A stretch of DNA of 64,000 nucleotides, taken from contig OZ024740.1 of the NCBI GenBank assembly GCA_964016885.1, positions 327,050,001-327,114,000 on the forward strand, read 5' to 3'. This document shows positions 1-64,000 of the stretch, in pieces. Origin of the DNA: Eledone cirrhosa (lineage: Eukaryota). Under the pieces are notes generated by a model. That model saw only the letters and a program-made list of their open reading frames with translations. It was not told the DNA's origin and made no database searches. Numbering within the stretch: the stretch's first letter is position 1; each line of letters begins with the position of its first letter. A program made the translations under genes and the position numbers.

Positions 1-299
1 AACTTATGTATATATCGTAAATACACAAATATACATGCTATTTCGCGAGAAGTACACTCCTAGTTTAGGTGTGATTTCTGTTTAGTTTCTCAAGACAGTA
101 ACAAAATGCTAGTTTTCTAAACATTACTTCTTCTTGTATGCACTTAGTGGAGCCATGTCAGATCGATCCATCATTATGTTCAATTGTTCCTGGTTTTGTT
201 ACTATAATTAATATTATTTGTATTTGATTTGTTTCTAATTATTTCTAATTATTATTATTATTATTATTTTCATACAGCAGTATGCATACATAACCATAC

Positions 300-402
<103 letters not shown>

Positions 403-403
403 A

Positions 404-493
<90 letters not shown>

Positions 494-526
494 ATATACA
501 TATATATATATACGTATATGTATATA

Positions 527-577
<51 letters not shown>

Positions 578-579
578 AT

Positions 580-611
<32 letters not shown>

Positions 612-661
612 GTATATATATATGTATATATATATATGTATATATATATACATATACATAC

Positions 662-696
<35 letters not shown>

Positions 697-761
697 ATTT
701 TGTATGTGTGTATATATATATATATGTATATATATATGTATATATATATACATATACATAC

Positions 762-798
<37 letters not shown>

Positions 799-1411
799 AT
801 TTTGTATGTGTGTAAGTATGTGTGTGTGTGTGTGAATGTATGTGTATGTGTGAGAAAAAACAAAAGGATAGAAAGAAGTGGTAGATGTGTGTGTGTGTTT
901 GTGTGAGAGTGTGTTAGTAAGGTGTGTGTGTTTGTGTGAGAGTGTGTTAGTAAGGTGTGTAACTACAGGAATGGATTTTTTCCGAAAACCTCCTCGAAAG
1001 CCAGACAAGGCAAGTCAAGATTCCAGAATTTTTATTAACGTTATTGTGCTGGAAATAATACGACCAATAACAATACAATATATATATAATAAAGAAGTCA
1101 ATCTAACGCAACACGACAAACTACTTAATTCCTCCACAAAATTGTTAATGTTGCTTGAAAATCTACTTTCTTCTTTCATTTTATATAGGCTTTGTTAATT
1201 ATTTTCGTTTCATTTTCTGAGGAGAGAGACCATTATGTATGTTCCGTCCAGTGAATATTGTACAAGTACAGCTTTGAAAAAGGAGTGGTTGAAGAATTGT
1301 GAATATATATAGAATGCACAAATACTATGTATATTTATTGCATGTATTCTGTGTTATGTAGAATCAATGGAAGCTTTTTTAATTCTTCATAACATTTACT
1401 TAATGAGTCTC

Positions 1412-1616
1412 ATAATATTGGCACAGGGCCAGCAATTTGGAGGAAGGAGAAAGTCGATTATATCAACCCCAGTACTTAACTGGTACTTTATTTTATCAAA
1501 ACCGGAAGGATGAAAGGCAAATTTGACCTCAGCGGGATTTGAACTCAGAACGTAGAAATTGTAACTAAATATAGCAAAGCATTTTATGCGACACTCTACC
1601 GATACTGCCAATTTAC
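1412..1616 (-). mobile_element. tRNA-derived SINE, diverged
   Basis: Same B box and core as 10721-10906. Confidence 0.8.
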
Positions 1617-1659
1617 CATCCTCATATTTACTAAATAATAACGGGCCAATGAGAGAGTC

Positions 1660-2140
1660 TTTGTTTGGTCGCTTGGCCTGCTAAGGTTGGCAGCCATATT
1701 TTCCTCAAACTGTACTTTAATATCTGAAATAAAGCAAGGATGCATTGCATAATGTGGGTCAGCTATATTGTTCTTTTAGAAAAAAGAAACAAAATATATA
1801 GATTGAATGGTCATGGTTTGAATGGCTTTAATCATCAGCCTGCTCAATTAGGGTCAACTTAGAGTTAAATAACAACAGCAACAATTTACTTAATAGCAAA
1901 GCCATTAAGTTCTAACTGTTGTGGTATCATGTCGGATGTAGTATTTGTTTTTGTTTAATCTCACCCTGGACCTGATCAAGCAGAACTATGATCAAAGACG
2001 TTACATCCTAATTTTCCCGTCATATATAGGACTACATTATTCAAATTTGTTCTTTCTTTTTAATGACAGTAGCGTGTGATTTATAAGCTATTTTGTAGTA
2101 GATATCTCTACCCAATCGAACAACTGTGCAGTGACGTCGC
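1660..2140. repeat. Two oppositely oriented copies of a second, old dispersed repeat family
   Basis: Shared words (gctagaaatagcag-like, ctcaaatcaca, ataatgtagtcct, tgatcataggtctgctc-like) recur near 20390-20560, 22780-22960, 39405-39570, 40015-40130 and 60770-60925. Confidence 0.55.
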
Positions 2141-2321
2141 TTCCCGTTGGAGGATCTCGAACTGGATCGTGGAAGATGTAGTATTATGATGATGTATATG
2201 AACAATGTCACATTGGCTGTAAAGCGGTGTAATGGTTACGAGAAATTACTTGTGTGCGCTTTAGCACTATGAAGAAAACTGTAGTAAAATCCCAACCGCT
2301 TGGCACGCGCTCGGGGTTTTA

Positions 2322-2444
<123 letters not shown>

Positions 2445-3657
2445 TTGTATACATGTATATATATTAACGTTTGTGCATGTGTTTGCGTATTTGTACATAC
2501 ACACGGAACAACGATGAAGCATCTCCTTAGTTGCCTTGCATTTAAGAAATAGAAAACACTAAACTCTTCATCCAAACTCAATCTACAATCTAGGTATTAT
2601 ATATTATCTCTAAAAATAAAAGAAGACGGGATGGTCACAGCTAGAATGTCTTGATGGATGGCAAATTGGTTGAAGCGTCGGCGCCTTCGACAAAACGCTG
2701 TACATTCTGAGATAAATTCTCGCTGGGGTCAAGTTTCCCCTGCAGCTTGTCCACTCTGTTTCAAGTATTTGTTTGTTTCAAAGTTTTCGGCATGAAGATA
2801 CCTTTCCCATCCCTGCATGGAGGTTTCCCATCATGGAGGTTGCTCAAATAGACATGGATACTGTTCTTTCTTTCTATTATAAAGAAATTCTAAATCTGTC
2901 CAATCTCAGACAGCTTAAGGCTAAATAAACAACAACAATTAAAATTTATGTAATTGTTTACAGAAAGACGCTAATGTTATGGAGTTTCAGTTCGTATTTT
3001 AATCAAGATTGCACCAACAATATATATTCTTTTTTTTATGGAAAAATAAATGTTTTATCTCAATACATGTGTTTCCCTCACTAAGTTGGCTTTAAAATCT
3101 TTGATAATTACATAAATATGAAAAAGAAAAGATAAAAACAAATTTAAGTAATGAGAAAAGGGGGAAGGGGGAAGAGCAGATCTGGATGGGATCAGTATGG
3201 GAAAGTAAAGGAAATGCATACAAATGTCATAAATGAGAGAAAAAGGAGGGAAAAGGCAAGGAATCTTGGGTCACAGAAGAAAGGGGGTGGGTGATGGGCT
3301 CTGGGTCTAGGGTGAAGGAGTGTTTGGGTTGTGTCTGAAGGATGAATGAAAATATATATTCTTAATTTTGTGCTTACATCACAACGAAACCATTTATGTG
3401 ACACAATATGAAAACTTAAGTAATAATAGTCTAACAAATATTATTTTGCATTATTCTCTGATCTGAAGTTAGATATGTCAGAAACTCATTCCAATAAGTT
3501 GTGTGATACGACATGTCACGTGTACACAGAAAAAGCAGCGTCTTCAGTAGCAGCCTCTATAATTTCCTTTCTTTTTCTCTTCATCACTCTCGATTATTGG
3601 GACTCTCTGTTTTGTTAGTCTGCATTTCCCCCACTCTCATTCTCGGTCCCTCCCTCT

Positions 3658-3713
<56 letters not shown>

Positions 3714-3782
3714 AAAAAGAGATGAAATCGAAAATGCAACTGAAGTCTTATTTTTTTAAAAAATATATATATTTATTTGGTT

Positions 3783-3820
3783 CCTTTACCGGTTTCGCAG
3801 TTCTTCTGCTTTTCAAAAGG
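3783..3820 (-). ncRNA. Hammerhead ribozyme, family A (inverted arm)
   Basis: Exact reverse complement of 3905-3942. Confidence 0.8.
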
Positions 3821-3904
3821 TGAGTTGAGATGGAGGGTCTGTGGTTTTTCTCACATGGTTTTTCTCAGATGTGAGAAAAACCACAGACCCTCCATCTCAA
3901 CTCA

Positions 3905-3942
3905 CCTTTTGAAAAGCAGAAGAACTGCGAAACCGGTAAAGG
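3905..3942 (+). ncRNA. Type I hammerhead ribozyme, U3-A8 core variant (family A)
   Basis: cctt-TTGAAAA-gcag aagaa ctgc-GAAA-ccgg-TA-aagg: stem I, stem II and a palindromic stem III. Confidence 0.8.
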
Positions 3943-4075
3943 AACCAAATAAATATATATATTTAAAAAAAAAAAATAAGACTTCAGTTGCATTTTCGAT
4001 TTTATCTCTTTTTCTTTATACTTTCACTCGTGTAGGACACCTCGGTTATTTTTCATTTTGTAAAAAAAACCTCAC

Positions 4076-4175
<100 letters not shown>

Positions 4176-4861
4176 GTGTGTGTGTGTGTGAGTGTAATAT
4201 ATATATATATATCCTGCTATTAATTTTGTCTCTCACTCTTTTAAGTTGTGGATTAGACTGGTTATCTACACACGCGGCTGACATATTTCAGCTCGCTACT
4301 ATATTGCTATATAATGGATGATCGCATTTAAAGTCCGTTAAAGGTTATTGGCATTACCGTTGTTACCATCGCTTTCCTCTAGCCATGGGGCTTGGAGACA
4401 TGAACCGAATGCTACCATTCTATTTTATATCAATGTGAACTGCTATTTCTAATAGCCATCTTTTCACCCCTTGATAATTTGTGTGAGACACGTTGGCTGA
4501 GGTCTTTTGACGGGAACGGAAAGATTGATTCTTTAGCTTCCTGTCCCCACGTAAAATTTGTAAATCAGTGGCTAGTTGGGAGATAGAGTCCTATCGGGTG
4601 CCAGTTGCTAATAGCTTTACCGTGTCAGTCGTCACAAACAGACATGGCCGGCATAGACTGGTCGTAGGATTCTGTTGATCGATTGGTTATTGATTAGGCG
4701 ATACCCGCTGAAGAAGCCGCATAAGCCGATTGTGCATTGTTGCATACTATATGCAGACAGATGGTGCAGTGCACCTTGCTGCTGCATTAGAATGTATCTT
4801 ACATGGAGCATGCTGAGATACAACCGGTACTGGCATTGATAAATATGGTGGGTCCGTCAAC

Positions 4862-4909
<48 letters not shown>

Positions 4910-5141
4910 GGAAAAAATGAAACAAAATTTCATTTCTCACTCTTAGTACGGCTGTTACTTAAATATAAGTATGTATACGTACATACATATATGTATACAG
5001 ACGTACAGTAGTATGTATATCTATATACATACATGCACACATATATATATATATATATGTGCATGTATGTATATATATATATACATACTACTGTACGTCT
5101 GTATACATATATGTATGTACGTATACATACTTATATATATA

Positions 5142-5218
<77 letters not shown>

Positions 5219-5339
5219 GTATGCATATGTGTATATAATGTAAAATATGAAAATTAAAATTTTAATAATATACACGTACTGTTGTCTATATGAGAACCAC
5301 GACTTCTACTGCTGCTACTCCTCCTCCTCCTCCTCCTCA

Positions 5340-5387
<48 letters not shown>

Positions 5388-5395
5388 AGCATTAA

Positions 5396-5490
5396 TAATT
5401 GTTTCTACTTTTGGCACAAAGCCAGCAATTATCCCAGTGTATTACTGGTACTTTATTTTATCGACGCCGTAAGGATGAAATGCAAAGTTA
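5396..5490 (-). mobile_element. SINE 3' half with a (TAG)n tail
   Basis: Matches the SINE core and 3' end. Confidence 0.8.
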
Positions 5491-5586
5491 GTAAATAAAT
5501 GGTATTGTCGCTGTTGTTGTTATTGTTCTTGTTGCTATTTCAGAGCTGAAAGTAAGCCCAAAAATACATGAATCTTAATTAAAAAT

Positions 5587-5653
<67 letters not shown>

Positions 5654-5724
5654 GTGATTGCATTAGTGAATGGATGCTGATAATCATATTCGGCTGTATA
5701 TGTTCATTTATCTTATATACATAT

Positions 5725-5823
<99 letters not shown>

Positions 5824-6239
5824 TGTGCTTTAGTGTGTCTGTGTCTATATATGTTTCTTTCCTATTCTTCACTTTATTTTCTCTTAAAAGTAAATTTATT
5901 AAAAATAATTCCATGGGAAATATAGTCTGAGATTAAAATGATTGCCAATCGAACTGCAGTAGCGTTATCATCACCAAGAGAATACACACCAAGAGAGAAC
6001 AGCAGTAAGTGTACCAGCGACACCAGAAGCACCATGGTTCCAATTATAATAACAAAGAAGTTTTTGCTGCATGCATATGCCTTCCTATTAGATAGCAATG
6101 TTAACGATAATGCTTAGCATGATGGGTTACAATTTAATTTCTCATTCAATATACAGACTCATTGTTGCATACACATATGTATGTATGCATGTATGCATGT
6201 ATGCATGTATGTATGTATGTATATATATATATGTATATA

Positions 6240-6323
<84 letters not shown>

Positions 6324-6411
6324 AATTCCGTCGGAAAGGTCCAGGAAAAAAGAGTGCTCTATGTAGGTTACATAGCTTAATAGTTATGTAATAAACAACG
6401 TAAGGCAATTA

Positions 6412-6472
6412 TTTCATTTACCAGTGGTTTCTTAAAAGCAAACAAATTTTGCTTTCAATCATCAGAATGAAA
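6412..6472 (-). ncRNA. Hammerhead ribozyme, family C (inverted arm)
   Basis: Reverse complement of 6540-6600. Confidence 0.9.
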
Positions 6473-6539
6473 AATTCCTGGTGTATTTATTGACATTGGT
6501 TTTTTTAAAAATCCAGTGTCAATAAATACACCAGGATTT

Positions 6540-6600
6540 TTTCATTCTGATGATTGAAAGCAAAATTTGTTTGCTTTTAAGAAACCACTGGTAAATGAAA
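6540..6600 (+). ncRNA. Canonical type I hammerhead ribozyme (family C)
   Basis: tttcatt-CTGATGA-ttgaaagcaaa atttg tttgcttttaa-GAAA-cca c tgg-TA-aatgaaa. Confidence 0.9.
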
Positions 6601-6649
6601 TAATTGCCTTATGTTGTTTATTACATAACTATATATATATATATATATA

Positions 6650-7179
6650 TTGGTAAACGGAATAGAAAATGCTGACAAATTGTTCACAGTTAAAAAATGG
6701 TTTAATTAGGAATAAAAGAGTATTAGTGATTGTATGGGTTAGTATTCAGTTGTGGTTTTAAGTTTTTAAGTTTTTACCGGTTGCGCATTTCTAAATGCTT
6801 TTCAAAAATAATTTTGAGATAGAGTGTCCGTGCTGTTTGCCCTGATCTGATTAGTTTTGGGAATTCTACCTGTTTTTATGTTAAAAAAGTGGCTCCAGCG
6901 TTATTTTTGTGTTGCAAAAATGCTTGTGGTCAAAACAATTTTGATTGGTCGGTAGAGGTCATGTGAATGTAAAAAGTTGATTTTGCGCCAAGACTGTTTT
7001 TATGTTAAAAAAGTGGCTCCAGCAAAAATTCTTGGTCAAAACAATTTTGATTGGTCGGTAGAGGTCATGTGGATAAACAATTGGTTTTGCGCCAAGATTG
7101 AGAAATGACTCTTTCACCGGTTGCGCATTTCTAAATGCTTTTCAAAAATAATTTTGAGATAGAGTGTCCGTGCTGTTTG

Positions 7180-7186
<7 letters not shown>
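6650..7186 (-). mobile_element. Non-autonomous family-B Penelope pLTR copy with a partial direct terminal repeat
   Basis: 6650-7116 is nearly identical to 34458-34925. 6776-6846 is repeated at 7116-7186. Flanked by (TA)n on both sides. Confidence 0.88.
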
Positions 7187-7238
<52 letters not shown>

Positions 7239-7846
7239 TTTGAAATATGTGAATAGAATATATTGTGTATTATCCTGGATATATGATCCTTTCTCACTCT
7301 CTATATATACATATATCTTTTAATTTTGATTCATATATATATATATTTGACTCTAACCATTATTTTAAGTATTACCACCCCACATTAATTCCTCAATTTG
7401 TATGTGTGGATGTGTGTGTGTGTCTGTGGAGGTGGCTGTGAGTGTACTTGCAAGCCAACCTACATAAGTCTTTTTATTTGTAAATTTTCTACTCTAACCA
7501 TCATTTTCAGTAGTACCACCCCACATAAATTCCTCATTTTAAGAATGACCTGTAGTATCTATTTCATACTATTAACCTTAATTGAATATATATCTGACCA
7601 GGAATGCTTTTTGTGAAAATCAGTCATATGGAATTATTATCATCTTGCCTGACGGTTTGAACTTTACAACACCACCTGCCTCTTTGAGGTCAAATACCAA
7701 CCCTACTAGCACCTACAAACTGACCAATGAGAATTAAGACTATTCCTGCTGACAACATTAAATTATTCCTAACAAGCTCATATGTCCCAAGGCTCTGATA
7801 CCATCAACACTATAAACACAGAGCTGGCATATCTAAGAAAAGACTA

Positions 7847-7902
7847 ACTGCCTGATGAGGTCATATCCATTCAATGGCTATCATCGAAATATATATAGCA
7901 GT
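7847..7902 (+). ncRNA. Type I hammerhead ribozyme (family D; element at least 7781-7948)
   Basis: actgc-CTGATGA-ggtcatatccatt c aatggctatcatc-GAAA-tatata-TA-gcagt. Confidence 0.85.
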
Positions 7903-7943
7903 AAATAAAGTATTATGAGTTCATGCAATTGACTTATGCTTCG

Positions 7944-8015
<72 letters not shown>

Positions 8016-10364
8016 AAGGTATACGTACATATGACTACGCACTCTATATATAGAGAAATATGAAGGCTACATTAGATAATGTTGTCTCGGTTACAATATA
8101 TACAAATAATGGATAGAAATGTCGGGGTTGGAACCGAGATTATAAATCTTCTCGATCATGGCTGATTTCAAATTATGTAAAAATAAAAAAAAATAGATGT
8201 TAAAAGTTTAGAAAATGAATGCAGTTAATAACCATTTATTTTTTCTATCGGCATGATTGTGTATTTATATATGTGTTATTGTCGCCAGCTTGAAGATTTA
8301 AGAAAAATACATTAGAACAATTGAAGATTTAAGAAAAAATTTCGAATAAAGTTCACTATCAGCTTCCGAAAAGAGTTATTTTGCTTTCCAAAATAATTAG
8401 AATTCGCAGGGGTTCTGCTAAAGATGAAGTTAATGACTATTGTGTTCTAACTAGTGTTATATTTTCTGATGGATTGTAATTCTTTATAATCGATTGGAAT
8501 TTGCAATTTGTATTTAACATTTCAATGTATTAAATTTTTAGAAATGTCTTATGATTCTTTACACCACACTGATTATAATGAACATTACAAAGTTTCAATT
8601 TTGTTCGGGGACATAAACTGTTATTTAAACCAGTTGGTGTCATACTTGGTTGGTATTTCTCTCATGAACCGAGGAAAGAAAGTTAGAAACGTCAATGGCA
8701 ATGGGATTGAAACTCACAAAGTAAAGAGAAGGGACCAAATGCTGTAAGGCGTTTTGTTTGCTGCCCTACCAATTCTATTGACCGCACTGTTTATAATAAC
8801 TTTTAACATTAAGACAGAACTACATATTTTTGGAAGAGTGTTTCTGTTTAATTAAACGTCAGTATTAACACTTATTTTATCGACCACAGTCAATCTGATG
8901 GACTTTGAGCCCTGAAGGAAAACTAACAAAACTAGATACTGCCATTTATATTATATCTAGGATATATGAATGAACAAGACGAGTAAACCACAAATCAATA
9001 AATAAATAAAAAATGATAATAAACTCATTCACGTGACTTCAAATACCAGAGTACTCAAGGGAGGAAGGAAAATTTGGCTACAAATACAGAACCGATAAAT
9101 CACGAGGGAAAATGAATGATTTGTCACAAGGACATCCACACGACTAGTATTTGTTACCCACTCAATAAAACCTTTTATCTCACATATTAGCACTACATGT
9201 TCAAACAGAGCTAAATAAATATCTTTGGAAATCTATAATATATACAGTTCAAATAATCATTAAACCCATTCTTGATAGCCTCCGAATATCCTTGATGCTA
9301 AAATATATGTGACATCCGACAACATTACAAACTTCATTATTAAAAAATAAACACCTATAAACACTTCTATTTAACCTTCCATACATACTAAAAATATAAA
9401 AAAATATTATCTCATACATCACTGAACTCACTTTCAATAAATCCCACGAGAAAATCTATTTCAAAATAGGACCGTGGATTGATAAGTTACCCTCAGGGAC
9501 TTACATTTACTAACCTTTGTGATGAATATAGTTACTGGATTGTGACAGACAATCTAGTAGTAGTTATGTTTATCATATGGTCAGCATAGCTTATCGATTA
9601 TCAAGGTAAAAAATATCAGTGAATATGTGCGAATGATCGGTATTTACATATGAACTAATACTCTGCAAACTAACTTAACAGACATAGATACGTACATACA
9701 TACATACATACATACATACATACATACAGACAGACAGACATACATACATACACGCATACATATATACATACATATATACATACATACACACATACATATA
9801 TATATACATGCATATATACATACATAAATACATACATGTTTTCATACATACATACATACATATATACATGCATACTTATATACATGCATGTACGTATGTA
9901 TATGTGGTGACAGTAATAGTGAGTTAGATATTCAGTTGTTTGTAATTTCCATTATATGACGGCAACAGTCCATATTAAAAAGGAAATGAGAGATCATAGA
10001 AATAATAATTCACACTAAGCATCCAGCTTGGACTATTTGCAGTTTTATAACATTGCATTTTGACAGTGACCTCCATGCTATCCTGGAGCAAGAAATCTCC
10101 ACTAGGTATATTCTAGATAAATGTAAGTAATGCAAAACCAAAATGACCGTTCCATCTTCTAGAAGCCAAAGTAGTCTAGAATAAAACAAGAACTAAGATA
10201 ACATCAGTCAATTAAATCGAGCACCGTGAGCCCAGTGCATCAAAAGAATACTAGTGGTAATCAGTAATCAAATGAAAATAACAGATATTGTAATTTATAA
10301 GCACAAAAGAGAAACATGCTATATTTCGGAAGTAAGTTACCCACATGAGATCAAGTTGGTAAAA

Positions 10365-10560
10365 ATTATGGTTTTTGATTGAGGCACAAAGACAACCAAT
10401 TTTGGGGAGGGGAAAGTCGATTAAGTCGACCCCAGTACATTACTTGTACTTTATTTTACCGACCTCGTAAGGATGAAAGGCAAAGCTTACCTCGGTGAGA
10501 TTTTAACTCAGAACGCAAAGGGAAGTAACTCTATACCACAAAGCAGGGTGTCTCACGCTC
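10365..10560 (-). mobile_element. SINE, diverged
   Basis: SINE core recognisable. Confidence 0.75.
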
Positions 10561-10720
10561 TAGTAGAAACAACTGATCTATAAATCACTGATGAGGAATA
10601 TGCAAATACAATAAACCAAATCTTCACTCAACATTATGTTCCAATCTGCTTTGATCAAAGTATTGCTAAATTTGGATTCTTTAAGAGAAAACGTAGTTCC
10701 ATTATTTATATGCTATAACC

Positions 10721-10906
10721 GGTGGATTGGCAGTATCGGTAGAGAGTCGGACGCCATGCTTTCCAGCATAGTTACGACCCTTTACGGTCTGAGTTCAAAT
10801 CACGCCGAGGTTAACTTTGCCTTTCATCCTTACGGGGTCGATAAAATAAAGTATCAGTAATGTACTGAGTAATTGCTGGCCTTGTGCCAAAAGTAGAAAC
10901 GGTTAT
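10721..10906 (+). mobile_element. tRNA-derived SINE, full length
   Basis: A-box-like TGGCAGTATCGG, B box GAGTTCAAATC, core GCCTTTCATCCTTACGGGGTCGATAAAATAAAGTA, end CCAAAAGTAGAAAC. Many copies in the window. Confidence 0.9.
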
Positions 10907-11145
10907 TTGTATGCTATAAATGATCATTATATAGCCGAAAATATCAATCTGCAAGACCATCTTAAAATATAAACGGTCAATGGCTGAACAAAATACGAAC
11001 AAGACAAGATATTATACGTGTCTTTCTTTATATATATATATAGTAATAATAATAAATTTGAAGACTAAAATCCAAAGAGAGCTCGATAAGGATAAATATA
11101 TATCAAATATATAAGAACCGTAGAGCAAATCTGTTATTTTAATAG

Positions 11146-11248
<103 letters not shown>

Positions 11249-11889
11249 TGTCTGTATGTATGTATTGTTTGCAATCATGCCAACGAGCGGGTAGTCATAC
11301 AAGATAAACATTGACATTTCAGTCAAGTGAATACATAAATATATAGATACAAGTTAAAAAATATATATTTGCTCCGCGCATTGAGTGCCAAAAGACAATT
11401 GAATAACTTTTCCAAATATACTATATCCATCTATACAATGGATGATAAGCCAGAAGGTTTCCTGGGAACCAATAAAGTTTGTATAAGTGTAACAACTACA
11501 ACAATAACAGCAACAGCCAAAAATCGAACCTATGATACAGGATCCAGTTTAGCTGAATATGTAATATCTTTCTTTACATAATCCTATCCAACAACGAAAT
11601 AAAAGTAAACGAATCTACAGCAGATATACTCTACACAATACAATTAGTCAGTTACAAATACAACGTGTATACAACCAGGATTATCCCTCAAAATACTCAT
11701 GCTTAATCAATAAAACCATGGAATTACAGCAAATCTAAATGACACAAGACTCACAATACTCACAATTATTCAGTAACAAAAACAGAAAATTAACGTTTTA
11801 TATGAGAAAAATGCCAACGTCCACTACAACTAAAAAGCTTCTCACTACCACTATCACCACCACCACCACCACCACCACCGCCACCACCA

Positions 11890-12075
11890 CCAAAGCCAAG
11901 TGGCAGGAGGTCCAGAGATAGACCATGACAAGATGGTGAAATAATCGGTTGGTCTCATTTGAGGATCTAGACTAGACGGATAACCGGTGACAGTTGCCTC
12001 AGAGAGGACCCGCTGAAAGGCGTGTATGGATATTCTGCCCTCAAGAAGAAGAAGAAGAAGAAGAAGAAGAAGAAG
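11890..12075 (+). mobile_element. Second RTE LINE 3' end with an (AAG)n tail
   Basis: Shares cggttggtc, aggacccgctg and ctcaagaagaag with 19975-20248; translates KPSGRRSRDRP. Confidence 0.65.
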
Positions 12076-12771
12076 CCAACAAATAAATAACCATCATACT
12101 CGAAAATAAGAAATTAAAACTAAAATTTAACCAAAACTTAAACCAACCGCTCCATAAATTAGAACAAAAATGAAATTTATAATGAACAATTAAAATTCAG
12201 AATTAGCACTTAAATTAAACAAATTAAACCAAAACGTGTTGATATTCACAATGATATACCTCACATTAGAATCAGGAAGAAACACTGCTCAAGACTCGTT
12301 ACATCACACCATTTGACTCATGAATTTAAAATAAATAATTATATTAGATTTAAGTAATGACCGAAAGAATATCATCGCGAATACAAGCGGCCGAAATGGG
12401 GTTCCTCCGAAGGGTCTTTAGAATAACGTTACTCGATAGAGTTGCATCATTCTCGATTAGTAATTTCAGTTAATCATTACTTCACCTTATCTCCAGGCAA
12501 CCTGGCATCGTGTTCGGATGAAATCGATTTCATACAACCTTGGTACAGATTAAAGAGATTTTAGATTACCTTCTGAAATAATTCCTCAATTGCCTTTGAC
12601 CCTTGTGGCAAATGAAAGAATTTATAGCTGCAACACAGACATGTTTTATATATGAATATATTTCGTTTGAATTTGAACTGTTTTGTTTGCACTTGCAATG
12701 ACATTTTAATCCTTAACTATGCACCGTACATGTAAATGTGTGACGTCTGAATGAGTATCCTCCACCTCCAA

Positions 12772-13085
12772 CTAACTTACCTTCCGCCTTTTGGTCCCGG
12801 CTGACAGGATGGAGAAAGCATTTCCTCGGAGGACGGCGAGGGAGACGAGTTGGATCAGCCAATCCACTTCGAAGCCAACTCCGCTCCGATAGCAGTGAAT
12901 AGGGATGTGATCCGGGGGCCCTAGACCGCCGGAAGTTTCCACTGTTACAGACTCTACCATAAATCTATCAGTGAGAGGCCGATTCTTGAACAGTTTGCCC
13001 TCTTCAGTCTGGCGGGAGGTAGAGCCGGGGCTGGTAGTCGAACGCACCAAGTTGCCACTAGAGAAAGTGTCACTACCGAGGCAAT
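12772..13085 (-). pseudogene. 3' fragment of a CRE-like non-LTR retrotransposon (restriction-like endonuclease C-terminus)
   Basis: GC-rich island translating DTFSSGNL...VTVETSGGLGP...WLIQLVSLAVLRGNAFSIL. Confidence 0.7.
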
Positions 13086-13919
13086 CTTAAAACGTATGAC
13101 TACATCACATTGAAAATTGACGGTTTTACTCTAATATATTTTTAATACTCTAATATATTTTTCACAACGTTCTGCCAACTAGTAAAATAACTATAAACAT
13201 TTGAATTAAGAAACCCCTTTGAAAATATTTTCTGCTGAATCATTACAGGTTAAGAGGTGGCTTTCAACAGCTTGTCCTGTTCGAAGCCGCATTAGTGAAC
13301 CATTTTTGAAAAAAAACATAAAATTGCACTAAGACTGCATCATATTAAACGGTCTTTACTATAATGCAGCAAAATTTCACAGCAAACTCTCCACTAGTGA
13401 GGATAATATAAATATTTGAATTAAGAAACCCATTTTTAGACGATTTCTGTTAAATTATTGCAGGGAGTTAAGAGTTTATAAACTGAAACTGATACAACAG
13501 TGTTTTAAATATTTAAAAATTGAAACGAACTAACGCTTTTAAATGCAAACAAAATCTCGTATATTTAAACACTTCAAATTGTACTGCGGTTAGAAATCCC
13601 CAAACCGAAATCAAGTTTTCCTTAAAAGAAAAAACAAACGTAACAAAAAGACTTTCCTTATTTAAAATATAAAATAATTGTCAGATCCTAAAATTCTGTT
13701 TCAAACACAGGAATCAGAAAAGCGTTTTTTGTAAATAGAAAACACATGATAAAAATATGTTAGAAGATTTTTCACCTGTGCAATACAATAAACGTATAGA
13801 TTGTAGACGTTAAAATTTATCTTTAACTAAATCAGTGAGAAAGAAGGAATGAGATAAAATGAGATAGAGATAGGTATATATATATATATGTGTATATATA
13901 TATGTATATATATGTACGT

Positions 13920-14027
<108 letters not shown>

Positions 14028-14073
14028 AAATAAAATAAATAAGTCAAATGTTTAAAATTTGGCTTCGTTTATT

Positions 14074-14128
14074 ACTGCTATATATATTTCGGTGACAGCC
14101 ATCTTTGGCTGTGACCTCTTCAGGCAGT
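14074..14128 (-). ncRNA. Type I hammerhead ribozyme (family D-related; element ~14022-14250)
   Basis: actgc-CTGAAGA-ggtcacagcca aaga tggctgtcacc-GAAA-tatata-TA-gcagt. Compensatory stem II change relative to family D. Confidence 0.88.
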
Positions 14129-14445
14129 CTGAATTAGTGTGGTAGAGACGAGTACACATGTTGTTGAGGTGTTTAACTTTGTCAATACTCTGATATGCCC
14201 AGTTCCTGGTTGGGTTGTTATTTCACTGAGGAACTGGAATCATATACTCAAAAAATATATATATATATATAACAAAGCAATTGTGGTAAGGAACCAGATG
14301 GACCATAACGCACCAGAGTACTCAATACTTAGGGTAGTAGAGTGGGAAATAGGGAAAAGTATGACACCGACGGCAGAGCTCAAGCCGTTTCGACGACTAT
14401 TTCTGGACTAAATTATAATTTTTAGCCTGGTGAATAAATAGCCAA

Positions 14446-14547
14446 CTCCTAAACAAGAAAGAGGAACTGGAACTGGTAACCGCATGCAAACACAGATTGC
14501 GTAGGACTTACCTCACCCTCAAACCCCATAACGACCCGGGTGGGTAG
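14446..14547 (+). pseudogene. C-terminal remnant of a Penelope-type endonuclease ORF
   Basis: LLNKKEELELVTACKHRLRRTYLTLKPHNDPGG* resembles the LNKxxELxxxCxH terminus of PLE GIY-YIG proteins (recognised from memory). Confidence 0.55.
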
Positions 14548-15226
14548 ACAAGGGCTGATACCCCCCTACTTGCCGAATAAGTTAGGGGAAACCTGAGCTT
14601 ACTTAGGTAGATGTATCTCTTTTCTTTTCTTTTCCTCTTTGTCTTCTTCTTCCCCCTGTTTCTTTCCACCCCCTATTTTCTTCCTCGTCTGCTTTTCCCC
14701 TTCGCCTACCCCAATGCAGCCCATCGGGCCTCTGTAGCATCAGTTCCCCCACCCCTGTAATTTTAAGATAGAATTGGCCTAATACGTTTTACTAACTACT
14801 TATAGCAGACGTGTTAAAACCCTTTAATTCTGTATCACTTCTGGTACTACTCAATTTCTACAAGTTTTTTCTATTCTCAACTTATTAACCTGTATTTGTA
14901 AGATAGCATTGTGATTTTTTTTATTCATTTCTCACTATCTAATTTTATATATTTTTTTATTTATTTCTATTATCTTTTATTGTCTCCTACTCTCATTCGA
15001 TTTACCTATTCTATAACCTCCCTCCTCCACTTCATACACTAGCCTTAGAATCTGCTGTATACATATCACTTTCAACGCTTGACCGTTCCACTCACTCCCC
15101 TATTGTTCTACAGGCAAGTTCAGCCACCCCTACCTCCCACCAAATACCATGATAGACTTATTTGTGTTTACAACAAATTTTAACCAATCCTCTTGACAAC
15201 TACAATCTTCCCATATAAGGAAGTAC

Positions 15227-15320
15227 CCCCTTGACAAGTTCGGCTATTTATTCACCAGGCTAAATATTCTAATTTAGTCCAGAAATAGCCGTCGAAACGG
15301 CTTTAGCTCTGCCGTCGGGG
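15227..15320 (+). ncRNA. Hammerhead ribozyme, U3-A8 variant with long stem II and a true stem III (family F)
   Basis: cccc-TTGACAA-gttcggctattt...aaatagccgtc-GAAA-cggc tttagctct gccg-TC-gggg; GUC cleavage triplet. Confidence 0.8.
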
Positions 15321-15419
15321 TCATACTTTTTCATATATATATATATATTATATATATATATATATGTATCTGTATATATAGAAGTAGTTCCACAACAGTT
15401 AGTTCACCATACCGATAAC

Positions 15420-15500
<81 letters not shown>

Positions 15501-17095
15501 ACGAGGGCGTAATATGAACAATGAAGAAATAATGTGAATTCCAGTTCCGACTACCCCTGGGGAGTATATCAAAGCGATTTAAGATTACCGAGGGCTAACT
15601 TAAATCGAAGTCTTTACAGCAGGTTTACACCTAAAATAAATATAACATACATTTACAATATTTTAGATAAAATACTGTTAAAAGAGGTTAACAATCACCA
15701 CGAATATCACTGTAAATAACTTGCAGCTGACGTTTAAAAAATAAAAAAACAATCGACGATTGAGATTTTATCATTTACAGTTTTCACGATTGTTATTGCC
15801 GTTTACAAAACCTCACCAATAAAGAACGCCATTGGCTAGATGGTTGAGTGTGATTTACTTTGTTTATATGAGCTCGTGTGTAGGTTTATGAACTATTTTT
15901 GCTTGAATTCGTGAATAGCTTTCGTTTGGTCTAAACACATTTACGTTCAACGTGTATATAAATAATCGTTTCATCATAGGCACTATTTTTCCAATTTGCT
16001 TTAGCTTGCAAATTTATGTGTTTGTATATTTTTTCTCATTTTTTTTTTGTATTTCATTTTATAATTTTCAGTTTCCATGGTGATGCAATTGAACATAGGT
16101 TCAAGAACACACAAAGACGAATTAAAATTGTATTTATTTAGACTAAATCAATTCTCATCAAATATAACTGCGATCAAAAACATGCAAGCCGGGATTTTCC
16201 GACATAGTGTATCCAAAATGTTTTCAGTGTATTTCAAGCATAATGTATTCAATGCATCTTCCTCTTCTTAAGACAGTAGAGTGCCATAGAGTGAAAGAGA
16301 TTTGGCTGGTATTCCAAGCAGTTCGGGGGAACAGATAACGACTACCTTGTTGGCATACATAAATAAAAGTAAAATGATATGGTGATGGCAGATGTCGGTT
16401 TCGTACGAACAACTGAAATGCTACTTGTAAAGTTATCAGGTAAGTGGTCGTGTGTTCCCTTAACTCAATTCTCAGTTTGAATTGGTTTGATGTAATTTCC
16501 TTTGGATTAAAGTTAAATAACCCAGAGAAAAAGTGGGGACAGAATCGACCCAACTACTGAACCTGATATTTATTTATCAAGCCCGAAAGAAAGTCAAAAT
16601 TGAACCACAGAGGTATTTGATCTCAGAGATCTAGAATGTTTACTAAACACTATATTGCTATTTCAGCTCTTTAACGATGTGCTATATAAACACTAAAACC
16701 AATAGAAATCCAATAAGTACAAGAAAAATATTTGCAATATAACAACGTTTATATCACAGATAGTAGAAATGATTAGAATAATTCTAAAACGGTTTTAAAT
16801 AGAGAAAGAATACAGAATGCTGAAAATGTGATATTATTAACCAAAATACTTCAAATTCAACGAGAATTAAGGAAATAGAAACACTTGGCATTTTGGAAAG
16901 TAGTTCAGATTCGACCAGACATTAGACATGCAGGCGAGATGAAATTTGTCATATTTTGCTGGAGTTGCTAGACAACAAAGTACTAGAGATGGAAGGGTTG
17001 TAATATGTCAAGAAGAATGAGATGTGTGCTGACTAAAACTAACAATAATTGCCATACACTCACACACACAGACACAAACACACACACACACACAA

Positions 17096-17161
<66 letters not shown>

Positions 17162-17891
17162 CCACACACACACACACACACATACACACACAGACAGAGG
17201 GCAATATCGCTCGGTGAGCTGATTCTGTAATACAGACATAATTTCGGGTTACATTATTTCATGTTACTCTCTAAACATATCTGCAATTTCTGAGTAAAGA
17301 CCCGGAAGTGGCCAAGCTCGCACAAAACTAATTTTCTCAGAAATTTCAACGTGAATAAGAAGTAATCATCAATTTTCTTAACACGTAAGAAGCCAAAAGA
17401 GCTAACTCACCTGCTTATAAAAAATCCTTGGAGCAAAGAAGACTTTATATCTCTGATATTATTTTACTATGGACTAAGTATGGAAGTCTTAACTATGGAA
17501 CAAAATTGAGGACATAATTTATTATATAATTCGAAACACTATTGACTGAAGAATTATAGAGCAAAAAGAGAAGGCATAATTTATTCTAGACACACCATTT
17601 ATATTATATATATTATTCATAAAACAATCATTAACTCCAGTTATATGCATTTATATTAAGATTTGATAAAGCGTTGCGAACATAATTGTACCCCATCAGA
17701 ATATTATTATATCTAGATTTCAATTTGAATTTCGTTGCATACTTAATATGTATCATGCGTTTGCTATACACATTATTAGTTCAACATATTTTCAATAATT
17801 TTAATAAATAGTCATACTCACAATGGAAATGAAAAAAAAAATGAATTATTATTTCATAGGCAATTATATAAAACTCTTGATATAAAACTAA

Positions 17892-19739
17892 TCTGTATAT
17901 ATAAATGAATGTTGCCTGTTTGTGTGTCCATTTTGTACTCGGAAATTAGAAAACGAACACGCACAAAATGACCTCTACCCATCCTTACAATCAGAATTAG
18001 GAAAGGGTTACCCCATCAAATAAGATAATAGATAAAGTAGAATGATATGTATTTTTAAAAATTATAGTCAACTTTATATTGGCACGACAAGAGTTGCACA
18101 CCTTGATTGTCTCCTCATTGTAGTACGACACGGCAAAACCTAGAATAGCTATATATCCCAATTCCTTAGTCTTACAGTTTGTAATGCATTCTGAAATTCC
18201 AACATGTGTACAACTGTCTACAGAACATATACATTCATGTATTTCGTTGCACCATTACTGAGTAGATATACAATATGTTTTATAATAACTTTTAATTTTA
18301 AAAGCCTTGAAACGTTCTAGATTATTATATTCATGGTCCTCATCAGAGATCAGGAGAAAGAAAACAAAGCGATCCGAAGAAAGTGATAAAATGCGACCTG
18401 TTTCTCTAGCTGCTAACAAGAGCAAATTGCTTTGGAATGAACACAAGAGTTAGTAGTGGACGGACAGTAGTTTGGATTAAAACAGGCATAGAACTGCAGC
18501 CGCATAAGAACAACAAACTGAAGACGTAAGAAAAATTAGGCGAAATACTGATCAAGCATACTGTTCTATAGCTCAAGCAGAAGCACAGACCATAAGATTA
18601 GATGATGGGGCTTTTTCCGTGAGCCCCAAAACGTCTACAGCAGCAACCCACATACCACCATATGAAAAATGAATAAATTCTGTCTTTATGGTGTCAAGAA
18701 TTGAACAGCAGTGACATTAGGTTTATTCTGCTCATGAGGCAAAATCTACTTTCTAAAAATAGTATAACATCTCAAATTTCTGAAGAATTGTATTAAAAAT
18801 ACAATTTTGCCTATCAAATGAAAAGCTTTCATTTTGTACAACTTGGGGGACAATGCTACCATTTTAATCATTTCCACAGGACCTCACAATGTTTTTCGGG
18901 TTTACTTAATGGGCGGCAACACTACTGGAAAAAACAATCAATATTGTTTATTTTCATGCTTTGCATTGAAAAAGTAACAAATAATATTCTACATTATTTT
19001 CTACTTAGGTGAGCACAGAAAGCTTATTGTATTAGTAAGCTATTTTGTAATATATGCCAAAATATATTGTTACTTCCAAAAAATAACGAAGTATTGCTGG
19101 GTTCCTCTACAGGCAGATAACTCTTAATGTAGAAGAGGTGACAAATGTATAACAAAAATTATAGTTTTCAAAGAGTATTTCTCCTAGAACCTCATCTTTA
19201 GTACTAGCTAAGTGGAATTCACAGCATCTTAAGAATCAAGCGATTAAAAAAATTGTTATTTCAAAAGAATTTAAGTATTTCAAGGCTAGAAACATCCAGT
19301 AATCTTATAGTTTCCAGAATAAAAATGGAATTAAAACGGAGTGGATTTTCATAACTCTCTTGCATAAGCGAAATCAATAATGTTGAACCCGTTCATGTCA
19401 TTTTATTGAAGTCGACTTGAAAGCTTTTATGAATTTTTGTTTTTTTAATTATCGAAGTATTTGGTTATATTAATTGATTAATAATAATATGAAAAGAATT
19501 CCAATAGGAATTCTTGTCTCACCTTCCTACTCACAAAACACAATTGAAAAGAAGAAAATGCAATAATGTAGTGCGTTGTTATGATTATAGAAAAAAAGAA
19601 AACTCATTTCCTAGATAATTAAAACAAGTATTGCAACGAGTCCTATTAGTTTGTTCGCTTTAAAAGCAATCACTACAGTAAATAAGCTTTTTGTTAAATA
19701 GGTTCAAATAACTTAAATTTCAAAGGAGAGAGTGGCTAG
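17892..19739 (+). mobile_element. Probable degraded Helitron
   Basis: A|TC start (tctgtatatataaa..tgtttgtgtgtcc), CTAG|T end, relic peptides KYNFAYQMKSF (~18800-18830) and AITTVNK (~19665-19686). No clear subterminal hairpin. Confidence 0.45.
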
Positions 19740-19974
19740 TTACAAAATTGTTACAATTATTAGTTTGAAAAAAGCTTGGGAATTAATATAAAATCAGCGT
19801 TCACACGATTGTCATTCAATACTATATTTTATTAAGAAATCGATAAAATAAGTACCAAACAAATACTGGAGTCAATAAATTCGACTGAAGCCCCTGCATT
19901 TGGTGTCTCACTTTGACCGCAGTCTGTTAACTGAAAGCGTAAGAATAATACTTTTGAGTAAAATTTGAACGTCA

Positions 19975-20248
19975 AACACTCTAATGGTTGCTGGGCAGGT
20001 TTTATGGGGAAGACAAACCGGCAAGAGACTCAGAGGTAAAACTCGACCAGGATGGTTGGATAACATCAATGAGCTCGGTTGGTCGCACATAGGGATCAGT
20101 AGAAGACGGCTGCTTCTGACAGGACCCGCTGGAAGGAGTGTTTCAGGACTCTTCCCCACGACCATCTCAAGAAGAAGAAGAAGAAGAAGAAGAAGAAGAA
20201 GAAGAAGAAGAAGAAGAAGAAGAAGAAGAAGAAGAAGAAGAAGAAGAA
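19975..20248 (+). mobile_element. 3' end of an RTE-clade LINE with an (AAG)n tail
   Basis: TGKRLRGKTRPGWLDNINELGWSHIGI resembles the RTE C-terminus (GxRPRGRPxxRWxDxIxxLxWxxLGI), followed by a (GAA)n tail. Confidence 0.7.
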
Positions 20249-20752
20249 ACATGTTAAAATATGATGATTTGACTATTCAAAGTGATTGCTGAGTAACTTT
20301 GAAAGCTTTTGAAATTGACCATTAGCCCAAATGTTTTTGTGATACATAATACACTAATAAGAGGTAGACGAACCAATAAGAGGAGTTAGTATGCAGCCGC
20401 TCGATGTGCTAGAAATAGCAGTCAGATCTTGCTCAAATCACATCTAACCATGATAAAAAAAATCGAAGATATCTTAGAAAATACAGTAAAATGGAATGGT
20501 AAACACTGGAAACTCTTTAATCATAGGACTTCAGATTCAGGACTAATATAAACTAATATAACACGAAACAAAAAGTAGAAAATGGCCATCAATACAATGA
20601 TACCAACCATCACTATATATATATATATATATATATATGTAGATAAATCTACATAACAACACACACACATATATATCCTAGAAACGATCGTAAAATGATG
20701 AATTTTTTAATATCAGGAACTGTTTCTTTGTTTTTATTCATTGTTTTTATTA

Positions 20753-20795
<43 letters not shown>

Positions 20796-20899
20796 AAAGT
20801 TCTATTTAAAATTGTTGGGATACAACAAGTAAATATTTTATAACTGATATAAAGCACTCGACAAGTTTTTGGAGTAGATATACGATATTATTGTATTGT

Positions 20900-20962
20900 A
20901 TTTTGTCTGATGAAGGCATACCATATTTTAATTTGGTATCCCTGAAATATGTATAATGAAAT
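20900..20962 (+). ncRNA. Type I hammerhead ribozyme (family G; element 20793-21007)
   Basis: attttgt-CTGATGA-aggcatacca..tggtatccct-GAAA-tatgta-TA-atgaaat. Confidence 0.78.
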
Positions 20963-21003
20963 AAATATGGTTTTATAAATATAGTTTCCATTTATTTAAT
21001 ATC

Positions 21004-21052
<49 letters not shown>

Positions 21053-21226
21053 AAGATAGTTGGATAGATAACAGGTAAGTGTTAGAATATGGAAATAAGT
21101 ATCACGTTTCAAATTAACACCATTAAATCATTATTTCACCAGATGTCAGGAAATTAATCATGATCGGAATTAATAAAGACTCTGAATATTTCTATAAAGA
21201 AATCTTTAGAATTGAGATGTCATAAA

Positions 21227-21572
21227 TAATTGTTTCTACTTTTGGCACAAGGCCAGCAATTACCCAGTGTATTACTGGTACTTTATTTTATCGACCCCGT
21301 AAGGATGAAAGGCAAATTAACCTCGGCGGGATTTGAACTCAGAATGGCAAGGGCCGTAACTCTATGCGTCAAAGCATGGCGTCCGACCCTCTACCCATAC
21401 TGCCAATCCAACTAATAATAATAATAATCGTTTCTGATTTAGACACAAGGCCAACAATCTTTGAGAGACCGAAAGTCGATTAAATCAAACCCAGTGTATT
21501 ACTGGTACTTCCTTTTATCGACCCCGTAAGGATGAAAAGTAAAGCTAACTCGGTGGGACTTGAACTCAGAAT
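21227..21572 (-). mobile_element. Two tandem SINE copies (21227-21410 full, 21425-21572 partial)
   Basis: Both match the SINE consensus. Confidence 0.85.
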
Positions 21573-21580
21573 GATCCAAT

Positions 21581-21947
21581 GAACATTAGTTAGAGTCGTT
21601 GATAGAACACGATCGAATGAAGGTGCTGTGAGATTTCAGGATACAAACAGATAACAAATTCGATCACAATAAGACTGGCCTGGTGGTTTTTGATAAGGAA
21701 AAAATGGCTTGCTCGTTTATAGATGCAACTTGCCGTTTAACATAAGCGCACAGGACCGAGATCTAGAGTGGGAACTGCAAGGATTCGGGACTGTCATGAG
21801 ATCAATTTCCTTCTCATCGTCATATGAGCACTAGATACTGTCTTGATAAGTTTCCAAGGTTGTCTGAAGAACATTAGCTCCCACTCGTTTTTTGGAACTT
21901 TTCTTCTGGGAACGACAAGGACCCTTCGATACGTCCTGACTATCTGA
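21581..21947 (+). pseudogene. Degraded R4/Dong-like LINE restriction-like endonuclease C-terminus
   Basis: KVL*DFRIQTDNKFDHNKTGLVVFDKEKMACSFIDAT...IVI*ALDTV...LLGTTRTLRYVL. Confidence 0.8.
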
Positions 21948-22062
21948 GGCAGCGGGTTGATGTGTATCTGGGCGAATTATCCGGTTAATAGCATCAATGA
22001 CTGAGATATTAAATTCACAATATTTGCATACATACACACACAGACACACAGACACAAACACA

Positions 22063-22273
<211 letters not shown>

Positions 22274-22629
22274 TTAAACAAGCTGCTATTAATATCATTC
22301 TTAGAATAGTTCACAACCGATTTCATTTGAAAGAAATGTCAATTAGAATTATTTGCGATTCCGAACTGACATCTGCGACTTATTTTCTGAATAATTACTC
22401 CATTAGTAATACTTGCAAACCATATAATGATAAATTTTCTGTAAAATGGAGCATTATAACAATATTAAGAGAAATTTGATGCAGTAATTATTCTTATAGT
22501 ATGAGCGAGGATAAGAACAATTAGATTTAAAAAGTATTCAATTATCAGAAAGGAAATGACGTTTTATTGCTTTATATGATGTTGCGGACAAGGGAATTAC
22601 TGTTATAAACGTATATAAGAGAATTGGGC

Positions 22630-22663
<34 letters not shown>

Positions 22664-23176
22664 GAAGACACTGCTGTCTTAGTTTTATGCAAAGAGCTGT
22701 AACGTTTTTATTGAATTAGAAAGAATGTTGCATGTTTATGTCTATTTGCAAGAGGAAAATGCAGCTAGATTGGAAGTTCATTACGTGGCCAGTCGACCTG
22801 CTACACGTGGCAGTCAAATCCCCTATATAATACTTCCGATTGTTTAATTAGGGAGGCACAATGTATTATTTTGTCATTAATGCACTAAACCTGAAAAAAT
22901 ATGTGAGGATAGTCACGACCTGAATGCTAGTTCAGGGTTAACATGAGGCTAAACAATACTCAATTACAAAGATAATAAGTTCTCAACATTTTCATATTTA
23001 TATAGAATTTGAACCACCCATAGGCTAGAGAATTCTCTTGTTTCGAAGAGCAGCTTTGATATCTTTTGAATTTTGTCAATGATACTTTACACAAGAAACA
23101 CCATGTTTCTATGTTTTTTAGCATTTTGTCATTACTTCTGTACTACAAAAACAGTAACAACATGCCTTTCATTATA

Positions 23177-23374
23177 AGAGGATCGGCTGAAATGTTCATT
23201 GGATGCCTATGAAGGAGTGATGCTTGAGCTGTGAAATCTTGCATGCATTAATTTCAACTCTTCTTATTAATAACTGCATTGTTTCCTTCCAGGGACTATG
23301 TTGAAAATTAAACCTCATTTGGTCATTCCATGAGAGTATCTTGGTCAGCCTATGAACTTCTCAGCCGATTCTCG
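23177..23374. mobile_element. Mariner-type MITE
   Basis: TIRs (A)GAGGATCGGCTGAAATGTTCAT / ATGAACTTCTCAGCCGATTCTCG, with TA on both sides. Confidence 0.78.
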
Positions 23375-24997
23375 TATGTGTTATGAAGAAACTCACAGAC
23401 AAAGTATATTGTTTCAATAAAGCAATATTAATATTTCAATAAAGCAATATTAATATTTTTCCATTCCTCTTTCATTCATTTGACTGAGGCAGTGCCGTGG
23501 TAACACTTTCACTATTACTTATTCACTATTACTTAATCGACTTTGTTGCTGTCCAGATTGTTCAAGCTGCCAAGACGAGGCTCTATTTGTATAGACAATT
23601 GAACAACCATCATATCTGGCCAAATAACTGACTTATAATCGTAGTTGCGTAAAAATCCGTCAACCATCATGTTATTATAATTAATAGAATATCTATCTAG
23701 GTCATACTTGAACAGCATCATCATCTATATAACTATTTTATTCACAGTTAATTCAGCACTTTTTCTGAAGGGGTGATGGAGCTACTGCTTGTACAAGTGA
23801 TTTGGCCCTCAGGTCACATCGCACAGGATATGAATAGTTAACAATTTAACTGCAATTGTGGTTTCACCAGCTAAATATTAAATTAAATTCTATAACAGAA
23901 CCATTTTGGATTCAATGTATGTAGATCGGATTGAAAATGAATGTAAAAACACTATTTTACAATGCTGGACGGTTTACAGCACATATCAACTGCCCCTAAC
24001 TACTGTTAGTTATATAATGTACTCGACTGACATATGCAAACAGTGTAACGTCCGAAATTACATAAAATACACTATTTAAGCGTTAAAATTCTACTTTTCA
24101 GTAAAATTCTCCATGGATTTACGTAATCAATTCACACTGAATACTCCTATGTTTCCTTTCTATTTTTCCTCCGCTCATACCTCTCATTTTAATTTTAACA
24201 TAAGGCATCTTTAATTTGATTCTACCTTAGTACCAGTCTCTTATCTTTTATTCTTTTCTTATCTTGCTCCACACCAACGCATACATTTGCTCTCGCTTGA
24301 AATTTCACGGATATAGTCTTCAAATATCACAAAAATCTTTTATATATATATATATTTGTTTCTTAGTTCATCTGTTCATCTGAGAAGGATATCAACGATA
24401 TAATTTTTGGAATTGCTCGAAAGCAGAGATCAAATGAACTGAAATTGAAGAATCTTCACAGCCGAAACTTGAAAGCCTTATTTTTTGTTTCTTTTAAAAC
24501 ATACTGTTATTCAATTTTCTTCTACAAAAGACAAATAAAGACGAAAATATAGAAAATTATGTATTTTCCTTTCCTTTCAGAAACTTCCTGTCGTATCAAT
24601 ATCTTTTGAGGAAAAACAGAATTCATTTTTACACAACTACTTGTAATGCTGCCATAAGCAAATTTAATTAAATACAAAATTTTATTGAAGGTAAAAATCT
24701 TTGAAATACAAATAAAAATGCTACAAAGAGTAAAATTGATTATAAAACACATATCTTTACATGACAAAAGGCTTGAATTGGTGACTAAATATGCCCCATA
24801 GCTGTTGAACGCAATTTTAGAAGTCGTATAAACACACATTCACATAATACACATTTATAAACATACAAAATACAGGGGGACTTGTCAAATTTTCAATTTT
24901 GGAAATAATGTAGTTTTGGAAATAATATAGTTTGGGCAAAAATACAGTGCAGTAGTACTTGACAGAAATCATTACTCTTTAGTAATTTATACCCAAA

Positions 24998-25083
<86 letters not shown>

Positions 25084-25594
25084 AATACTCACACACACAC
25101 AAGCGTATATCTGCTCGATTAGATTTGACGTGGAAGCTTAAACAACAACAACAATTAATATATACAACAATATGACACATGTTTCTTCTTACAGAACAAT
25201 GACAACTTAAGATTCTATTTTGTAGTATTGCAATGTGTCAACTGGTGAAAGTCTTTATTATTTGTGATTTTTCCGTTACGGCAATTGAGGTTTTAAGGAC
25301 GGAGTTGAACATTGATTTCAGTTAAAGATATTGTATCATGTAAAGGGTATGAAGTCATCAGCCAGTATTCGATATTTGGTATCTTCCCCACACACATACA
25401 TACACAAAAGCACTTACTTGCGCATATATAACGTGGGAGGCGGGAAACTAGGCACTCAAGAAAACGAAATCCAGTTTAAATCAATATTATAATGATTGTA
25501 GTGGAATTTTATGTCTGGCTTTCACACACAAACGCTACAGTCAGACAAAATTGTTCTAAAGTTGGTTCAGGTTCTATTAGAGAATGTTCTAAAC

Positions 25595-25868
25595 CAGTCA
25601 TAGGCAACCTTTCTGAATGGCTCAACTAAATCACCTAAATGAAATCTTTCTAATTTTTTTACCCAAACTTTTCAGTGGTAATTTATCTTTCTATCATTTT
25701 TACGATCGAGGAAAAAAACGAGTACGAATTCTGAAGAAACAAATCAAAACAACCTGAATTACCGCCCTTTTTTTATGTGAACACAAATGTAAATTAGCGC
25801 TTGCGGCCCGCCTGATGATGAACCAAATCTCATGCGGCCCGCTTCTCGAAAAAGGTTGTCCATACCTG
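25595..25868. mobile_element. hAT (Charlie-like) MITE
   Basis: TIRs CAGTCATAGGCAACCTTT / AAAGGTTGTCCATACCTG, perfect 8-bp TSD ttctaaac, subterminal GCGGCCC motifs. Confidence 0.85.
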
Positions 25869-26099
25869 TTCTAAACATTTATCATTCAAACCAAACAGTG
25901 TTATCCGTGTTTCTGTTTGTAGATCTGTCTGTCACACATACACACAAAAACACAGACATACACACAGAGACACTCACTCACACACATGCCATCTCTTTCT
26001 CTCTATATTTCTTTCTTTCTTTCTTCCTTTCTTATCAACATTCACCCTTATTCTCCTTCCATTGATTCTTAATCTACTCTCTCTCTCTCTCTTTATAGA

Positions 26100-26150
<51 letters not shown>

Positions 26151-26455
26151 CTGTGTGTGTGTGTGTGCATGCGAAAAGTCTACGAGGAAAAACAAAACAG
26201 GAGGACTATACAGTACAATGAAGATATATAATTCTTTAATGCTCGATATAGTAGGGAAAGCGTCTTAACGTTTAAGACGTTTGTCCTTCACCAGAAGACA
26301 GAATGAGAGATAGGAGAAGAAATAGAAAGACAGGCGAGTGTAAGAAGAGCGAGAAATGGAAAAGTAATTTTGTTACATGAGGAAAGCACTTGTGGGTCTA
26401 GTCAGCAGTGCCTAGACCAGTGACCTATTTTTTCACACCCTACAAATATTACTAC

Positions 26456-26513
26456 AGTCTTGAAAAGGTTTGCTGAACACACAAGCCGAAACCGCTTTGT
26501 GCAGCGGTTGGAT
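26456..26513 (+). ncRNA. Hammerhead-like motif, U3-A8 variant with weak stem I (family J)
   Basis: TTGAAAA-ggttt..aagcc-GAAA-ccgct ttgtgc agcgg-TT-ggat. A related fold-back remnant lies at 2235-2322. Confidence 0.6.
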
Positions 26514-26542
26514 TTTACATCTCTCTCTCTCTCTCTCTCTCA

Positions 26543-26580
<38 letters not shown>

Positions 26581-26681
26581 TTATACACACACACACACAT
26601 GTATTATGCATTATACATACTTACATATATACATTACAAGGGAAAAGTACAAGTATAATCGGATGGCAAACAGTATGGAAA

Positions 26682-26868
26682 ATAATTGTTTCTACTTTTG
26701 ACACAAGGCCAGCAATTATCCAGTGCATTACTGGTACTTTATTTTATCGACCCCGTAAGGATGAAAGGAAAAGTTAACCTCGGCGGGATTTGAACTCAGA
26801 ATGGCAAGGGCCGTAACTCTATGCATCAAAGCATGGTGTCCGACCCTCTACCGTTACTGCCAATCCAC
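26682..26868 (-). mobile_element. tRNA-derived SINE, full length
   Basis: Near-identical to 21227-21410. Confidence 0.9.
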
Positions 26869-27104
26869 GGAAAATAATAATTTATATTATAAATGTTATA
26901 ACTTTTATAACATATACACAAGCTTTTCAATCGTATTTTCGCTCGCCACAAATTAATTGTATCGAACATAAACGTACGAATGTAAATTTAGTGGGAGAAT
27001 TAAATTGAACCCAGTAATTGATTTATGGTACTTTATTTTATCGACCCCAGGAGATTAAAGGCAAATTTGATCTCGGCAGGACTTTTCATTGGAACGTAAT
27101 GGAC

Positions 27105-27330
27105 TGGAACAAAAACAATAAAACCTGTATGCTGATTGATATGACAATACTAGCATATCAGCTAAATTCATCGAGAAAAAATATCTTCCGAAATATGAAT
27201 ACCTTGCGATTCAAAATTTGCCGAAGCATAAAGGCCTTGAATTATTTAGAATGTGAACATCCTCCAAAATATACCTTCCAGTTGAACCTTATTGACATCA
27301 AAAGTTTCGCAGAAGACATTGTCGACTCTT
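27105..27330 (+). pseudogene. Degraded R4/Dong-like LINE endonuclease fragment
   Basis: NKNNKTCMLIDMTI, then frameshifted EKKYLPKYEYLAIQ. Confidence 0.55.
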
Positions 27331-28423
27331 GCACAACGACAATCTGCTATATAAAAAAAGCAACTATGAAACTCCCACCGAGTGAATTGTCCTACAAGTT
27401 GAGGGATGCAAGCACCCGACAACATTCCCGATGCCAGATGTCCTGTCTAGGTCTTCGCTTAATCTACGATTGCAGTTTTGCAGAAGGGAGAAGCTGTCAA
27501 ACACCTGCATGAGAAACGATGTTCAAACTCTATAATAATAATTGTTTCTACATTTGGCACAAGGCCAGTAATTATCCCAGTGTATCACTGGTACTTTATA
27601 ATAATAATGATTGTAATAACAAAGAAATTAAGATTAAGTCAACTAAATATGTTGCCAAAATTACAAGAATCGGAAGAGCCACATAATCGAGGAATCAGCC
27701 AGAAAAGATGAAAATGCAACTCTAAAAGAAATACAGAAATTATCTAAATATAAAGATCACAAAATATAGATATTCAGATTCCAAATGAGGAAATTAAAAA
27801 CAAACAATCCCTACAGGTGGTTTGGGAATGATTAAATAAAGACAGATAAATGCGTAACATAGAGAAAATAGAACTACTAGACATATTACGAAGAGTAATA
27901 AACACATACTATTGACCCCCCAAGACACACGAAGCTGCGCTCAGTTGCATAGTGAAGCTGTGCAATAGAATAAAACGACTAGATAATAATTGCTTCTAAC
28001 ATAGGGGTAAAAAGAAAGGAGAGATTGACCTCGGTGAGATTAGAACCCAGAACGTAAAGAGCTAGAACAAATACTTCAAGGCATTTTGCCCAACACTCTA
28101 ACGATTCTGCCAATCCACCGCCCAAACAATATCTGACACGCTTTTCTCTTCCTGTCTTTCGAAAGCAATATTATATATTCCATAAGAGCATCTGCTACTT
28201 TCTTCAAGACGTTACAAACGATTTGAGAGAGATTCATGCGTCTTCACAAGATCGATGTTATTTCAAATTAAGGCGTGGCAATATTATTATTGGTAGAATC
28301 TGTCACCATAGTAACAGCTTGTCAAATATTTTTCTTGGTTCTTCCTATCTTTTAAATATATATACAAATACATACGCACACAAATACACGCATGTATCGG
28401 ATATATATATATATATATATATG

Positions 28424-28455
<32 letters not shown>

Positions 28456-28477
28456 TGTATGTATGTATGTATGTATG

Positions 28478-28648
<171 letters not shown>

Positions 28649-28776
28649 ATATATACTGTAAATATATGTGTGTGTGTGCGTGTGTATATAAATATATGTA
28701 TGTGTGTGTGTATATAGTTATGCGTATGTATATATTTATATTAATACACACACACGCGCACACACACACACACACA

Positions 28777-28823
<47 letters not shown>

Positions 28824-29089
28824 ATATACTACCTCATGATTCTAGAATAACAATCAACTCTTATCAATACAATGTACAGAAATGTATATTTTGAATTTCA
28901 TACATTGAAGATTTTGAAAAAATCTAGAGATAAATAGCTGGAAGCAGTCGCTATGTGTCTCTGTGATAGGTGCGTGTGTGTTTGTGGGGGTAGGCGGGAG
29001 TAGGGGGGAGTAGGGTGGAGTAGGGTGGGGGAAGTTGATATTTGTTATCTGTATTTTGTCAGTATGTTTGCCTATCTATGTATGTATGG

Positions 29090-29173
<84 letters not shown>

Positions 29174-29292
29174 GTATGTCTGTATGTCTGTCTGTCTAAA
29201 TATATATATATATATATATAAAGAAAAGGAGATGAAATCGAAAATGCAACTGAAGTCTTATTTTTTTTTAAAATATATATATTTATTTGGTT

Positions 29293-29330
29293 CCTTTACC
29301 GGTTTCGCAGTTCTTCTGCTTTTCAAAAGG
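29293..29330 (-). ncRNA. Hammerhead ribozyme, family A
   Basis: Identical motif within copy 29219-29373. Confidence 0.8.
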
Positions 29331-29371
29331 TGAGTTGAGATGGAGGGTCTGTGGTTTTTCTCACATCTGAG

Positions 29372-29420
<49 letters not shown>

Positions 29421-29423
<3 letters not shown>

Positions 29424-29601
29424 AAAACGTATGACCCCGACGGCAGGGCTCAAGCCGTTTCGACGGGTCCAGAAATAGCCGTCGAAACGGCTTGAGCTCT
29501 GCCGTCGGGGTCATACTTTTTCCTATTACCCACTCTACTACCCTAAGTATTGAATACTCTGGTGCGTTATGGTCCATCTGGTTCTTTACCACAATTCCTT
29601 C

Positions 29602-29604
<3 letters not shown>
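29421..29604 (+). mobile_element. Family F mini fold-back copy (3' half of the HHR only)
   Basis: Inverted arms ~29421-29465 and ~29479-29523, followed by the family F tail. Confidence 0.8.
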
Positions 29605-29655
<51 letters not shown>

Positions 29656-29673
29656 TTTCTCTCTCTCTCTCTC

Positions 29674-29704
<31 letters not shown>

Positions 29705-29843
29705 TTATATATATATATAAATATGTCTGGATATCTGTTTGTCTATCTATCTATCTATCTATCTACCTAACCTATTGTCTATCTATATGTATGCTTGCCT
29801 GTTTATCTACCTGCTTCTCTGTCGGTCTGTATGTATGGATTAT

Positions 29844-29884
<41 letters not shown>

Positions 29885-29885
<1 letters not shown>

Positions 29886-30022
29886 GTGGGGGCTTTTAAG
29901 GGTTCACGTTAAAACATATTATGACACATTCGTACGAGAACGTACAGGTGCATTGAGATCAAAATCCCTGCATATGAATTTTAGCTATATACCTTTTCCA
30001 CGAACGTTTTGAATCTCCCTCG
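29885..30022. mobile_element. Degenerate mariner-type MITE
   Basis: Imperfect TIRs cgtggggg.. / ..ctccctcg flanked by TA. Confidence 0.45.
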
Positions 30023-30111
30023 TATATATAGATGTGTTCTTTAAAAAAATGTTTTTCTGTTTTTCTATGAGAAAATTCTATTAGCATTTACTACTTTGTT
30101 TCTTATTTTCC

Positions 30112-30156
<45 letters not shown>

Positions 30157-30559
30157 GCACACACACATACACTGTATATACATTAATGCAGAAATACCTT
30201 TCTTTATATAAGCATGTATACCAACTGTAGTCAGAAACAAACCGAGTCGAGAATTTGATACAGTGTATTTTTTGTGACAATGTGTCCCATCGCTATAGTT
30301 GCTATTGCTCTTGTTGATGTTACTGTTCTTGACTATTTTCTGTTTTTGTTGGTATTGTTGTTGGTTTGACTTTGGTCAACTCTCCCGGACCAAAGGCATT
30401 TTACTCATGACCATTCCGTCTATTTAGAGAGATTTCTACGACATGTAACCCGATGTGGCTTTCCTTGAGACGGTCGGGTGTGGTTTTAAGGAAGTTTGGC
30501 TGCTTGCATATTGTTCCATATGATACTATGAAATGTTAGATGTGTAGTCAATACAATAA

Positions 30560-31090
30560 TATAGTGCGAAATTGTGAGGTTGAAGAAGGGTGGATGTAAT
30601 ATATAATGTGAAGTTGATGAAGAATGTTGCAAGGAGTGTGAGGTTGGGGAATCGTCTCGGGGGAAATGTGAGATTTATGAAGAGTGTTGTGTAAATGTAT
30701 AGTTGATGTGAGATGTTTTCGGAAATGTGAGGTGATTGAAGGGTCTTGTAAGGTTGGTGAAATGCCTTGTGACAAATGTGAAGTTGAAGAATGTTCCTAT
30801 GGCAAATCGTAAGCTGATGAAGGCTCCTTGGAGATTCATGTTATGGGAAAATGTAAGGGTGATGAAAAGTATTGTGAGAAATGTAAGGTTGATGAAGGGT
30901 ATTATGGGGCATGTGAGTTTGATGAAGCTTATGTTGTAGTACGGGATAATCGTTGTAGTGTGGGATGTGAGGTTTATATATGTTGCAATGTGGGCTGTGA
31001 GGTTGAGAAAGGGTGTAGTGTGAAATGTGAGAGTGATGGATGTTTTAGTAAGAAAATGGGAATGGCGAAAGGTGCAGCTGATGAATGGTG
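30560..31090 (+). repeat. Degenerate 30-bp minisatellite (TGTGAGGTTGATGAAGGGTGTTGTGNGAAA-like)
   Basis: tgtga(g/a)gttga words recur at ~30-bp spacing. Confidence 0.75.
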
Positions 31091-31397
31091 TAGTACCTTT
31101 GATCATAAGACTTCTGTATCAGGGCTAACCCAAGGTTAAACAATACAAGATCATGGAAAAAGACGGCACATTTATATGAGCCTGAGGTGTGATATTTTGA
31201 TGCTAAGGCCTTTCTCTTCATCAAACAGCTTGAGTTTCTTCTCGAGTGAAAATCGAAACTAAATGAATTCGGAATTACTTAATTAATTAATTAATTCATT
31301 AATTCCCTCATTCATTATTTCTCTACGACAGCGCACATAGTTAAGCACAGTTCAATATAGTTGTTTTAATTAACTTCCAGTATTAACACTGGAGCAG

Positions 31398-31612
31398 TCG
31401 GTGGCAGAATCGATAAAGTGGCGAACAAAATATTATGATTTATTTACTCACACCCCTTTTACATAAATTCTGCGTTCAAATCCCGCCGAGTTGACTTGAC
31501 CTTTTGTTCTTCTAAAGTCGATAAAATAATTAACCATCAAGTACTGAGATATAGTAAAACGTCTACATCCCTCTACTCTAAGACTATGGCTTTGTGTCAA
31601 TATTAGACATTG
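31398..31612 (+). mobile_element. Old diverged SINE
   Basis: TGGCAGAATCG, GTTCAAATCCC and GTCGATAAAATAA are present. Confidence 0.7.
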
Positions 31613-31922
31613 TTATTAGATCGTTCCCTTTGTGTTATGAGTCTTCATATGATGCTGGAATCAATTGTGACTTTTCTTTGCTTTAGTCTTTGATCTCTCT
31701 GGATGATACAATAAGTTCCAGTTAAATACTGATGTCAATTTATACTGTTTGTGTGGTTTTGTGCCATTGTTGTAACGTAATATACTGTCTTACATTATAA
31801 CAATGGGACAGAATATGGTAGGGCATAATATACATATACATATAAATAAATATATATATATGTGTGTGTGTGTATTATATATGTATCTAACTATCTCTCT
31901 CTTTCTCTCTTTATATATACAC

Positions 31923-32069
<147 letters not shown>

Positions 32070-32312
32070 TGTATATATATGTGTATATATATGTGTGTGA
32101 ACACGTACATCCATATACATATGTATTATGAAAAGCAAAGTCACATGCCTTTCCTATTGTTTGTTGATTTCTCCCCTTCTGTCACTCAGGAGAAAGCGGT
32201 GACTGTGCCGAGAAAGGAAGAGCCGGGGGGGGGGGTATTATAAATAGAGGTGGAATAGCTAAGAAAAAGAGAAAAAAACCATCTATGTATATATATGACG
32301 ACGATGATGATG

Positions 32313-32714
32313 ATTTCTAAATAAAGCAGAATACAAGCATTTTGGGAGGGGAAAGTCAATTATATCGGCGCTAGTATGTTACTTGTACCTAATTTTATCA
32401 ACTGTTAAAGGATGAAAGGCAAAGTTGATCTCGACGGAATCTGAACTCAGAACATAAATAGCGAAACCAAATGTTGCAAGGATTCATCCGACGCCACAAC
32501 AATTCTTAACAATATTAATATTATATCAAATAATTGTTTCTACTTTTGGCACAAGGCCAGCAATTACCCAGTGCATTACTGGTACTTTATTTTATCGACC
32601 CCGTAAGGATGAAAGGCAAAGTCAACCTCGGCGGGATTTGAACTCAGATCGTAAAGGGACGTAACTATGCTGGAAAGCATGGCGTCCGACCCTCTACCGA
32701 TACTGCCAATCCAC
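32313..32714 (-). mobile_element. Two SINE copies (old 32313-32500, young 32531-32714)
   Basis: Both match the SINE consensus. Confidence 0.85.
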
Positions 32715-33331
32715 CAATAATCACACAAAAAAAGAAGTAAAAAATGCCTCTAACATTCATATACACAAAGATGTACGTTCCCATACATATTCATTGACAC
32801 GCAGACATGCACGACCGCACTCATACATTCACAGTTGGATAAACGTGAAGAAAATGAGATACACGATGCACGAAAAATACACAACCGCACACATAAATAT
32901 ATCCATAAATATATAGATAGATCTACAGTCAGTCATTGACACACGTTACACTTGAGTACGTTTACACATACATACACTTACAACACATAGGCACAGGTAC
33001 GCACAGACGCACGAATACGTATGGAGAAATGGAAATGCATAGTACATGTTAAATAATCAAACGTACACAAACAATCTACACATAAAGCTTATACAAGTAT
33101 AAATGTACACAGACACCAAACCTATTATCACAAGTTGACACACATGGATGCGTGTGTATACACACGTATACGCTGTCTGATATACACAGATGAATTTTAA
33201 AAATGTATATCTTATAAAATGTATACACATTGCCATATACATACTTCGAAGAATGTTACCGGCATTGATCTTACTGGTTTCGGAGAGCCTGCGAAATCTA
33301 AGGGCACAATTCCTTCCACAGTCTCACAGAT

Positions 33332-33374
<43 letters not shown>

Positions 33375-33565
33375 CGAGGGGGTGCTGAAACGTTCCTGGC
33401 TTTAAGGGTGTCACTAAAGGGTAGCGGTGTTACCTTTACAAGGGAGGTAGGACCGCTGCAATAAGTGTGGGAATATGAGAGAGAAATATGTTGAATAAAA
33501 TCATAATTAACTGATTCTCCTGTATTTTCTTTTTCCCAAAGCCAGGAATGTTTCAGCACCCCTCG
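33375..33565. mobile_element. Mariner-type MITE
   Basis: ~28-bp TIRs CGAGGGG(G)TGCTGAAAC(G/A)TTCCTGGCTTT in a TA context. Confidence 0.85.
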
Positions 33566-33598
33566 TGTATATATACATATATATATACACACACACAT

Positions 33599-33644
<46 letters not shown>

Positions 33645-33892
33645 GATGAGGAAAGTACTTAATGTAGTGAGTATCTTACTCAACACTGATCTCTAGGGAA
33701 GTGAAGCACCCATGGTCCCTTTTTTTTAGGTTTTCCGCGACAAGTGGGACGGAGAAGGTGGTTATCCCCAAGCAGGTGATATAGCCTAAATGCTTGTAAC
33801 AAGGGGAAACCTGCTAAAGGCAGCCAAGGACCAGCTGGAAAGCTTTAACTGGGCAACTGTTCAAATCTGGCGTCCAATATTTACATCTATCA

Positions 33893-33951
<59 letters not shown>

Positions 33952-34126
33952 AATATATCTATCTATATATGTATTTCTATGTAGTATTGGTGGACGAGAA
34001 AATAAGTACTCAATACCTTAGTAGAGATTAATAGTGTATTATGGCTGAACTAGTCACCTGTTTCTTTGAAGTTTCTCTTGCATGCAACAGGTTCCTCAGA
34101 TAGCTGTATACACTCTCACACACACA

Positions 34127-34178
<52 letters not shown>

Positions 34179-34385
34179 TATATATATACATTTACATATA
34201 TCCGTATGTGGTTGACGGGTGAGAGAAAAGAGTACTCAATATGAAAGTATAGTTTTAACATTCATTTTATTAAGGCTAAACAGAGTCTTGAACTCTGGAT
34301 TATGACCTGTTTACCACAGGGTCATCAGTCTATGATAAACAAGACTCACTATTTAGCCTTAATAAATGAATACACACACACGCAC

Positions 34386-34418
<33 letters not shown>

Positions 34419-34579
34419 GTTAAAAGAATAGAGGTGTAACACACAAGTTATTATATATTGGTAAACGGAATAGAAAATGCTGACAAATTGTTCACAGTTG
34501 AAAAATGGTTTAATTAGGAATAAAAGAGTATTAGTGATTGTATGGGTTAGTATTCAGTTGTGGTTTTAAGTTTTTAAGT

Positions 34580-34616
34580 TTTTACCGGTTGCGCATTTCT
34601 AAATGCTTTTCAAAAA
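34580..34616 (-). ncRNA. HHR-like motif, family B (pLTR of the Penelope element), non-canonical core
   Basis: ttt-TTGAAAA-gcattt ag aaatgc-GCAA-ccgg-TA-aaa. Same motif at 6772-6808; the 7112-7148 copy has TG at the cleavage position. Confidence 0.55.
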
Positions 34617-34944
34617 TAATTTTGAGATAGAGTGTCCGTGCTGTTTGCTCTGATCTGATTAGTTTTGGGAATTGTACCTGTTTTTATGTTAAAAAAGTGG
34701 CTCCAGCGTTATTTTTGTGTTGCAAAAATGCTTGTGGTCAAAACAATTTTGATTGGTCGGTAGAGGTCATGTGAATGTAAAAAGTTGATTTTGCGCCAAG
34801 ACTGTTTTTATGTTAAAAAAGTGGCTCCAGCAAAAATTCTTGGTCAAAACAATTTTGATTGGTCGGTAGAGGTCATGTGGATAAACAATTGGTTTTGCGC
34901 CAAGATTGAGAAATGACTCTTTCACAACAAATATGTGTGTGTGT

Positions 34945-35003
<59 letters not shown>

Positions 35004-35091
35004 TGTGTGTGTGTGTGTGTAGTAGTAGTAGTAAGGTGTTCGATGCTGCGACAATGGCCAGCAGCGATGTGTGTCAAATGGCTATTAAGAT

Positions 35092-35196
<105 letters not shown>

Positions 35197-35356
35197 GCAG
35201 AGTAATTCGATGGTCAGTAAGAATGTGTCTGAAAGCAATGGGGGGTATTTTAGCATGTCAAAAGATATTTTTCAGCTTTTGTCTTATACGGAGAAGTGCG
35301 TGTGTGTGTGTGTGTATAAGTCTCTTTGTATGTTGATGTACGCGTGTGTATGTGTT

Positions 35357-35403
<47 letters not shown>

Positions 35404-35718
35404 ACCAGTATTTTTTTCCCCCTGGTAAAATGGTGTACATTATTCGATTTTTTCAGTAAAATCGGTTCTCTTAATAGAACATCAAAAATCTTAACAATAA
35501 AAGGTGTGAAATGATATTCACTATATATATATACACATACATATATTCACTACATATATATATATATATACATATATACATACATATATATGCACATATA
35601 TTTTTTTGTATTGCACCATAGAGCATGTGTGTTTACGTGTGTCATTGTGTTTATATGTGGGTAGAGATGTGTGCTGATGTAGGTATGTATGTTGACGTGT
35701 GTATGTTGTGGGTTCGTC

Positions 35719-38038
35719 TTAGGGAGAAGTGTTTAGACGGGGTCCGTATTTGTTAATGAAGTAAGATTCCTTGCTGATGCGCTGGGTGTGGGTGGCATTA
35801 TCTTTAAATTTGTAGAGGGGAAAGATTCTGAAGTTGGGATGATTTTGGGCGGCACAGGTATCAATGTGTTCACTCAGTGGTATTTTCCTGTATTCCCGTA
35901 TTTTAATTTGGGATCTATGGACAGTCATGCGTTGGCGGAGGCTGTTTTTGGTCTGGCCTATGTATTGTTCTCGACAACCTGAACAAGTTAATACATATAT
36001 TAGATTTTCCGATGCACATGTGAAATTGTGTTTTACTATAAAACGTTGTCCATCTTTGAAATAGAATTCCGAACCCTCTATTAGGTTGATGCAAATGCCA
36101 TAGTTGGGTCTATCGCATTTTTTTACTGTGGGTTTCGTTGTTGTGGTTGGCAGTAGTTTGGCATGTGTTAAGATGTCTTTCATTGACTTGGATTGTCTTT
36201 TGCTCTTTATGATATCGTGTGTTCGTAGAATTTGGTTCATTCTATGGTCCTTTTTCAATACAGGGATGTTCTGGAGGATGGTGTCAAAGGCCTCATTGTT
36301 GAGGGGGTTGTGTGTGGAGATGTATGGAAGAGCTTTTAGTTTTGGTTGATTTACTTTAGGGTGTCTAAGGTCCTGGGTACTGAGTTTTAGGGCACGTTGG
36401 ATTCCATTGTCAATTAGTGATGCAGGGTAGTCGTAAGTAGCAGATGTAGCCGTAAGTAGCAGATGTTTTTATTGGAGACTATAGTACAGATTCTATTGGC
36501 TAAGTTGTAGGGAATATTAATTTTAACGTGTCTAGGGTGGCAAGAGTTGAAGGGGAGATATTGCTTGGAGTCTGTGGGCTTGTAGTATATGTCTGTTTCT
36601 ATTTTTTTGTTATGGATCTTAATGAGGATGTCGAGGAAGGGGAGTTGTTGATGGCTGTATTCCATCGTGAAGTTAATATTTGTGTTGAGCCCATTTATAA
36701 GGGTGTGAAATTCTTTAAGTTTTTCGATGTTTTCGTGCCAAAGGATGAAGCAGTCATCTAGATATCGCTTCCAGTTCCTTTCAATGTGTAAGTGGAGGGT
36801 GCTTCCAAATTTGTTTAGGACTTTAGTGTAGAGGGTGATTTCCAGGTATCCCATGACTAGGTTGGCATAAGTAGGGGCTGTTTTCGTTCCCATAGCGGTC
36901 CCAGATTTCTGCCTGTAGGGTTTGTTATTGGAAACGAAGTAATTGTTCTCCAAGATAAATTTGCGTCCCTCTATCACGAATTCTTTTTTGATGCGTTGTG
37001 GGAGTTCATTGTGGAAATTATCCAGCCAGAATTGGATAGCTTCTATTCCTAGGTTGGGGGGGATGTTGGAGTATAGGTTGACTACATCGAACGTCACTAG
37101 TAGGGTTTGTTCAGAAAGTGGCATATTAGGGAGGTGATTGAGCATATCTAGGTCGTCCCTTATATAGCTTTTGATGTGCTTGAGGAAGGGTTTGAGAAGG
37201 GTATCAATGAAGTTGCTAAGACGGTGCGTTTCGCAAGCGGGGCCTGCTATTATAGGTCTTATAATAGATCTTATTTGAGATCATTGGGTGAGGGGACATT
37301 GATGACTATGTCTGTGGCTTCCTTGGATGCCTTACTGATTGATTCGCTTTTATGTACTTTAGGGATACCGTAGAAAAGGCTGGATTTACTTGTGAAGTCT
37401 GTGATGAAGCTGAATTCCTTGTTAATGAGTCCTTCTTTGTATTGGTTGATTAGAGTTTTTAGGTTTCTCATAATTTTCTGTTGATTGTAGTGTTCAGCCT
37501 TTTCGTAGTATGTTTCGTTTTCCAAATTGGAGAGCGCTAAGTTGATATAGAATTCTGTCTCCATTAGGACTACTGTACTCCCTTTATCAGCCTCTTTAAT
37601 TGTAATGGTTATGTCGGTTTTTAATCTATTTAATTCTTCCCATTCTTTCTTGTTGAGGTTTGGCTTGTGTTTTTGTCTGTGCAAGTGTTGGTAAGGGAAG
37701 TTTGTGATGTGTTCACAGAATTCGTCCAGGATTTTATTTCTACCTTTTGAAGGGGTGTAATTGCTTCTATTTCTGGCTAATGATTCATCCTCATTGTACT
37801 GGTCGAATAGTTGTTCACTAAGTCGTAACTTTCTACAGAAGTCTGTGATGTCTTCCTTCATTTCATAGTAGTTAGGACGTAGTGGGGTCGGTGTGAATTT
37901 AAGACCTTTGGAGAGTAAGTTGATAAGGTTGGGTGTTGGTTCTGCACTAGTAAGATTGATAATTTTTATTACTATCGGTTTCTCCTCCCTGTCTTGTGTT
38001 ATTTTGTTTGCCTGTATCTGTGTGCTGTGTCTAAAAAA
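35719..38038 (-). pseudogene. Penelope RT-GIY-YIG endonuclease ORF, broken by two frameshifting duplications/indels
   Basis: Motifs IINLT..LLSKGLKFTPTP, IKEADKG, LVTFDVVNLYSNIP, GTAMGTKTAPTYANL, WKRYLDDCF, LPFLD, YYKPT, a Cys linker (KKCDRP..C..FTCAS) and NLIYVLTC..C...YIGQT...R. Lesions near 37255-37272 and 36414-36465. Confidence 0.93.
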
Positions 38039-38331
38039 TGGTTGGGGTAGAGGGGTTGTCTGCTGATGTTAAGTGGTCTCCTGTGTTTGTTATATTCCTT
38101 GTTGTTGTAAAATGTGGTTCGGGTTGGTGGTTGTAGATTGAATGGGGTGTTCCTGTACTGAGAGTATGGGTGTGTGTTTCTATGTGCCATGTTGTATTGT
38201 GGTGTTATAAGTGGCCTACGTTGTTGGTTGTATCGTGTGGTGTGGGTTTGTTGTGTATTGTGGAAGTGAGAGTTGAGAAAATGGTAATTACCTTGCTGTC
38301 CCCTTGAAGCGGGGAAGTTGTTGCATCTATC
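37999..38331 (-). pseudogene. C-terminal part of an upstream N/Q/R/Y-rich ORF of the Penelope element, cut at the inversion junction
   Basis: Frame is open from the junction to TAA at 37999, ending ...NHFLDTAHRYRQTK*. It overlaps the RT frame at TTTTTTA. Confidence 0.6.
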
Positions 38332-38445
38332 ATAAACTTAAAACCACAACTGAATACTAACCCATACAATCACTAATACTCTTTTATTCCTAATTAAACC
38401 ATTTTTCAACTGTGAACAATTTGTCAGCATTTTCTATTCCGTTTA

Positions 38446-38864
<419 letters not shown>

Positions 38865-40839
38865 GTAAAAGGTAAACAGAAATAACAACAATCGGTACAG
38901 TATATGGAAGGAATATATATGCATGTGTGCGTGTGTAAGCATGTGTATTGTGTGTAAGTGTACCCGCATTATTCAACTGAATATTTCCACTGAACTACAC
39001 ATGCACGTACACAGTAGTACGCGCAATTACACGTATCCAAAGCAGTTTGAATAGTATATTTATTTTTGATGAGACAAAACTTGTGACACATTCAGAGAAG
39101 ACAGAAGTTTTGATGTCGTGTCATTCATGTATTTCTATGAAACTTGGGCAATAAATGTGGGACGTAACTATGCTTATGGTTAAGACGTTGCTGTGATACT
39201 TAATGTAATTAGACAAGTCATATAGTGAGCGATTGAATATATTTACCAACACTTAACTATATTTTCATCGTTCAGAAGACACCACAGCGAAATCTTTCTA
39301 CCACTATGTTGTTCGTTAAAATAATGAAATGTTTATTAATTTCACTTTTGCTTTTGTTGCATGGCTATTATTTGCTATATTTTCTGTGTGGAACGAGAAC
39401 ATATGTTGTTTAGTCCCATTTTAGCGCTAATTGAGCAGACCTATGATCACATGCATTCCAGTCAAGTCCATCTTATTCTTTTGTACATATAGAAACATAC
39501 CCAACGTGTCCTTTTTTAATTTAAGATAGGGGAATATGGTTTTCAAGTCAAGCAGTAGCGTGTAGGCCCCACCACCGTTTCGCAAAGAGAAGAGTTATAG
39601 GAAGTTGTTTTGCTCATGCTTTCTTGAAAAAATATCAGCTAATATGTGTAAATTATGGCATAAAATGGTTTAACTCAGTCAGGGTTCGTCGCCGGGAACT
39701 CGCTTCTATCTTTTACAATGTTTATCAAAGCCTGTTAGAAAAAATAGAAATGGAGTCATGTTCATTTTAAAAAAGACCCTACGTTGTTTAACTGAAGTAA
39801 GATAGCTTCAAATGGTAATCGAAACCGCCTGAGCAGATTAGCACACTTGTTGCTCTATGGTGTCTAGCAAATTAGTCAAATATCGAATATTAACTTAACC
39901 AACAATATCTATGGAGTTGTATTGTGCATATGTGTGCATGTGTATGCGTGTGCTTGATGTATTCCACTAAAACTGATCTCAGCATATTACTGGTAGTTAG
40001 AATGAGCCAAAGAAGGAGTTTCTATGTGGTCGCTTAGCCTGATAGAACAAGAAGTAAAATATCATTCAAATCACACCTTACAGTCGTCTTAAAAAACGAA
40101 GGACCCGTTAGAAAACGTCGTCCTAATCTTTATAGGAATGCTTTATAGGAATGTAAATCAACTCCAGTAATCAACTGGTATTTTATTTCATCGTATTAAA
40201 AAAAAATCAAATCTTAAGTTGATCTCAGCGGGATTTGAACTCATAGTCAAATGTAGCAAGATTGAATTAATGAAAAAAAAAATGTATATCTGACAATTCT
40301 TTCAGTCCGCCATCCAGGTATAAATAAAAAAAAAAGCGAGTGTGTGTGAGTGAAGTTATTACGTCTGGAATACTTTTGATCACAAATCTGCTGGATTAAG
40401 GAGGTACTGGTGCTAAACATCAACAGCAACAACTTGTAGTTATATCAACTTCATTATTGGGTAGAAGAGAAGAAAATAATATAAAGTGGACCCTGTTTCA
40501 AACTGAACTTGGAACCGTGGTTTCAGCCAAGAAGTCCATTAGTTATGTCAACAACTAAACATTTACCATCTGTTCTAGCATATGACGCTATCACAAAACA
40601 GCTGCTTCAGTGAGAATGTCACATATTCTGTCTTTTTTCGTCTGTCTATCTTTCTTTTCGTCTCTCTCTTCCCCCCCTTTCTCCCCCTCTCTCTATGTCT
40701 CTATCTTTTTCTCACTCTCGCTTTCTCTCTCTCTCTTTCACTCTCTTCCTCCTCTCCCTACCCTACATATGTATATATATATATATCTCCATATATATAT
40801 ATATGAATATATATATATATACACATACACATATATATG

Positions 40840-40878
<39 letters not shown>

Positions 40879-40880
<2 letters not shown>

Positions 40881-41628
40881 GCAAGTTATTCCGGGTTGAA
40901 TCGGAGGTAACCACAGTAAGTAAGGTACTCAATACATAGCAGAGTATAAAAGTTTTAATATAGATGAGATTCTACAGGACTAGAAGTGTTTCATTCTTTA
41001 GAAATCATCAGGAATCTGGCTTTCCAAAGATAAATGTTGTGGTATTTATATCTTTTCAGGTGGTAGGAGAGGGTGGGGAGTGGGATAGGTGGATGTCATT
41101 GGTTGAAAGAAAAGGGAATTCATTAAAAGCTAATTCTTTAAGGCTATAATTTATATTTAGAGTGACAAAGGCAGAAAGAATTCTATAAACAAGTTCAGAA
41201 TGGGGTGCCACTCCTTATTTTTGAGTTTCTCTTAAGCTAACAATGCCTATATTTCAGGTGTCTATAAGATGGTTGGGGTCGGTCATGGTTGATGGATTTA
41301 AAGAAAATGGAAATTCTTTAAAAGCTAATTCTTTAAAGCTCTAATTAGAGTGACAAAGACCAGAGAATTCTATAAACCAGTTCAAAATATTGGGTGCCTA
41401 TCATATCATTATTGTCATGTTTCTCTTAAGCTATATTCCAGGTGTCAACAGACACATTCACATACACACACACACACATATATATATATATGTGTGTGTG
41501 TGTGTATGAAGATCTTTAAGTCGTTTGGAAGCCTCGACAATGCAAATGGGTAAATCTCCGAGTAACAAGATCCGGTGGTGGATATATATATATATATGGA
41601 TATATGTATATATATATATGTATATATA

Positions 41629-41665
<37 letters not shown>

Positions 41666-41716
41666 ATATATGTATATATATATATATATATATATGGATA
41701 TATATATATATATGGA

Positions 41717-41750
<34 letters not shown>

Positions 41751-42233
41751 CTTACCTGGACAATAATGATATGACAATAATGATATGATAGGCACCCAAT
41801 ATTTTGAACTGGTTTATAGAATTCTCTTGGTCTTTGTCACTCTAATTAGAGCTTTAAAGAATTAGCTTTTAAAGAATTTCCATTTTCTTTAAATCCATCA
41901 ACCATGACCGACCCCCAGCCATCTTATAGACACCTGAAATATAGGCATTGTTAGAGAAACTTAAAAATAAGGAGTGGCACCCCATTCTGAACTTGTTTAT
42001 AGAATTTTTTCTGCCTTTGTCACTCTAAATATAAATTATAGCCTTAAAGAATTAGCTTTTAATGAATTCCCTTTTCTTTCAACCAATGACGTCCACCCAT
42101 CTCACTCCCCACCCTCTTCTACCACCTGAAAAGATATAAATACCACAACATTTATTTTGGAAAGCCAGATTCCTGATGATTTCTAAAGAATGAAGCACTT
42201 CTAGTCTTGTAGAATCTCATCTATATTAAAACT
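40879..42233. mobile_element. Family H fold-back element with ~465-bp inverted arms
   Basis: 40951-41418 is inverted at 41771-42233 with scattered mismatches. Microsatellite-rich spacer; tail at 40879-40950. Confidence 0.85.
40967..41017 (-). ncRNA. Type I hammerhead ribozyme (family H)
   Basis: agattc-CTGATGA-tttc taaa gaat-GAAA-ca cttctagtcc tg-TA-gaatct. The partner at 42167-42217 has GAAG instead of GAAA. Confidence 0.75.
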
Positions 42234-42390
42234 ATATATATATATATATATATTAGAAAGTGAGGTTTTTTGTTACAAAATGAAAAATAACCGAGGTGTC
42301 CTACACGAGTGAAAGTATAAAGAAAAAGAGATGAAATCGAAAATGCAACTGGAGTCTTATTTTAAAAAAAATATATATATTTATTTGGTT

Positions 42391-42427
42391 CCTTTACCGG
42401 TTTCGCAGTTCTTCTGCTTTTCAAAAG
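42391..42427 (-). ncRNA. Hammerhead ribozyme, family A
   Basis: Same core; stem I is ctt/aag. Lies within copy 42254-42452. Confidence 0.75.
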
Positions 42428-42589
42428 TAGAGTTGAGATGGAGGGTCTGTGGTTAATGAGACTTGTTACTCTGAAGTTTTACCTGTGTACTCACAGGATC
42501 ATATGACGAGACATATTAAACTCTGCTTTGATATTGATATTGAGTACTCATTTTCGCGTTCGTCAACATCACACACACACATATATATA

Positions 42590-42644
<55 letters not shown>

Positions 42645-42816
42645 GTTCGGTATGTCTCTCCGTGTGTCTAATTTTTTTTTTAGTTTCTCTGTCGCGTCTG
42701 CTCTTTCTTTCCTTTTCTCGACTTTATCTTCTCTAATCCTCTCCATCCCCTCTCTACTCTTTCTCTCTTCCCCTCTCTCTCATTCTCTCGCTCACTCTCT
42801 CTCTTTCTCTCCCCCC

Positions 42817-42853
<37 letters not shown>

Positions 42854-43099
42854 TAGTGTTTGTACTCTATCTTGTCAGACTTTCACCAAAAATATAATAA
42901 TAAATAAAATAAAATATATTTCGCGAAAACAACGAAAGAAGTAAGAAAACAAAAGAAAAAGAAAAGAAAAACAACGAACAAAAACAAAGGTAAAAAAGGT
43001 AATTAAAGAAATACCCCCCTCCCCTCAGATAATGGAGTGTAATAGACTCTTCCCACCCCCAAAACAATCGAACATAAATATTATATCATCTCATATTGC

Positions 43100-43975
43100 A
43101 GCATATACACAAACATGTATAAGGATGCATACACATACATACATATGTACATACATAGATACATACACTCATACATACATACACATACATAGATGCATAC
43201 ACTCATACATACATATACATACATTCATATATACATACACATACATATATGCATATATGCATGCATACATAAATACATGCATGCATACATGCATACATTG
43301 ATACACACATACACATACATGCATAAATACACACATAGATGTATACATCCATAAATACATACATACATACATACATACTTGTATACATCCATCCATCCAT
43401 TCATACATACATGCATTTATGGTTACATACATAGATGTATACATACATAAATACATACATGCGTGTATACATCCATCCATCCATCCATACATAGATACAT
43501 ACATAGATACATACACACATACACACATACATACTTCTATACATACATACATACTTCTATACATACATACATGCGTGTATACATCCATCCATCCATCCAT
43601 ACATAGATACATACATAGATACATACACACATACACACATACATACTTCTATACATACATACATACTTCTATACATACATACATGCGTGTATACATCCAT
43701 CCATCCAACCATACATACATACATACATACATACATACACACATACATACATACATACATACATACATACATACATACATACATACACACACACATACAT
43801 ACATACATACATACACACACACATACATACATACATACATACATACATACACACACACATACATACATACACACACACACACATACATACATACATACAT
43901 ACATACATACATACATACATACATACATACATACATACATACATACATACATACATACATACATAGATAGATACA
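43100..43975. repeat. (ACAT)n/(ATCC)n compound microsatellite
   Basis: Direct inspection. Long (TA)n/(TG)n arrays also occur at 305-860, 38450-38860, 50940-51575, 57054-57547 and 62100-62687. Confidence 0.95.
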
Positions 43976-44970
43976 TATTAATTAGCCCCAACAAAACAAA
44001 ATATGGGTTAATTTACCTGGCATGCTTACGTAAAAACCTTGTGTAATCCATGAGTGAGTGATCGCCGAGAAACTTGCCTTAAGTAACAATGAATCCTTAC
44101 AAGTGACTATACTGAAAATCATATTTGCTTGGTCTTTCCCCTTCTCCCACCTCCGCCTCTCTCTTTCTCTCTCACTCGCTCTCAGTGTATCTCTCGCCTC
44201 TACTACTTTCCAATTATATTTTCAATATGTGCGAACAAATGCGCGCCGCACTCACACATACACACTCACTCACACTCACGCACATACACACACTCACGCA
44301 CATACACACACATGTGCTCTCCGTCACATAAATACACATGCGCGCAAACATAGCAGACACACGCGTTCGGTTCGCCTCGGTTCGGTTCGACTCCGTTTTT
44401 GCTGCTCGGCACCGTTCTGTACCACACCACACCACACCACACCACACCACACCACACCACACAGCACATTCACTCGTTCATTCGCTCACCCGTTCGCATG
44501 TGCGCGATCGCCTTCCTTCCATCACTATTTCTTGTGTGCCACGTATATCATCTGTCCGTCTCTATTTCAATAATCAACATCAAGGTATGTGTAGTAAGAT
44601 GGTAAAATAGGTAGGTAGATATGTCAAGTATGGAAGTCTCCAAATGCGCGCGCGTGTCATAAGTATGATTATGTGTGCATGCGTCTATGTATTTGCATAT
44701 ATGTGTGAGTGTGTGAGTGTGTGTGTTTGCAGTATGTGACATATGTTGTGTATAAATATGCTTATAACTATCTATATGTTATTTACTATATGCTATATAA
44801 GTTTGCGTATGAAAATAAGTTAGAATGAAAGATAGAATGGTTTGTGGCATTCGTTTCGGTTCTCTGAATTCTGAGTTCAAATCCCACCGATGTCAACTTT
44901 GCCTTATTCAGTTTTAAAGCCGATTCTCGCTGTTATTCTCTCTCTCTCTCTCACTCTCTCTCTCCCTCAC

Positions 44971-45030
<60 letters not shown>

Positions 45031-45818
45031 CCTCTCTCTCTCTCTTTCACTCTCTCTGTCCATACTTGGAACCGGCTGGGCTCCCCCAGGTGTAAAATGT
45101 CCGTCACTACGACTCCATCAGGAGTTACAAGGTTACAAGTCCATATATAGATATGTATATGCATAAGCGTATGTTGTATATGTGTATATGTTTTATATTA
45201 AACATTATATATATGTATATATATGTATATATATATGTAATATGTATATGCCATATGCTATACGATATATATGTTTATAAGCTGTAAATGTATTTTTATA
45301 CACGTATTTATATGCAAATAGTTCTATCTACTTGTCTACATGTGTATGTATCTGTATGTGTATATGTGATATTTATATACTGCACATATATGTCTGTGTG
45401 TCTGTGAGTATGTGTATGGGCGTATGTGCGTGCGTGAGAGTGTATGTGTTTGTGTGTGTTATGTTTGTGTGTCTGTGAGTATTTGCTTGAGCGTATGCGC
45501 GTGCATGAGGGAGTATGTGTTTGTACGTATTATGTCTGTGAGTATGTGTATGGGCGTATGTGCGTGCGCCAGAGAGTATGTGTTTGTGTGTGTGTCTGAG
45601 AGTGTGTGTTTGTGTGTGTTATGTCTGTGAGTGTGTGTTTGTGTGTTTGTGTGTGTTATATATGTGTGTCTGTGAGTGTGTGTTTGTGTGTTATGTCTGT
45701 GTATCAGTGAGTGTGTGTTTGTGTGTGTGTGTGTCTGTGAGTGTGTGTCTGTGAGTGTGTGTTTGTGTGTGTGTGTGTGTGTGTGTCTGTGAGTGTATTT
45801 GTGTGTGTGTCTGTGAGT

Positions 45819-45850
<32 letters not shown>

Positions 45851-46044
45851 CTGTGAGTGTGTTTGTGTGTGTGTGTGTGTCTGTGTCTGTGAGTCTGTGT
45901 GTCTGTGAGTGTGTTTGTGTGTGTGTGTCTGTGAGTGTGTTTGTGTGTGTTTGAGCGACTTTTTCGCAACAGTTCTAGATCTTAGCACTTCTTTCTAACT
46001 CTAACACTTGTTGCTGTTATCTTTCTGTTATTTCGCCGGTTCCA

Positions 46045-46471
46045 GTCGTCGTCGTCGTCGTCGTCGTTGTTGTTGTTGTGGTTGTTGTTGTGGTTGTGGT
46101 TGTGGTTGTTGTCGTTGTTGTTGTTGTGGTTGTCGTTGTTGTGGTTGTGGTTGTGGTTGTTGTGGTTGTGGTTGTCGTTGTTGTTCTGGTTGTTGTTGTG
46201 GTTGTTGTGGTTGTTGTTGTCGTTGTTGTTGTTGTGGTTGTTGTTGTGGTTGTTGTGGTTGTTGTTGTCGTTGGTGTTGTGGTTGTTGTTGTGGTTGTTG
46301 TGGTTGTTGTCGTTGTTGTTGTCGTCGTTGTTGTTGTTGTTGTTGTTGTTGTGGTTGTTGTCGTTGTCGTTGTTGTTGTTGTTGTGGTTGTCGTTGTCGT
46401 TGTTGTTGTTGTTGTTGTGGTTGTGGTTGTCGTTGTTGTTGTTGTTGTCGTTGTTGTTGTGGTTGTCGTCG

Positions 46472-46503
<32 letters not shown>

Positions 46504-46954
46504 GGTGTTGTTGTTGTTGTCGTTGTTGTTGTTGTCGTTGTTGTCGTCGTTGTTGTGGTTGTTGTTGTGGTTGTTGTGGTTGTTGTTGTTGTTGTCGTTG
46601 TTGTTGTGGTTGTCGTTGTTGTCGTCGTTGTTGTTGGTGTTGTCGTCGTCGTCGTCGTTGTTGTTGTTGTTGTTGTTGTTGTGGTTGTGGTTGTCGTTGT
46701 TGTTGTTGTTGTTGTCGTCGTTGTCGTCGTTGTTGTTGATGTTGTTGTTGTTGTGGTTGTTGTTGTCGTCGTTGTTGTTGTTGTTGTTGTTGTGGTTGTT
46801 GTTGTGGTTGTTGTGGTTGTTGTTGTTGTCGTCGTTGTTGTTGTTGTTGTCGTCGTTGTTGTCGTTGTTATTGTTGTTGTTGTTGTGGTTGTTGTCGTCG
46901 TTGTTGTTGTTGTCGTCGTTGTTGATGTGGTTGTCGTTGTTGATGTGGTTGTCG

Positions 46955-46991
<37 letters not shown>

Positions 46992-47241
46992 CGTCGTTGT
47001 TGTGGTTGTCGTTGTTGTTGTTGTTGTTGGTGGTGGTGTCGTTGTTGTTGTCGTTGTTGTTGTTGGTGGTGGTGTCGTTGTTGTTGTCGTTGTTGTTGTT
47101 GTTATTGGTGTTGTTGTTGTCGTCGTTGTTGTTGTTGTTGTTGTCGTCGTTGGTGTCGTTGTTGTTGTTGTTGTCGTTGTTGTTGTCGTTGGTGTTATTG
47201 TTGTTGTTGTTGTTGTTGTCGTTGTTGTTGTTGTTGGTGTT

Positions 47242-47299
<58 letters not shown>

Positions 47300-47692
47300 T
47301 TGTTGTTGGTGTTATTGTTGCTGACATTATATTGTTGTTGTTGTTACTGCTGCTGTTGCTGTTGTTGTTGTTGCTGATATTATTATTGTTGCTGTTATTG
47401 TAGTAGTAGTAGTAGCAGTAGTAGTAGTAGTAGTAGCCGTAGTAGTAGTAGTAGCAGCAGTAGTAGTAGTAGTAGTCGTAGTAGTATTCGTAGTATCAGC
47501 AGCAGTAGTAGTAGTAGCAGCAGTAGTAGTAGTAGTAGTAGTAGTCGTAGTAGTAGTCGTAGTATCAGCAGTAGTTGTAGTAGTAGTAGTAGTAGTAGTC
47601 GTAGTAGTAGTCGTAGTATCAGCAGCAGTAGTAGTAGTAGTAGTCGTAGTAGTAGTCGTAGTAACAGCAGTAGTTGTAGTAGTAGCAGCAGC

Positions 47693-47764
<72 letters not shown>

Positions 47765-47836
47765 CGTCGTAGTAGTAGTCGTAGTAGCAGCAGCAGTAGT
47801 AGTACTAGTAGCAGCAGTAGTAGTAGTAGTAGTAGT
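46045..47836. repeat. Compound trinucleotide array, (GTT/GTC/GTG)n followed by (GTA/GCA)n
   Basis: Direct inspection. Confidence 0.97.
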
Positions 47837-48827
47837 TATTGCTTCACAGACGGAAATAATTTAGTGTACGTTTGCTTCATATATCGCACCATTGCTATGT
47901 ATATGTCTGTGTGAGTGTCTCTGTGTGTGTGTATTTATTATGTAAGTGTGTGTAGTAAAATAGGATTGTATATACGTACGTGAATGCATGCGTGTATATG
48001 TATATACACGAGCGTGCTTGTGTGTGTTTAGCATGTATGTAAGTGCGTGCGTATAAGAGTGTGTATGAGTGCATATATGAGTGTGTTTACGCGTGTGGAT
48101 CTGAATGTGTGAATGTGTATGCATGCTAAAAGTTCTTGTGCGTGTATGTCTCAAGGTGAGTAAATATTAATTTGTAAATGTGTATGTGTATTGTGTTAAT
48201 GTGCGTATGCTCAGACTGTGTGTGAAAGTGAGCGTGTGTGTGTGTGTGTGTGTGTGTGATAGCGAGTGTGAGGGAATCTTGTGAATGTGTGTGTATTTTG
48301 TGTGCGTGTAAGTATGCCTGTGAGTGTGCGTGTGTACCAGAAGTTTGTCAGTGAGTTAGAACAACTGTCTGTGTGTGTATGTGTGTGTTTGTATGTGCAT
48401 GTTTGTGTATGTGTTTATGTGTGTGTATGTATGTATGTGTATGTGTGTGTATGTGTGTGTATGTTTGTATGTGTATGTGTGAGTGTGTATGTGTGTGCGA
48501 GTGTGTGTATATGTGTATGTGTGAATGTATGTGTGAGTGTGTATGTGTGTATGTGTACACCACCACCACCACCACCACCAGCAGCATCACCAGCAGCATG
48601 ACCACCATCAGCATCATGTATGTTTGTGTGTATATGTATGAGTGGGTATGTGTGAGTGTGTATGTGTGTGTATCTGTGTGTGTATGTGTGTGTATGTGTG
48701 TTTTTTTTTTGTTTTGTGTGTGTATGAAACTGATAAACTTTTTTAACGTGTTTCTTATATGTGAAGTTCCCAATTTTTCCTTCCGCATATAAAAACCTAT
48801 TTTCTTTCTTCTGTTTGCTATATACAC

Positions 48828-50853
48828 ATACACACTAACATACACACTAACATACACTAACATACACACTAAAATACACACTAACATACACACTAAAATA
48901 CACTCTAACATACCCTAACATACACACTAAAATACACACTAACATACACACTACAATACACACTAACATACACACTAACATACACACTAATATACACACT
49001 AACATACACACTAAAATACACACTAACATACACACTAACATACACTAACATACACACTAACATACACACTAACATACACACTAACATACACACTAACATA
49101 CACTAACATACACACTAAAATACACACTATCATACACACTAACATACACACTAACATACACACTAACATACACACTAAAATACACTCTAACATACACTAA
49201 CATACACACTAAAATACACACTAACATACACACTAACATACACACTAACATACACAATAACACACACACTAACATACACACTAAAATACACACTAACATA
49301 CACACTAACATACACACTAACATACACACTAACATACACGCTAAGATACACTAACATACACACTAACATACACACTAACATACACACTAACATACACTAA
49401 CATACACACTAACATACACACTATAATACACTAACATACACACTAACATACACACTAACATACACACTAACATACACACTAACATACACACTAACATACA
49501 CACTAACATACACACTAACATACACTAACATACACACTAACATGCACACTAACATACACACTAACATACACACTAACATACACACTAACATACACTAACA
49601 TACACACTAACATACACTAACATACACACTAACATACACACTAACACACACACTAACATACACACTAACATACACACTAACATACACACTACAATACACA
49701 CTAACATACACACTAACATACACACTAACATACACACTAACATACACTAACATACACACTAACATACACACTAACATACACACTAACATACACTAACATA
49801 CACACTAACATACACACTAACATACACTAACATACACACTAACATACACACTAACATACACACTAACATACACACTAACATACACACTAACATACACATT
49901 AACATACACTAACATACACACTAACATACACACTAACATACACACTAACATACACTAACATACACACTAACATACACACTAACATACACACTAACATACA
50001 CTAACATACACACTAACATACACACTAACATACACACTAACATACACACTAACATACACACTAACATACACTAACATACACACTAACATACACACTAACA
50101 TACACACTAACATACACACTAACATACACACTAACATACACACTAACATACACACTAACATACACACTAACATACACTAACATACACACTAACATACACA
50201 CTAACATACACACTAACATACACACTAACATACACACTAACATACACACTAACATACACACTAACATACACTAACATACACACTAACATACACACTAACA
50301 TACACACTAACATACACTAACATACACACTAACATACACACTAACATACACACTAACATACACACTAACATACACTAACATACACACTAACATACACACT
50401 AACATACACACTAACATACACACTAACATACACACTAACATACACACTAACATACACACTAACATACACTAACATACACACTAACATACACACTAACACA
50501 CACACTAACATACACACTAACATATACACTAACATACACACTACAATACACACTAACATACACACTAACATACACACTAACATACACACTAACATACACA
50601 CTAACATACACATTAACATACACTAACATACACACTAACATACACACTAACATACACACTAACATACACTAACATACACACTAACATACACACTAACATA
50701 CACACTAACATACACTAACATACACACTAACATACACACTAACATACACACTAACATACACACTAACATACACACTAACATACACTAACATACACACTAA
50801 CATACACACTAACATACACACTAACATACACACTAACACACACACTAACATAC
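48828..50853. repeat. ~2-kb satellite of 12-bp (CTAACATACACA) and 10-bp (CTAACATACA) units
   Basis: Direct inspection. Confidence 0.97.
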
Positions 50854-50975
50854 AATAAAATACTCATATAATCACACATACACATAATCTCTATTTATCT
50901 ATCGCGCTTCGTTTTCCCCTTCTCACTCTCTCTCATATATGTATATGTGTGTGTGTGTGTATACATACACATATC

Positions 50976-51053
<78 letters not shown>

Positions 51054-51096
51054 TACCTAAACACGCATTCATACATATACGTGGTATACATATATG

Positions 51097-51223
<127 letters not shown>

Positions 51224-51345
51224 TATATAAATATAGATAAAGATATAGATATAGATATAGATATATCTATATCTATATTTATATATACATATATGTATAA
51301 AATATATAATATAATATATATATATATATGTGTGTGTGTGTGTAT

Positions 51346-51406
<61 letters not shown>

Positions 51407-51508
51407 ACACACATATATATATTTACACACACATATATAACTATATATATATATATATATATTATGGAATACTGTTGGCTTCTTGCTACAATAATTTCTA
51501 TACTCTTC

Positions 51509-51580
<72 letters not shown>

Positions 51581-51639
51581 CAAGGCTCTGATACCATCAA
51601 CACTATACACACAGAGCTGGCATATCTAAAAACTGACTA

Positions 51640-51695
51640 ACTGCCTGATGAGGTCATAGCCATTTAATGGCTATCATCGAAATATATATAGCAGT
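51640..51695 (+). ncRNA. Type I hammerhead ribozyme (family D; element 51575-51742)
   Basis: actgc-CTGATGA-ggtcatagccatt t aatggctatcatc-GAAA-tatata-TA-gcagt. Element sits between TA runs. Confidence 0.88.
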
Positions 51696-51759
51696 AAATA
51701 AAGGATTATGAGTTCATGCAATTAACTTATGTTTCATCACTAAATATATATATATATAT

Positions 51760-51948
51760 AACGAAGGAATTGTGGTAAGGAACCAGGTGGACCATAACGC
51801 ACCAAAGTACTCAATACTTAGGGTAGTAGAGTGGGTAATAGGAACGAGTAGGACCCCGACGGCTGAGCTCAAGCCGTTTCGACAGTTAATTCTGCAGAAT
51901 TAGCCGTCGAAACAGCTTGAGCTCAGCCGTCGGGGTCCTACTCGTTCC

Positions 51949-51950
<2 letters not shown>
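51760..51950. mobile_element. Family F fold-back copy (3' half of the HHR only)
   Basis: Palindrome 51838-51951 centred on ctgcag (51892-51897), with the tail to the left. Confidence 0.8.
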
Positions 51951-51984
<34 letters not shown>

Positions 51985-52039
51985 CCACGTATATGTATGA
52001 ATGCGTTCACGCGTGTTTAGGTATATATCTATTTATGTA

Positions 52040-52112
<73 letters not shown>

Positions 52113-52180
52113 GTCGATATGTGTATTTATATATATATATATATACGTATATATGTGTGTGCGTGTAATAATGTACACGT

Positions 52181-52235
<55 letters not shown>

Positions 52236-52479
52236 CATATGTACTATACACAAACGTTTATAATTGTTGTTATTGTTATTATTGATCATATTATTCTTGT
52301 TCTTGAGATTAGTGTTGCAGCAGCTGCAGTTGGTGTTGTGCATATTATTATTGTTATTGTGTTTGTGTGGTTTTTTACATGCAATTATTTTTTTTATTTG
52401 CTACATGTTGTTGTTGGCATTGTCAAATGCACTCCAGATGTGACCATCCCTTTCTTTCTTCGTTGCTGCCCTTATTGTT

Positions 52480-53185
52480 GTATAATCTAACACTACATTA
52501 TCCATCGTCTGTCCATACTTTCACCTATTTCAAGATAATAGCTTAGTTTGTAATTTGAGGGAATGAGGTTGTTATATCTAGCATCTTAAGTAGCCACATA
52601 GAGACTCCTGAGACGACTTGTTGCTCGTTGTTGTTCTTGTTGTTGTTCTTGTTGTTGTTCTTGTTGTATAATCTAACACTACATTATTCATGGTCTGTCC
52701 ATATTTTCACCTATATCAAGACAATAGCTTAGTTTGTAATTTGAGGGAATGTGGTTGTTATATCTAGCATCTTAAGTAGCCACATAGAGACTCTCGAGTT
52801 GACTTGTTGCTCGTTGTTTTTCTTGTTGTTATTCTTGTATAATCTAAGACTACATTATTTAATGTGTGGATTGGCAGTATCGGTAGAGGGTCGGATGCCA
52901 TGCTTTGACGCATAGAGTTACGGCCCTTGCCATTCTCAGTTCAAATCCAGCCGAGGTTAACTTTGCCTTTCATCCTTACAGGGTCGATAAAATAAAATAC
53001 CAGTAATGTACTGACTAATTTCTGGCCTTGTGCCAAACGTAGAAACAATTATATAATGTCTGTCCATACTTTCACCTATATCAAGACAATAGCTTAGTTT
53101 TCTAATTGGAGGGAATGTGGTTGTTATATCTAGCATCTCAAGTAGCCACATAGAGACACCTGAGACGACTTGTTGCTCGTTGTTT
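52480..53185. repeat. Three tandem ~170-190-bp units; the third is interrupted by a SINE
   Basis: gtataatctaa..ctacattat..gacttgttgctcgttg at ~52480, ~52666 and ~52837. Confidence 0.88.
52866..53051 (+). mobile_element. tRNA-derived SINE with a probable 12-bp TSD
   Basis: Flanked by attatttaatgt (52854-52865) and attatataatgt (53048-53059). Confidence 0.88.
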
Positions 53186-53379
53186 CTAAAGATAGTTGGT
53201 ATTGTGACTACAGCTGCTGCTGTTATATTATCAAGTGAGCATGCACAAGGAAAATATGCATACGACATTCAATAGTGCATATTTATTTAGCTACTATAGT
53301 TCTTTCAATACATACAGCTAGATGACATCAGCTGCATTAGCATGATAAGGACAGCAACGTTAGTCACAACGATGTTACT

Positions 53380-53947
53380 AACATCATCATCATCATCATC
53401 AATATCATCACTGCCATCATCTTCATCATCATCATCATCATCATTACCGTCATAATCACCACCACCACCACCATCATCATACTCCTCTTCCTCATCATCA
53501 TAATAACCATCCTCATTACCACCACCATGAACATCATCAGCATCATCATCATCATCATCATCGACAACAATAACAACGAAAAATATAACATTGACAGCAG
53601 CAGCAGCAGCGGCAACAGCAGCTGTTATACAAAAAGAAATTCTAATACCACCACCACCACCATCTCCACCACCACCACCATACCACCATCATCACCACCA
53701 CCACCACCACCATACCACCATCATCACCACCACCACCACCACCAACAACAACATCAACATTAGCACCACCACCATCAGCAGCACCACCACCACCACCAGC
53801 ACCACCACCAACACCACCATCCACCGCCACCACCAGCACCACCACCAGCAGCACCACCACCACCACCATCCACCGCCACCACCAGCACCAGCACCACCAC
53901 CACCACCACCATCCACCGCCACCACCAGCACCAGCACCAACACCAGC

Positions 53948-53980
<33 letters not shown>

Positions 53981-54058
53981 AGCACCATCACCACCACCAC
54001 CACCACCACCGCCACCACCACCACCACCACCAGCACCAGCACCACCACCACCACCACC

Positions 54059-54089
<31 letters not shown>

Positions 54090-55294
54090 GCACCACCACC
54101 ACCACCACCAGCACCACCACCAGCACCAGCACCAACACCACCACCACCACCACCACCAGCACCAGCACCAGCACCACCACCACCACCACCACCGGTGGCG
54201 GTGTCTAACACATGACAGTACTAACCACATGTAAGGTTTATATCAGATGGAAAGTCTAAGAAATACAAATATTTAATTTAAAACACACCAACAACAACAA
54301 CAACAACAAACAAACAAATAGTGTAAGAAAACACCATTTAGTGATGATGATGATGATGGTGGTGATGGTGATGGTCATAGTGATGATGATGATGATGATG
54401 ATGATGGTGGTGGTGATGGTCATAGTGATGATGATGATGATAATGATGGTGGTGGTGATGGTCATAGTGATGATGATGATGATGATGATGGCGGTGTGAT
54501 GGTGATGGTCATAGTGATGAGGATGATGATGTTGATAATGATGTTGATGATTATGGTGGTAACGGTTATGATGATGGTGATAGTGATGATGAAAATGGCG
54601 ATAGTGATAATGTTAGCGATGATGATGATGATGATGATGGTGATACAGTAGTGGTGGAGATGATGACGATGGCGACGATGATGACGATGACGATGGTGAT
54701 GGTGGTGACGATGACGATGGTGATGGTGATGACGATGACGATGGTGATGATGATGACGATGACGATGGTGATGGTGGTGACGATGGTGATGGTGGTGACG
54801 ATGATAATTGTTTCAACTTCTGGCACAAGGCCAGCAATTATCTCAGTGTATTACTGGTACTTTGTTTTATCGACCCCCGTAACGATGAAAGGCAAAGTTA
54901 ACCGATGATAATGGTGACAGTGATGATGATGATGATAGTGATGATGATAGTGATGATGATAGTGATGCTGCTGCTGCTGATGATGATGATGATAGTGCTG
55001 TTGCTGCTGAGTATGTTCACAATGCTAGCAGTGGTGCTCTAGATGTAGATCGTGATGATATTGATAAAGAAGAGGTGAAGGAAAGGGGGGGGGGGTATAT
55101 ATATTCACAAGAGAATAGGAGTGGCGTTAGTTGATTAAGACGGCTGCAGTGGTGGTGGTGGTGATGGTGGAGGTAGTGGTGGTGGTAGTGGTGGTGGTGG
55201 TAGTGGTGGTGGTAGTGGTGGTGGTGGTAGTGGAGGTCGTGGTGGTGGTAGTGGTGGTGGTAGTGGTGGTGGTGGTGGTGGTAGTGGTGGTGGT

Positions 55295-55325
<31 letters not shown>

Positions 55326-55860
55326 GTCGTGGTGGTGGTAGTGGTGGTGGTAGTGGTAGTGGTGGTGGTGGTAGTGGTGGTGGTGGTGGTGGTAGTGGAG
55401 GTCGTGGTGGTGGTGGTGGTGGTAGTGGTGGTGGTAGTGGTGGTGGTAGAATGGTGGTAGTGGTGGTGATGGTGGTGTTGGTGGTGGTGGTTGTGGTGGT
55501 AGTGGAGGTGGTAGAGGTGGTAGTGTTGGTGGTAGTGGTGGTGGTAGAATGGTGGTAGTGGTGGTGATGGTGGTGGTTGTAGTGGTAGTGGTGGTAGTGG
55601 TGGTGGTAGTGGTGGTGGTAGTGGTGGTGGTAGAGGTGGTGGTAGTGGTGGTAGTGGCGGTCGTGGTAGTGGTGGTGGAGAGGGTAGCGGCGGTGGTGGT
55701 GGTAGTGGCGGTGGTGTGGTGGTGTTGGTTGTGGTGGTGGTGGTGGTAGTAGTGGTAGTGGTTGTGGTGGTAGTGGTAGTGATAGTGGTGGTAGTGGTAA
55801 TGGTAGTGTTAGTAGTGGTGGTGATGGTGGTGTTGGTGGTGATGGTGGTTTGATGGAGGT
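53380..55860. repeat. Compound (CAT)n/(CAC)n/(GAT)n/(GGT)n arrays
   Basis: Direct inspection. Confidence 0.95.
54804..54904 (-). mobile_element. SINE 3' half
   Basis: SINE core and 3' end. A similar half copy lies at 56429-56533. Confidence 0.8.
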
Positions 55861-56194
55861 AGGGATAACGTAAGCGAAAACAGAAGTGTCAACGCTTGTA
55901 TATGTCTGTCTCTGAAACAACAGATGTCAGGAATGCATCTTTCTAAGTAAACGACTGCTTACGTCTTTCCTCTTTCTTCTTACACCACCCACCCCACCAT
56001 AACCTTTCACCACCTTCTCTCTCTCATATCTCCATCACGTAAGAACATATTTTCTTACTCACTCTCTTTCATTCTTTCACGTTATGTATGTATGTATGTA
56101 TGTATATATATGTTTTTATGTATGTAAGTATGTGTGTACGTGTATGTATCTATCTCTGTGTCTTTTCTGTACATCTGTCTGTCCATCTATCCAT

Positions 56195-56234
<40 letters not shown>

Positions 56235-56582
56235 ATATCTATTATCTCTCTCTCTCGTCTGTATGTATGTCTATCTTTCTATTCCTCTCGTTGTCTTACT
56301 CTGCCTTCCACTCTTTCCCCACAGCAATTCCTTACCTTAAGTGAAGTGAAGTCAGTCATTATTCGGCTGACATATTCTTCTTTTCTTTCTCGTCCTTCAT
56401 TGAGGTGGTGCTGGTGATGATGAAGGTGATAATTGTTTCTACTTTTGGCACAAGGCCAGCAATTACCCAGTACATTACTGGTACTTTATTTTATCGACCC
56501 CGTAAAGATGAAAGGCAAAGTTAACCTCGGCGAGAAAGGTGATAATGGTGATGGCGGTGATCGTTTCTGTCTCAGTATGTAA

Positions 56583-56666
<84 letters not shown>

Positions 56667-56832
56667 TGGCTGCCAACTCGTTTTCGAGTACGGCCACTAC
56701 TTTATATCCATGTAGGAGAACCCCTACCGATGCGCTGAACGAGTGTGGCTTTTTAGTCCAGCCAGCCACTTGAAAACTCTGGTACAAACACTACACTTGT
56801 GACAATTATTGACACATAGTGCCTTTGCTCAC

Positions 56833-56897
<65 letters not shown>

Positions 56898-57051
56898 CAC
56901 GATAAATTAACGGAGCCATAGACTCGCGTTATTCCCTGCCAATAATCGGCTCAGAGGAAAAGGAATTCTGAGGTGTGTAAAATACAATATGTTGAAAAGG
57001 TAACACACTAGAGACAGATACAGTGCGCTATCAATAAAACAGGGAAAACCA

Positions 57052-57286
<235 letters not shown>

Positions 57287-57310
57287 TATGTGTATATACA
57301 TATATATATA

Positions 57311-57400
<90 letters not shown>

Positions 57401-57442
57401 CATATATATACATATATATATACATGCATATATATATATATA

Positions 57443-57518
<76 letters not shown>

Positions 57519-57547
57519 TATATATAAATATATATATGCATATATAT

Positions 57548-57949
57548 GGAAAGTTATATTTAAATTGTTGGGTTACAACTAGTAAATATTTATAACTGAT
57601 ATAAAAGCACTCGACAAATATTTGGAGTATATTTACAATATTAAATAAATGGAAACTATATTTATAAAACCATATTTATTTCATTATATATATTTCAGGG
57701 ATATCATATTAACAATATGCTATGCCTTCCTCAGACAAAATACAATATAAACAGTTTTATAGATAAATCAACCTTTTCAAATGCAAGTCGATGTTGTTAC
57801 GGTATGTCGAATCTATTTATCTATAAAACTGTTTATATTGTATTTTGTCTGAGGAAGGCATAGCATATTGTTAATATGATATCCCTGAAATATATATAAT
57901 GAAATAAATATGGTTTTATAAATATAGTTTCCATTTATTTAATATTGTA
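57548..57949. mobile_element. Family G fold-back element with two HHRs (57678-57741 minus, 57842-57905 plus)
   Basis: Inverted arms ~57636-57769 and ~57814-57948. attttgt-CTGAGGA-stem II-GAAA-tatata-TA-atgaaat. A further fragment lies at 58312-58375. Confidence 0.82.
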
Positions 57950-58080
57950 TATGCATATATATATATATACATGCATATATATATATATATACATACACAC
58001 ATACATACATATACACACACACTCACATACTGAGACAGAAACGACTATCTCTCTGTCTATCTGTCTGTCTCTCTCTCTCG

Positions 58081-58116
<36 letters not shown>

Positions 58117-58226
58117 GTTATTCTGAGTTGAATCGGAAGTAACCACAGTAAGTAAGGTACTCAATACATAGCAGAGTGCAAAAGTTTTAGAGTATAAAAG
58201 TTTAAGAGTATAAAAGTTTAAAAGCC

Positions 58227-58277
58227 AGATTCCTGATGATTTCTAAAGAATGAAACAGTTCTAGTCCCGTAGAATCT
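58227..58277 (+). ncRNA. Hammerhead ribozyme, family H (element 58115-58293)
   Basis: Same stems I and II and intact CTGATGA/GAAA/TA core. Confidence 0.7.
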
Positions 58278-58483
58278 CATCTATATTAAAACTATATATA
58301 TATATATATATACAATATAAACAGTCTTATATATACAATATAAACAGTCTGTATTTTGTCTGAAGAAGGCATAACATATATATATATATATATATATCCA
58401 TACATAACTACACATACGTACATATGCACGCACACACACACATCTATGCATTCATCATTATAATTATTATTAATTAAGGGCGT

Positions 58484-58668
58484 TGGATTGGCAGTATCGG
58501 TAGAGGGTCGGACGTCATGCGTTGACGCATAGAGTTATGGCCCTTGCCATTCTGAGTTCAAATACCGCCGAGGTTAACTTTGCCTTTCATCCTTACGGGG
58601 TCGATAAAATAAAGTACCAGTAATGTACTGGGTAATTGTTGGCCTTGTGCCTAAAGTAGAAACAATTA
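58484..58668 (+). mobile_element. tRNA-derived SINE, full length
   Basis: Matches the consensus. More degenerate copies occur near 16520, 27005, 27985, 40150, 44850 and 60400-60615. Confidence 0.9.
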
Positions 58669-59234
58669 TAATTATTATTAATATCACTATTATTATATAT
58701 TATATATATTTCTTGTTTTCCTCTGATTCCACATTGCAAGTTAGCAATAAACGGACAACGCCGCTTGCTATAGTAACATTCTGTCTGCTAAACCTGGCAG
58801 TCTAACATTTCACCCTGTCGTCCAATGTGTTTGTCGCACAAAATGTCAGGCGCAAACTAGCTGAAAACCACGGTATGATGCACTATGTCATACGATATGA
58901 TTGTTCCAGCTGGTTGGCTGGTTGGCTGGTTGAATGGCAGGCTGACTGGACGGCTGATTGGCTGTTTAGCTGGATGGCTGGCTGGTTGACTATTTGGGTG
59001 GCTGGTTAGCTAGTTGGTCAGTTGGTCAGTTGATCTGTTGTTTCTATCTAGCCCCAGGCTAGATAGAAACAAAGGCATCCAATCTTTATTTTTCAGACAT
59101 GTATAAATATAACTGTTTTTTTTATCCCTCTTCTTCAGTCTATGAGGATATTAAATATATTATACAAAGACAAAATGTTTACATTTGACTATATATACAG
59201 TGTTGCCTATATATATGTTTTGTTCCCGTATAAA

Positions 59235-59267
<33 letters not shown>

Positions 59268-59269
<2 letters not shown>

Positions 59270-59487
59270 GAAAGTGACGTTCTTTTTACAAAATGAAAAA
59301 TAACCGAGGTGTCCTACACGAGTAAAAGTATAAAGAAAAAAAGATGAAATCGAAAATGCAACTGGAGTCTTATTTAAAAATAATATATATATATTTATTT
59401 GGTTCCTTTACCGGTTCCTTTACGCAATTATTCTGCTTTTCAAAAGTAGAGTTGAGATGGAGGGTCTGTGGTTTTTCTCACATCTGA
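59268..59487 (-). mobile_element. Family A copy with a disrupted HHR
   Basis: Matches 42254-42452, but the GAAA region is overwritten by a short duplication (ggttcctttac twice). Confidence 0.8.
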
Positions 59488-60923
59488 TATATATATATAT
59501 ATTTATATACAAATATAAATTAGCGAGAATCGTATTTCGGCTTTGGAATTAGCGAAAAACAACTTCCAAGATGTGTTTCAAGCGCTCAATAATTATGACG
59601 AACCAGGGCTACAACATACGTTAAAGGCCAAACACACTGAGACGATGGTTAAACCGTCATCCACACAACCATAGAAACGACCAAGTAATTCGGGTCAAAC
59701 AAATAAAATGATATGTGATTGAAAAAATATGTGATTGAAAAAAATATGTGATTGAAAATATATATATATATATATAAATATAAGTATATATATATAGCTA
59801 CAAGAATTTCGCTTCGTCACTATGTAGTTTCGAGCAAGTGTCTTCTGATAAAGCTTCAGTTTAAGCAATGTCCTGTAATGGAAATTTGGTAGACTGAAAA
59901 TTGATTTGTTGATGGGGAGACGGAGTTATTGTCCATTATTGTCTTCGTTGTTGTTGAGTAGCCTCCGTCCAGCCCTGATAGTTTGAAAGATCCTTGCCAT
60001 GTTGACAAGGTACTTCCTGCAAAAATAGGTGGGGGGAATGCTCATGACTTAATAAGAGTTGACGTGAAGTTGCGTGAGACCTCAACATACAGACCTATGA
60101 ACAAAGGTTGCTATTGTTTAACCCCTAAATTGTTATTGTTATTGTTTAGTTTTGAATATAGATTTGCTGAGGCTCTAAGCTATATAAAGTTTTGAGGTTT
60201 CAAAAACATTATACCAGCCCAAACAAAGATTGAAAACATATCATTGTCATCAGCATTATCATCATCATCAGCAACAGGTAACGTCAGTTCCCAGCAGGTT
60301 GAAAACCAGAGATTACCCTAATGCTATGTATGGTTAACTACCGGCATCTACATGATGGAGCTTATAATCCAGTCCAATAGTGCTTGGTAGTCCACAGGCT
60401 ATTTGAACTCGGAACATAAAGAGCTGACACAAATATCGCATTGCATCCTTTCTCACACTCTAATGATTCAACCTGTCTACCGTCTTTATTTTATCTATTT
60501 CGAAAGGATGAAAAGCAAAGATAACTTTGGTGGAATTTGAACTCAGAAGTCAAAGAGCTGGTATGAATACTACATGAATACTACTCCTACTATGCTTTAA
60601 TACTTCTGCCAATTCGCTTGCGAATTGTAAAATCATTTATTGTACCTTGCACATCTTATACGTAAATCCGCCATTGTCCAAGTCAATCCGGCATTTTCAA
60701 AGTCAATCCGGCATTGCCCAAGTCAACTCTGCACCAGCCGGTCAATATTCGAAGGAGTTTCGGCCGTGACAATCGTTTACGCTGTATCTAACTAATCATC
60801 CAGTCTACGTTGGGGTGCGTAGGATATTATCTAATGAGTTCTTTCATTCTTTAAATCGATAGGGTGTCATTTGAAGGAGATATGGTTGCTATTTCTAGCA
60901 TGTCTATACTACCGTGTTGAGGC

Positions 60924-60969
<46 letters not shown>

Positions 60970-61218
60970 GTGTACGCTGATTGGTTGGATATTTTTACAA
61001 GGGATTGGAAGATAAGTAGATCGTATAAAGATAAAATGTGTGCGTGCGAGAGAGAAAGAGAGGAAGAGAGAGGGAAAGAGAGAGAAGGGGGGGGGGGAGA
61101 AAGAGACAGAGAGAGAGAGAGGGAGAGAGAGAGAGGCAAAGAGAGAGTGAGAGTGAGAGGGACCGAGAGAGTAAGAGAGAAAGAGAGCAAGAGATAGAGA
61201 GATAGTCAGAGAGAGAGA

Positions 61219-61287
<69 letters not shown>

Positions 61288-61906
61288 AGAGAAAGAGAAA
61301 GTAAGAGAAAGAGTGATAAAGCAAGAGATAGGGAGAGAGAGAGACAGAGTAATAGAGGGACCAAGAGAGTGAGAGAGAGAGAAAGATAGAGAAGATTGTC
61401 GAAAGGAAATCTGGTGACATTGCGTATAAGTAACAGTAGTATGTTGCAGCAGAAGAACAAAGTGAAGCGCTTTGACAGTAACAGCAGTGAGAGCACCGAA
61501 CAACCAGATATAACAAGATAAGAGATGAAGTTCCAAATATAATGATATAACACCAACAACGACAAGAAGAAGAAGAAGATTTACAGCACGACCATCAATA
61601 ATATTATATAGACACCACAATATATAGAGTCAACGATAGGAAAAAGAAAAAAAGAATAGCAGGTGGATAAGGTGACAAAGCAACAACGACACCAGCAAAA
61701 TAAAGACGTAGAGAGAATAACTGCTATTGCAGTACTGAGCAGGTGTGTGATGTAATGCGATTCGAACGTAAAGTAGTTGTATAGAACGGAGTGTTTTGTA
61801 CAATCTTATGTACAATGTAAACGAATGGAGATATGTGGAGGAGGTAATAACAAAAATATGAGTTAGACATAAGAAAAGGCAGAAACACACAGCACAAACA
61901 TCTCTC

Positions 61907-61956
<50 letters not shown>

Positions 61957-61985
61957 ATATATATGTATGTATACATATATATTTG

Positions 61986-62028
<43 letters not shown>

Positions 62029-62101
62029 CTTCATTGTACTGTGTCGTTTGTTATTTCTGTTCACTTTTTGCACACACACACACCCATATACACACATATA
62101 T

Positions 62102-62322
<221 letters not shown>

Positions 62323-62323
62323 C

Positions 62324-62354
<31 letters not shown>

Positions 62355-62508
62355 TATATATACATATATATATACATATATATATATACATATATATATG
62401 TATATATATACATATATATATACATATATATATGTATATATATATATACATATATATATATACATATATATATGTATATATATACATATATCTATACATA
62501 TATATATG

Positions 62509-62610
<102 letters not shown>

Positions 62611-62687
62611 CATATATATATGTATATATATATGTATATATATATGTATATATATATATGTATACATATATATATATATATATATAT

Positions 62688-63162
62688 ATTTCGTTTCTGA
62701 ATTTGTTTAGCAAGATTCTTTATCTGAAATCGTGTGTTGAAACCGATATTGTTATACTTTGGGAGGGTCATGTTGCCAATAAGAAACACACGCACCAGTT
62801 GCTTTCACTTCAATTTATTATAATAAATTTATAATAAGTTTATAAATTTATAAATTTCTGGTTGGTTGGTTGGTTCCACAACCAGATAGTTGTTTATATA
62901 TAGTCATAGTTCTTTCGTCACACACTCTGTGACCTCTTCAGTGACACAGAAACAAAGAAAGGAATCCCCAGTCACTGAAGAGGTCACAGAGTGTGTGACG
63001 AAAGAACTATGACTATATATAAACAACTATCTGGTTGTGGAACCAACCAACCAACCAGAAATTTATAAATTTATAAACTTATTATAAATTTATTATAATA
63101 AATTGAAGTCAAAGTTACTGGTGCGTGTGTTTCTTATTGGCAACATGACCCTCCCAAAGTAT

Positions 63163-63168
<6 letters not shown>
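62688..63168. mobile_element. Family E fold-back element with two HHRs (62903-62945 minus, 62970-63014 plus)
   Basis: Arms 62747-62945 and 62971-63168. agtca-CTGAAGA-g gtcaca gagtg tgtgac-GAAA-gaac-TA-tgact. Confidence 0.8.
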
Positions 63169-63238
<70 letters not shown>

Positions 63239-63370
63239 ATATATATGTGTGTATATGGGTGTGTGTGTGTGCAAAAAGTGAACAGAAATAACAAACGACA
63301 CAGTACAATGAAGATATATAGATATATATATATATATATATACACATACAAATATATATGTATACATACA

Positions 63371-63461
<91 letters not shown>

Positions 63462-63606
63462 CATGATAAAAAGCGCTTAATGATTTAGACATATTTTCCT
63501 CTTAAAGCTGGTGGTAGAATGGCGACAAATCATACTGTAAATATAAATACTGGACTTCTACAGTATGATGTTGATCTATATCATTTCGTTTGTATCCACA
63601 ACGATC

Positions 63607-63679
<73 letters not shown>

Positions 63680-63787
63680 ATATCTCTATATTTATATATT
63701 GTACATGTGTGTGTGTATTTTTATATATGTATGCGTATATATATGTATATATATATATATACACACACACACACATATATATATATA

Positions 63788-64000
63788 TTTCGTTTCTGAA
63801 TTTGTTTAGCAAGATTCTTTATCTGAAAACGTGTGTTGAAACCGATATTGTTATACTTTAGGAGGGTCATGTTGCCAATAAGAAACACACGCACCAGTTG
63901 CTTTCACTTCAATTTATTATAATAAATTTATAAATTTAGGAATTTATAAATTTCCGGTTGGTTGGTTGGTTCCACAGCCAGATGGTTGTTTATATATTGT
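63788..64000 (-). mobile_element. Second family E copy, running off the window edge
   Basis: Highly similar to 62688-62900. Confidence 0.85.

What the first reader, a model, noticed from the sequence alone, without database searches (positions are those of the whole stretch)
6322..6632. Recurrent tail-outward fold-back geometry with one full tail and one tail cut at TA microhomology
Seen in C (here), A (3708-4080), F (14271-15333, 29421-29604, 51760-51950), G (57548-57949), H (40879-42233) and E (62688-63168). Both outer junctions with (TA)n are element 3' ends, while the 5'-truncated ends meet in the middle. One arm keeps a longer tail; the other usually stops where the element itself reads tat/ata (ctat|, cctat|, caatat|, |tataaag). 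Inference: both sides of a break in (TA)n prime reverse transcription (twin priming), one at the RNA end and one internally. This would extend the known inverted-pLTR arrangement of PLEs into a rule across six families.
Basis: partly seen in the sequence, partly recalled or inferred. Interest (0 to 1): 0.78.

Follow-up and report, generated by a model that had tools for sequence, protein, structure and literature searches.

The report
One-tailed mirror insertions of Penelope elements
These mirror-image stretches are real insertions of a known class of jumping genes (Penelope-like elements) that almost always pair one long-ended arm with one short-ended arm, a rule that likely arises because the element's RNA is copied from both sides of the cut DNA starting at two fixed internal points, which would explain a long-unexplained feature of this class.

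Summary
The geometry is real and nearly obligate. In 1.6 Mb of blind genome sample plus the window, 69 of 70 classifiable head-to-head pairs had one tail-bearing and one tail-less arm (59 of 60 without the window); none pointed tail-to-tail. The rule also held in 4 of 4 readable full-length copies. The elements are Penelope-like: C has Hydra-clade marks, A and E have Neptune-type RT plus GIY-YIG. The short end sits on a TA word (mean 3.3 nt against 0.96 by chance), but its position is fixed: longer TA runs nearby go unused. The long end is not the RNA end: in C and A the element reads on through another TA word into the ORF, and in C each end lies just before a GCTC..GAGC stem. Twin priming from two internal sites fits best (about 0.62); simple fold-back copying cannot make the 23 pairs whose tail-less arm reaches further 5'. 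Inverted pLTRs, one-sided tails and two start sites are in print; I found no paper with the strict rule or the stems. This scan noted both before, in this and other genomes. Long reads and empty sites were not available.

The parts
6320..6499 (-). Family C tail-bearing arm (pLTR fragment plus tail), 3' end outward into (TA)n
6320..6379 (-). Tail, about 60 nt, between the proximal and distal end sites; present on this arm only
   Evidence: C ends pile at two positions
6356..6376 (-). First tail stem (GCTC..GAGC in the family; this copy has one substitution at 6373), 3 nt after the proximal TA word
   Evidence: reads show the family letter at 6373 in 473 of 488
6419..6484 (-). Hammerhead-like motif (CTGATGA..GAAA core 6453-6465) of the left arm, reading outward
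   Evidence: core seen in sequence; no Rfam hammerhead among the 150 listed rows; activity untested
6499..6512 (.). Centre joint at the family's 5' truncation hot spot; the T/A spacer reads as part of the tail-less arm with a 1-nt overlap, but is a near-palindrome and so ambiguous
   Evidence: the same joint recurs in L045 and L060, other copies carry different added bases
6499..6632 (+). Family C tail-less arm ending at the proximal site ctat|(AT)n; hammerhead-like core at 6547-6559
3707..4083 (.). Family A pair (tail-less left, tail-bearing right); family linked to RT plus C-terminal GIY-YIG
14271..15336 (.). Family F pair; short tail-bearing arm left, tail-less arm right reaching several hundred nt further 5'
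   Evidence: centre not fully resolved
29419..29604 (.). Family F pair; tail-bearing arm meets (TC)n
51760..51951 (.). Family F pair, both arms truncated at the same point
57549..57952 (.). Family G pair; tail-less arm 50 nt longer at the 5' side
40879..42233 (.). Family H pair, 469-nt arms at 96%, centre holds simple repeats
62689..63170 (.). Family E pair; tail-less arm 26 nt longer at the 5' side, 1-nt overlap; family linked to RT plus C-terminal GIY-YIG
20796..21012 (.).
58117..58293 (.).

Best explanation
These are head-to-head insertions of endonuclease-bearing Penelope-like retroelements in (TA)n, each with one tail-bearing and one tail-less arm, likely made when the two 3' ends of a cut in (TA)n each prime reverse transcription at one of two fixed internal sites, probably on the same RNA, and the two cDNAs are then joined at their far ends. 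Shown: the pairing rule, two fixed end sites per family 55-90 nt apart, TA words at both sites in C and A, read-through into the ORF, a covarying RCTC..GAGY stem just 3' of the proximal site in about half of the tail clusters and just 3' of the distal site in C and six other clusters. Inferred: that the stems (Hydra-type families) or other structure (A, E) place the two active sites of a protein dimer, that 2-7 nt of TA pairing only fine-tunes the start, that the distal enzyme trails and displaces the proximal cDNA or stops near it, that both often run off a short RNA begun at the pLTR promoter, and that the centre is closed by microhomology joining.
For: Pair rule 69 of 70. Prediction tested on new sequence: full-length A copies with a tail-less inverted arm end with a tail about 4.5 kb away (3 of 3) and one with a tailed inverted arm ends tail-less (1 of 1 readable; the fifth had no pLTR in the 4 kb fetched). 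Of 104 full+proximal pairs from all loci, the tail-less arm reaches more than 15 nt further 5' in 23, the tailed arm in 9, equal in 58, unresolved in 14 (blind set 19, 4, 35, 11 of 69); a tail-less arm longer than its partner cannot be a copy of it. In 9 of those 23 the tailed arm stops within 30 nt of the proximal site, the abutting layout recalled for L1 twin priming; 12-13-nt tail stubs occur in E. Arms agree at 641 of 686 polymorphic-site comparisons against about 388 expected. Centres show 0-8-nt overlaps, added bases and short local duplications. TA overlap at the proximal site 3.3 nt against 0.96, 0 of 20000 draws, 27 clusters. Stem 6-9 nt after the proximal TA start in 14 of 27 clusters (15 with H at 17), 0.8 expected, first pair matched 15 of 15 (8 A-T, 7 G-C). 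Second stem in 13 of 26 read-through rows, background 2.3% (some rows are the same locus) and in C itself. In vitro, the Anolis Poseidon protein cuts and extends both strands, starts at two internal sites that bracket the tail, and is predicted to be a dimer (PMC11167929).
Against: No intermediate or enzyme was observed; all is read from finished insertions. 58 of 104 pairs have near-equal 5' ends, which fold-back copying explains as well. Later deletions at palindrome centres could lengthen either arm in appearance. Arm concordance also fits gene conversion or one dominant source element at a time. 9 pairs have the tailed arm longer, 1 pair has two tails (L067), 1 mixed-family joint has two proximal ends (L206). 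PMC11167929 reports no difference in start site between strands and a start site not homologous to the target; one-of-each pairing was not measured there. A and E lack the RCTC..GAGY stem yet obey the rule. C distal ends are ragged: only 11 of 44 match through the TA word, against 10 of 13 in A. The extra G expected from a capped 5' end is mixed: F 12 of 20, C 8 of 10, H 2 of 9, A 2 of 8, and can come from the other arm. Target duplications cannot be read in (TA)n.
Confidence: 0.62

Rival explanations
1. One priming event; the cDNA (or an antisense template) folds back at a palindrome, copies itself, and the endonuclease trims one arm at the proximal site. Uneven centres come from later deletion.
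For: Self-priming proposed in PMC3846280 and endonuclease resolution in PMC8557442 (passages). 58 of 104 pairs have near-equal 5' ends, often at short palindromes; arms share variants.
Against: 23 pairs with the tail-less arm longer, 9 of them with a tail-only partner; a full-length tail-less A copy with a 500-nt tailed inverted arm (L265/L281); unpaired copies ending at the proximal site, some starting at the 5' hot spot directly on (TA)n.
Confidence: 0.17
2. Twin priming, but on two separate RNA molecules held by two proteins, each set to one start site.
For: Overlapping arms need no strand displacement. Two mixed-family head-to-head joints without a TA run between them (L152 E+C, L206 F+G). 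A arms agree at only 55 of 74 polymorphic comparisons.
Against: High concordance in the other five families (586 of 612); arms that abut at the proximal site suggest one template; nothing obvious would force one-of-each on two RNAs; the mixed joints may be deletions between neighbours.
Confidence: 0.12
3. One reading: one start at the RNA 3' end, the other wherever target TA happens to pair inside the RNA.
For: TA overlap at the short end is real; H uses three TA words within 14 nt.
Against: C and A read on past the long end into the ORF; 8-10-nt TA runs in A, G and E take 0 of 28, 0 of 57 and 1 of 65 ends.
Confidence: 0.05
4. Fold-back reads or assembly artefact, or miniature DNA transposons.
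For: This locus's centre was not shown in reads; no long reads were offered.
Against: Arms differ by 1.6-4.9% on average; fixed one-sided tail; ends and strand-switch joints in short-read data of other studies; links to RT and GIY-YIG ORFs.
Confidence: 0.02

Closest known systems
EN+ Penelope-like element insertions with inverted 5'-truncated pLTR and one-sided tail (Pen2a_Av, PMC3846280; Fig. 2 legend of PMC8557442)
   Same: Head-to-head arms, tail on one of the inverted pLTRs, palindromes at the centre, hammerhead motifs in pLTRs, (TA)n targets for Hydra, Naiad and Neptune.
   Different: Tails here are mostly 55-90 nt, not 30-40; the tail is not optional within a pair but nearly obligate on exactly one arm; those papers propose self-priming or endonuclease resolution, not two priming events.
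Poseidon_Ac internal initiation (PMC11167929)
   Same: Two internal start sites bracket the tail; both target strands are cut and extended; AT-rich target; predicted dimer.
   Different: There the start site is reported as not homologous to the target; here both sites overlap TA words in C and A. Inverted arms and pairing of the two sites are not treated in the main text that I read.
Hydra clade PLEs (PMC8557442, section 11)
   Same: Family C ORF start has RWK and DKT; hammerhead present; (TA)n target.
   Different: EN domain of C not seen here; the paired GCTC..GAGC stems are not in that section.
L1 twin priming (Ostertag and Kazazian 2001; recalled, paper not held)
   Same: Second target strand primes internally, inverted segment, short overlaps at the centre; 9 pairs have the abutting layout.
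   Different: L1 starts at the poly(A) end and at a variable internal site and its arms do not overlap; here both sites are fixed and internal and most arms overlap.

Membership tests
EN+ Penelope-like elements | RT plus GIY-YIG endonuclease in the element's ORF | tested here: met
   A: RVT_1 E 1e-6 (just under cut-off) and GIY-YIG E 1.9e-6 in one frame, continuous with the pLTR. E: YVDD motif and GIY-YIG E 1.2e-4 upstream of the pLTR. C: only the first 164 codons seen. F, G, H: no ORF in hand.
EN+ Penelope-like elements | pLTR with hammerhead core in sense orientation | tested here: met
   CTGANGA..GAAA cores read outward in 25 and inward in 0 of the 142 inverted repeats with a TA run on both sides; seen by eye in C, E, G, H and in altered form in A; F pairs mostly begin 3' of any core. 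No Rfam hammerhead among the rows shown; cleavage untested.
EN+ Penelope-like elements | Partial tandem (pLTR before the ORF) and inverted 5'-truncated copy with tail at one end | tested here: met
EN+ Penelope-like elements | Target-site duplication | not testable with these tools
   targets are (TA)n; no empty allele available
Hydra clade (family C) | RWK motif and DKG changed to DKT | tested here: met
   L287 ORF has MRWKA and SDKTK; features from PMC8557442 section 11. One copy only.
Hydra clade (family C) | CxCX5C linker, no CCHH in the endonuclease; place in the RT tree | not tested
   C-terminal part of the C ORF was not fetched; no tree built
Neptune/Nematis type (families A, E) | CX2-5CxxC linker before a C-terminal GIY-YIG | tested here: met
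   A: CGRSNCGTC; E: CIDKKCITC; A has DKG. Clade not fixed by a tree.
L1-type twin priming | First primer at the RNA 3' end | tested here: not met
   C and A continue past the distal end into the ORF
L1-type twin priming | Non-overlapping arms that abut at the internal priming site | tested here: inconclusive
   9 of 90 resolved pairs abut; most overlap
MITE / foldback DNA transposon | Symmetric terminal inverted repeats and fixed internal length | tested here: not met
   one-sided tail, variable centres, RT linkage

The most novel reading that the evidence does not exclude
A Penelope-like protein dimer sits on two tandem RNA signals (paired GCTC..GAGC stems in Hydra-type families), and each subunit primes one strand of a double-strand cut in (TA)n a few bases 5' of its own stem, so every two-armed insertion is one tailed and one tail-less cDNA from one RNA. 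Twin priming would be the normal route of this class, not an accident as in L1.
Probability: 0.4. Interest if true: 0.75.

Novelty: new member of a known kind. Interest (0 to 1): 0.5.

Why it matters
How Penelope-like elements, the closest relatives of telomerase reverse transcriptase, build inverted pLTRs and tails is named as open in PMC8557442 and PMC11167929. A near-obligate one-of-each rule, two fixed internal sites and a covarying stem beside each site give direct predictions for the existing in vitro system. The shape itself is known, so the gain is a testable mechanism, not a new kind of element. Such pairs are also dense here (71 pairs of six families in 1.6 Mb), so they matter for repeat annotation, where they can pass for MITEs or microRNA hairpins.

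Tried and rejected
Rfam scan of the window gave only sub-threshold microRNA-like hits on hairpins and simple repeats in the 150 rows shown of 314. Genome searches with cores of A, F and G returned nothing, probably because common words are skipped, so blind sampling was used. A first measure of 5' extents used unpaired copies that hid short second arms and ran across centres and a second allowed long gaps; both were replaced. The arm-difference list was off by one base and was redone. Whole-tail folding energy was only weakly better than shuffles (mean z -1.2); the stem rests on motif position and covariation. No ORF was tied to F, G or H. Loci for E long copies could not be cut. The cap-G test was mixed. 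PMC12910113 and the retrozyme preprint 10.64898/2026.07.22.740005 had no passage on this geometry. No structure or complex prediction was run.

Full report
Observation. The window is G000:C1:327050001-327114000 of a 3.0-Gb genome. At 6320-6632 two arms of one repeat (family C) lie head to head between (TA)n runs; the left arm has about 60 extra bases, the right ends at ctat|(AT)n. Self-comparison and direct reading confirmed the seven other listed cases and two more. The 29604 end meets (TC)n.

Sample. A search with the tailed C arm scored 40 of 1413 candidates; 16 had a second inverted hit, 13 ending at the same point. Because that query favours tails, I took 160 blind 10-kb stretches from eight chromosomes, 40 of them next to the window. 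Each family has two main 3' end points 55-90 nt apart. In the blind set plus the window, 81 head-to-head pairs gave 69 full+proximal, 1 full+full, 0 proximal+proximal and 11 with an unclassified arm; unpaired copies were 64 full, 41 proximal, 19 other; tail-to-tail pairs 0. Ten of the 69 are the window's own. Independent draws would give about 33, 26 and 11 of 70. On reading, none of the 11 showed two clean proximal ends; two run off a stretch edge. Some unpaired copies hide a short or divergent partner, so the unpaired ratio is rough. A family-free scan found 306 inverted repeats: 96 flush/tail, 18 flush/flush (not resolved), 6 tail/tail, 186 other; hammerhead cores read outward 25 times and inward never among the 142 with TA runs on both sides.

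Not an artefact. Arms differ by 1.6-4.9% on average. No long-read run was among the 16 listed. Laid on a natural single-arm A copy, short-read data of three studies showed loose ends running into TA at the distal site (381 raw reads in X15, 46 contigs in X5, 1 in X1) and the proximal site (36 contigs in X5, 1 in X1), a pile of 5' ends at the centre hot spot, and strand-switch joints (150 reads from 3 starts; 3 reads from 2 starts); the fourth run gave 1 read. On the C locus, contigs and a few reads join the two arms at various points, but its own centre was not shown. X5 and X6 are one sample and may be the assembly's source.

Identity. E lies 3' of an ORF with YVDD, a CX4CxxC linker and GIY-YIG. 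[quoted passage not shown] C reads on into an ORF with RWK and DKT, the Hydra marks of PMC8557442 section 11. F, G and H are assigned by geometry, hammerhead core (G, H) and the shared tail stem only.

TA words. Over 27 tail clusters from 88 pairs, the overlap between element and TA run at the short end averaged 3.3 nt against 0.96 at other positions (0 of 20000 draws), and was 3 or more in 18 against 2.7. But 8-10-nt TA runs inside the pLTR took 0 of 28 ends in A, 0 of 57 in G and 1 of 65 in E. So the site is fixed and TA pairing at most fine-tunes it.

The long end is internal. All 30 A loci fetched by their ORF start (so selected for read-through) continue from the tail through a TA word to an ATG 27 nt on; 10 of 13 other A copies end in that word. 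A pattern search found 114 C places that continue past the tail, 79 of the 100 listed reading identically through TTATAC to GCTC; reversed-pattern control 0. C distal ends are ragged: 11 of 44 match through the TA word, most stop 1-6 nt earlier. This contradicts 'one at the RNA end' at the DNA level; the RNA ends were not measured.

Stems. RCTC-N11..42-GAGY begins 6-9 nt after the start of the proximal TA run in 14 of 27 clusters (15 with H), 0.8 expected, with the outer pair matched in 15 of 15. After earlier scan notes pointed to a second stem, I found one within 25 nt of the distal end in 13 of 26 read-through rows, six clusters, background 2.3% (several rows are the same locus, and the other 13 include later insertions and alignments that stop short) and in C, where it folds with a long loop. 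A and E lack this motif yet follow the rule.

Mechanism. Of 104 full+proximal pairs (blind and search-derived), the tail-less arm extends over 15 nt further 5' in 23, the tailed arm in 9, neither in 58, and 14 were unresolved (23 against 9, p 0.02). A cDNA begun at the distal site and folded back can only give a partner nested in itself; one begun at the proximal site cannot give a tail. Nine of the 23 have a tailed arm that stops within 30 nt of the proximal site. As a forward test, I fetched the far ends of five long A copies: three with a tail-less inverted arm end with a tail, one with a tailed inverted arm ends tail-less, one was unreadable. Arms agree at 641 of 686 polymorphic comparisons, about 388 expected, which fits one RNA but also gene conversion or one source at a time. 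Centres cluster at sites that look like a pLTR transcription start (TATA-like word about 30 nt upstream in A, F, H; my reading, initiator consensus recalled); the extra-G test was mixed. I conclude two priming events at two fixed internal sites (0.62, or 0.74 with the two-RNA form); fold-back with trimming and later deletion stays possible (0.17).

Literature. PMC3846280 (passages): head-to-head inverted pLTRs, a 31-bp tail optional on one of them, self-priming proposed. PMC8557442 (passages and section 11): tail often at one end, endonuclease resolution proposed, (TA)n targets. PMC11167929 (parts 1-2 of 4, the whole results and discussion): both strands cut and extended, two internal start sites bracketing the tail, predicted dimer, start site not homologous to the target. 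PMC4209133 (passages): opposite-strand hammerhead pairs 100-700 bp apart. 10.64898/2026.07.22.740005 and PMC12910113 (passages): nothing on this geometry. PMC3649969 gave only the L1 twin-priming reference; that paper was not held and is recalled. Six searches showed no paper applying twin priming to these elements or describing the stems; subscription papers and supplements were not seen. The scan's own notes report the same rule and twin hairpins in this genome and twin priming in others; they are not independent support.

Verdict. Real, general and ordinary in shape; the strict pairing, two internal TA sites and stems sharpen an open mechanism into tests. New members of known clades; interest 0.5.

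Noticed in passing
L152 and L206: Head-to-head joints between arms of different families with no TA run between them (E proximal + C full; F proximal + G proximal): two RNAs in one event, or deletion between neighbours.
   Followed up: partly
L288 (G000:C2:169702680-169703129): 183-nt tandem array made of the C segment from the first stem to just past the second stem, at least five units; it lacks the hammerhead.
   Followed up: partly
L108:5413-10000 and L109:1-4300: Long tandem array of about 468 nt from another hammerhead-bearing tail family, with an inversion point; retrozyme-like.
   Followed up: no
window 6651-7184 and 34458-34925, 38334-38448: Neighbouring repeat with internal direct repeats, 99% identical to a copy 28 kb away; distantly like family A and pointing toward C's tail-less end across a 20-nt TA run.
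   Followed up: no
window 7783-7947, 51576-51742, 14065-14128: A further hammerhead-bearing family (CTGATGA..GAAA) inserted at (TA)n with two end points.
   Followed up: partly
L002, L007, L018, L019, L028, L216 flanks: Insertions of different families stack in the same TA runs, often 12-30 nt apart, suggesting that each insertion leaves targets for the next.
   Followed up: no
C loci L003-L030, upstream of the pLTR: Family C and H carry internal (TA)n/(TG)n tracts in the 3' untranslated part, and C has a pyrimidine-rich TTCCAG acceptor-like site 35 nt before the centre hot spot.
   Followed up: no
window 5390-5490, 10360-10930, 21221-21573, 26680-26881, 32330-32721, 52866-53058, 56429-56535, 58460-58695: Abundant SINE-like dispersed repeat, about ten copies, unrelated to the finding.
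   Followed up: no
L097:3382-5163: ORF with CNCX5C linker and GIY-YIG, Hydra-like, not tied to any of the six families.
   Followed up: no
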